31,718 bases of DNA, taken from positions 1 through 31,718 of the forward strand of contig CAZXOU010000001.1 of NCBI GenBank assembly GCA_964642355.1. Direction: 5' to 3'. This document shows, piece after piece, positions 1-31,718 of the stretch (its first letter is position 1; each line of letters starts with the position of its first letter). This DNA comes from an uncultured Gammaproteobacteria bacterium (lineage in GTDB: Bacteria; Patescibacteriota; Patescibacteriia; UBA2169). The notes under the pieces are model-generated. The model was not told the origin of the DNA. It searched no databases and saw nothing but the letters and a program-made list of their open reading frames with translations. The position numbers and the translations under genes are program-made.

Positions 1-60
1 TTAATTGTGGGAGACAATGCTTATAAAAAGCACTGTCCCCCACCTCGTAGTTATTCAAAG

Positions 61-444
61 CTACACAGTCGCCTCAGCGAGAGGAGACCCCTCCCAAGCA
101 GGCGCATCATTTAATTGCGCAAATGCTTTACGCACCACCTCGATGCTTGGCCCAGCAATGCCGTAAAAGAAAACCATGGGCGGACTGCCGAATGAGTGGA
201 GCTTGACCAATCCCCGGCTTTCTCGAGCTGCTTCGGTGGTTATGCAAAGCTCCACTTCGCCTGCAACGACCTGGTCTGCTGCCTGCGCGTTGCTGTTCAC
301 AAGCTCAACCTGACACCCGAGGTTCCGCACCAAAGCCCTACCGGCAAGTACTTTTTGTGCTACGCTTTCGCTTATTGGAAGCTGTTCTCTGACTACGCTT
401 GGAGGGTTCAAGCGATTACTGAGTGTTTGTGTCTGAGCGTGCAT
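61..444 (-). CDS. Hypothetical protein resembling the C-terminal lobe of prephenate-dehydratase-like (type 2 periplasmic-binding fold) proteins; possibly internally deleted
   Basis: SD GGAGG 5 nt before ATG; GC-richer than flanks; segment VNSNAQAADQVVAGEVELCITTEAARESRGL resembles the PDT pattern S-x-A-E-A-A...A-I-A...GL (by eye); no N-terminal lobe or SHP motif. Confidence 0.4.
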   Translation of the reverse strand: MHAQTQTLSNRLNPPSVVREQLPISESVAQKVLAGRALVRNLGCQVELVNSNAQAADQVVAGEVELCITTEAARESRGLVKLHSFGSPPMVFFYGIAGPSIEVVRKAFAQLNDAPAWEGSPLAEATV

Positions 445-600
445 GACATCCTCCTATGTAATATATGTGAACCAGCTAAGAGTATGTATCAGGTACTTCG
501 CTTTTATTATTGCTTTACCTCCTTCGGTTAAATTGTTTAAGAACGATTTTCAGATTACTTATTATGGCAAAATATCAAAGAAATATGCATTTGTCAATGC

Positions 601-629
601 TTGACATTATCCCACTTTACATGTAAATT
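601..629 (+). promoter_or_regulatory. Sigma70-type promoter for tRNA-Tyr
   Basis: TTGACA (601-606), 17-nt spacer, TAAATT (624-629). Confidence 0.6.
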
Positions 630-680
630 TATACGATAATTAGCACATTGAATTAGTATAAAAACAACACTAATTTAGGT

Positions 681-765
681 GGGTCGGTACCCAAGTGGTC
701 AAAGGGAGCGGTCTGTAAAACCGTTGGCTCAGCCTTCGAGGGTTCGAATCCCTCCCGGCCCACCA
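681..765 (+). tRNA. tRNA-Tyr (GUA)
   Basis: Acceptor stem GGGTCGG/CCGGCCC, anticodon loop CT-GTA-AA, long variable arm GGC-TCA-GCC, T-loop GGTTCGAATCC, encoded CCA end. Confidence 0.96.
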
Positions 766-772
766 TTTATAT

Positions 773-805
773 GCCCTTGTTCGAAGTTGGACAAGGGCTT
801 TTTTT
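773..805 (+). terminator. Intrinsic terminator after tRNA-Tyr
   Basis: GCCCTTGT/ACAAGGGC stem followed by a T7 tract. Confidence 0.8.
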
Positions 806-2522
806 ATAAAAATTTCTCCAAAATCTTATTTCTCTTCAATTTCAAAGTCGGAGTAAGCAAATCATTTTCTTGAGTAAACTCATCTTTTATCAACTCAAAA
901 TGCCGAATCTGTTCAACTTCTGGAAAGTGATTTAGTTGCGCTCCTATCTCATGATCAAACAATCGCTTAGCCTCAACATTTTCTATAATTGATTCATGGT
1001 GATACTCTATACCCTTTTCCTCTGCCCACCTGCGAAGCTCGCTAAAATCAGGAACAATAATTGCGGAAATATGCTTTTCGTTATCTCCATATACCATAGC
1101 TTGCAAGATGAAACGGTTGATCTCCAGCTCTTGCTCAATTGGAACAGGAGCAACATTTTTTCCAGTTGAAAGTACAATCATTTCTTTTTTGCGTCCTGTA
1201 ATTTTCAAAAATCCATCTTCGCTTAATTCGCCAAGATCGCCTGTTAAAAACCATCCTTCACTATTTATGACCTCGTTTGTGGCTTGTTCGTTCTCATAAT
1301 ACCCTTTCATAATTAATTCGCCGCGAATTAGCACTTCCCCATCTTCCGCGATTTTAACTTCAACTCCTTCTAAGGTCTTGCCAACTGTGCCAAAACGATA
1401 TCCTTTAGCAATATTTGTAGAAACAACTGGCGAAGTTTCAGTTAATCCATATCCTTCTAAAATCAAAATTCCAATATCTTCAAAAAACTGCATAATGTCC
1501 GGCGAAAGCGCTGATCCTCCAGAAATAGCAAACTTGATTCTTCCGCCTAAGGAAGCGCGAATTTTTTTAAGTACAATTTTATCAAGTATATTAAAAATAG
1601 TTTCATCAAATCCTTTTAGTTCGTTCTTTCGCTTTTTAGTTCCAAGATCTAGGGCTTTATAGAATAATTTTCGCTTTAGATTTGAGCCGTGATTTGCTTT
1701 GTCTTGCACTGCATCATATACTTTTTCAAACACGCGTGGAACAGATATCATTATTGTTGGCTTGGCTTTTACAATATCATCTTTCATGGTTCGCTTGTCG
1801 CGGGAATAATAGATTGCAACACCTGACATTATAGGCACATATAGTCCTGCAGTTCTCTCCAAAGCATGAGACAAAGGCAAGAACGAAAAAAATCTGTCTT
1901 CTGACGTAACTTCTATAGATTTTTTTGCAGCCATTACATTGGAAAGAATATTTTTATGCGTAAGCATTACTCCTTTTGGCTTGCCAGTTGTTCCTGATGT
2001 GTAAATTATTGTATGAACATCATCTTCGCCAACCTCAACTGACTGTACATCTCCATCTATAAATAATTTTTTAAAAGCAACTACCTTGCCAGTTTCCTCA
2101 ATATTAGATTCATCAACATCTACTACCACAATCTTTTCAACTGGTAAAGCAAGCACTTCATCTTTATATGCCTGAAAAAATTCTTGTTCGATGATAAGCC
2201 ACTTTGCTTTTGTGTGCTCAACAATATATTTGATGTATTCTGGTCCATAGGTCGTGTGAATTGGAACATCTATTATGCCAAGTAAAGCGCATGCCAAATC
2301 AATAATTGCCCAATTTGGACTATTGGTAACCATGAACGCGATTTTGTCATTCTTACTTAATCCGCCATGGCTCAAACCTGCAGAAAGCTTAGAAACTCTT
2401 TGCTGAAGTTCAGAATACGAAATTACTTGATACTTGCCATCAACTAACTTTCCTAATGCTTCTTGATTGGGATATTCTTTAGCAATTTGTCTAAATTTAT
2501 GATATATATTTCCGTAATCCAT
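804..2522 (-). CDS. fadD: Long-chain fatty acid-CoA ligase (AMP-dependent synthetase)
   Basis: YTSGTTGKPKG, GYGLTE, TGDLG and GRKK motifs; start moved to ATG 2522 because the longer ORF reads through a terminator and promoter. Confidence 0.9.
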   Translation of the reverse strand: MDYGNIYHKFRQIAKEYPNQEALGKLVDGKYQVISYSELQQRVSKLSAGLSHGGLSKNDKIAFMVTNSPNWAIIDLACALLGIIDVPIHTTYGPEYIKYIVEHTKAKWLIIEQEFFQAYKDEVLALPVEKIVVVDVDESNIEETGKVVAFKKLFIDGDVQSVEVGEDDVHTIIYTSGTTGKPKGVMLTHKNILSNVMAAKKSIEVTSEDRFFSFLPLSHALERTAGLYVPIMSGVAIYYSRDKRTMKDDIVKAKPTIMISVPRVFEKVYDAVQDKANHGSNLKRKLFYKALDLGTKKRKNELKGFDETIFNILDKIVLKKIRASLGGRIKFAISGGSALSPDIMQFFEDIGILILEGYGLTETSPVVSTNIAKGYRFGTVGKTLEGVEVKIAEDGEVLIRGELIMKGYYENEQATNEVINSEGWFLTGDLGELSEDGFLKITGRKKEMIVLSTGKNVAPVPIEQELEINRFILQAMVYGDNEKHISAIIVPDFSELRRWAEEKGIEYHHESIIENVEAKRLFDHEIGAQLNHFPEVEQIRHFELIKDEFTQENDLLTPTLKLKRNKILEKFL

Positions 2523-2528
2523 AGTTCC

Positions 2529-2557
2529 ACTATACGCCAAAATAATCATTTTGACAA
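2529..2557 (-). promoter_or_regulatory. fadD promoter giving a leaderless mRNA
   Basis: TTGTCA (2557-2552), 17 nt, TATAGT (2534-2529), then 6 nt to ATG. Confidence 0.65.
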
Positions 2558-2590
2558 AAAGAAAAGCCCCGCTCACCGAAATGAGAGGGC
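2556..2590 (-). terminator. Intrinsic terminator after the T-box-controlled small ORF
   Basis: GCCCTCTCA-TTTCGG-TGAGCGGGGC followed by TTTTCTTTTT. Confidence 0.7.
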
Positions 2591-2600
2591 TCATGTTGGC

Positions 2601-2813
2601 CTAGGCATATGTGCCATCTGGCTGTCGTCTGCGTTGATGCCAAACAGAACGTTGTTTTTTCTCGGAGCAATTAACTTTTTCCGGAGTACTTTTGCAAAAA
2701 TCTTCAAGATCCTTTCCGCTAGCTCCGCAATTAACACACATTAGAATAAATCCAGGACCTCCCCAACCAATACTAATTTTTCGTTTTTCTACGCAATGAG
2801 CTGAATATGACAT
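2601..2813 (-). CDS. 70-aa Cys-rich hypothetical protein (CxxC, 5 Cys) downstream of the T-box
   Basis: SD AAGGGGA 6 nt before ATG; lies between the T-box terminator and its own terminator. Confidence 0.65.
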   Translation of the reverse strand: MSYSAHCVEKRKISIGWGGPGFILMCVNCGASGKDLEDFCKSTPEKVNCSEKKQRSVWHQRRRQPDGTYA

Positions 2814-2847
2814 CGCATTTCCCCTTGGTTAAGTAAAATTAAAGAAC

Positions 2848-3190
2848 AAAAAATCCCCTCCTCAACACACAACTAAAAATTGTGCACGAAGGATGGGATT
2901 GTTTCCGCGGTACCACCTTGGTTGTTTAATCGTTTATGACGAATCTCTATAGTATCAAGTGAATTCAGGCATTTTATATTGAATATTTACCTTCAAAAGA
3001 TACAAAAAAATCCGTCAATAAAACGGATTAAACCACTTTACTGACTCTGACTCCGATTGCTCGGAACGACATCAGCTAGCCCTTTGATTACGGGGGCTTC
3101 CGGATCTACACTAACGCATAAATCACCTTGTCCAGCGAATGCTGGACGAAACGTGCCCAATCCCGCGAATGCGGGACACGCTTCATCGGT
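2848..3190 (-). ncRNA. T-box riboswitch (transcriptional type)
   Basis: AAGG-UGGUACC-GCGG T-box at 2919-2905 with CCUU partner; overlapping terminator 2900-2852 plus U-run; stem II 3124-3103; IIA/B pseudoknot CGG-AA-GCCC-CCG-UAAUCAAA-GGGC at 3102-3079; stem III 3033-2924. Confidence 0.85.
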
Positions 3191-3212
3191 TTTAAATATT
3201 GTTAATAAAAGC

Positions 3213-3240
3213 ACTATAGCACACTGACAGGATTTGTCAA
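3213..3240 (-). promoter_or_regulatory. Promoter for the T-box leader
   Basis: TTGACA (3240-3235), 16 nt, TATAGT (3218-3213) with extended TGn. Confidence 0.75.
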
Positions 3241-3290
3241 CCCTGCCCTGTTATTATGTACTTTACACAAGTAGCAAACTATATATTGTT

Positions 3291-3533
3291 TTACTTAGCA
3301 AGCTTATTATACAGCCAAGCAAATACCCAACATCCAATTCCTGCATCAACAAACCCCCAAAGACCACCAATTACTGCTCCTGTAATACTTACTGAATAAC
3401 CAGGATATATCACCATAAATCCAAGAAGCTCTTTGCCATATCCAATATATGTGGCAATAATGGTTCCTATAAATATGCCTAAAGCTACTAAAATTCCTCC
3501 AGCTAAGGCAAATGCTTTTTTGTCTAATTTCAT
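3291..3533 (-). CDS. Small Gly-rich membrane protein of a family often annotated 'bacteriophage holin'
   Basis: KAFALAGG...YPGYSVS..G..IG..WGFVD..IG...FAWLYN pattern; SD AAAGGAG. Confidence 0.65.
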   Translation of the reverse strand: MKLDKKAFALAGGILVALGIFIGTIIATYIGYGKELLGFMVIYPGYSVSITGAVIGGLWGFVDAGIGCWVFAWLYNKLAK

Positions 3534-3606
3534 ATTTTTTCTCCTTTCCGCTTATTGCGGATTATTTATTTTTATCTTAATTTAGTATATCAAATAAATT
3601 CATAAA

Positions 3607-3647
3607 TAAAAAATAAAGGACCCTAGCTGCGCATGCAACCAGGGTCC
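3607..3647 (-). terminator. Intrinsic terminator after the 168-aa ORF
   Basis: GGACCCT/AGGGTCC stem with inner TGC/GCA pairing, followed by TTTATTTTTT on the minus strand. Confidence 0.7.
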
Positions 3648-3669
3648 GGTTTTGGGTAAAAACTAAATT

Positions 3670-4176
3670 TCACTTAGAAAAAGGCACTAACCAAGGTGTG
3701 AGCCCTGCAAATTCTACCACCTTCTCGTCCTCGTAATTCTCGTATATTAGTGTGGCCTTGATTACGCAATCTTCTTTGGGTTCGTCCAGTAAAGTAACTG
3801 TGAGTGTTGCACGCTCCGCCAAAAGCATCTCAAGCACGCTGCAAATTGCATCCTTATGAGCCTCATCGGATTCACCACGATACATATTCACTGAATCTAT
3901 GAGTTTGCTAACTGATACTCTATCACAGGACATAATCATAGGGACTACATCTTTCGTAAACACGAAAAAATATTTATTCTCCTGGACTTGGCTGTTCTCT
4001 TGCTCACTCTTGAGCATTATCTCCACACGCGGCTCAAAAATAAATCCCCCTTCATCTTCGTTCTTCGATGAAATGACAACGATTCTTGCTATCAATTCAT
4101 CTCGAGGATTCATTGATCCCTCAATCAAAATAACATTCTTGAGAAAACTTTCTTTTGCGATATTATTGATTTGCAA
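3670..4176 (-). CDS. Hypothetical protein, 168 aa
   Basis: TTG start with SD GGGGAGGT; own terminator; no recognised motif. Confidence 0.6.
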   Translation of the reverse strand: MQINNIAKESFLKNVILIEGSMNPRDELIARIVVISSKNEDEGGFIFEPRVEIMLKSEQENSQVQENKYFFVFTKDVVPMIMSCDRVSVSKLIDSVNMYRGESDEAHKDAICSVLEMLLAERATLTVTLLDEPKEDCVIKATLIYENYEDEKVVEFAGLTPWLVPFSK

Positions 4177-4365
4177 TAGATATAACCTCCCTTTGTGGAT
4201 GAAATTATGCGTGCCAAATGACTCGCACTGGAATTAATATAAAATGATCAATATATTTATATATCACATTATACACAGACTGTCAATAATTTCAAAATAT
4301 TACTATCTTTCTACGTCAAATCTAATTATTTTAGTTAATATACTTACTATATGATATATGTATTA

Positions 4366-4866
4366 TCAACTATCAATTGATATAATATTATATTTTACCT
4401 CTTTGTCGCCTATCTTAATATCAACTTCTTCTCCAACTTTTTTGCCGATAAGACCAGCTCCAATCGGAGAATTATGAGAAATAATTCCTTTGTCTGGATT
4501 TGTTTCAGAAGAGCCTAAAATTTGATATGTCTTCTCTTTGTTATTTAATGAGACAGTAACTGTACTTCCAAGCTCTACTGTGTCTGAATTTTTATTATGC
4601 TTAATAATTACAGAATGGTTGATAAGATGCGTTGTCTCATCTATCCTGCGATTTAATCCTCGCAATTTTCCTTTTGCAATTTGATATTCTGCGTTCTCGG
4701 AAAAATCTCCATTTGCTGCAAATGTCTTAACATCTTGCGCCAGCTTTGGCCTGGATTTTAGCATACGATCTAGTTTGAGCTTAAGCGCATCAAATTTATC
4801 CTGCGTCATGTTTGGATCCACTGGCATGTGAGTATATTTTTCTGATTTCCTTTTTGGTACTTGCAT
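4366..4866 (-). CDS. greA: Transcription elongation factor GreA
   Basis: GDFSENAEY signature and C-terminal ISHNSPIGAGLIG. Confidence 0.92.
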   Translation of the reverse strand: MQVPKRKSEKYTHMPVDPNMTQDKFDALKLKLDRMLKSRPKLAQDVKTFAANGDFSENAEYQIAKGKLRGLNRRIDETTHLINHSVIIKHNKNSDTVELGSTVTVSLNNKEKTYQILGSSETNPDKGIISHNSPIGAGLIGKKVGEEVDIKIGDKEVKYNIISIDS

Positions 4867-4867
4867 A

Positions 4868-5110
4868 TTATTTATTTATGATCTTAAGCTTTTCTACGCG
4901 AGATAATTTCTTTATTCTATACTCCTCTTTTAAAGCTTCTGATCTATTTTTGAACTTTACTGAATAGACCAGCTTAACAGGTCTGCGCGACTTTGTATAT
5001 CTTGCACCTAGTTTGGATGAGTTATGCTCAACTATTCTGCGTTTAAGATTATTCGTGATGCCAGTATAAAGCGTGTTATCTTTGCATTTTAAGATATACA
5101 GATAATACAT
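4868..5110 (-). CDS. Standalone GIY-YIG nuclease (UPF0213/YhbQ-like)
   Basis: YYLYILKCKDNTLYTGITNNLKRRIVEHN; second ATG (5110) chosen because TATGAT lies 6 nt upstream. Confidence 0.88.
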   Translation of the reverse strand: MYYLYILKCKDNTLYTGITNNLKRRIVEHNSSKLGARYTKSRRPVKLVYSVKFKNRSEALKEEYRIKKLSRVEKLKIINK

Positions 5111-5151
5111 ATTATTATCATACATTAGTTTACGTAAATAAAAAAATCAAT

Positions 5152-5184
5152 AAAAAAAAGACGCTGACTTGTTCCGTCAACGCC
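5152..5184 (-). terminator. Intrinsic terminator after the Zn-ribbon micro-ORF
   Basis: GGCGTTGAC/GTCAGCGTC stem followed by a T8 tract. Confidence 0.75.
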
Positions 5185-5224
5185 CTTTTAAAAGATCTCT
5201 GCCATAGAAACGAGGTGTATGCCA

Positions 5225-5392
5225 TTAGGCAGCTACTAGGTACTTTTGACCAATCTGGTGTCGCCCGAGGCTGCATACGTCATCTCCATCTGCAAAGTAT
5301 CCACCACAGATGGTGCACTTGCATCCGCTGAAGATTCCGCAGGCCACTGTGACGGTCTTCTCCGGCTTCGGCAGTACCAAGATGTTCGCCAT
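5225..5392 (-). CDS. Small putative Zn-ribbon protein (about 55 aa; start uncertain)
   Basis: C-x-C-x-x-C-G-G...D-V-C...H motif; ends just before a terminator. Confidence 0.45.
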   Translation of the reverse strand: MANILVLPKPEKTVTVACGIFSGCKCTICGGYFADGDDVCSLGRHQIGQKYLVAA

Positions 5393-5526
5393 CGCTTTTG
5401 GCTCTTCTGAGGCGACATAATAAACACTACCCCATTCGTACCCGAGGAAGCGCCGGATTGGTTGTATATGACATATACCCCATATTGTAGCAGGGTGATT
5501 ACAAGGTATTGAACCATTACACAAAC

Positions 5527-5555
5527 TTGACATTATAAGGTAATAATGATATCGT
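5527..5555 (+). promoter_or_regulatory. Promoter for the J-domain operon
   Basis: TTGACA, 17 nt, TATCGT with extended TGn; boxA-like TGCTCTTTTAC at 5562-5572. Confidence 0.55.
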
Positions 5556-5604
5556 AATATTTGCTCTTTTACTCAAAAAATTACTCTTTCCAAGAGGTCT
5601 TTAG

Positions 5605-6060
5605 ATGATAACCTATTATCAAATACTTGGTATTACGCAAGAGGCTTCTCGCGCAGAAATTAGAGGCGCATACGGTAAACTGGCAATATTGTATCACCCT
5701 GATACAACGTCAGATCCAAATGCAGAAAAAAAATTTGCGCGTGCTAGTAAGGCATATAGGACTCTTTCTAGCGAAAAAAGACGTCCAAAGTATGATGCAA
5801 AGCTTGCTTTGCCAACATCTATACAAGATTTGTTTGGGCGTCACCCATTAGGGCAAAAAATGCTCCAGACATTTCTTGATCGTGCTCCAGCAGAACCAAG
5901 ACCAGGCATTGATCTGTTTGAGGTCAAACCTGTGTCTGAGGTCTCCATCCCTGTTCCAGGCAATATAGAATTAGAATGGTGCGAAATTCCAAATCACGGT
6001 GATCCTGGTGTAAACGATGCGCCAAATGGTTCACTGTTCATCTATATGAGGAGAAAATAA
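5605..6060 (+). CDS. Miniaturised DnaJ-family (J-domain) protein
   Basis: YYQILG...YHPD...AYRTLS...YD J-domain; C-terminal PRPGIDL and GDPG...GSLFIYM resemble DnaJ C-terminal-domain fragments; no CxxCxGxG repeats. Confidence 0.8.
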   Translation: MITYYQILGITQEASRAEIRGAYGKLAILYHPDTTSDPNAEKKFARASKAYRTLSSEKRRPKYDAKLALPTSIQDLFGRHPLGQKMLQTFLDRAPAEPRPGIDLFEVKPVSEVSIPVPGNIELEWCEIPNHGDPGVNDAPNGSLFIYMRRK

Positions 6061-6737
6061 TGACCGAGCGTACTCTCGTTCCCGTAGATGTAAAGAACCC
6101 CGTGCAAGCACTTCAAACCCTCAATACCCCTTACGCGGCCAGCACTCAATTGGCTACCGAAGCCAAGCTCCTGGACGATGTTGTGGCGGAAATTGATGAT
6201 GTGAGCCAGGCTTACGCTTTGATGATCGTCCACATGACCCCTGCGCGCATGGTGGAGCTCTTGGCGGAAAGGGAGGAGTTGTCCTCGGCCGCTATACTCA
6301 CCTGTCCGTTCGAAACGGTGGTGGACACCCTGGTGTTCTACTTCCAGAAGCACGGCGCAGAGGAGACTCACCACGATGCCCTGCTTCGGTGGATGATGAA
6401 GCTCACCGAACACGGCGACTTCATGGATATCCTGGAGCAGCCGATCGGCGATGCGACCGTGATTGAGCACGCCTGTGCCGCTGTGTGGGCTGAATCCGGC
6501 AGTGTGGATATGATGACCGCGGATAGGTTCGAACAGATCGGCATTAATCCGGAGGATGCTTTCGACATCCTCAGCGACATGTTCACTGATGGAAAGTTCC
6601 CCAAGCTCCTGGAGCATGTCGTCGGTCTAAGCCCGCGTCGCGCCAGCACCGAGCTCGAACAGCTCGAACAGTCCAAGGACAAGTTCACGGAGGCTCGCAG
6701 AGCCGTGGATGCGGCTACAGACAGCGTTCTGGACTAG
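6060..6737 (+). CDS. Acidic hypothetical protein, 225 aa, GC-rich
   Basis: TAATG overlap with the J-domain gene; SD GAGGAG; sampled lines 57-62% GC. Confidence 0.75.
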   Translation: MTERTLVPVDVKNPVQALQTLNTPYAASTQLATEAKLLDDVVAEIDDVSQAYALMIVHMTPARMVELLAEREELSSAAILTCPFETVVDTLVFYFQKHGAEETHHDALLRWMMKLTEHGDFMDILEQPIGDATVIEHACAAVWAESGSVDMMTADRFEQIGINPEDAFDILSDMFTDGKFPKLLEHVVGLSPRRASTELEQLEQSKDKFTEARRAVDAATDSVLD

Positions 6738-6773
6738 ATCAATCACCTGTTCCTTTTACTGTTAACCCTAGCA

Positions 6774-6810
6774 CCCGGTAGCTCACTTGAGTTGCCGGGC
6801 CTCTATTTTT
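6774..6810 (+). terminator. Probable intrinsic terminator
   Basis: CCCGGTAGCTC/GAGTTGCCGGG stem, then CCTCTATTTTT. Confidence 0.55.
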
Positions 6811-6890
6811 CAAATTAATGCATAGATAGCAAAGCATAAAGTGCTTTTAAATCTGTACATTAACATACAACTTAATCCAAGGAGTTAATT

Positions 6891-8867
6891 GTGAATAAGA
6901 CAATTCAAACTGTTGAGCAGGATGCTGATGTAGAACAGTATGAACTGTCGCCCATTGCGCAGTTTATACAAATTTTGACCCAGCGCCAAAGCAGCGCCCA
7001 ATCTGTAACAGACTCATATTGGTGGACATCATTTCCGATAATGGAGTGTATTACAGCAGGGCTTTATCTGTTGGTACAATCCTTTGCCAAAAAGAACCAG
7101 ATGCCGACTAATACTCGGGATCAATTTCTTGCGGCATCGGAATATACCAATAGGTTTGTTGGCGCAGGAATGCATTGCACACATGATTCTGTAGAAGAAT
7201 CTGCAGTAGAATTTGAGAGAATTGTAATACCACAAATCCAAGCTCTTGTAACAGAAACTGAGTCTGGCATTTTGGTAGCAACTGTCCAAACACCAGTTGC
7301 CAAGTTCTTTGCAAGATACATCAAAGAAACTGAACATACTCTTGAAAAGTTAAGAGAATTTGCAGAGCAGCTTAAAACAGAAACTGCTGCCGATGACAGA
7401 ATATCGTTAACCAAAGATAGTTCAATACAGGCTGAATTAAATCTTATACAAGCTTTCGACAAAAAAGACAGGCCTGTACGCCGTATACGAAATAGAGAGG
7501 AGCAAAAGGATGTTCCCATAATTTCTGGTCTTTCGGAAGCTAGGGATACGCTTGAAAGAGTTATTGCAAAAAATGCGTTGTGCAGATTGCTTCCTGTAAA
7601 AGAAGAAGCTTTAGAAGGAATTGTTCATAATGCTATGCATGTTGATGAGCACTGGCTAAACACCCAGTTTCTATTAGCAGCTGCCAGCCTTCCTGACAAG
7701 GAATTTCTAACTGTAAATCAATATACTTTGGCATTATCTAAAGTTAGGGAAAGAACTACAGAATCCGTGATTAGATCATTCTTCAACAGAATGAAAAAAC
7801 GCGGATATGTTCCAAATCCAGGACATCGAAAAGATCTACGAGTATTGGCAAAATCAGCGATTGATGACCCTAAATATGGATTTAGAGCAAGGAACGCAGA
7901 ACATGAGCCATACAATGTTATAGTTAAAATCGACATTGATGACTCAGTAAAGCTTTCTGAACAAGAGGCAGTAAGTGTATTGTGTGGAACTTCTAGTAGC
8001 GCACTGCACATAAGCATGCTTGAAAACATGGAACGAGAAATATTCTTTGACTACTTTATTGAGCCTGTAGTCAATTGGGGAAATCTTTCGTCTGAACTAG
8101 TCGCGACGATCATATTCCCTACTGGAATTAAGGCAGAAATTCTGGCCAAAGGAATAGTTCAGGTTCCAAGTGAAGTAACCTTAGAAGCATTGGAGATGAT
8201 ATCGCATATAGTTAATGGGGATTTAGCAAGAGAAGACATGCTTGAGGCTTTGCTCGCCATTAATCCAACCTATGTGGATGAGGCTTTTGAGCAGAAACAC
8301 ATAGACAAGATCCCTCAAAAGGCCTTAAAAGCTCGTCTTGAATATCTGTTTAGGGATAAAATTGAAAAAGGAGAAGAAAGGAATGTAGAGCAGATTATCA
8401 GCGTACTTTCCAGATTGGAACCTGCTGACGTAGTAAAATTCTGTGATCATCCAAGAATAAGATATATTTGGGCCACAGAAATAGTTCATCACCTGATAGG
8501 GTATCAAGACAGAAACAGAGTGGAAGTAAATGAATTTGACTACGACATATTAATGAGAAAACTTGGAATAGACTTATGGATCCAGTTCGCGCTTGCATAC
8601 TATGTATTTGAGCGCGCAGTAGAGTACGAATCTCGTGTTTCTGGAGACATTATTTATCCCAAGTGGGAACAGATTAGCAAACATCCACATGAACTCGAAT
8701 CTGTATCAGATTACTTGCGAACTCCAAAACAAGAAACAATAAGACTGTTGGTAGAAAAACCCGAAGATGTTGTATACGAAGAATTAACACTCCACCTTCC
8801 GGATCGTCTGATATTGCTGGTAAGTTTTATCAAAAATCGCGACCAATACTACAAAAACGCACCTTAA
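6891..8867 (+). CDS. Large hypothetical protein, 658 aa, probably alpha-helical
   Basis: Long uninterrupted ORF; GTG start with SD AAGGAG; terminator immediately downstream; no recognised motif. Confidence 0.8.
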   Translation: MNKTIQTVEQDADVEQYELSPIAQFIQILTQRQSSAQSVTDSYWWTSFPIMECITAGLYLLVQSFAKKNQMPTNTRDQFLAASEYTNRFVGAGMHCTHDSVEESAVEFERIVIPQIQALVTETESGILVATVQTPVAKFFARYIKETEHTLEKLREFAEQLKTETAADDRISLTKDSSIQAELNLIQAFDKKDRPVRRIRNREEQKDVPIISGLSEARDTLERVIAKNALCRLLPVKEEALEGIVHNAMHVDEHWLNTQFLLAAASLPDKEFLTVNQYTLALSKVRERTTESVIRSFFNRMKKRGYVPNPGHRKDLRVLAKSAIDDPKYGFRARNAEHEPYNVIVKIDIDDSVKLSEQEAVSVLCGTSSSALHISMLENMEREIFFDYFIEPVVNWGNLSSELVATIIFPTGIKAEILAKGIVQVPSEVTLEALEMISHIVNGDLAREDMLEALLAINPTYVDEAFEQKHIDKIPQKALKARLEYLFRDKIEKGEERNVEQIISVLSRLEPADVVKFCDHPRIRYIWATEIVHHLIGYQDRNRVEVNEFDYDILMRKLGIDLWIQFALAYYVFERAVEYESRVSGDIIYPKWEQISKHPHELESVSDYLRTPKQETIRLLVEKPEDVVYEELTLHLPDRLILLVSFIKNRDQYYKNAP

Positions 8868-8870
8868 ACC

Positions 8871-8896
8871 AGGCGGCTATCGAAAGATAGTCGCCT
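8871..8896. terminator. Terminator hairpin between convergent genes
   Basis: AGGCGGCTATC-GAAA-GATAGTCGCCT (11 bp, GNRA loop), then TTAATTTT. Confidence 0.75.
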
Positions 8897-8914
8897 TTAA
8901 TTTTATAATAGATT

Positions 8915-10159
8915 TTATCCAATTTTCTTCTTATCACCCATATACTTCTGCAAAACTTTTGGAACTTCAATAGTACCATCCTCTTGCTGAAAATTTTCCA
9001 TAATCGCTATCATAGTTCTTCCCATTGCACAAACAGTGTTGTTGAGTGTATGAACTAATTTTGAATCTTTGCCATCCTTGTACTTAATTCCTAATCTACG
9101 AGCTTGGAAATCTGTATCATTACTACAACTTGCTAACTCACGATATTGTTCTTGCCCTGGAAACCATCCTTCTATATCATACTTTTTAGCATTAGGCGCA
9201 CCAATGTCTCCTGTGCACATATTCAACACTTGATATGGAATCTTGAGTGACTGCCAAAATTCTTCGGAGATTGCAAGCATTTTTTCGTGCGCTTCCCAAG
9301 AATAATCTTCGTTGCAAAACACAAACATTTCTACTTTATCAAACTGATGCCCACGTATAATTCCAGCTGTATCTTTGCCATAAGTTCCTGCTTCTCTTCT
9401 AAAGCAAGTTGAATATCCAAAATATTTTAAAGGCTCTTTGGCAACATCTACTGTTTCCTTAGAATGGTAAGATGCTAAAGGCACTTCCGCTGTGCCAACA
9501 AGGTAAAGATCGTCTTCATCTGCATTAACTTTATAAATTTCATTTTTATCAGCTGGAAAAAATCCTGTTCCATACATTGCATCTTCTTTTACCAGCATTG
9601 GCGGAAGCATTGGAATAAATCCCTTTTCACTCATAAACTCTGTGGCATATTGCATAAGTGCAAATTGCAATCGAACCAAATCCCCTTTTAAATACCAAAA
9701 TCTGGCTCCAGATACTTTTGCTCCGCGCTCCGTGTCTATTAAGTCCAAATCTTTTCCAAGCTCTGCATGATCTTTTACTTTAAAATCAAACTTTGATTTG
9801 TCTCCCCAAGTTTTTACAACTTTGTTTCCTTTTTCATCTTTTCCTTTTGGAACTGATTCATGGGTGATGTTTGGCAGTTGGATTAATAGTTCGTTTAAAT
9901 CTTTTTCGATTGGATTTAATTTTTCTTCCAACTTCTTAATCTCTTCGCCCAATTTTTTGAGTTTCTTGATTTCATCTGCAGATGGCTTTGATTTTGATCC
10001 ACCTTTTAGTTCTGCACGCTTTTCATCTATTTGTGTAACTAGCTCTCTTCTATTTTCATCCAATTTTAAAATTTTATCCACATCTACATCTGCGTTGCGG
10101 ATTTTATTGTTTTCTTTTACATCTATTGGATTATCACGAATAAATTGAATGTCTATCAT
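8915..10159 (-). CDS. serS: Serine-tRNA ligase
   Basis: MIDIQFIRDNP start, GTAEVPL, CFRREAG, RGHQFDKVE, ELASCSN, HTLNNT. Confidence 0.97.
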   Translation of the reverse strand: MIDIQFIRDNPIDVKENNKIRNADVDVDKILKLDENRRELVTQIDEKRAELKGGSKSKPSADEIKKLKKLGEEIKKLEEKLNPIEKDLNELLIQLPNITHESVPKGKDEKGNKVVKTWGDKSKFDFKVKDHAELGKDLDLIDTERGAKVSGARFWYLKGDLVRLQFALMQYATEFMSEKGFIPMLPPMLVKEDAMYGTGFFPADKNEIYKVNADEDDLYLVGTAEVPLASYHSKETVDVAKEPLKYFGYSTCFRREAGTYGKDTAGIIRGHQFDKVEMFVFCNEDYSWEAHEKMLAISEEFWQSLKIPYQVLNMCTGDIGAPNAKKYDIEGWFPGQEQYRELASCSNDTDFQARRLGIKYKDGKDSKLVHTLNNTVCAMGRTMIAIMENFQQEDGTIEVPKVLQKYMGDKKKIG

Positions 10160-11376
10160 AATTCTTTTGCGTCTATTAGATTGCTTTCTTTTTCGTTTCT
10201 TTCTTTTTTCTCAATCTTGCCATCTGTTTTTGGACTTATAATTAATCGCGTGCTGATTCCAATAAGATCTGCATCATTAAGCTTTTCTGCATTTGAGGAT
10301 TCTCTCCTGTCATCCCACAAAACTTCTTTACCGGATTTTACTAGATCATCATATACTTCTTCTGATTGCTTGTAGACTTTTTCATCATCACCCAATGTGA
10401 CTAAATGATATTCGTAAGGTGAAACTTCTTTTGGCCAAATAATTCCTTTGTCATCATTACTTACTTCCACAATTGCTCCCATCAATCTAGATATTCCGAT
10501 TCCATAGCAACCGATGATAACTTCTTTTTCTTTTCCATCTTCATCTGTAAATTTTAAATCAAAATCTTTAGAAAACTTTTTTCCAAGATCAAATATGTTT
10601 CCTACTTCTATGGATTTAACTGCTTCTACGGCTTTGCCACACTCGGGGCAATTGTCTCCATCTTTTAAATCTCCTACAATTTCTTTATTCCGAGCCTCTG
10701 CGCACGAGCATTTAAAGATTAGATCTTCCCCATTCTTCGTCTCTACCTGAAACTCATGTGAATACTCATCTGTAAATGAGCCTCCGCTAGCAAGTGTTAT
10801 AATTACATCTAAACCACAACGTTTAAAAACATTTAAATATGGTTCTTTCATCTTCTCGTAATAATCCTTAAGATCATCCTCGCTCGCATGGAAACTATAT
10901 AAATCTTTCATCAAAAATTCCCGCCCGCGAAGCAAGCCTGCTTTAGCGCGTAATTCATCGCGAAATTTAGTTTGAATTTGATACCAAGCTCCTGGCAAAT
11001 CTCGGTAAGAGGCAATATGTTTTTTTGCCAAAGGCACAATTACTTCCTCGTGCGTTGGCCCTAATGCATAACTAGAACCTGTTTGTGATTCTAATTTAAA
11101 CAAAACATCCATTTTATCCCATCTATCAGTTTTCTCCCAATTTTCTTTTGGATGTAATGCAGGTAAATAGATTTCTTGGGCATCCACTTTATTCATTTCA
11201 TCGCGAACTACATCACTTATTTTGTCTAAAACTCGCCACCCCAAAGGCAGGTAAGAATATACTCCTGCCATTAATTGATCAACAAAACCAGCGCGAACCA
11301 ATAGCTCGTGGTTTATACTAGTAGCATCTGCTTCCTTAGTTTTACTTGTTTTGCCAAATAGCTTGGATTGCAACAT
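10156..11376 (-). CDS. proS: Proline-tRNA ligase (short form, editing domain largely absent)
   Basis: LGPTHEE, KFRDELR...GREFLMKD, GCYGIG, NDADLIG; ATGA overlap with serS. Confidence 0.95.
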   Translation of the reverse strand: MLQSKLFGKTSKTKEADATSINHELLVRAGFVDQLMAGVYSYLPLGWRVLDKISDVVRDEMNKVDAQEIYLPALHPKENWEKTDRWDKMDVLFKLESQTGSSYALGPTHEEVIVPLAKKHIASYRDLPGAWYQIQTKFRDELRAKAGLLRGREFLMKDLYSFHASEDDLKDYYEKMKEPYLNVFKRCGLDVIITLASGGSFTDEYSHEFQVETKNGEDLIFKCSCAEARNKEIVGDLKDGDNCPECGKAVEAVKSIEVGNIFDLGKKFSKDFDLKFTDEDGKEKEVIIGCYGIGISRLMGAIVEVSNDDKGIIWPKEVSPYEYHLVTLGDDEKVYKQSEEVYDDLVKSGKEVLWDDRRESSNAEKLNDADLIGISTRLIISPKTDGKIEKKERNEKESNLIDAKEL

Positions 11377-11409
11377 AATACACTAATACTATCACGTTAT
11401 ACATCTAAA

Positions 11410-12246
11410 TCAAGAGTTTAAAAGATTTTTTACCCCAACATGGACTTTCATATCTTCTACTCCTTGCGCATATGTTCGTTTTAAATGTTTAGGATTCTGC
11501 TGAAACGTACTAATTGGAATAGGCGTTCTTGGCTCAACTATCTCAATGGTGACATGATCTGGAATTTTATATTCCTCAACTTCTTTAATTTGCTCGTAAT
11601 AATTCTTAGAAAACTGACTCCCACGAGATTTAACCCAAGCCCAGAATAGGCTCTGATTAAACGCGCGAAACACCGTATTGTTAATGGCAATAACTTTTGT
11701 TGCTCCTGCCCTTATAGCTTCTCTGGTGTGAGCTTTTAGATTAGAGGATAGATAGGTGTCAATATAATATTTATCATCTATTGCAATTTTTTTTCCATAT
11801 GCCAAAGGCAATGCTTTTGACGCGCGCAAGAGTTCAAAAATCTCCTCTTTGTCTTCTCTCTCTTTAGTAGAGAAATATTCTAAATCTCCATTTGTGTAAT
11901 CAGTTGCGGCTATCAGAAGATTAACTGGTGAATCTATAACAGCTTGAGTATTAAGTGGAATTTCAGATTTAAAAATTTTATCAATTAAATGATCAATGTC
12001 AATAACCTTCCAAAATCTCAAAATATTTACAAATTTTTTATTTGCAATTAAACCAAGCCAAATATGTTTAAACTTGTCAGATTGACCTGCTACATAGTAT
12101 ACAATAGTACCTGCACTTCCAGATGCGCCTACCACAATATCAGGCTCAGTTAAATTATATTTCTCTATAAGCGTGTGAATGGCACCAGCTGAATAACTAC
12201 AACTCATCCCTCCTCCAGAAGCAACTAAAGCGATCTTTTTTTTCAT
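11410..12246 (-). CDS. Patatin-like phospholipase
   Basis: ALVASGGG oxyanion loop, GASGSAG nucleophile region, LRASKALP, D-T-Y in place of DGG. Confidence 0.8.
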   Translation of the reverse strand: MKKKIALVASGGGMSCSYSAGAIHTLIEKYNLTEPDIVVGASGSAGTIVYYVAGQSDKFKHIWLGLIANKKFVNILRFWKVIDIDHLIDKIFKSEIPLNTQAVIDSPVNLLIAATDYTNGDLEYFSTKEREDKEEIFELLRASKALPLAYGKKIAIDDKYYIDTYLSSNLKAHTREAIRAGATKVIAINNTVFRAFNQSLFWAWVKSRGSQFSKNYYEQIKEVEEYKIPDHVTIEIVEPRTPIPISTFQQNPKHLKRTYAQGVEDMKVHVGVKNLLNS

Positions 12247-12261
12247 GATTAAATTGATTAA

Positions 12262-12292
12262 AAAATAAAAACGGAAATTCCGTTTTTATTTT
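12262..12292. terminator. Palindromic terminator after gap
   Basis: AAAATAAAAACGGA-AAT-TCCGTTTTTATTTT, 14-bp inverted repeat. Confidence 0.7.
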
Positions 12293-12300
12293 AGTAATTA

Positions 12301-13320
12301 TTAAATTTTAAGCTCTTCTACCATTTCTATGAGACGGTTTGCATACCCCCATTCGTTGTCGTACCATGCGAGAATTTTGAGCATATTGCCCTCCACTACC
12401 TTGGTAAATCCTAAATCAACAATTGCAGAGTGAGGATTTCCGATAATATCATGCGATACTAGCGGCTCCTCTGTAACCTCTACAATTCCGTTGTAAGGAT
12501 ATTGCCCTGCTTTCTCTTTAAACAGCTCATTTACTTCTTCTGCTGTTACATCTTTTTTAAGTACAAAAGTAAAATCCGATAATGATCCATCTATGCTTGG
12601 AACACGAATGGCTATTCCATCAAACTTGCCTTCTATCTCTGGAATGGTTTTGGAAGTTGCTGTTGCTGCCCCTGTTGTGGTTGGAACAATATTTTGCGCG
12701 GCTGCCCTGGCTCGTCTTAAATCTTTATGCGGACCATCTACTAAATTCTGGCTTGCTGTGTACGAGTGGATTGTGGTCATCATTGCTTTTTCTATACCAT
12801 ATTCTGTATTAATGATGCCCACAACAGGCGCAATGCAGTTTGTAGTGCAAGAAGCATTAGATACTATCTTACCCTGTATTCCTTCTTCTGTATTTACGCT
12901 AATTACATGGGTTGCTACCTTGTCGTCTTTTGCGGGCGCCGAAACAACTACTCTTTTTGCCCCAGCTTTTATATGCCCCTCTGCATCATCATGCTTTACA
13001 AACAATCCAGTTGATTCAATAACAACATCAATTTCCATTTTTTTCCAGGGAAGATCTTTTGGGTCTTTTACTTTTAATATGGGTATTTCAATGTCATTGA
13101 TTATAATATTTTTTTCGTTGTGGCTTATATTTTTTTCGTATTTTCCGTAAACAGTGTCATATTTTAAAAGATATGCCAAAGTTTCTGGATCAACTAAATC
13201 ATTTATTGCAGAAATCTCAATATCTTTTTTTTCTAGCGCAATTTTAAAAGCAGCTCTTCCAATTCTGCCGAATCCATTAATTGCGATTTTTAATTTTTGT
13301 TTATCTTTTTGTTTGTCCAT
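12301..13320 (-). CDS. gap: Type I glyceraldehyde-3-phosphate dehydrogenase
   Basis: INGFGRIGR, SNASCTTNC, WYDNEWGY. Confidence 0.97.
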   Translation of the reverse strand: MDKQKDKQKLKIAINGFGRIGRAAFKIALEKKDIEISAINDLVDPETLAYLLKYDTVYGKYEKNISHNEKNIIINDIEIPILKVKDPKDLPWKKMEIDVVIESTGLFVKHDDAEGHIKAGAKRVVVSAPAKDDKVATHVISVNTEEGIQGKIVSNASCTTNCIAPVVGIINTEYGIEKAMMTTIHSYTASQNLVDGPHKDLRRARAAAQNIVPTTTGAATATSKTIPEIEGKFDGIAIRVPSIDGSLSDFTFVLKKDVTAEEVNELFKEKAGQYPYNGIVEVTEEPLVSHDIIGNPHSAIVDLGFTKVVEGNMLKILAWYDNEWGYANRLIEMVEELKI

Positions 13321-13364
13321 TTGATATATTATATCACACTAGCCTCATAGATGTCATCAGCAAT

Positions 13365-14078
13365 CTAAGAAACAACCGTGCCGATGTCATCTCCAGATAA
13401 TATTTTTCCAATTGTTCCTGGCTTATATTTAAATACAATTATTGGCAACTTGTTATCTCTACACAAGCTAAACGCTGTTGAATCCATAACATTTAACCGT
13501 TTTACTAATGCCGCATGAAAACTTACATTTTTTAATTTCTTAGACTTCTTTATCTTGTCCTTTGGGTCGCTTGTATATACACCATCTACATTTGTAGTTG
13601 CTTTTAATATAACTTCTGCGTCAATCTCCAGTGCTCTTAGCGCAGCTGCTGTATCTGTTGTAAAATATGGACTTCCAACTCCTGCCGCAAAAATTACTAC
13701 TTTACCACTACGCAAATGAGACCTTGCCTGCCTTCTAATATAATCTTCTGCAACTTCTTTTATAGATAATGCTGTAAGCACTCTACAATGCGCACCTGCT
13801 TGCTCTATTTCAGCCTGTAAAGCAATGGCATTAATAATTGTTCCAATCATTCCCATATAATCAGCTGTTGCCCTATCTATAGAATCTTTTGGAATATTTT
13901 TTCCGCGGAATATATTTCCTCCTCCAATCACAACAGCAATCTCTGTTCCTTTTTTGGATAGATCAGAAAATTCATTTGCAATGGTTCTAATTGTATTAAA
14001 ATCTAAACCAAACTTTCCTTTACCCATTAATGCTTCTCCAGACAGTTTGATTAAAATTCTTTTGTACTTATGCTTCAT
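13365..14078 (-). CDS. pyrH: Uridylate kinase
   Basis: ILIKLSGEAL, GGGNIFRG, DYMGM, FTTDTAAALRA. Confidence 0.96.
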   Translation of the reverse strand: MKHKYKRILIKLSGEALMGKGKFGLDFNTIRTIANEFSDLSKKGTEIAVVIGGGNIFRGKNIPKDSIDRATADYMGMIGTIINAIALQAEIEQAGAHCRVLTALSIKEVAEDYIRRQARSHLRSGKVVIFAAGVGSPYFTTDTAAALRALEIDAEVILKATTNVDGVYTSDPKDKIKKSKKLKNVSFHAALVKRLNVMDSTAFSLCRDNKLPIIVFKYKPGTIGKILSGDDIGTVVS

Positions 14079-14107
14079 AAAAAAATACCCAGCGTATGCT
14101 GGGTATT
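14079..14107 (-). terminator. Terminator-like hairpin between tsf and pyrH
   Basis: AATACCCAGC-ATAC-GCTGGGTATT with a T-run directly abutting the pyrH ATG. Confidence 0.65.
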
Positions 14108-14109
14108 AA

Positions 14110-14601
14110 TTAAATTTGTAATCTGGAAAATCCTCCAACTTCAATCTTCTCACCAATTTTAGCAGTTGCTTCATCTAACAGAACTTGGATAGTCTTTGAA
14201 TCGTCTTTAATGAATTTTTGATTTACTAGCAACTCTTCATCATCAATAGATTTTCCTTCTGGAACTTCTTCCCTGTTTGTATAAACCGGATCTGTAGCAA
14301 CCACCTGCATTGCAATGTCTTTTGCAAGCTCTTGAAATCCTTCGTTACGCGCTACAAAATCTGTTTCGCACATATGTTTTACCTGAGCTGCTACTGTGCC
14401 ATTTGCATGAACATAACTGCCAACCCATCCTTCGCCTGTTTCACGATCTGCTCTTTTTGCTGCAATCTTTTGTCCTTTTTTGCGCAAAAATTCTAAAGCT
14501 TTTTCTTCATCTCCTCCGGATTCCTCTAAAGCCTCTTTAATATCAATTATACCAGCGCCTGTCTGGGTTCTAATTTTTTGAATTGTATCTTTATTTGACA
14601 T
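14110..14601 (-). CDS. tsf: Elongation factor Ts (short form)
   Basis: IRTQTGAGIIDIKEAL, LRKKG, CETDFVA; 163 aa. Confidence 0.93.
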   Translation of the reverse strand: MSNKDTIQKIRTQTGAGIIDIKEALEESGGDEEKALEFLRKKGQKIAAKRADRETGEGWVGSYVHANGTVAAQVKHMCETDFVARNEGFQELAKDIAMQVVATDPVYTNREEVPEGKSIDDEELLVNQKFIKDDSKTIQVLLDEATAKIGEKIEVGGFSRLQI

Positions 14602-14603
14602 AA

Positions 14604-15308
14604 TTATTCTTTAGGTTTTTCTTTGCCTGCAATCACTGCATCTGCAATGATTTTAGTGATGAGTTCAATTGCTTTTAACGCATCATCATTAGCAGGAATT
14701 GGGTAATCAATTTTGGTAGGGTCAGTATTACTATCCACAAAAGCTACCACAGGAATTTTAAGCTTTCGCGCTTCAGCTAATGCTGTTTTGTCGTACTTAG
14801 TATCTACAATAAATACGGCACCTGGCTTTCCTTTAACATCTCTAATACCACCTATTGCTGAAGTTAATTTTTCGTAATCATCTCCAAATTCTAATTGTTC
14901 TCGCTTAGTGTACTTTGCTAATCTGCCAGATTGCTTGTCTTCTTCGTACTTTTTCATTCTCTTAAGCATGCTTTCTATTGCTTGCCAGTTGGTAAGAGTT
15001 CCGCCTATCCATCGGTTTACCATAAAAGGACTTTCTGAGCGCTCTGCATTTTCTTTCACTGCTTTTCGTGCCAAAGGTTTTACTCCTACAAATAATATGG
15101 ATTTTCCTTGTCCGCTAAGTGATGAAACCTCTTTAACTGCTTTTTCCAAACTTTCTCTGGATTTGGCTAAATCAATTAAATGAATTCCTCCACGTTTCCC
15201 GTATAAATACTGCTCCATTTTAGGATGCCAACGGCTTGTTGTGTGCCCAAAATGAACACCTGCCTCTAGTAGGTCTTCTATTGATGGTAATTTAACTTGT
15301 TCTGACAT
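14604..15308 (-). CDS. rpsB: 30S ribosomal protein S2
   Basis: LLEAGVHFGH, RWIGGTLTNW, DSNTDP, PANDDA; SD AAGGAG. Confidence 0.97.
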   Translation of the reverse strand: MSEQVKLPSIEDLLEAGVHFGHTTSRWHPKMEQYLYGKRGGIHLIDLAKSRESLEKAVKEVSSLSGQGKSILFVGVKPLARKAVKENAERSESPFMVNRWIGGTLTNWQAIESMLKRMKKYEEDKQSGRLAKYTKREQLEFGDDYEKLTSAIGGIRDVKGKPGAVFIVDTKYDKTALAEARKLKIPVVAFVDSNTDPTKIDYPIPANDDALKAIELITKIIADAVIAGKEKPKE

Positions 15309-15326
15309 AATATATTCTCCTTTTAA

Positions 15327-15360
15327 TCCGCCTCATCGGCGGACCCGCCGATGAGGCGGG
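15327..15360. repeat. REP-like palindromic doublet in the rpsB leader
   Basis: TCCGCC-TCATC-GGCGGA followed by CCCGCC-GATGA-GGCGGG; together a perfect 15-bp inverted repeat (15328-15359). Confidence 0.7.
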
Positions 15361-15451
15361 CTACTACTGTATATCATAGCACGATAGACCCCTAAACGGG
15401 GAGGATAATCAAGCTCAATACAGTATGATTGATTAGTAATTTGTAAACCAA

Positions 15452-15480
15452 ACTATAACACAAGACTAAAAATAATGCAA
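15452..15480 (-). promoter_or_regulatory. rpsB-tsf promoter
   Basis: TTGCAT, 17 nt, TATAGT with extended TGn; followed by a structured leader (stem 15425-15365). Confidence 0.7.
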
Positions 15481-15482
15481 AT

Positions 15483-15512
15483 TTGACAGCAGCAGCTTGT
15501 GAACAGTATAAT
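15483..15512 (+). promoter_or_regulatory. Consensus promoter with no intact downstream sense gene
   Basis: TTGACA (15483-15488), 18 nt, TATAAT (15507-15512). Confidence 0.6.
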
Positions 15513-15701
15513 AAAAGTATCCTTTATGACTGAACAGGAAAAGATTAATTAAACATACTCAGAAATCAATCGCGACATTGCCCAAATAGTCTTTGCGATA
15601 TTTCTAAATACAGCCGTTTGTAGGCGGAACCCCTAGACCAGACTTTGCGCTAATCGGAATATTCGGATCACTCGGATTTTGGGCATTAAGCATTTTCTTT
15701 C

Positions 15702-16028
15702 TTAAAAACAACTATGTTTAACTTCAACAACTAGTTCACCAACTTGGACTTTGAATTCAACACCCCACTCTCCTTCGCCGTAAGCATTTATATGCACGAG
15801 AGCAGGCTTAGCTTCTTTATCGAACACAAGCCCAACAAAATGATATAACTGCTCAAGCTTCCACTCTCCACAACCATCAGAATTTTGCCACCCTTCATTG
15901 TCCAAATCTATATCAGTTCTACAAATCCGCCAATGCAGAACCACGTCCTCATCAAGCAATGCAGGATCTTGGAACAAATTGCCAATCTCTGCATTTGGAG
16001 CAACTAAAGCAGATTCTAACGCGCACAT
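15702..16028 (-). CDS. Acidic hypothetical protein, 108 aa, downstream of the Ile attenuator
   Basis: SD AAGGAG 8 nt before ATG 16028 (MCALES...); no recognised motif. Confidence 0.65.
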   Translation of the reverse strand: MCALESALVAPNAEIGNLFQDPALLDEDVVLHWRICRTDIDLDNEGWQNSDGCGEWKLEQLYHFVGLVFDKEAKPALVHINAYGEGEWGVEFKVQVGELVVEVKHSCF

Positions 16029-16068
16029 GAGACACACTCCTTGTTTAAAGTTAAAGAACAAAACAACT

Positions 16069-16180
16069 AAAAAGCCTCCAAGCGGAGGCTTTTTGTATCA
16101 AACGATTTCTATTTAAAAGCTTCCACTCATAGAGGGCTGATAATCTTAATAATGCTAATAATATTTCTTGTGGAAGTCAT
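16069..16180 (-). promoter_or_regulatory. Isoleucine-responsive transcriptional attenuator
   Basis: Leader ORF plus mutually exclusive helices: 1:2 CUUCCAC/GUGGAAG, 2:3 GUGGAAGCUUUU/AAAAGCCUCCGC, 3:4 terminator AAAAAGCCUCC-GCUU-GGAGGCUUUUU. Confidence 0.8.
16127..16180 (-). CDS. Leader peptide MTSTRNIISIIKIISPL
   Basis: ATG ACT TCC ACA AGA AAT ATT ATT AGC ATT ATT AAG ATT ATC AGC CCT CTA TGA; below the ORF-track size cutoff. Confidence 0.78.
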   Translation of the reverse strand: MTSTRNIISIIKIISPL

Positions 16181-16191
16181 ATAATGTATAT

Positions 16192-16220
16192 ATACTAATC
16201 TATTACATAAAATCAGTCAA
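16192..16220 (-). promoter_or_regulatory. Promoter for the attenuator leader
   Basis: TTGACT (16220-16215), 17 nt, TAGTAT (16197-16192). Confidence 0.7.
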
Positions 16221-16223
16221 CAC

Positions 16224-16252
16224 TTGCATTTTGTGGAAAACTATAGTATACT
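16224..16252 (+). promoter_or_regulatory. rpmE promoter
   Basis: TTGCAT, 17 nt, TATACT. Confidence 0.7.
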
Positions 16253-16268
16253 ATTCTGGTAATTAATT

Positions 16269-16580
16269 ATGAAAAAAGACATTCACCCAACCTATCATAC
16301 TGATGCAAAAGTTGTTTGCGCATGTGGCAACAAGTTTTCTACTGGATCTACCCAAAAGGAAATTCACACAGAAATATGTGCAAATTGCCATCCTTTTTAT
16401 ACTGGTAAACAAAATTTAATTGACACAGCAGGGCGTGTTGAGCGTTTTGAGGCTATGGTAAAAAAGACTGGGGATCTAAAAAGCAATGCTAAAAAATCTA
16501 AGTCAGAAGGTAAAGTTGATAAACAGCTTAATAATAAAGCAAAACTAGAAAAAATAAAAGCAGCTTTGGATAACAAATAA
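16269..16580 (+). CDS. rpmE: 50S ribosomal protein L31 (Zn-binding type) with Lys-rich tail
   Basis: [27 protein letters not shown]. Confidence 0.96.
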
Positions 16581-16594
16581 CTAAATTAAATTTA

Positions 16595-16626
16595 AAAAAC
16601 CGCTTCATTTAACATGGGCGGTTTTT
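16595..16626 (+). terminator. Terminator-like hairpin between rpmE and prfA
   Basis: AAAAACCGC...GCGGTTTTT with inner CAT/ATG pairing. Confidence 0.65.
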
Positions 16627-16634
16627 ATGCATCT

Positions 16635-17696
16635 ATGATAGACCAAATTAAAAAACTTAAATCGCGCCTTAAAGAACTTGAACAAAAACTTCAATCAACA
16701 GAAGTATCTTCTGATACAAAAAAACTTCAAGAACTTTCCCAAGAGTACAGCGATCTAAAAGAAAAAACAGAGCTTGCGGATAAATATGAATCTATAGAAA
16801 AATCATTAGCAGAAGCCCAGTCTACAAAAGCAGAATCAGATGACACAGAAATGGTACAATTAGCAGAAGAAGAAATTCCAAAATTGACCAAACAAAAATC
16901 TGAAATAGAGCGTGAACTTACTGTAGCGCTTTTGCCTCAAGACCCAAATGACAAAAAAAATATTATTGTAGAAATAAGGGCGGCAGCAGGCGGAGATGAA
17001 TCTGCTTTATTTGCAGCAGAGCTGTTTAGAATGTATTCACAGTATGCAACAGAAAAAAAATGGCAAACTAATCTTCTATCTACCAGCAGAATTGGAATTG
17101 GCGGATATAAAGAAGTTACTTTTGAAATAAAAGGACATAATGCATATTCATTTTTAAAATATGAATCTGGAGTTCACCGCGTGCAAAGAGTACCAGAAAC
17201 AGAAAAATCCGGAAGAGTTCATACCTCTACAGCAACTGTTGCAGTTATGCCAGAGGTTGAGGAGATTGATTCAGAAATAGATCCTAAAGATTTAAAAATA
17301 GAAACCTCTACCTCTACTGGACATGGAGGGCAATCTGTTAATACTACTTACTCCGCAATTAGGATGACCCATATTCCAACTGGAATTACTGTTTCTATGC
17401 AGGACGAAAAATCCCAACAGCAAAACAGAATAAAAGCTATGACAGTAATGAGCACTCGTGTAAACGCGCATTACGAAGCCATTCGCGCAAAGGAAGAGTC
17501 TGATACGCGCCGCAGTCAAATTGGTTCTGGAGATAGGAGCGAAAAAATAAGAACATATAATTTTCCACAAGACAGATTAACAGATCATCGGATTAAACAA
17601 AACTGGCATGGTTTAGATGCAATTATGGATGGTAAAATTGATCCAATAATCACATCACTCCGAGACGAAGATATAAAGCAAAAGCTTAAGGTATGA
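16635..17696 (+). CDS. prfA: Peptide chain release factor 1
   Basis: EIRAAAGG, GVHRVQRVP, PET/HTST region, GHGGQSVNT, DRSEKIRTYN; start moved to MIDQIK. Confidence 0.96.
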   Translation: MIDQIKKLKSRLKELEQKLQSTEVSSDTKKLQELSQEYSDLKEKTELADKYESIEKSLAEAQSTKAESDDTEMVQLAEEEIPKLTKQKSEIERELTVALLPQDPNDKKNIIVEIRAAAGGDESALFAAELFRMYSQYATEKKWQTNLLSTSRIGIGGYKEVTFEIKGHNAYSFLKYESGVHRVQRVPETEKSGRVHTSTATVAVMPEVEEIDSEIDPKDLKIETSTSTGHGGQSVNTTYSAIRMTHIPTGITVSMQDEKSQQQNRIKAMTVMSTRVNAHYEAIRAKEESDTRRSQIGSGDRSEKIRTYNFPQDRLTDHRIKQNWHGLDAIMDGKIDPIITSLRDEDIKQKLKV

Positions 17697-18541
17697 AAAT
17701 ACAGGAATTATTAATTCAGACTTTACCAAAACTTAACCACCTCAAATCTAGCCACTTAGATCTTGAGGTGATTTTGTCTTATGTGATTAATAAGACTCGT
17801 GAATACATACTTTCACATCCAAACGAAACTGTTGCAGATGACAAAGTAAAACAATTTAATGATCTTGTTTCACGCAGAAGTGAACATATTCCAGTTGCAT
17901 ATTTAATTGAGCACAAAGAATTTTATGGTCGCGATTTTTACATTAATGAAAACGTACACATACCTCGCCCAGCTACAGAAGACATGATTGATCTTATAAA
18001 ACAAAAAGTTCCAAATGATTTCGACGGTACTATCGCAGATATTGGAACAGGATCTGGAATTATTGCCATAACTTTAGCCCATGAATTCCCCTGCCTCGCC
18101 GGCAGGCAGGCAAAAGCAAAAATTATAGCAACTGATATTTCGGATGAAGCAATTAAGGTTGCCAAAAAAAATATTAGTGATCATGAGCTTCGAAATCGTA
18201 TTACACTATTGAAAGGAGGCCTTTTATCTCCTGTTGATAAACCAGCTGATATGATTGTTGCAAATCTTCCTTATGGATGGAAAACTGGATGGACAGATGA
18301 CAAAGAAACCTTGCATCAACCAGAAATAGTTTATGATGGAGGCGAAGACGGTCTAGAATTAATTAAAAAACTTATTGATCAACTACCACAATATCTTAAT
18401 GAAAAAGGCCAAGCTTTTTTAGAATTTGACCCAAGGCAAACTACTGAATTAGCCAAGGCGCTAGATCAATCAAAATATAATTTTGAAATTATAAAAGACA
18501 GCGAAGCTCACTCTAGAATATTGCATTTGAATAATTTTTAA
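17693..18541 (+). CDS. prmC: Release factor glutamine methyltransferase, with a 7-aa insertion
   Basis: HIPRPATE, DIGTGSG, ANLPY; ATGA overlap with prfA. Confidence 0.92.
   Translation: MKIQELLIQTLPKLNHLKSSHLDLEVILSYVINKTREYILSHPNETVADDKVKQFNDLVSRRSEHIPVAYLIEHKEFYGRDFYINENVHIPRPATEDMIDLIKQKVPNDFDGTIADIGTGSGIIAITLAHEFPCLAGRQAKAKIIATDISDEAIKVAKKNISDHELRNRITLLKGGLLSPVDKPADMIVANLPYGWKTGWTDDKETLHQPEIVYDGGEDGLELIKKLIDQLPQYLNEKGQAFLEFDPRQTTELAKALDQSKYNFEIIKDSEAHSRILHLNNF
18090..18110. repeat. 21-nt palindromic element inserted in frame in prmC
   Basis: CCTGCCT-CGCCGGC-AGGCAGG; removing it gives EFP-KAKIIATD. Confidence 0.75.
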
Positions 18542-18599
18542 AACCAGTTATAATATAAGCGCCGCTGGTTTCATTTTAATTCTCCAGTAAGGAGGAAAA

Positions 18600-18908
18600 A
18601 TGGAAGCTACAATGTTGTTTCAAAATAAGAGCACTGACCCTTGCTCACTAACCCAGCAGGTTGAGGACCTGCGAAAAATAATACGCCAAACAAATTGGCA
18701 CACGCACAACGTTCGCCTATCATTGCATTGTAAGGATGGAGATCCAACAAGATTCCTTTTTCGAGATCTTTATACTGTCTATGCGATAGGAGAAGATACA
18801 ATTTTTATAGAGGCCGCAACTGTTGGGGAGGAGTTAATAAAAGATGATTTTTCAAATATCAGGCTACTGGTTTATTCAACAGAGCAAAAACAGAAGTCGA
18901 CAAATTAA
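18600..18908 (+). CDS. Hypothetical protein, 102 aa
   Basis: SD AAGGAGG 5 nt before ATG; promoter TTGAAT-16-TATAAT at 18527-18554. Confidence 0.65.
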   Translation: MEATMLFQNKSTDPCSLTQQVEDLRKIIRQTNWHTHNVRLSLHCKDGDPTRFLFRDLYTVYAIGEDTIFIEAATVGEELIKDDFSNIRLLVYSTEQKQKSTN

Positions 18909-18957
18909 CACCCTAGGGAGGGATCATGTTTTTCACGCAAACTAAAACCAACGGCAA

Positions 18958-19001
18958 GACCCCATAACGTAATACAGCACAAAGCGTTATGGGGTTCTTT
19001 T
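18958..19001 (+). terminator. Intrinsic terminator
   Basis: GACCCCATAACG/CGTTATGGGGTT stem, then CTTTT. Confidence 0.7.
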
Positions 19002-20094
19002 ATTCGTAAGAGACTACTCGTTTTCCTGGAACAAGTTCTACCCATGTCTGTCCACGCACAAGTGTAATTGGCTCGCCTAACTCGTTTAGCCATTGGGTTT
19101 GATCATCACGAAATTCTTTTTTCCAAGTACCCTCGATCAATTCCCCATTTTGGAACAACATCATTTCGCCCTCGCCTACCATATCTATTTTTATCCTACC
19201 ATATCCGCTTGGATAGTATCCCTCTCGCGGTACTCTTTGTATAATTATATTTGCTGGGGAAATTTGTTCGTTAATTGCATAATCTATATGTGCAATACCC
19301 CCCATAAATCTTTTGTAATTATTATTTACAGGATCATACTCATAATTTGCATCAAAATCTATATTTTCTGAAAAATCCACATAAACACTATTTGCAATTA
19401 CATCATTTTCTGTAGAATCAAAAGATTCAGAATCTGACAAATCCCAATTCCATAATAATTTTTCGCGAGGAAGAGATGTCAATTCAAAATCTTCTATACC
19501 AAGATCTATTAAACTAGCGGAAGTAAATAGATTATGAGGGCGAGGAACATCATTATCTCGCCAAAAATATCTAATACCTAGTCCAGATATTTCATTTAAA
19601 TCAATAACATCAGTTTTAGGAATCAGATCAAGCCCTTCGGGCGAGCCTCCTGCATGCCAAAAAAACGCGCTCCATCCGCTTGCAATTTCAACAACATAAG
19701 GCCGCGCGCTGCGAATTGGCCCAATTCTGTCTCCTTCTGGCGCACCATTATATAATCCAGCAAATCTTGTTGCCCCACCCTCTGCTAATACCTCATAAAC
19801 CACCAATGCTTCGTTTAATCCATTTTGGTAAATTTGCGCATCTGGATGATTGTCAAACATTATAAATACAGGATAATTTGATGAATCAGCAAATAACTCT
19901 TTTGGCTCTGTTTCTTTATCATCATTTACTAAAATATCCTGCAAAGAACTTCCTGACCCTCCTCCAATACCTCCAAAAATCTTAAAGCTAAAAAACCATA
20001 AGCTTGCAATTACCAATACAAAAACACCAATGCCAACATATTGAGGACGCTTTTTAACGGGACCTGTCGGGCGTATGGTGTTTTTGTTCTGCAT
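19000..20094 (-). CDS. DUF3048-family membrane-anchored protein (YerB-like)
   Basis: N-terminal TM segment; IMFDNHPDA, VYEVLAEGGATRF, GPIRSARPY, HAGGS. Confidence 0.85.
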   Translation of the reverse strand: MQNKNTIRPTGPVKKRPQYVGIGVFVLVIASLWFFSFKIFGGIGGGSGSSLQDILVNDDKETEPKELFADSSNYPVFIMFDNHPDAQIYQNGLNEALVVYEVLAEGGATRFAGLYNGAPEGDRIGPIRSARPYVVEIASGWSAFFWHAGGSPEGLDLIPKTDVIDLNEISGLGIRYFWRDNDVPRPHNLFTSASLIDLGIEDFELTSLPREKLLWNWDLSDSESFDSTENDVIANSVYVDFSENIDFDANYEYDPVNNNYKRFMGGIAHIDYAINEQISPANIIIQRVPREGYYPSGYGRIKIDMVGEGEMMLFQNGELIEGTWKKEFRDDQTQWLNELGEPITLVRGQTWVELVPGKRVVSYE

Positions 20095-20117
20095 ACATAG
20101 AGTATATCACTCTATGT
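20095..20117. promoter_or_regulatory. Operator-like palindrome over the -10 of the DUF3048 promoter
   Basis: ACATAGAGT-n5-ACTCTATGT; minus-strand TTTATA-17-TATACT, then 6 nt to ATG. Confidence 0.45.
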
Positions 20118-20135
20118 TAGAACTATAAAGTACTT

Positions 20136-20888
20136 TTATTCCTTTTTATCGTCACTCTTGGAATCATCTGTTGGCTTAGCATCTTCTGCATCAGGCTTTT
20201 CATCGCCGTCTCCAGATTCAGCATCACCTTCGGCACCTTCCTCACCTTCTTCATCTTTCTTTTCTGTTGTAACTTCTGGGCCTTCGCCATCTTTTACCTC
20301 TTCATCAAGTTGAGCAATTTCCTCTTCACTTCGAGGTTCTATTACACTGGCAACAATTGCCCTAGGATCAAGGTTAGTTACAACTCCTTCTGGAAGCTGT
20401 AGATCTTCAATTCTGATTACATCAGTAAATGTTTTTAATGACTCAATAGATACCTCAAGATTATTAATTAAATCATTTGGTAAAGATTCAATTGCAAGTT
20501 TATCAAACTGTTTTACTAAAATACCAGATAAATCTTATACTGCAGGGGCCTCGCCTGTAAACTCTAAAGGAATATCTGTATGAAGTTTTTTATCCATTCG
20601 AACTTGATACAAATCAATATGCTCGTAATTTCCTGTTACTGAATCTGTTTGAATATTTTGAATAATAGCTTTAACACTTTCTTTTTCTCCGGCGACCTGA
20701 ACATCAAACAATGCAGAAGCTTTTGCAAGTTTTTTAAGCTGGGTAATCTGATTTTCAGTTACCATAAAATGACGGTTATCAATATGATCTCCATATATAA
20801 CTCCTGGCACAAGAGATTCTTTTCTCTCTTTGCGTGCACTAGCAGTACCTTTTGTCTCTCTTAATTTTAGTTCAATAACATCAGCCAT
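20136..20888 (-). pseudogene. rplY: 50S ribosomal protein L25/Ctc with one in-frame TAA (20535-20537)
   Basis: VPGVIYG, HIDLY, IPLEFTGEAPAV*DLSGILV; the frame continues through the Ctc C-domain and an acidic tail to TAA at 20136. Confidence 0.85.
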
Positions 20889-20895
20889 ATTTTTT

Positions 20896-21243
20896 CTAAT
20901 CTAATAATTTAGTAACGTCTCCCTTTGCAAGCATTTCATAAGCTTCTATCACATCATCTTCTGTTACAGGATCAGCCAATTTATATCGCATAACATCTGG
21001 TCCTGTTAAATCTGTTATCAATCCAACACTAGATACTCCTATGCCGCCAGTAATAATTACTGCGACAATAGAACTTTTACATGTCCTACATTCAACATGT
21101 ATCAAATGAGCTCCGTCCTTTTCCTCTAAAACCTTTGCTTCGCTAGGATTATAATGAGTATTACAAAGAGGACAATACGAGATTAATCTCAAATTTTCTA
21201 AAGAAGATGAAGAATTGTGATAGTTCGCATTTTGGTTTGACAT
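20896..21243 (-). CDS. Hypothetical Zn-binding protein (CPLC...CRTC)
   Basis: Two CxxC motifs; promoter TTGACC-17-TATACT at 21295-21267; 7 nt upstream of rplY. Confidence 0.75.
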   Translation of the reverse strand: MSNQNANYHNSSSSLENLRLISYCPLCNTHYNPSEAKVLEEKDGAHLIHVECRTCKSSIVAVIITGGIGVSSVGLITDLTGPDVMRYKLADPVTEDDVIEAYEMLAKGDVTKLLD

Positions 21244-21310
21244 GTAATTGATAATTACGTAGAGCCAGTATAACCTAAAAGGAGATTCTGGTCAAGCCCC
21301 CAAGTTAAGT

Positions 21311-22387
21311 TTAAGTTCTTGCATTCATAATAACTCCTAAGCTTAAAAAACTTACAACCAAAGAGCTTCCGCCATAACTTACAAAGGGTAATGGAATCCC
21401 GGTGACTGGGAAAAGTCCCATATTCATCCCAATATTTATCACAGCCTGAGAAAGAAACATTACAAACACACCTAAAAGCAAAAAATTAGAAAAAGGCTGT
21501 GTTCCGTTTCGCATTACTATATATAGTCTCCATAAAAAGAATATATATACGAGCAACATCAAAGAAGATCCCACAAATCCCAATTCCTCCGCAATTGAAG
21601 CAAAAATAAAATCAGTCTCTTGTTATGGTAAAAAATTTAGCTGGCTTTGCGTTCCAAGCCCAATCCCCCTGCCCCAAAATCCCCCAGAACCAATTGCTAC
21701 AACAGCTTGTGTTACATTATATCCAGCACCTAAAGGATCTGACTGTGGATTTATAAAAGTCCCAATTCTCTCTTTTTGATAATCGCGTAAAACACCAAAC
21801 CAACCAAACGCGATAATTACTAGCCCTACTAAGGTTAAAACTAATAACTTTTTTTTATCAAGCCCTGTATAAAGAACCATAATTCCAGCAGACAATAATA
21901 TAATAAACGCAGATCCTAGATCTGGCTGCAAAATTGTTAACAAAGCAGGTATGCCAATAATTACTAATACTAAAACAACGTCTTTAAATTTTACCAAATC
22001 AAAATGCAATCGTTCTAGTGTTGTTGCTAAAAATAATATTGTGGCAAGCTTTGCAAATTCCGCAGGCTGAAATCCAAGCCCTCCAATCACAATCCATCCA
22101 CGCACACCACGCGTTGCCTCTCCAAAAATTATTAATCCCACCAAAAGCAAAACAACTACAACATAAAAAATAATTGAGGCATTTCTCCAAAAATGAATAT
22201 CAAAAAACTGAACTCCTACGAGTACAGCAAAACCAATTCCTAAAAATATTATCTGCTTAACAAATCTAGAACTATCTGATCGTGTTAAACTGTGAATTAA
22301 CAAAAGCCCAAAGCCAGATAAACAAAAACTTGCCCCAACCATCCACCAATCAATGCGCCTATAAGCCTCAAATAGCGTAATTCTCAT
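21311..22387 (-). pseudogene. rodA: Rod shape-determining SEDS protein RodA with one in-frame TAA (21623-21625)
   Basis: QPAEFAK, QPDLG, GYNVTQ..AIGSGG, NFLP*QETDFIF..IAEELG, GIPLPFVSYGGSS all in one frame. Confidence 0.85.
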
Positions 22388-22398
22388 ACCGTGTTGCT

Positions 22399-23289
22399 CT
22401 AAAATCGAATATTTCCGCTTTCAGGTAATCTGAAAACATCTTCATCTAAATAATTTGACAATGGATATAATACAATTTGCGATGACCGACTTAAGCTTCT
22501 TAGCCATCTCTGGTCAATATTTATAGTTTTTCCAGACATAACTTCATCAATATTAACAATTGAACTTGCCAAGGCTTGTCCGCTAATCCTTTCTAACACC
22601 AAAAGAAATCTTGTACCTACTAAATTAAATTTACTGGTATTGTGCAGGGTAATGCTAATATCAGTTACTCCAGATCTAGAAAAAATATCTGTATCTATAA
22701 CCTTTAAAGTATCTCTTATGTGCTGTGCGCGATCAAGTTTATTTTGATCTGTAAAACGCAACCAATTAATAGATGTTTCAATATCTATATCAGTTGGCAA
22801 TTGGCTTACTGTAGCGCCCAATACAGCTAGTGCTGTGGTCTGCCCCGGCAAAACAGGCGTGGTTTCGGATACTGTTACACCATCTGACCACGAAAATGAA
22901 TATGTAACATCCATAAGCCAATCTGGATTTGGATTTTCTACATATGCCACAATATCAGCCCTACCTACTTTTGTTGGAGTTGCAGATGATTCACTGATGC
23001 TTGGTACCGCAAACACATTATTTATAATTAAAGGTTTTGGAGCTCGGGCCTTGTGCAATGCCTCTACATTTGATCTTTGCATTGTAATCTCTGAATACAA
23101 AGCTTTATCGTTTTTAGATGAAGAAATGATCTTGCTTACCCCGTAAAAAGTCCATATCCAGAATATTGCATTTATCCCAATAAGTATTCCAACAAGAATT
23201 TTATAAAATAATACCTTATGCGCTTGGTACCAAAAACCAAACTTAAGCATTCTATTTATTGACGGATCTTGATATTGTTGAATAACCAT
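22399..23289 (-). CDS. Hypothetical membrane-anchored protein, 296 aa
   Basis: One N-terminal hydrophobic helix; TG-a-TATAAT 11 nt upstream of ATG. Confidence 0.75.
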
Positions 23290-23367
23290 AATTCGTGCGT
23301 ATTATATCATATTTTATGAAATACGAATAATTTGCTATACTATGTGTACAACATTAATTAAAAATTT

Positions 23368-23697
23368 ATGCCTCCCATCAACTCACCAGAAGATATATTT
23401 TTTTATGCGATAACTGCTGTCGTTCTAGCTGTTGGATTTTTTTTGAGTTGGACATTATACTACATGGCACTTTCGTTTAGGGACACGCGCAAGGTAACAA
23501 AAGACATTCGCCAACGTGTAGAAACTTTTTGGGAAATGATTGAGCTAGCCCGCGACAAACTACAAGTTGGAGGAGCTGTGTTCAAGGTTGCTGCAACTGG
23601 AATAAAAGAACTTACAGATCACCTAAAGATGTATACCGAAAAAGACGATGAACCAAAAAAGAAAAAGAAAAAAAACAAAGACGATGACGAGGAATAG
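23368..23697 (+). CDS. Small membrane protein (N-terminal TM, coiled coil, charged tail)
   Basis: Hydrophobic residues 9-33; Lys6 and DDDEE tail. Confidence 0.7.
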   Translation: MPPINSPEDIFFYAITAVVLAVGFFLSWTLYYMALSFRDTRKVTKDIRQRVETFWEMIELARDKLQVGGAVFKVAATGIKELTDHLKMYTEKDDEPKKKKKKNKDDDEE

Positions 23698-23715
23698 TAG
23701 TATTGATAAAGCCTT

Positions 23716-25062
23716 ATGCTTAATTCACTTGATTCGTCTTTGATCATAGGTTACATAGTATTGGTTTTGATTATTGGATATATTAGCTCCCGCAAACAAA
23801 CAGGAGCTGATTTTATGATAGCAAATAGAAAGCTTGGGTTGTTTGGATTTGTCAGTACAATGGTTGCATCTTTGATTGGTGGAACTATTTTAGTTGTGTA
23901 CACAGCTTTTATATATGAATTTGGAGTTGGAGCCTTATTTGGCTTTGTGGGTTTGACGCTTGGCTTTATTGTATTTATTGCACTATCCAAACAACTTCGC
24001 ACTTTAGGGCATAAATATAATTTCCACACAATTGCTGATTACTTTTCTCATAAAATTGGATCTACCCAAGGTAATTTAATAAGCGTCGTAATTGGATTGA
24101 TTTTAGTATTAGCAATTTTAAAACAATTTATTGCTGGAACAGGAATATTATCTGCCATAAGCGGGTGGAGCTATGAACTTGCTCTTGGAACAAGTGCTTT
24201 GGTTGTGTTGATATATTTATTGCTCGGCGGATTTAAAAGTGTTGTCAAAACAGATGTATTTCAGTTTGCGATCCTTTTTATTTTAGTTGTTGCTATTGCA
24301 ATAAATATTACGAATAGCTCTGATCTATCTTTTTCTCATTTTTCCTTATCTTCAATGAGTCCAACCTTAATGGTATCTTTTTTAATATATGGGTTCTTAG
24401 GCATTTGGCATTTAAGCGACATATGGCAAAGAATTTATGCAGCTAAAAATGACAAAGTTGTAAAACAAGGGTTGTTAATCTCTGGAATTATTATGTTCAT
24501 TATAGGCTTAGCTATTGCCTTAATCGCGCTTTCTGTAAGGGCTTCTACTCCTGGGTTAGACCCTAGTCAAGCTATAGTATTTGGAATGATTAATCTTTTG
24601 CCGCAAGGATTATTAGCTTTTGGAATTGTAATGCTTTTTGCGGCCATTATGTCCACAACAGATACAGCCATATTTGTACTTTCCACAATTATAGCTAAAG
24701 ATGGAATTACCAAAATCAAAAAAAGAGTCCTAACTTCAGATGAGCTAACTCGATACACGCGCATAAGCATTGTGGCCATTATTGTTCTTGGAGCAACACT
24801 TGCCTATTTATTCCGAGATATTATAGATGTGGCATTAGTTAATGTTGGATTGTCTATGGCATTAGTTCCATCAATTATAACTTCCTTAAAATGGAAACCA
24901 GAACCCAGAGTAATTACATTGAGCATTACAAGCGGACTTTTGTACATAGCTCTACTTGCTATTTTGGGGCTAGTTACACCAGAACTTTCTGTTTCTACTG
25001 TCCTAGTTTCTGGAACTGTTCTAGGAATTGGACAAGTAGTTAGTAAAAAGCTAAAAAAATAG
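23716..25062 (+). CDS. Sodium:solute symporter (SSS) family transporter
   Basis: DFMIANRKLG, WQRIYAAK, AAIMSTTD; many TM helices. Confidence 0.85.
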   Translation: MLNSLDSSLIIGYIVLVLIIGYISSRKQTGADFMIANRKLGLFGFVSTMVASLIGGTILVVYTAFIYEFGVGALFGFVGLTLGFIVFIALSKQLRTLGHKYNFHTIADYFSHKIGSTQGNLISVVIGLILVLAILKQFIAGTGILSAISGWSYELALGTSALVVLIYLLLGGFKSVVKTDVFQFAILFILVVAIAINITNSSDLSFSHFSLSSMSPTLMVSFLIYGFLGIWHLSDIWQRIYAAKNDKVVKQGLLISGIIMFIIGLAIALIALSVRASTPGLDPSQAIVFGMINLLPQGLLAFGIVMLFAAIMSTTDTAIFVLSTIIAKDGITKIKKRVLTSDELTRYTRISIVAIIVLGATLAYLFRDIIDVALVNVGLSMALVPSIITSLKWKPEPRVITLSITSGLLYIALLAILGLVTPELSVSTVLVSGTVLGIGQVVSKKLKK

Positions 25063-25113
25063 TAATTCTATGTATAGACTGTATGTGTTTGGTCTGGTAA
25101 GATACACAAACAT

Positions 25114-28100
25114 ATGTCCTTCGTTCACCTACATTCTCACTCACACTACTCCCTATTAGACGGATTACCCAAGATAGATGATATGATAGAGCGCGCTAAA
25201 GAACTTGGCATGCCTGCTTTGGCATTGACTGACCATGGAGTAATGTACGGAGCTTTAGAATTTTACCAAAAAGCAACAGAAGCTGGCATAAAACCAATTA
25301 TTGGAATGGAAGGATATCTAGCTCCAGAATCCAGAAAAGATAAAAAGCAAGGTGAAAAACCATTTCACCAAATTTTGTACGCAAAAAATCTGCAAGGATA
25401 CAAAAACTTAATGCAACTTTCTAGCCTTGCTCACTTAGAAGGGTTCTATTACAAGCCAAGAATGGATAAAGAAATTTTAGAGCAATATTCAGAAGGCATT
25501 ATAGCAACCTCTAGCTGTTTACAAGGAGAAGTAACTCAATTGATTGTAAATGGAAATAACGACAAAGCAGTCGAAAAAATAAAAGAATTTCAACAAATTT
25601 TCGGTAAAGATAATTATTATTTGGAAGTACAGCCTCATCCAGAAATTGACCTTCAAGTAAATCTCAACAAGGTATTACTAGAAATCGCAAAAGAATATCA
25701 AATTCCTATAATTGCCACAAATGACTCACATTATCTAAAAAAAGAAGACGCAGAGATTCAGGATATTTTAGTATGTGTTCAAACAGGAAAAACTGTAGAA
25801 GATACGAATAGACTAAAAATGACGGACGTTGATTTGTCTATGAAAACAGAACAAGAAATGCGAGAACAGTTTCCAAATAACCCAGAAGTAATTGATGAAA
25901 CTTTAAAATTAGCTGATAAGTGTGATGTAAAACTTGAGCTTGGAGATTTTCATTTTCCAAAATTTGATCCTCCAGATGGATTAAGCGCGGATGACTATCT
26001 TAAGCAGCTTGCCTATGACGGACTAAAGGAAAAATGTGATCCTTGTCCCCAAGGCTACAAAGAACGTATTGATTATGAACTTGATGTTATAAAAACCAAA
26101 GCATATGCAACATATTTTTTAATTTTTGCTGATTTTGTAAACTGGGCGCGTGAAAATGGAATTATTGCCACAGTAAGAGGAAGTGCAGCTGGTTCTTTGG
26201 TCTCTTATGTAACTGGAATTACAACCGTGGACCCAATGACATTTGAACTGCCTTTTGAAAGATTTTTAAACCCTTATAGGCCAAGTGCGCCTGATATTGA
26301 TATGGATTTTGCAGATAACAGAAGAGGAGATGTTTTGGATTATGTTAGAAAAAAATATGGAGAAGATAAGGTGGCGCAAATTTGTACATTTGGAACAATG
26401 ATGGCACGCGGTGCAGTAAGGGATGTTGGAAGAGTTTTAAATTATCCTTATGAATTTTGCGACAGAATCGCAAAACTTATTCCAATGGGCAAGCAAGGAT
26501 TTACAATGACAATAAAAAAAGCTCTAAATCAATCTCCAGAATTAAAAACTGCATATACAAATGAACCAGACGCGAAAAACTTATTAGATGTAGCACAAAG
26601 AATGGAAGGATGCGCAAGGCACCCATCTGTTCATGCAGCTGGAGTTGTTATCTCCCCTACTGAACTGACTGATTTCACACCCCTACAAAAAGAAACTGGC
26701 GGAGAAAATATTATCACCCAATATGATATGCATGCCGTAGAAGATGCAGGTTTAGTAAAGATGGACTTTTTAGGAATTAGAAACCTATCTATTTTAGGAA
26801 ATGTAATAAAACTTGTAGAAAAAACAAAAAATATTTCTATAGAATTAACAAAAATTCCTTTTGACGATAAAAAAACTTTTGACCTCTTAGCAAGTGGAAA
26901 AACTATGGGAATGTTCCAGCTTGGAGGAGGTGGAATGACAAGATATCTTGTTGAGCTTAAGCCAACTAAAATTACAGACATTATGGCAATGGTTGCATTG
27001 TTCCGGCCAGGACCAATGGAATCTATACCAGATTTTATAGACAGAAAACATAACCCCGAAAGAATTACATACTTAGAGCCTAGGCTTGAGAAAATTCTAA
27101 AAGATTCCTACGGAATTATAACTTACCAAGATGATGTTTTGTATACTGCAATTGATATAGCAGGATACAATTGGGAAGAAGCAGACAAACTAAGAAAGGC
27201 AATGGGTAAAAAAATTCCAGAAGAAATGGAAGCTCAAAAAGAAAAATTCTTAAAAGGATGTGTAGAATTTGGAAAATTGACCAAGGATATGGCAAGCCAA
27301 ATTTGGAAGTTGATAGAACCGTTTGCAGCATATGGATTTAATAAGGCGCATGCTGCTTCTTACGGAATTGTTGCTTACCAGACAGCATATATGAAAGCGC
27401 ATTACCCAGCGGAGTTTATGGCCGCATTAATGAGCGCAGAATCAGATGATATAGAGAAAGTTGCAGAAGCAGTTAAAGAATGCAAAACAATGAATATCCA
27501 GGTTTTGCCTCCAGATGTTAATGAAAGCTTTGCAGATTTTACTGTTGTTGATGATTCTACAATTAGATTTGGATTATCAGCTATAAAAAATGTAGGAAAT
27601 CATATTATTGAAGTTGTTGTTGAGGAACGCAAAAAAAATAATAAATTCAAAAATATAACTGACTTTCTTGATAGAGTGGTAGATAGAGATCTAAACAAAA
27701 AATCAATTGAAAGTTTTACAAAAACAGGCGCTTTAGACAGTTTGGGAGAACGCCACACATTATTCGCAAACACAGAAAAACTTTTGGATTATGCACGTAC
27801 TTCTCATGATGCTAGTTTGCGAAACCAATCCAGCTTGTTTGGGGAATCTCAAAATAGCAATAATGGCAGCTTAACTTTAGATCCAGCAGAAATAGACGAA
27901 GACCTTTCTCTTGCTTGGGAAAAAGAATTACTTGGTTTGTATATTACAGGACACCCACTTGCTAGGCACGAAGAAGCACTACAAAAAAGCCCTAATCAAA
28001 TAAATAGCTTAAGAGAGACCGGCGCATCTATTACAATATTTGGATATATAAGCACCGTAAAAGAAATTACAACGAAAAAAGGAGATCTAATGGCATTTAT

Positions 28101-28548
28101 TAGTCTTCAAGATTTAACTGGCACAATGGAGACTATTGTATTCCCTAAAACATACACAAAACTAAAAGAGCTGCTTACGCAGGATCAGGTTGTTATTGTC
28201 ACCGGAAAAACAGAATCAAGACAAGGAAATATGCAAATTATATGTAATAATATTACACCTCTTACAGAACAATCTACTGCTAAATACAAAGATGTAACTC
28301 CCATTAGAAATGAAGCTGTAGAACAAAAAAAAGAACCCTATGTTGCTATTCATGTAAGCAACCAATTAAACCAAACACAACTTGATCAAATCAAAAAAAT
28401 ATTGTACCGTGAAACAGGAGACACACCTGTAATACTACACCTAAACGGCACAAAAAAACTCATGCTTCCTATGAAAGTTGACACATCTAATAGTTTATTA
28501 GAAGATCTAAAAACATTAGTAGGAGAAAGCAACGCAATGATACAGTAA
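25114..28548 (+). CDS. dnaE: DNA polymerase III alpha subunit
   Basis: HLHSHSHYSLLDG, TDHG, RGSAAGS, PDIDMD, YGFNKAHA; no intein-sized insert. Confidence 0.97.
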   Translation: MSFVHLHSHSHYSLLDGLPKIDDMIERAKELGMPALALTDHGVMYGALEFYQKATEAGIKPIIGMEGYLAPESRKDKKQGEKPFHQILYAKNLQGYKNLMQLSSLAHLEGFYYKPRMDKEILEQYSEGIIATSSCLQGEVTQLIVNGNNDKAVEKIKEFQQIFGKDNYYLEVQPHPEIDLQVNLNKVLLEIAKEYQIPIIATNDSHYLKKEDAEIQDILVCVQTGKTVEDTNRLKMTDVDLSMKTEQEMREQFPNNPEVIDETLKLADKCDVKLELGDFHFPKFDPPDGLSADDYLKQLAYDGLKEKCDPCPQGYKERIDYELDVIKTKAYATYFLIFADFVNWARENGIIATVRGSAAGSLVSYVTGITTVDPMTFELPFERFLNPYRPSAPDIDMDFADNRRGDVLDYVRKKYGEDKVAQICTFGTMMARGAVRDVGRVLNYPYEFCDRIAKLIPMGKQGFTMTIKKALNQSPELKTAYTNEPDAKNLLDVAQRMEGCARHPSVHAAGVVISPTELTDFTPLQKETGGENIITQYDMHAVEDAGLVKMDFLGIRNLSILGNVIKLVEKTKNISIELTKIPFDDKKTFDLLASGKTMGMFQLGGGGMTRYLVELKPTKITDIMAMVALFRPGPMESIPDFIDRKHNPERITYLEPRLEKILKDSYGIITYQDDVLYTAIDIAGYNWEEADKLRKAMGKKIPEEMEAQKEKFLKGCVEFGKLTKDMASQIWKLIEPFAAYGFNKAHAASYGIVAYQTAYMKAHYPAEFMAALMSAESDDIEKVAEAVKECKTMNIQVLPPDVNESFADFTVVDDSTIRFGLSAIKNVGNHIIEVVVEERKKNNKFKNITDFLDRVVDRDLNKKSIESFTKTGALDSLGERHTLFANTEKLLDYARTSHDASLRNQSSLFGESQNSNNGSLTLDPAEIDEDLSLAWEKELLGLYITGHPLARHEEALQKSPNQINSLRETGASITIFGYISTVKEITTKKGDLMAFISLQDLTGTMETIVFPKTYTKLKELLTQDQVVIVTGKTESRQGNMQIICNNITPLTEQSTAKYKDVTPIRNEAVEQKKEPYVAIHVSNQLNQTQLDQIKKILYRETGDTPVILHLNGTKKLMLPMKVDTSNSLLEDLKTLVGESNAMIQ

Positions 28549-28565
28549 GAGAAACACATTTATAT

Positions 28566-29738
28566 ATGGATATAGTGCAAAAAACTCAAAAAAAAGTGGA
28601 AACTTCCAAAAAGAAGCTAGCAAAAACTATTGAATTAAAATCTTACCGCAAACTTGCAGTAAACTTTTTGATATTGACCATTAACCTTATTATAATAATT
28701 CTATACTTTTCTCTCTCCCAGGCTAAGGTTGTTATTGTGCCAGCAAAAAATTCAATTTCTCATACAACAACACTGCCTATTAAGGAAGAGGTTTCGTTAA
28801 TAGATAGAGAGCTTGCGGTCACCGGATCAATTACAAATGTGGATGTAAGTCACTCTCAAAAATTTATTGCGGAAGCAACTTCTACAATTGACACAAATGC
28901 AAAAGGAACTATTAAAATACTGAATACGACCAATAACAGGAACCAAACCTTTGTTAAAAATACTCGTTTTGTTAATGATGCTGGAATAGAAATTAAAATT
29001 GATAGACAAGTTCAAATTCCACCTGGCGGAGAAGTTGAGGTAAGTTCGTTTGCAACACTGCCAGGTGCCTCCGGAGAAGTTGGACCTGACTCTGGAAAAT
29101 TCCAAGTAGCAGCACTTCCCTATCTTAAAGATCAAATTTACGCAGAAATTCCTACGGCATTTACCGGAGGAACAGAACTAACTCGCCTACTAACACCAAG
29201 TGCATTTAATGATGCAAAAGCAGAAGTAGAAAAAGCTCTAGAGGAAAAAGCTTGGCAATTATTTTCGGAAAGTAATGGAAATTATTTAAACAGGGATGAT
29301 TTAATAATTGAAATTACAGATCTCTCTTCCACTGCAAACCCGGGAGATTCTGATGTTAACGAATTCTCTATAGCGGCAAGTGCAACTGGCAGTATATTTA
29401 CATACGATGAGGACCGCACACAAGAAATTATGAGACAAGAGTTAATTAAAAAAATACCTCCAGACAGCTTATTGGTAGAATTTGATGACAATGCGTACAA
29501 AGTAGCGCTTGATAAAAAAAGCCTACAAATAACAGCAGAAATTAGTGCCACAACACAGCCAAAAATTCCAGAAACATTGCTTAACCAAGAAGATATTGCT
29601 GGTATGAACCAAGAAGAAGTTCGTAAGCATTTTACAAAAGTAACCGGTATTCGCGATGTAAAAATAAAATTTTGGCCTTTTTGGGTTAGAAGCGTTCCAA
29701 ATTTAAAAGATCACGTTGATATTGAGATTAAAAAATAG
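28566..29738 (+). CDS. Membrane-anchored protein with baseplate J/gp47-like beta domain
   Basis: Single TM segment, AKGTIKILN..., NTRFV, VQIPPGG, AFTGG motifs; family call from recall. Confidence 0.55.
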   Translation: MDIVQKTQKKVETSKKKLAKTIELKSYRKLAVNFLILTINLIIIILYFSLSQAKVVIVPAKNSISHTTTLPIKEEVSLIDRELAVTGSITNVDVSHSQKFIAEATSTIDTNAKGTIKILNTTNNRNQTFVKNTRFVNDAGIEIKIDRQVQIPPGGEVEVSSFATLPGASGEVGPDSGKFQVAALPYLKDQIYAEIPTAFTGGTELTRLLTPSAFNDAKAEVEKALEEKAWQLFSESNGNYLNRDDLIIEITDLSSTANPGDSDVNEFSIAASATGSIFTYDEDRTQEIMRQELIKKIPPDSLLVEFDDNAYKVALDKKSLQITAEISATTQPKIPETLLNQEDIAGMNQEEVRKHFTKVTGIRDVKIKFWPFWVRSVPNLKDHVDIEIKK

Positions 29739-29743
29739 CACCG

Positions 29744-29771
29744 CGTCATCCTGAGCAAAGCGAAGGATCTC
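29744..29771 (+). repeat. CGTC-tagged REP-like element
   Basis: CGTCATCCTGAGCAAAGCGAAGGATCTC with ATCCT/AGGAT arms. Confidence 0.6.
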
Positions 29772-29783
29772 GTGAACAATCAC

Positions 29784-31562
29784 ATGAGCACACAAATTGA
29801 AACAATGCGACACTCTACTGCCCATTTAATGGCAGCTAGCCTTCAAAAACTTTATCCAAAAGCCAAATTTGGCGTTGGCCCAGTTGTAGATGAAGGATTT
29901 TATTATGATGTTGAGCTTAGCGATCAGCTAGAGCCTTCTGATCTTAAAAAAATTGAAAAGGAAATGCAAAAATTGCAAAAGCAGGATTTAGAATACAAAC
30001 GAGAAGAAATGGATATAGATGAAGCTATAAAACTTTTTAAAAAACTTAAGCAAAGCTACAAAGTAGAGCTACTTAATGATCTTAAAAAACATGGCACCAC
30101 AGTTGCGTCAGAAATTTACGGAGGAACAGAAAAGGATTCCAAAACTAAAGTAAAAAAAGTATCAGTATACACAACTGGTGATTTTGTAGACTTATGTAGA
30201 GGCCCGCATGTAAAATCCACAAAAGACATTAAAGTTTTTAAATTGACAAAACTCGCTGGCGCTTACTGGCGTGGAGATGAAAAAAACAAGATGATGACCA
30301 GAGTTTACGGAACCGCTTTTGAAGATAAAAAATCTTTAGCAGATTATCTGCATATGATGGAAGAAGCTCTAAAGCGCGACCACAAAATACTTGGACCAAA
30401 GTTTGATTTATTCGTATTCAGCGATCTTATTGGCCCAGGACTCCCCTTGTGGACGCCCAAAGGAACAGTTCTTCGTGAAGTATTAGATGATTTTGGATGG
30501 GAGCTTCGCAAAAAACGCGGCTACGAAAAAGTTGAAATTCCTCATATCACAAAAAAAGATCTTTATGTAACCAGCGGACACTGGGATAAATTTGATGATG
30601 AGCTATTTAGAATAAAAACGCGAGAAGGACACGAGTTCGCAATGAAGCCTATGAACTGCCCTCATCACACTCAAATTTTTGATAGAAAGCCGCACTCTTA
30701 CAGAGAAATGCCTCAAAGATACTGCAACACCACAATGTGCTACAGAGACGAACAAACAGGCGAACTTTCTGGATTATCCAGAACACGGGCTTTTGCGCAA
30801 GATGATGCTCATGTGTTCTGCACAAAAGATCAAATTAAAGACGAAATATTCAAAGTTTGGGATATTGTTGATGAATTTTACGGCGCATTTAACTTTGATA
30901 TTGAACCAAGGCTTTCTTTATCTGATCCAAAAAACATGGAAGCTTATTTAGGGGATCCAAAAGAATGGAAGCGGGTAGAAGAAGTAATACGCAAACTAGC
31001 TAAAAAACGAGGTGTAGATGCCCCAGAACAAATTGGAGAAGCTGCTTTTTATGGCCCTAAAATTGATTTTATGGCAAAAGACGCAATTGGAAGAGAGTGG
31101 CAAGTAGCTACTATTCAATTGGACTTTAACCAGCCAGAGAGATTTAACCTAAACTATATTAACGAAAAAGGAAAAGAAGAACGCGTAACAATGATCCACA
31201 CCACAACAATGGGTTCTTTAGTAAGATTCCTTTCTATATTAATAGAAAATTACGCAGGTGCTTTTCCTGCATGGCTCTCCCCTGTCCAAGTTGCGCTTTT
31301 GCCAGTCTCCACAGAAAAGCATCTAGATTATTCTAGTAAACTGGCAGAAGAGTTCCGCGAAAGCGATGCTCGTGTTTGGGTTGATGATTCAGATGAAAGC
31401 GTAGGCAAAAAAATTAGATACTCAGAACAACAAAAAATTCCGTATATTTTGGTAATCGGTGACAAAGAGATGAAAGGCAAAAAACTGACAGTGCGCGAGC
31501 AAGGAAAGAGCGATACAACTGAAATGACAATTGAGGAGGTAGTAGAAAAACTACAACAATAA
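29784..31562 (+). CDS. thrS: Threonine-tRNA ligase
   Basis: RHSTAH, DLCRGPH, KPMNCPHH, GEAAFYGPKID, QLDF; start moved to MSTQIET. Confidence 0.97.
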   Translation: MSTQIETMRHSTAHLMAASLQKLYPKAKFGVGPVVDEGFYYDVELSDQLEPSDLKKIEKEMQKLQKQDLEYKREEMDIDEAIKLFKKLKQSYKVELLNDLKKHGTTVASEIYGGTEKDSKTKVKKVSVYTTGDFVDLCRGPHVKSTKDIKVFKLTKLAGAYWRGDEKNKMMTRVYGTAFEDKKSLADYLHMMEEALKRDHKILGPKFDLFVFSDLIGPGLPLWTPKGTVLREVLDDFGWELRKKRGYEKVEIPHITKKDLYVTSGHWDKFDDELFRIKTREGHEFAMKPMNCPHHTQIFDRKPHSYREMPQRYCNTTMCYRDEQTGELSGLSRTRAFAQDDAHVFCTKDQIKDEIFKVWDIVDEFYGAFNFDIEPRLSLSDPKNMEAYLGDPKEWKRVEEVIRKLAKKRGVDAPEQIGEAAFYGPKIDFMAKDAIGREWQVATIQLDFNQPERFNLNYINEKGKEERVTMIHTTTMGSLVRFLSILIENYAGAFPAWLSPVQVALLPVSTEKHLDYSSKLAEEFRESDARVWVDDSDESVGKKIRYSEQQKIPYILVIGDKEMKGKKLTVREQGKSDTTEMTIEEVVEKLQQ

Positions 31563-31564
31563 CA

Positions 31565-31594
31565 TTAAACGGCTCAATCAACTTAGCCGTTTAA
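31565..31594. terminator. Hairpin after thrS (possible terminator)
   Basis: TTAAACGGCT/AGCCGTTTAA perfect 10-bp inverted repeat; no clear U-tract. Confidence 0.5.
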
Positions 31595-31718
31595 ATTGAT
31601 ATATTATTCCATATATCATACCTATTTTAGTATATTTTACGAAAACATTCCATATATCGGGGAGTTAGGCGAAATATTTTTTTAATTATTTTTTTAAGAA
31701 TTGCTTTTTGAGAGAAGA

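Follow-up and report, generated by a model that had tools for sequence, protein, structure and literature searches.

What does a T-box leader control when the reading frame behind it has no known family, and which tRNA would it sense? Nearly all descriptions of T-boxes concern Firmicutes and Actinobacteria, and a full-text literature search combining T-box with CPR, Parcubacteria or Patescibacteria found nothing. The question is raised by positions 3240–2555 of the 31,718-nt stretch of DNA analysed here (the window), on the minus strand, where all features described below are located. A preliminary description of this DNA had placed here a promoter, a T-box leader, a terminator, a Shine-Dalgarno (SD) sequence, a 70-amino-acid Cys-rich open reading frame (ORF70) and the terminator of the latter, all of which were found. 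It had also held that the cargo is an ORFan rather than a synthetase, biosynthesis or transport gene, in agreement with the lack of any family or homologue for ORF70 in our searches.

Layout of the transcription unit

The interval 3240–2555 forms a single unit consisting of a strong promoter, a ~365-nt leader with the T-box switch, a ribosome-binding site, ORF70 and a terminator. We regard it as probably self-contained, with a tRNA-Trp-type T-box leader between promoter and cargo. The leader promoter (3213–3240) is of the sigma-70 type (TTGACA-16-(TG)cTATAGT; 11/12 match plus TG extension), and its architecture is also kept in two related contigs, L041 (the closest relative) and L069. An SD sequence, AAGGGG (2826–2821), lies at 7-nt spacing from the ATG of ORF70 (2813–2601; ATG at 2813, stop at 2603–2601; 70 codons, 213 nt, MSYSAHCVEKRKISIGWGGPGFILMCVNCGASGKDLEDFCKSTPEKVNCSEKKQRSVWHQRRRQPDGTYA). 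The cassette is closed by an intrinsic terminator (2555–2592; –15.8 kcal/mol) that matches, in position and sequence, the terminator following trpE(G) in L041 (2981–3006).

The adjacent gene for a fadD-like acyl-CoA ligase (804–2522, ATG at 2522) lies outside the T-box unit. As the preliminary description had proposed, it has a promoter of its own (2557–2529; TTGTCA-17-TATAGT), whose position relative to the ATG makes fadD essentially leaderless, and the same terminator-promoter-ATG layout is seen at fadD in L041. Pattern and Rfam searches of the window revealed no T-box core or Rfam T-box match near serS, proS or thrS, consistent with the earlier remark that these genes carry no visible T-box.

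Architecture of the leader and its relatives

The T-box core AAGGUGGUACCGCGG (2919–2905) is the sole exact GGTGGNACCGCG within the window. As in RF00230, the conserved T-box sequence supplies the 5′ side of the antiterminator with its 7-nt bulge UGGNACC. The antiterminator (2889–2919) comprises helix A1 (AAGG 2919–2916 with CCUU 2892–2889), the T-box bulge UGGUACC (2915–2909) and helix A2 (GCGG 2908–2905 with CCAU 2896–2893), the last containing a C·A mismatch at A2894. CCCAUCCUU (2897–2889) is common to the 3′ strand of the antiterminator and the 5′ strand of the leader's intrinsic terminator, which, including its U-tract, spans 2848–2900 and is kept in L041 and L069; antiterminator (2919–2889) and terminator (2900–2848) are mutually exclusive, another RF00230 feature. 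The terminator, which has an internal mismatch in the window, folds with –15 kcal/mol or better, and its hairpin and U-tract end ~20 nt upstream of the SD, leaving the SD outside the switch. Two further contigs (L079 and L080) carry G at position 2894, which restores the C-G pair of A2. Constrained folding of the antiterminator yielded –5.2 kcal/mol for the G allele and –1.4 kcal/mol for the A allele, with A1 absent from the structure returned for the latter; the window allele A2894 is thus predicted to weaken the antiterminator.

At the Rfam gathering threshold (93 bits for RF00230), the window yielded tRNA-Tyr only and no T-box. In E-value mode, it matched RF00230 with 23.9 bits (E ~0.002–0.005), aligning only in its 3′ half, and the 5′ domain alone gave no meaningful match to Rfam. 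The corresponding scores were 29.9 bits for L041 and 45.1 bits for L069 (E 1.6e-8), likewise below the gathering threshold; L069 aligned end to end, the alignment covering the K-turn, Stem I, Stem II, Stem IIA and F-box, Stem III and the T-box. The Rfam check suggested by the preliminary description hence came out negative at the gathering threshold and positive below it. Since these scores are sub-threshold, the leader family is invisible to standard annotation.

Homologues of the leader over its whole length of ~365 nt occur in two other metagenomes (L041/L049 and L069; nhmmer E ~1e-112). With only three distinct homologues, including the window, the power to detect covariation is low. Nevertheless, four of the five pairs in the lower helix of Stem I have both bases altered among the three homologues, with pairing kept at 100%, and the middle domains are 99.4% paired, as compared to 27–40% with partners slid, and contain three compensatory pairs. 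Judged from these comparisons, the leader is a genuine T-box, matching beyond chance despite its sub-threshold Rfam score. Identity amounts to 86% for the leader vs. 69.5% (nucleotides) and 45% (four-fold sites) for fadD, and lineage-specific substitutions per 278 columns numbered 15 in the window, 12 in L041 and 22 in L069, a pattern that points to purifying selection on the leader until recently.

A metagenome scan for the two GCAUUCGC loops plus the T-box core returned no match; the loops represent a window-specific duplication. In a second scan, 26 of the 28 matches were unrelated, having the T-box core alone in common, scans of viral contigs found no such leader, and the contexts of FadD relatives (L002, L003, L039, L040, L071–L076, L082, L083) were without a family member. 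The leader probably belongs to a small, divergent T-box family so far seen only in a few CPR/Patescibacteria-like metagenomic bacteria.

Stem I (3148–3187) is truncated to ~40 nt and consists of a lower helix (3181–3177/3155–3151), an upper helix (3176–3171/3166–3161) and a 3′ bulge, UUGGG (3160–3156), that is invariant in the three homologues while the helices on either side of it change completely. This bare 5-nt bulge forms the specifier loop, the usual S-turn nucleotides being absent. The distal platform of Stem I (AG bulge and distal loop for the tRNA elbow) is missing: the apex is a 4–9-nt loop in 3/3 homologues, and L069 aligns 7 nt in place of 49 distal Stem I positions of the model. 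At the base, the window retains the 5′ half of a K-turn, GAUGA (3187–3183), but the 3′ partner GA has been replaced by UC, leaving a plain helix without the K-turn's GA motif, as opposed to the intact K-turn (AUC-UAU-GA...GA-GAU) that the Rfam model recognises in L041 and L069. Where these relatives have the 3′ half, the window contains an extra hairpin, H2 (3130–3147; GUCCAGC-AUUC-GCUGGAC), which repeats the top of Stem I in tandem, matching 3177–3148 in 15 of the first 17 nt and in 19 of 30; the hairpin is peculiar to this genome, with no counterpart in L041 or L069.

Next follows the equivalent of Stem II (3103–3124), a 9-bp hairpin with a GUUA loop that is 100% paired in the three homologues, shows no evident S-turn and corresponds to the segment of L069 aligned to Stem II of RF00230. 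The adjoining Stem IIA/B pseudoknot (3078–3102), where the L069 alignment places Stem IIA and the CCGUUA consensus, pairs CGG 3102–3100 with CCG 3093–3091 (IIA) and AGCCC 3098–3094 with GGGCU 3082–3078 (IIB; one compensatory C-G to A-U change). It includes an F-box-like CCGUAA (3093–3088) aligned to CCGUUA of the model, and the combination of Stem II with a IIA/B pseudoknot and F-box, whose role has been described (PMC7583486), is thus shared with RF00230. Hairpin H5 (3040–3076; outer helix GCUGAU/GUCAGU, inner helix capped by GCAA) is a family-specific insert, treated by the Rfam model as a 41-nt insertion after the pseudoknot.

In the minimum free energy structure of the full leader, an extended Stem III (2924–3033) is built from two long-range helices, GUUUAAUC 3033–3026 with GAUUAAAC 2931–2924 and UGACGGAU 3017–3010 with AUUCGUCA 2944–2937, which enclose a hairpin termed Stem X (3003–2952) with two compensatory pairs at its base. 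In the Rfam alignment, the strands of the model's Stem III fall on the outer helix, with ~95 nt inserted. Neither long-range helix varies among the homologues, so conservation is their only support. Their 5′ strand can also form a terminator-like hairpin, T1 (3004–3029; AAUCCGU/ACGGAUU followed by U7; –8.8 kcal/mol), whose formation precludes the long-range Stem III as well as hairpin A (3045–3014; –12.0 kcal/mol). A 48-nt block including T1 is identical between window and L041 and retained at 46/48 positions in L069. We regard T1 as a candidate pause or early-termination site. A local 'Stem III' (AUUCGU/ACGAUU) suggested by the window-only Rfam alignment was discarded, its 3′ strand varying without compensation in L041 and L069. 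Three other parses were also rejected: a stand-alone sRNA or distinct riboswitch formed by the 5′ 190 nt and terminating at T1; a degenerate tandem T-box whose second UGGU bulge would lie in AAAG-UGGUUUA-AUCCGU; and an ultrashort Stem I presenting AUU in the loop of T1. Against all three, the Rfam model treats L069 as a single T-box in which T1 belongs to Stem III, and the parts of the leader are always conserved together.

Could the cassette be an artefact, through misassembly between leader and ORF, or a juxtaposition of an independent 5′ small RNA ending at T1 with a mere T-box fragment? Three MEGAHIT contigs end within 2835–2855, and T1 resembles a terminator. However, window 8838–2426 is matched at 100% identity by an independent JGI contig (L078), which thereby spans the leader-ORF70-fadD junction, upholding the very terminator-ORF connection that the preliminary description had marked as a possible misassembly. 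The 5′ and 3′ parts of the leader, for their part, are co-conserved in three lineages and jointly match one T-box model, with no promoter between T1 and the T-box. We consider either scenario highly improbable.

tRNA specificity and downstream cargo

Given that the helices of Stem I co-vary around the invariant UUGGG bulge, we propose UGG (3157–3159), a Trp codon invariant in the three homologues and followed by the purine G3156, as the specifier. This arrangement, codon plus purine at the 3′ end of an internal loop, is that of RF00230, and UGG occupies positions 2–4 from the 3′ end of the bulge, which corresponds to the +0 frame as TBDB defines the specifier. Of the two candidates put forward in the preliminary description, UGG (3159–3157) is hence the better supported and AUU (3161–3159), of which A3161 is paired, is not retained. 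The same description had argued that the UGGU of the T-box bulge fits Ile and not Trp. According to TBDB, however, the discriminator-pairing position is a U, forming a wobble pair with G73, in 46% of Trp T-boxes (PMC7778990); with UGGU present in ~46% of known Trp T-boxes, that argument fails. From these features, the leader is most likely tuned to tRNA-Trp and appears to be trp-type, with an ileS-type assignment disfavoured. A tRNA-Trp gene was not found in the loci examined (window and related).

An ileS-type T-box that senses tRNA-Ile via AUU 3161–3159 and was captured by an ORFan, as originally suggested, would account for the short Stem I, as in actinobacterial ileS T-boxes, and for UGGU, with which A73 pairs by Watson-Crick rules. 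Alternatively, AUU might be read from the loop of T1 as an ultrashort Stem I, since this loop (UUUAUUG) ends in AUU-G and the local Rfam alignment of the window places the Stem I base there. Yet A3161 is engaged in the co-varying upper helix, the full-length alignment of L069 identifies the K-turn hairpin with the UUGGG bulge as Stem I and T1 as a Stem III insertion, UGGU is common among Trp T-boxes, the relative's cargo is trpE(G) and not ileS, and the expression platform is a terminator and not an SD sequestrator, so that both Ile versions are very improbable. Somewhat less remote, though still improbable, is tRNA-Leu as ligand of the same T-box. Bacterial tRNA-Leu has A73, which would form a Watson-Crick pair with UGGU. 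The putative codon UUG (3160–3158) is inside the invariant bulge in the –1 frame, which TBDB allows, but the usual frame is +0 and the cargo in L041 encodes a tryptophan-pathway enzyme.

Inspection of what follows the orthologous leaders, a comparison suggested in the preliminary description, indeed uncovered different cargos. In L041, the order is leader, trpE(G), terminator, promoter and leaderless fadD, the terminator and promoter before fadD being homologous to window 2592–2523; the cargo encodes a fused anthranilate synthase (NF010081, 993 bits, cut-off 645; TIGR01815, 939 bits). The leader of L069 precedes a third cargo, a YbdK-like ligase plus a GGACT-like protein, with no obvious tryptophan link. 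A gene for the metabolism of the specifier's amino acid thus stands downstream in L041 (trpE(G)), but not in the window (ORF70). In another contig (L083), serS directly adjoins fadD, identifying window 8867–2560 as an insert, and ORF70 sits in this variable, ~6.3-kb region between serS and fadD. No similarity between ORF70 and trpE(G) was detected at the DNA or protein level (searches of L041, L069 and the other loci studied, with blastn, tblastx and tblastn), and the idea of ORF70 as a trpE(G) remnant was dropped for want of any trpE trace.

The cargo just upstream of fadD was most likely trpE(G) ancestrally and replaced here by ORF70, the direction of the change being deduced from one relative. 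Overall, we are fairly confident that the leader is a Trp T-box with a swapped cargo. The earlier notion of an ORFan behind an orphaned T-box fits these comparative data; its 'ileS-type' qualifier does not, given trpE(G) in L041, the intrinsic terminator and the lack of an SD sequestrator. Having lost its original cargo, the leader may or may not regulate ORF70.

Working switch, relic and known systems

By analogy with T-box biology, the anticodon CCA of tRNA-Trp would pair with UGG 3159–3157 in the truncated Stem I bulge, assisted by Stem II and the IIA/B pseudoknot, and the free 3′ end of the uncharged tRNA with UGGU 2915–2912 (G73:U wobble, or A73). This pairing would stabilise the weak antiterminator (2919–2889) against the terminator (2900–2848), allowing RNA polymerase to read into the cargo. 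In this genome, trpE(G) would have been replaced by the 213-nt ORFan, and the K-turn 3′ half lost in the lineage, with the duplicated hairpin now in its place. T-boxes that combine a short Stem I with Stem II reportedly cannot do without the K-turn (PMC7583486). With the K-turn missing and A2894 weakening the antiterminator, the switch may be dead, and the chances that it still responds to tRNA in this genome seem evenly balanced.

ORF70 contains H6-C7, C26xxC29, C40 and C49, and thus a single CxxC. It matched no Pfam or NCBIfam family, only itself in a set of 5.8 billion proteins (k-mer/HMMER), and no homologue among 1.84 billion representative proteins (exhaustive phmmer); a phmmer match to a repeat-rich protein of 803 aa (P0003), in which 15 residues were matched nine times, was judged as chance. 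Against all PDB chains (phmmer, E up to 10), two chance matches only were returned, to cyanovirin and thioredoxin 2. On balance, translation of ORF70 into a functional protein is marginally favoured.

If functional, ORF70 would be a small Cys-rich, possibly zinc-binding protein switched on via the T-box by uncharged tRNA-Trp, i.e. an anti-TRAP analogue. This reading, which refines rather than excludes the cargo swap, is possible at somewhat less than even odds. It draws on the intact cassette of promoter, well-spaced SD, ATG and terminator, on the absence of a substitution excess in the leader, on the circulation of the G2894 allele with its intact antiterminator in the population, and on the precedent of a Trp T-box over the small zinc-binding anti-TRAP. 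Besides, ATG-initiated ORFs of 70 codons or more arose in only 0.5% of dinucleotide shuffles of the 245-nt spacer (0.9% with any start codon), and the frame of ORF70 scored +0.157 for codon usage, within the range of neighbouring island genes (e.g. 0.18 for a 168-aa ORFan), while the other two frames were negative. On the other hand, ORF70 has no homologue at any distance, so that conservation of the protein cannot be demonstrated, and no similarity to PDB chains, anti-TRAP included; on L078, JGI gene calling settled on another frame, of 48 aa, the single-sequence AlphaFold2 model is of low confidence (pLDDT 59), and the K-turn loss and weakened antiterminator of the window allele speak against a working switch.

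Alternatively, leader and short ORF may be non-functional leftovers of the loss of trpE(G), too recent to have decayed, with transcription always stopping at the leader terminator(s). Such a relic, possible but short of probable in our view, is in line with the missing K-turn half and the hairpin inserted at the Stem I/Stem II junction, the C·A mismatch in the antiterminator and the internal mismatch in the terminator, and the nature of ORF70 as an ORFan in a variable insert. CPR-type genomes, moreover, commonly lack amino-acid biosynthesis. Conversely, outside the K-turn and antiterminator sites the leader has diverged no more than that of L041, meaning that any neutral period must have been very short, and the 245-nt spacer cannot be recognised as debris of trpE and holds an improbably long ORF with a good SD.

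In its fullest form, the functional reading describes a hitherto undescribed, portable Trp-tRNA-sensing T-box cassette of CPR-like bacteria (platform-less Stem I, giant Stem III with a pause/terminator hairpin, termination read-out) that is re-used with different cargos. Here it would limit the synthesis of a lineage-specific, Cys-rich microprotein to times of uncharged tRNA-Trp; the protein would act as a regulatory or stress factor with anti-TRAP-like logic in a reduced-genome bacterium no longer having trpE(G) at the locus. All of this together is rather unlikely. The family itself indicates that CPR-like bacteria use T-boxes, that a terminator-type T-box can work without the Stem I elbow platform, at least in the relatives, and that one leader can serve unrelated cargos. 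Should ORF70 be a tRNA-Trp-controlled microprotein, it would constitute a second, independent case of anti-TRAP logic and offer a way to study how symbionts with tiny genomes perceive their supply of amino acids; should it be a leftover, the locus would be a clean snapshot of a riboswitch outliving its gene.

Among known systems, class I T-boxes (B. subtilis tyrS, Firmicute trp operons; RF00230) share with the leader the domain order, with the K-turn in the relatives only, the features from specifier Stem I over Stem II, IIA/B with F-box and Stem III to the 14-nt T-box with its UGGNACC bulge, and the competition of an antiterminator with an intrinsic terminator; Firmicute trp T-boxes additionally resemble L041 in their tryptophan-biosynthesis cargo. 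In contrast to class I, the leader has a ~40-nt Stem I with a bare 5-nt bulge, lacks the distal T-loop platform that receives the tRNA elbow, contains a 41-nt hairpin after the pseudoknot, and in Stem III carries a ~95-nt insertion including a conserved terminator-like hairpin with a U7–8 tract. Its family reaches 24–45 bits, compared with a gathering score of 93, and occurs in CPR-like hosts; the window member has also lost the K-turn and precedes an ORFan.

The actinobacterial ileS T-boxes (class II, translational, with short or ultrashort Stem I; Mycobacterium and Nocardia structures 6UFG and 6UFM) likewise have a platform-less, truncated Stem I, with decoding via K-turn, Stem II and IIA/B plus F-box (PMC7583486, PMC11297988). 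They sequester the SD and sense tRNA-Ile through AUC, whereas the window leader has a Rho-independent terminator in place of an SD-sequestering platform and UGG in the loop of its short Stem I, where AUU overlaps a paired base and no AUC/AUU specifier is available. Its Stem II, too, is a plain 9-bp hairpin without an evident S-turn, and no closer sequence relationship to ileS T-boxes is detectable.

No TRAP (mtrB)-like ORF was seen in the 31.7-kb window, and TRAP is not known from CPR bacteria. ORF70 lacks the paired CxxCxGxG motifs of anti-TRAP and any sequence similarity to it, which speaks against homology. The resemblance is one of layout: in B. subtilis rtpA (yczA), a Trp T-box antiterminator precedes the gene for the 53-aa, Cys-rich, zinc-binding anti-TRAP (PMC10327191). 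While the preliminary description saw novelty in a T-box outside synthetase, biosynthesis and transport genes, this operon anticipates the arrangement and is the nearest precedent for a T-box followed by a small Cys-rich protein.

Architecture of the cassette and its homologues

The cassette occupies the minus strand of the window and is organized as the preliminary description had it. A near-consensus promoter with a TG extension (TTGACA-16-TATAGT; 3240–3213) precedes a ~365-nt leader containing the exact T-box core AAGGUGGUACCGCGG (2919–2905); GGTGGNACCGCG occurs only once in the 31.7-kb window, at this core. The antiterminator comprises helix A1 (AAGG/CCUU), the bulge UGGUACC and helix A2 (GCGG/CCAU), and its 3′ strand is shared with a strong leader terminator (2900–2848, with a U-tract), of which it forms the 5′ side. 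Next come a Shine–Dalgarno (SD) sequence (AAGGGG, 2826–2821) 7 bases ahead of the ATG at 2813, the 70-codon ORF70 (ending at 2601; H6-C7, C26xxC29, C40 and C49), a second terminator (2592–2555; –15.8 kcal/mol) and the separate promoter (TTGTCA-17-TATAGT, 2557–2529) of fadD, an acyl-CoA ligase gene starting at 2522. The –10 box of this promoter ends 6–8 nt before the ATG, an arrangement conserved in the related contig L041 (window 2522–2557; L041 3018–3056). This proximity renders the fadD mRNA essentially leaderless, and FadD is probably translated from it in that form.

Relatives of the leader were sought via contigs encoding the closest FadD proteins. L041, a TARA scaffold whose FadD shares 72% amino-acid identity with that of the window, carries a T-box core upstream of fadD. 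Its leader is homologous to the window leader over the whole length, with like promoter architecture, T-box and terminator and with identical blocks of 24, 34 and 48 bases. Scanning metagenomes for a T-box-flank pattern specific to the family yielded L049 (identical to L041) and the more diverged L069, and nhmmer recovered these four members, and no others, among 83 loci. The L041 leader is followed by a gene for a fused anthranilate synthase of 715 aa, TrpE(G) (NF010081, 993 bits vs. a cut-off of 645; TIGR01815, 939 bits). Beyond this gene come a terminator and a promoter and then fadD, again leaderless; the terminator–promoter segment has its homologue, by both position and sequence, in window 2592–2523. 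Downstream of the L069 leader are genes (L069 248–1630, minus strand) for a YbdK/GCS2-like carboxylate-amine ligase, short at 275 aa, and for a 155-aa GGACT/AIG2-like protein, cargos without an obvious tryptophan link. The trpE(G) cargo of L041 speaks against the ileS-type origin considered in the preliminary description.

Domain map and tRNA specificity

Rfam reported no T-box in the window at the gathering score (93); in E-value mode, its T-box model gave the window leader a sub-threshold 23.9 bits, aligning the 3′ half only. The same model covered the L069 leader over its full length (45.1 bits, E 1.6e-8), and we transferred the domain map of the window from that alignment. A truncated Stem I (3187–3148), with the bare 3′ bulge UUGGG and a short loop replacing the distal platform (49 model positions), includes the 5′ half of a K-turn (3187–3183; AUC-UAU-GA...GA-GAU in L041 and L069). 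Downstream lie Stem II (3124–3103, a 9-bp hairpin), the IIA/B pseudoknot (3102–3078) with an F-box-like CCGUAA, an inserted hairpin (3076–3040; a 41-nt insertion), a linker with a conserved AAAGUGG (before 3033), Stem III (3033–2924), whose outer strands GUUUAAU(C)/(G)AUUAAAC stand ~95 nt apart, and finally the T-box with antiterminator and terminator (2919–2848). Across the three homologues, the lower helix of Stem I has two-sided changes in four of five pairs with pairing intact in all, compensatory changes occur in IIB and at the base of the inner hairpin, and 99.4% of cells in the middle domains are paired, as compared with 27–40% when partners are slid. As the long-range helices of Stem III do not vary among these homologues, they are supported by conservation and model alignment only.

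Stem III overlaps a ~48-nt block (window 3004–3045; L041 556–600; L069 1879–1835) that is identical in the window and L041 and matches at 46/48 positions in L069. Containing a second UGGU, this block can adopt a 13-bp hairpin (GUCAGUAAAGUGG/CCGUUUUAUUGAC), provide the long Stem III with its 5′ strand, or form a terminator-like hairpin (AAUCCGU/ACGGAUU) followed by seven to eight U residues. The latter hairpin and its U-tract, identical in 3/3 members, constitute a local alternative fold of the Stem III 5′ strand, which would form ahead of transcription of the 3′ strand and might act as a pause or early-termination checkpoint.

With respect to specificity, the bulge UUGGG is invariant across three lineages in which both flanking helices are completely different. 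According to the T-box database (TBDB), the specifier occupies positions 2–4 of the bulge, counted from its 3′ end (PMC7778990), which yields UGG (3159–3157) followed by a purine; the trpE(G) cargo of L041 likewise fits Trp. UGG was one of two candidates in the preliminary description; the other, AUU, includes A3161, which is paired within the co-varying upper helix. Trp had been discounted on the grounds that UGGU implies a tRNA with A73. This argument fails, since 46% of Trp T-boxes carry U at that position, opposite G73 in a G:U wobble (PMC7778990), making UGGU typical of the class. The same invariant bulge read in the –1 frame gives UUG, so that the specifier may instead be a Leu codon; the positional rule and the trpE(G) cargo point to UGG. 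The sole tRNA gene in the window, for tRNA-Tyr(GUA) (681–765, plus strand; long variable arm, encoded CCA), is located immediately past the 3′ end of fadD, in the opposite orientation. Its A73 is compatible with UGGU, but the specifier position holds no Tyr codon. No tRNA-Trp gene was found among the loci examined. The preliminary interpretation is thus supported in part: a T-box does stand ahead of an ORFan, but it is most likely of Trp (trpE) type and not of ileS type.

Probable cargo replacement and the surrounding island

Homology between the window and L041 falls into two stretches, one running from the leader through its terminator and the other starting at the downstream terminator and extending into fadD. 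The intervening sequence is 2.2 kb of trpE(G) in L041 and 245 nt, almost all ORF70, in the window. The most likely reading of this alignment is a non-homologous replacement of cargo inside a conserved regulatory cassette. Neither DNA nor protein of ORF70 showed similarity to trpE(G) or any other locus compared, which fits a replacement and not a simple erosion of trpE. Misassembly, considered at the outset, does not explain the leader–ORF junction, as the independent JGI contig L078 spans it and is 100% identical to the window across 8838–2426. Three short MEGAHIT contigs (L001, L079, L080), which come from two samples, have an end at 2835–2855, within 20 nt of the leader terminator U-tract and without the k-1 overlap expected of a simple graph branch, at a site that L078 spans; a coverage drop or structural variation between strains could account for these ends.

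ORF70 itself has a good SD. In dinucleotide-shuffled versions of the spacer, an ATG ORF of at least 70 codons appeared in 0.5% of cases (0.9% if any start codon was allowed); for random sequences of matched composition the figure was 0.16%. The ORF70 frame has a positive codon score, both other frames a negative one, and its value of 0.157 matches island neighbors (168-aa ORFan, 0.18; GIY-YIG, –0.01), albeit under the 5th percentile of core genes. Against a gene count the absence of homologues in either large protein library (5.8 billion; 1.84 billion representatives), the choice of a 48-aa ORF in another frame by the JGI gene caller, and a weak AlphaFold2 model (pLDDT 59); searches of Pfam and NCBIfam gave no family match and the PDB no relative. 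On balance, we lean slightly towards ORF70 being a real protein.

The window further encodes rpsB, tsf, pyrH-like, gap, patatin-like, proS, serS, prfA, prmC, dnaE and thrS. No known protein exceeds about 70% identity to its FadD, for which the best named matches come from Crystal Geyser, Parcubacteria and Patescibacteria MAGs. In L083, a relative lacking the leader, tsf, pyrH-like, gap, patatin, proS and serS are followed directly by fadD, which makes window 8867–2560 a variable insert of ~6.3 kb, an island within a core region that is otherwise syntenic. Its contents are a DnaJ-domain protein, two unknown ORFs, GIY-YIG, greA, the 168-aa ORFan, a holin_4-like 80-aa protein and the T-box cassette. 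One unknown ORF (6060–6737, plus strand; 225 aa) looks foreign, having 57% GC and 71% GC3 where the genome has ~37% GC; it belongs to no Pfam family, and its codon score is close to zero. The 80-aa two-TM protein (3291–3533, minus strand; NCBIfam holin_4, 71.8 bits vs. a cut-off of 70) lies directly upstream of the leader promoter, with no other phage genes evident nearby. The ~480 nt between GIY-YIG and the DnaJ-domain gene (5126–5604) contain no confident gene or Rfam match (fold z-score –1.6); a 55-aa Cys-rich ORF (MANILVLPKPEKTVTVACGIFSGCKCTICGG...) starting from an internal Met on the minus strand could encode a small zinc-ribbon protein.

State of the switch and comparison with known T-boxes

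Leader identity between the window and L041 is 86%, compared to 69.5% for fadD nucleotides and 45% at four-fold sites, and lineage-specific substitutions over 278 columns are not elevated in the window (15, vs. 12 in L041 and 22 in L069), evidence that the leader is still constrained. Several features argue that the switch may no longer work. In the window, the K-turn has been deprived of its 3′ half (GA changed to UC, leaving plain pairing), and a tandem duplication of the Stem I top (~30 nt, 3118–3177, minus strand; 19/30 identical, 15 of the first 17) has added an 18-nt hairpin; in the stem of the duplicated copy, a C-G pair has become A-U by compensatory change. Moreover, A2894 creates a C.A mismatch in A2. 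L079 and L080, from other assemblies and two samples, differ from the window solely by G at this position, which is also found in L041 and L069 and restores pairing. In constrained folding, the antiterminator reached –5.2 kcal/mol with G and –1.4 kcal/mol with A, A1 not being formed in the latter structure. The chances that the window T-box still responds to tRNA appear evenly balanced.

The leader acts like a T-box and by most structural criteria is one, the nearest known kind being transcriptional T-boxes containing Stem II. Stem I is comparable in its shortness to that of actinobacterial translational ileS T-boxes, and Stem III is larger than usual. A score below the Rfam threshold, the missing distal platform and, in the window only, the incomplete K-turn set it apart from routine members. 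A full-text literature search returned no papers linking T-boxes with CPR, Parcubacteria or Patescibacteria; the significance of the leader lies in an atypical, Rfam-invisible T-box family in CPR-like bacteria with interchangeable cargos. The locus would gain further significance if ORF70 were a tRNA-Trp-controlled microprotein. A precedent for a Trp T-box ahead of a small Cys-rich protein is anti-TRAP of B. subtilis (PMC10327191), which is not homologous to the ORF70 protein.

Follow-up and report, generated by a model that had tools for sequence, protein, structure and literature searches.

A putative isoleucine-responsive transcription attenuator upstream of a small protein gene in Patescibacteria

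In the stretch of DNA analysed here (31,718 nt, referred to as the window), a gene encoding a 108-aa protein is located on the minus strand (16028-15702) and flanked by rpmE-prfA and rpsB-tsf. The first-pass annotation proposed that this gene is preceded by an isoleucine leader-peptide attenuator with the geometry of thrL and ilvL, of a kind it did not know from CPR bacteria. The question raised by the locus is whether the leader is such an attenuator or a terminator behind a fortuitously Ile-rich reading frame, and what it would control in a gene that is neither ilv nor ileS.

Layout of the leader and its alternative helices

The promoter, the upstream open reading frame (uORF), the Ile codons, the three pairing segments and the terminator of the first-pass annotation were all recovered at their positions when the minus strand was checked. 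Sequence inspection placed a sigma-70 type promoter, TTGACT-17-TAGTAT, at 16220-16192. The rpmE promoter (TTGCAT-17-TATACT, plus strand) stands back-to-back with it. The uORF (16180-16127) encodes MTSTRNIISIIKIISPL and ends in TGA (16129-16127), and its ATG at 16180 is 11 nt past the -10 hexamer and has no Shine-Dalgarno (SD) sequence, indicating a near-leaderless mRNA. SD-less starts are typical of the window genome: an SD was absent from 19 of the 26 window genes, most having a -10-like box near the ATG. Within the uORF, a run with six Ile codons, ATT ATT AGC ATT ATT AAG ATT ATC, occupies 16162-16139. Every Ile codon of the run is read by tRNA-Ile(GAU) and none is ATA, a codon that makes up 31% of the Ile codons in the window's genes.

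Segment 1 (16178-16170) consists of the G of the AUG followed by ACUUCCAC, and its core CTTCCAC (16176-16170) is the perfect complement of GTGGAAG (16126-16120) in segment 2, forming the anti-antiterminator. Segment 2 (GAGUGGAAGCUUUU, 16128-16115) overlaps the uORF stop codon and can pair with segment 1 or with segment 3. Segment 3 (16093-16080), which comprises the 5' arm and loop of the terminator, is the antiterminator partner of segment 2. The 2:3 pairing had been described as 12 bp with one mismatch; the single mismatch (A.C) was found, whereas the pairs between GTGGAAGCTTTT (16126-16115) and AAAAGCCTCCGC (16093-16082) number 11, one of them G-U, and can be extended by two more, up to 16128 with 16080. 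Segments 3 and 4 form the intrinsic terminator AAAAAGCCTCC-GCTT-GGAGGCTTTTT (16094-16069, -15.6 kcal/mol), with an 11-bp stem, a GCUU loop and a U tract continuing to about 16060. It is about 40 nt upstream of the regulated gene, which has its own SD, AAGGAG, at 16042-16037.

In the window, the 2:3 complementarity was better than in 1000 of 1000 dinucleotide shuffles and the 1:2 pairing better than in 990 of 1000, while the folding energy of the window leader as a whole was not exceptional (z = -1.4). The Ile content of the window uORF (binomial P = 1.9e-3) is weak evidence when taken alone. The window alone does not make the case, given that it is AT-rich and 3 of its 338 short ATG-ORFs are just as Ile-rich; it is the comparative evidence that decides.

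Searches of the window with known RNA families gave no assignment. No Rfam family reached its gathering threshold in the leader region when the whole window was searched, and at E <= 10 the interval 15250-16320 gave just sub-threshold matches to Phe and Thr leaders and sRNAs, on both strands. The best of these scored 30.6 and 26.7 bits against a gathering threshold of 55 (Thr_leader RF00506, Phe_leader RF01859), with only the terminator aligned. T-box families gave no match in the same interval even at E <= 10, and a tRNA scan found no tRNA near the region.

Conservation of the leader across the protein family

The regulated gene had been called an acidic ORFan. ORFan was an overstatement, since five homologous protein clusters occur elsewhere, giving a small family of six (proteins of 108-167 aa) with the core W-R...GW...LYHLI-L-FD-E--PA...G-EF-V; acidic holds for the window protein and P0005 (pI 4.4 and 4.7) and not for the other members, with pI about 7-8. 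No Pfam, NCBIfam or PDB profile matched the protein, and Foldseek against PDB returned no match (best E at least 0.49, TM < 0.4). AlphaFold2 reached a pLDDT of 44 from one sequence and of 62 when given the alignment of 6 sequences. Neither tblastn of the 108-aa protein against 44 GTDB Patescibacteria rpsB loci nor a family HMM run on the six-frame ORFs of all 103 loci gave homologues other than the known members, the former giving none. A frameshifted C-terminal remnant past the stop of the gene was considered and found unsupported, only a weak motif in inverted orientation being present.

The family loci are the window and L050, L094, L095, L096 and L103 (n = 6), and the leader is complete in the window, L094, L050 and L103 (n = 4). 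A terminator hairpin is present upstream of the gene in all six loci, with differing stem sequences. The contigs L001-L005 encode an identical protein and are about 100% identical to the window in DNA, thus giving no comparative signal. The organism of the window occurs in JGI 3300036767, TARA SAMEA2623314 and SRR25584961. For the four loci with complete leaders, the downstream proteins are only 25-40% identical and the genome GC is 37-57%.

Both features that were sought in relatives, an Ile-rich uORF and covarying helices, were found in L094, L050 and L103. These three loci have the promoter TTGACA-16/17-TA(A/G/T)(A/G)AT placed as in the window, and in all four complete leaders the ATG follows the -10 box by 9-12 nt and opens a uORF of 17-22 codons with 6-8 Ile codons. 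The predicted leader peptides are MSSARNIISIIAIITHSEWTAL (L094), MNSIRIINIINIIITPNTSGSL (L050) and MTSAKGIIIIGIIRRSPSGSL (L103). The uORFs of the window, L094, L050 and L103 contain 6, 6, 8 and 6 Ile codons, an enrichment over the codon usage of their own contigs with P = 1.9e-3, 4.7e-4, 3.7e-4 and 1.2e-5. In L103, from a genome with 57% GC, the run reads ATC ATC ATT ATC GGC ATT ATT, and AT bias or base composition is therefore excluded as the source of the Ile run. All Ile codons within the runs of the four leaders are AUU or AUC, and in the two AT-rich genomes a complete lack of ATA would arise by chance with a probability of about 0.006. The arrangement of the Ile residues (IIxIIxII, IIxIIxIII, IIII-x-II) and the intervening residues vary.

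The frame of the uORF is kept in L094, L050 and L103 with synonymous changes (AGA/CGC for Arg, TCC/TCT for Ser, AAT/AAC for Asn, ATT/ATC for Ile), a substitution pattern that looks like that of a coding sequence. A reading of the run as Leu codons (UUA, +1 frame) was rejected, only the Ile frame surviving in the ATC codons of L103. The core of segment 2, GAG(U/C)GGA, is 50-53 nt from the AUG in 4/4 leaders despite unequal uORF lengths; the uORF stop abuts or falls inside segment 2, and the last Ile codon is 11-14 nt upstream of it. A hairpin conserved without the uORF would have indicated a plain terminator; the opposite was found, the Ile-rich uORF being kept together with its frame, promoter distance and stop position, and the three helices being kept with compensatory substitutions.

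The 2:3 duplex energies in the window, L094, L050 and L103 are -16.1, -17.4, -14.7 and -13.2 kcal/mol, and were matched by 0, 0, 0 and 47 of 1000 shuffles. The 1:2 pairing is weak in L050, where 189 of 1000 shuffles equalled it. In alignment A4, 92.9% of the cells are paired for 1:2, 86.4% for 3:4 and 81.8% for 2:3, compared with at most 58% in slid-register controls (at most 50% for 2:3). Pair changes on both sides, i.e., compensatory changes, were found in all three helices, including an A-U pair of the 1:2 helix (A4 columns 20/67) that is G-C in L103 and the 2:3 column pairs 73/112 and 74/111, compensated in L094. RNAalifold on its own also predicted 1:2 and 3:4, in which 5 pairs are compensated. 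The covariation statistics did not stand out from column shuffles (36-50 of 500 for 1:2 plus 3:4, about 300 of 500 for 2:3), because there are four complete leaders only and L094, L095 and L096 are close relatives of one another. These data support the thrL/ilvL-type geometry of the first-pass annotation, with the uORF and three mutually exclusive helices kept in the four complete leaders.

A covariance model of the leader (R1) matched only the known loci among about 0.7 Mb of related DNA. The scans covered 0.59 Mb of loci and the window, and 13 IMG/VR loci chosen by a segment-2 pattern, and gave no more copies. The weak R1 matches of 15-29 bits were terminators.

Proposed mechanism and competing explanations

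On the comparative evidence, the leader is probably a ribosome-mediated transcription attenuator. Sensing charged tRNA-Ile, it would govern a gene for a small lineage-specific protein and most likely turn it on when Ile-charged tRNA is short. The analysis establishes the sequence elements and how they are conserved, along with their alternative pairings and geometry; from these we infer that the uORF is translated, that ribosomes stall at its Ile codons, and in which direction the gene is regulated. RNA polymerase would start about 5 nt upstream of the AUG, and a ribosome would load onto the near-leaderless uORF. With Ile-tRNA(GAU) plentiful, the ribosome would reach the stop codon and mask segment 2, since the stop abuts or lies inside it; the 3:4 terminator would then form and transcription would end about 40 nt before the gene. 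With zero translation, 1:2 would pair and the terminator would form as well. When Ile-tRNA is scarce, the ribosome would stall in the AUU/AUC run and cover or sterically block segment 1, its leading edge stopping just short of segment 2, which would stay free for the emerging segment 3. The 2:3 pairing would thus prevent the terminator and the gene would be transcribed.

Ribosome-free equilibrium folding favoured the terminator in the window and L094 and the antiterminator in L050 and L103, so that the off state in the latter two must depend on co-transcriptional order and ribosome masking. A ribosome-masking model folds only the RNA 3' of the ribosome and assumes a footprint of -15/+12 nt around the A site. 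In L094, L050 and L103, the modelled terminator probability changes from about 0 to about 1 as soon as the last Ile codon is passed. For the window, segment 3 is sequestered up to codon 16 in the model; a point against the proposal is that the equilibrium model gives a terminator probability of 1.00 there while the ribosome is on codons 13 and 14, the last two for Ile.

The same arrangement of uORF, terminator and antiterminator is described for drug-sensing attenuators, e.g., a tylosin-dependent stalling system in the available text of PMC6851288. The leader peptide could accordingly respond to general translation stress or to a ribosome-targeting compound (ErmCL, BmrB, ABC-F type) and not to Ile supply, with stalling that needs nascent peptide plus drug and a downstream protein that acts as a protective factor. 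A regulated gene outside amino-acid metabolism would fit this explanation. So would the hydrophobic I-I-x-I-I pattern, which loosely resembles the IFVI motif carried by ErmCL. However, conservation concerns how many Ile codons occur and of which type, and not a fixed peptide, as is the signature of a codon-supply sensor; ATA is avoided, and the protein family matches no known resistance family, making this explanation unlikely. It is also quite improbable that the uORF is untranslated and that attenuation depends on the binding of AUUAU repeats between segments 1 and 2 by a TRAP- or PyrR-like RNA-binding protein or by an RNA acting in trans. In the window, L094 and L050, AUUAUU repeats recur at intervals of about 9 nt and could be a repeated binding site, but the spacing differs in L103 (four contiguous Ile codons, then two), and the Arg AGA/CGC and AUU/AUC changes keep the peptide and not an RNA motif. 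The lack of an SD at the uORF would agree with an untranslated RNA, yet such starts are the norm in the window genome; moreover, in 4/4 leaders the AUG is at a fixed distance from the -10 box and the stop is at segment 2, and the frame stays open for 17-22 codons even at 25-32% GC.

A further explanation is that the hairpin is just a plain terminator, bidirectional in part, or marks the 3' end of a small independent transcript (sRNA or micropeptide); the Ile frame would then be incidental, and the downstream gene would depend on constitutive read-through or a promoter of its own. With an A tract as well as a U tract, the window hairpin would terminate on both strands, and a perfect consensus promoter on the plus strand (15483-15512) could drive an antisense transcript into it; against this, the L094 and L096 hairpins have no upstream A tract, the plus-strand promoter is missing in L050, and no gene is convergent on the hairpin. 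The gap of 40 nt between terminator and SD is too short for a promoter. Chance Ile-rich short ORFs do occur in the window and the sub-threshold Rfam matches cover the terminator only, but the uORF and the 2:3 and 1:2 complementarity are conserved with compensation, including in the 57% GC genome, which leaves a plain terminator very improbable.

Relation to known attenuators and possible role

The attenuator proposed here shares with those of Proteobacteria (trpL, thrL, ilvL/ivbL, hisL, leuL, pheL) a short uORF in which codons for a single amino acid are clustered, four segments with mutually exclusive 1:2, 2:3 and 3:4 pairings of which 3:4 is an intrinsic terminator, and a stop positioned so that a terminating ribosome masks segment 2. 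Unlike them, it does not belong to their families by sequence or covariance model (Rfam Thr and Phe leaders, 18-31 bits against a gathering threshold of 55), an SD is missing from the window uORF, whose AUG contributes its G to segment 1, and the Ile codons are in the loop between segments 1 and 2. Its sensor codons are Ile only, whereas those of ilvL are a mix of Ile, Val and Leu. The target also differs, being an uncharacterised small protein and not a biosynthetic operon. Pfam, NCBIfam, PDB and Foldseek searches and the neighbouring genes revealed no link of the regulated gene to synthesis, charging or transport of Ile, which sets it apart from the targets of nearly all known amino-acid attenuators.

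Outside Proteobacteria, leaders with a uORF rich in branched-chain amino acid (BCAA) codons followed by a terminator are described for Corynebacterium ilvBNC, with a three-hairpin model (PMC11857589, PMC10272879), and ilv attenuators for Staphylococcus aureus and Listeria (PMC5794164, PMC5864092). As far as the available texts describe them, these actinobacterial and firmicute leaders control BCAA biosynthesis through a mix of Ile, Val and Leu codons, in contrast to the Ile-only leader before a non-metabolic gene in Patescibacteria. According to the accessible part of an Actinobacteria survey (PMC1262725), some predicted ilvB leaders failed mutational tests, and this caution applies to the predicted Patescibacteria leader too. 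In mycobacterial leaderless polycysteine uORFs, a stalled ribosome is described as remodelling the downstream RNA and switching on 3' genes (Canestrari et al., bioRxiv 10.1101/834739). They resemble the present uORF in being a (near-)leaderless first-cistron sensor with consecutive codons of one amino acid; in the available text they unmask the ribosome-binding site, an effect on translation, and control Cys loci, unlike the Patescibacteria switch, which would be an intrinsic terminator placed 40 nt ahead of the separate SD of a target without known Ile link. With the ileS T-box, the leader would have in common that charging of tRNA-Ile is sensed and a terminator/antiterminator choice made; it lacks the specifier-loop architecture, and the proposed sensing is by the translating ribosome, not by direct tRNA binding.

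The Ile leader of Patescibacteria is read as an attenuator of a known type, with no earlier description from this lineage or upstream of this gene; a search of the available literature found no report of ribosome-mediated attenuation in CPR, which agrees with the first-pass annotation. Very few regulatory mechanisms are described for CPR/Patescibacteria, with their small genomes. Such organisms are presumed to lack amino-acid biosynthesis. It is conceivable, if doubtful, that these presumed auxotrophs, taking Ile from a host or community, use stalling at Ile codons as a sensor of nutrient or host status that switches on a lineage-specific protein for starvation or host interaction, encoded next to the rpsB-tsf operon. 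In that case, the terminated leader RNA of about 115 nt, or the peptide it encodes, could have a further role in trans, as reported for rnTrpL and peTrpL of Sinorhizobium. Use of Ile as a host signal would have a parallel in Listeria, according to the available text of PMC5864092.

If the proposed mechanism is true, tRNA charging would be monitored through the ribosome even without the ability to make Ile, and amino-acid attenuation would be uncoupled from biosynthesis. Induction when Ile-tRNA is scarce would also be the first functional handle on an unannotatable protein family. The locus shows that uORFs below the size limit of gene callers, in SD-poor and largely leaderless genomes, can be picked up and validated by comparison. 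The whole element is compact (about 130 nt) and can be tested in heterologous or cell-free systems, which is of value for organisms that are hard to culture.

Leader of orf108 in the window and at related loci

The locus lies in the gap from which rpmE-prfA-prmC (+ strand) and orf108, rpsB, tsf and pyrH (- strand) diverge. The - strand sequence agrees with the first-pass annotation for the promoter TTGACT-17-TAGTAT (16220-16192), the short Ile-rich leader reading frame (uORF) MTSTRNIISIIKIISPL with ATG at 16180 and TGA at 16129-16127, its six Ile codons ATT ATT. ATT ATT. ATT ATC (16162-16139), segment 2 of the leader RNA (GTGGAAGCTTTT, 16126-16115) and a strong intrinsic terminator, AAAAAGCCTCC-GCTT-GGAGGCTTTTT (16094-16069, -15.6 kcal/mol). 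A Shine-Dalgarno (SD) sequence, AAGGAG (16042-16037), precedes the 108-codon ORF, orf108 (16028-15702). The complementarities behind the dual pairing claimed for segment 2 were also present: CTTCCAC (segment 1, 16176-16170) is exactly complementary to it, and the terminator 5' arm plus loop (segment 3) is also its partner, in a duplex that contains a single A.C mismatch and a single G-U pair. The terminator stands between a promoter and its own gene with nothing converging on it, and therefore a regulatory explanation is needed.

Taken alone, the window exceeds chance only partly. The Ile content of the uORF gave a binomial P of 1.9e-3, 3 of the 338 short ATG-ORFs in the window (37% GC) were equally Ile-rich, and the folding of the whole leader was not unusually good (z = -1.4). 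The specific segment complementarities were unusual, the 2:3 duplex (-16.1 kcal/mol) being better than 1000/1000 dinucleotide shuffles and the 1:2 duplex (-11.5 kcal/mol) better than 990/1000. No Rfam match reached the gathering threshold, and sub-threshold Phe/Thr-leader matches were rejected, the alignment covering only the terminator, on both strands.

The initial orf108 search matched no cluster except that of orf108 itself, whose contigs are about 100% identical to the window. A ribosomal protein S2 search placed the organism among Patescibacteria, with at most 50% identity to GTDB representatives, and an S2 search of metagenome contigs gave one closer contig, L050 (73% S2 identity), which carries a 167-aa orf108 homologue directly upstream of rpsB (31% identity, E = 2e-10). 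An exhaustive HMMER search and two profile searches enlarged the family to six clusters (P0001 and P0004-P0008), and the earlier label of orf108 as an ORFan was dropped. In contigs L094 and L095, rpsB again lies downstream of the gene. A terminator hairpin was present upstream of the gene at all six family loci, with differing stem sequences.

Conservation of the uORF and the RNA helices

The uORF was compared at the four loci with a complete leader (the window, L094, L050 and L103, the last a contig of 57% GC). In all four, a promoter TTGAC(A/T)-16/17-TAnnAT is followed, 9-12 nt past the -10 box, by an ATG opening an Ile-rich uORF, with the peptides MTSTRNIISIIKIISPL in the window (6 Ile), MSSARNIISIIAIITHSEWTAL in L094 (6 Ile), MNSIRIINIINIIITPNTSGSL in L050 (8 Ile) and MTSAKGIIIIGIIRRSPSGSL in L103 (6 Ile). 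The frame recognized in the window is thus kept in relatives, with coding-type substitutions (Arg AGA/CGC, Ser TCC/TCT, Asn AAT/AAC, Ile ATT/ATC). The GC-rich L103 retains ATC ATC ATT ATC GGC ATT ATT, an Ile enrichment of P = 1.2e-5 against its own codon usage, so AT bias is excluded as the source of the Ile run. The UUA (Leu) alternative frame of the AT-rich runs was rejected, as it is lost in L103. The Ile runs of the four leaders use AUU or AUC exclusively, the codons read by tRNA-Ile(GAU); since 31-34% of the Ile codons of the AT-rich genomes are ATA, the chance of finding none in the runs is about 0.006.

The uORF has no SD, while orf108 has a strong one. An SD is absent from 19 of the 26 long ORFs of the window, and in many a -10-like hexamer lies 6-12 nt ahead of the ATG, so leaderless or short-leader initiation appears to be the rule. 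This points to many mRNAs of the organism having a short leader or none, and an SD-less uORF start is normal for its genome. In this respect the uORF is similar to the leaderless poly-Cys sensory ORFs of mycobacteria (10.1101/834739).

RNAalifold, run unaided on A4, the alignment of the four leaders, predicted two helices with five compensated pairs: the terminator and the 1:2 helix (anti-antiterminator; A4 columns 13-21 with 66-74, the G of the AUG inside). When the structures were specified in advance, 1:2 was 92.9% paired, with A-U replaced by G-C in L103; the 3:4 terminator was 86.4% paired with three compensated pairs, and the 2:3 antiterminator 81.8% paired with two, which between the window and L094 are C-G/G-C and U-A/C-G. 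Control registers shifted by 1-3 columns paired at 58% or less. Of the covarying helices sought in relatives, compensated pairs were found in all three, but column-shuffle controls were not significant with n = 4 sequences, and the covariation is supportive, not proof. For the 2:3 duplex, 0/1000 shuffles were as good in three leaders (significant) and 47/1000 in L103 (marginal); for 1:2, the numbers were 10, 0, 189 and 4 per 1000 in the window, L094, L050 and L103. In L103 (733-803), GUUCUCC just upstream of segment 2 also pairs with the terminator 3' arm, giving a single long hairpin in which both arms of the terminator are engaged and which, even so, has its end at the U tract.

Proposed attenuation and competing explanations

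We propose that the leader is a classical ribosome-mediated transcription attenuator, matching the trpL/thrL/ilvL class in mechanism. The observations comprise the elements and how they are conserved, the alternative pairings and the conserved spacing, whereas uORF translation, ribosome stalling and the direction of control are inferred. With plentiful Ile-tRNA, a ribosome at the stop codon would mask segment 2, 3:4 would form and transcription would terminate. With scarce Ile-tRNA, the ribosome would stall in the Ile run with segment 1 covered or sterically excluded, and free segment 2 would pair with segment 3, allowing read-through into orf108. Without translation, 1:2 and 3:4 would form and transcription would terminate.

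The AUG-to-segment-2 spacing is 50-53 nt in all four leaders, notwithstanding uORFs of 17-22 codons, and the last Ile codon starts 11-14 nt before segment 2, roughly as far as a ribosome's leading edge lies from its A site. In the window the stop codon abuts segment 2, and in the other leaders it lies within segment 2 or just after it. The thrL/ilvL-type geometry read from the window, with mutually exclusive pairings, is kept in all four leaders. In a ribosome model in which RNA 3' of the ribosome was folded alone (the mask spanning -15 to +12 nt relative to the A-site codon), L094, L050 and L103 gave a terminator probability at equilibrium of about 0 as long as an Ile codon was in the A site, and of about 1 at the following codon and beyond. 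In the window, modelled segment 3 was sequestered (0.79) before segment 4 was made, until codon 16, and then freed (0.2); the equilibrium measure flipped earlier, from codon 11 to 12, and P(terminator) was 1.00 for both Ile codon 13 and Ile codon 14. With no ribosome in place, equilibrium folding favoured 1:2 plus the terminator in the window and L094 and the antiterminator in L050 and L103, so that in the latter two the off state would have to come from the order of folding and from masking by the ribosome, a caveat to the proposal.

A leader sensing a drug or general translation stress is disfavoured, since the identity and number of the Ile codons are conserved and the peptide is not. Binding of a protein to the AUUAU repeats is likewise disfavoured: AUG, frame and stop are all conserved, and the spacing in L103 is different. 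Also disfavoured is a plain terminator or a small independent transcript, since the uORF and 2:3 are conserved and L094 and L096 have no A tract.

Leader peptides with terminators were also predicted or studied for actinobacterial ilvB (PMC1262725, PMC11857589, PMC10272879). The present leader falls into no family of Rfam, has Ile as its sole regulatory amino acid and would control a gene outside metabolism, of uncharacterised product, in Patescibacteria. The first-pass annotation was aware of no ribosome-mediated attenuation in CPR bacteria, and full-text searches, with incomplete literature coverage, likewise found no paper combining leader-peptide attenuation with Patescibacteria/CPR; lineage and target gene are what make this proposed attenuator of interest.

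The orf108 product and neighbouring features

The family members (108-167 aa) share the core W-R...GW...LYHLI-L-FD-E--PA...G-EF-V and have no sequence match in Pfam, NCBIfam or PDB. AlphaFold2 with the 6-sequence alignment reached a pLDDT of only 62, and a Foldseek search found nothing. The C-terminal 40-60 aa of the other members are absent from orf108. The description of the protein as acidic holds for orf108 and P0005 (pI 4.4 and 4.7) and not for the remaining family (pI about 7-8), and Ile content ranges from 2.6% to 10.2%. The unit looks monocistronic, because a terminator follows the homologue in L050 and a separate, conserved promoter serves rpsB (TTTGCA-17/18-TATAGT with extended TG).

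Past the orf108 stop, 15641-15670 (+) translates to DFALIGIFGS, resembling the family motif DLxLVxIFGS but inverted (E about 0.09, from a very small search space); the resemblance could be due to chance or be what remains of a rearrangement. The promoter TTGACA-18-TATAAT (15483-15512, +), a perfect match to the sigma-70 consensus, points antisense into orf108, back-to-back with the rpsB promoter (15481-15452, -). As the next + terminator is the A-tract/U-tract hairpin at 16069-16094, transcription from this promoter could conceivably yield about 575 nt of antisense RNA; an equivalent + strand promoter was not found in L050. The rpsB 5' UTR contains a 15-nt perfect GC-rich inverted repeat, CCGCCTCATCGGCGG / CCGCCGATGAGGCGG (15328-15359, -), directly upstream of the rpsB SD and with no U tract, which could form a hairpin for autoregulation by S2 or for stabilisation; in L050, smaller hairpins occupy this position. 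The 31-nt tsf/pyrH gap holds a palindromic terminator-like hairpin, AATACCCAGC-GTAT-GCTGGGTATT (14084-14107), scored on both strands by the terminator scan. Across Patescibacteria, the rpmE/rpsB divergent gap has variable inserts of about 0.2-2.8 kb, and in the closest relative (L097 483-2723; L050 25-1998) the stretch between rpmE and the proposed attenuator encodes a protein of 746 aa that bears a Por_Secre_tail (T9SS-type C-terminal) domain.
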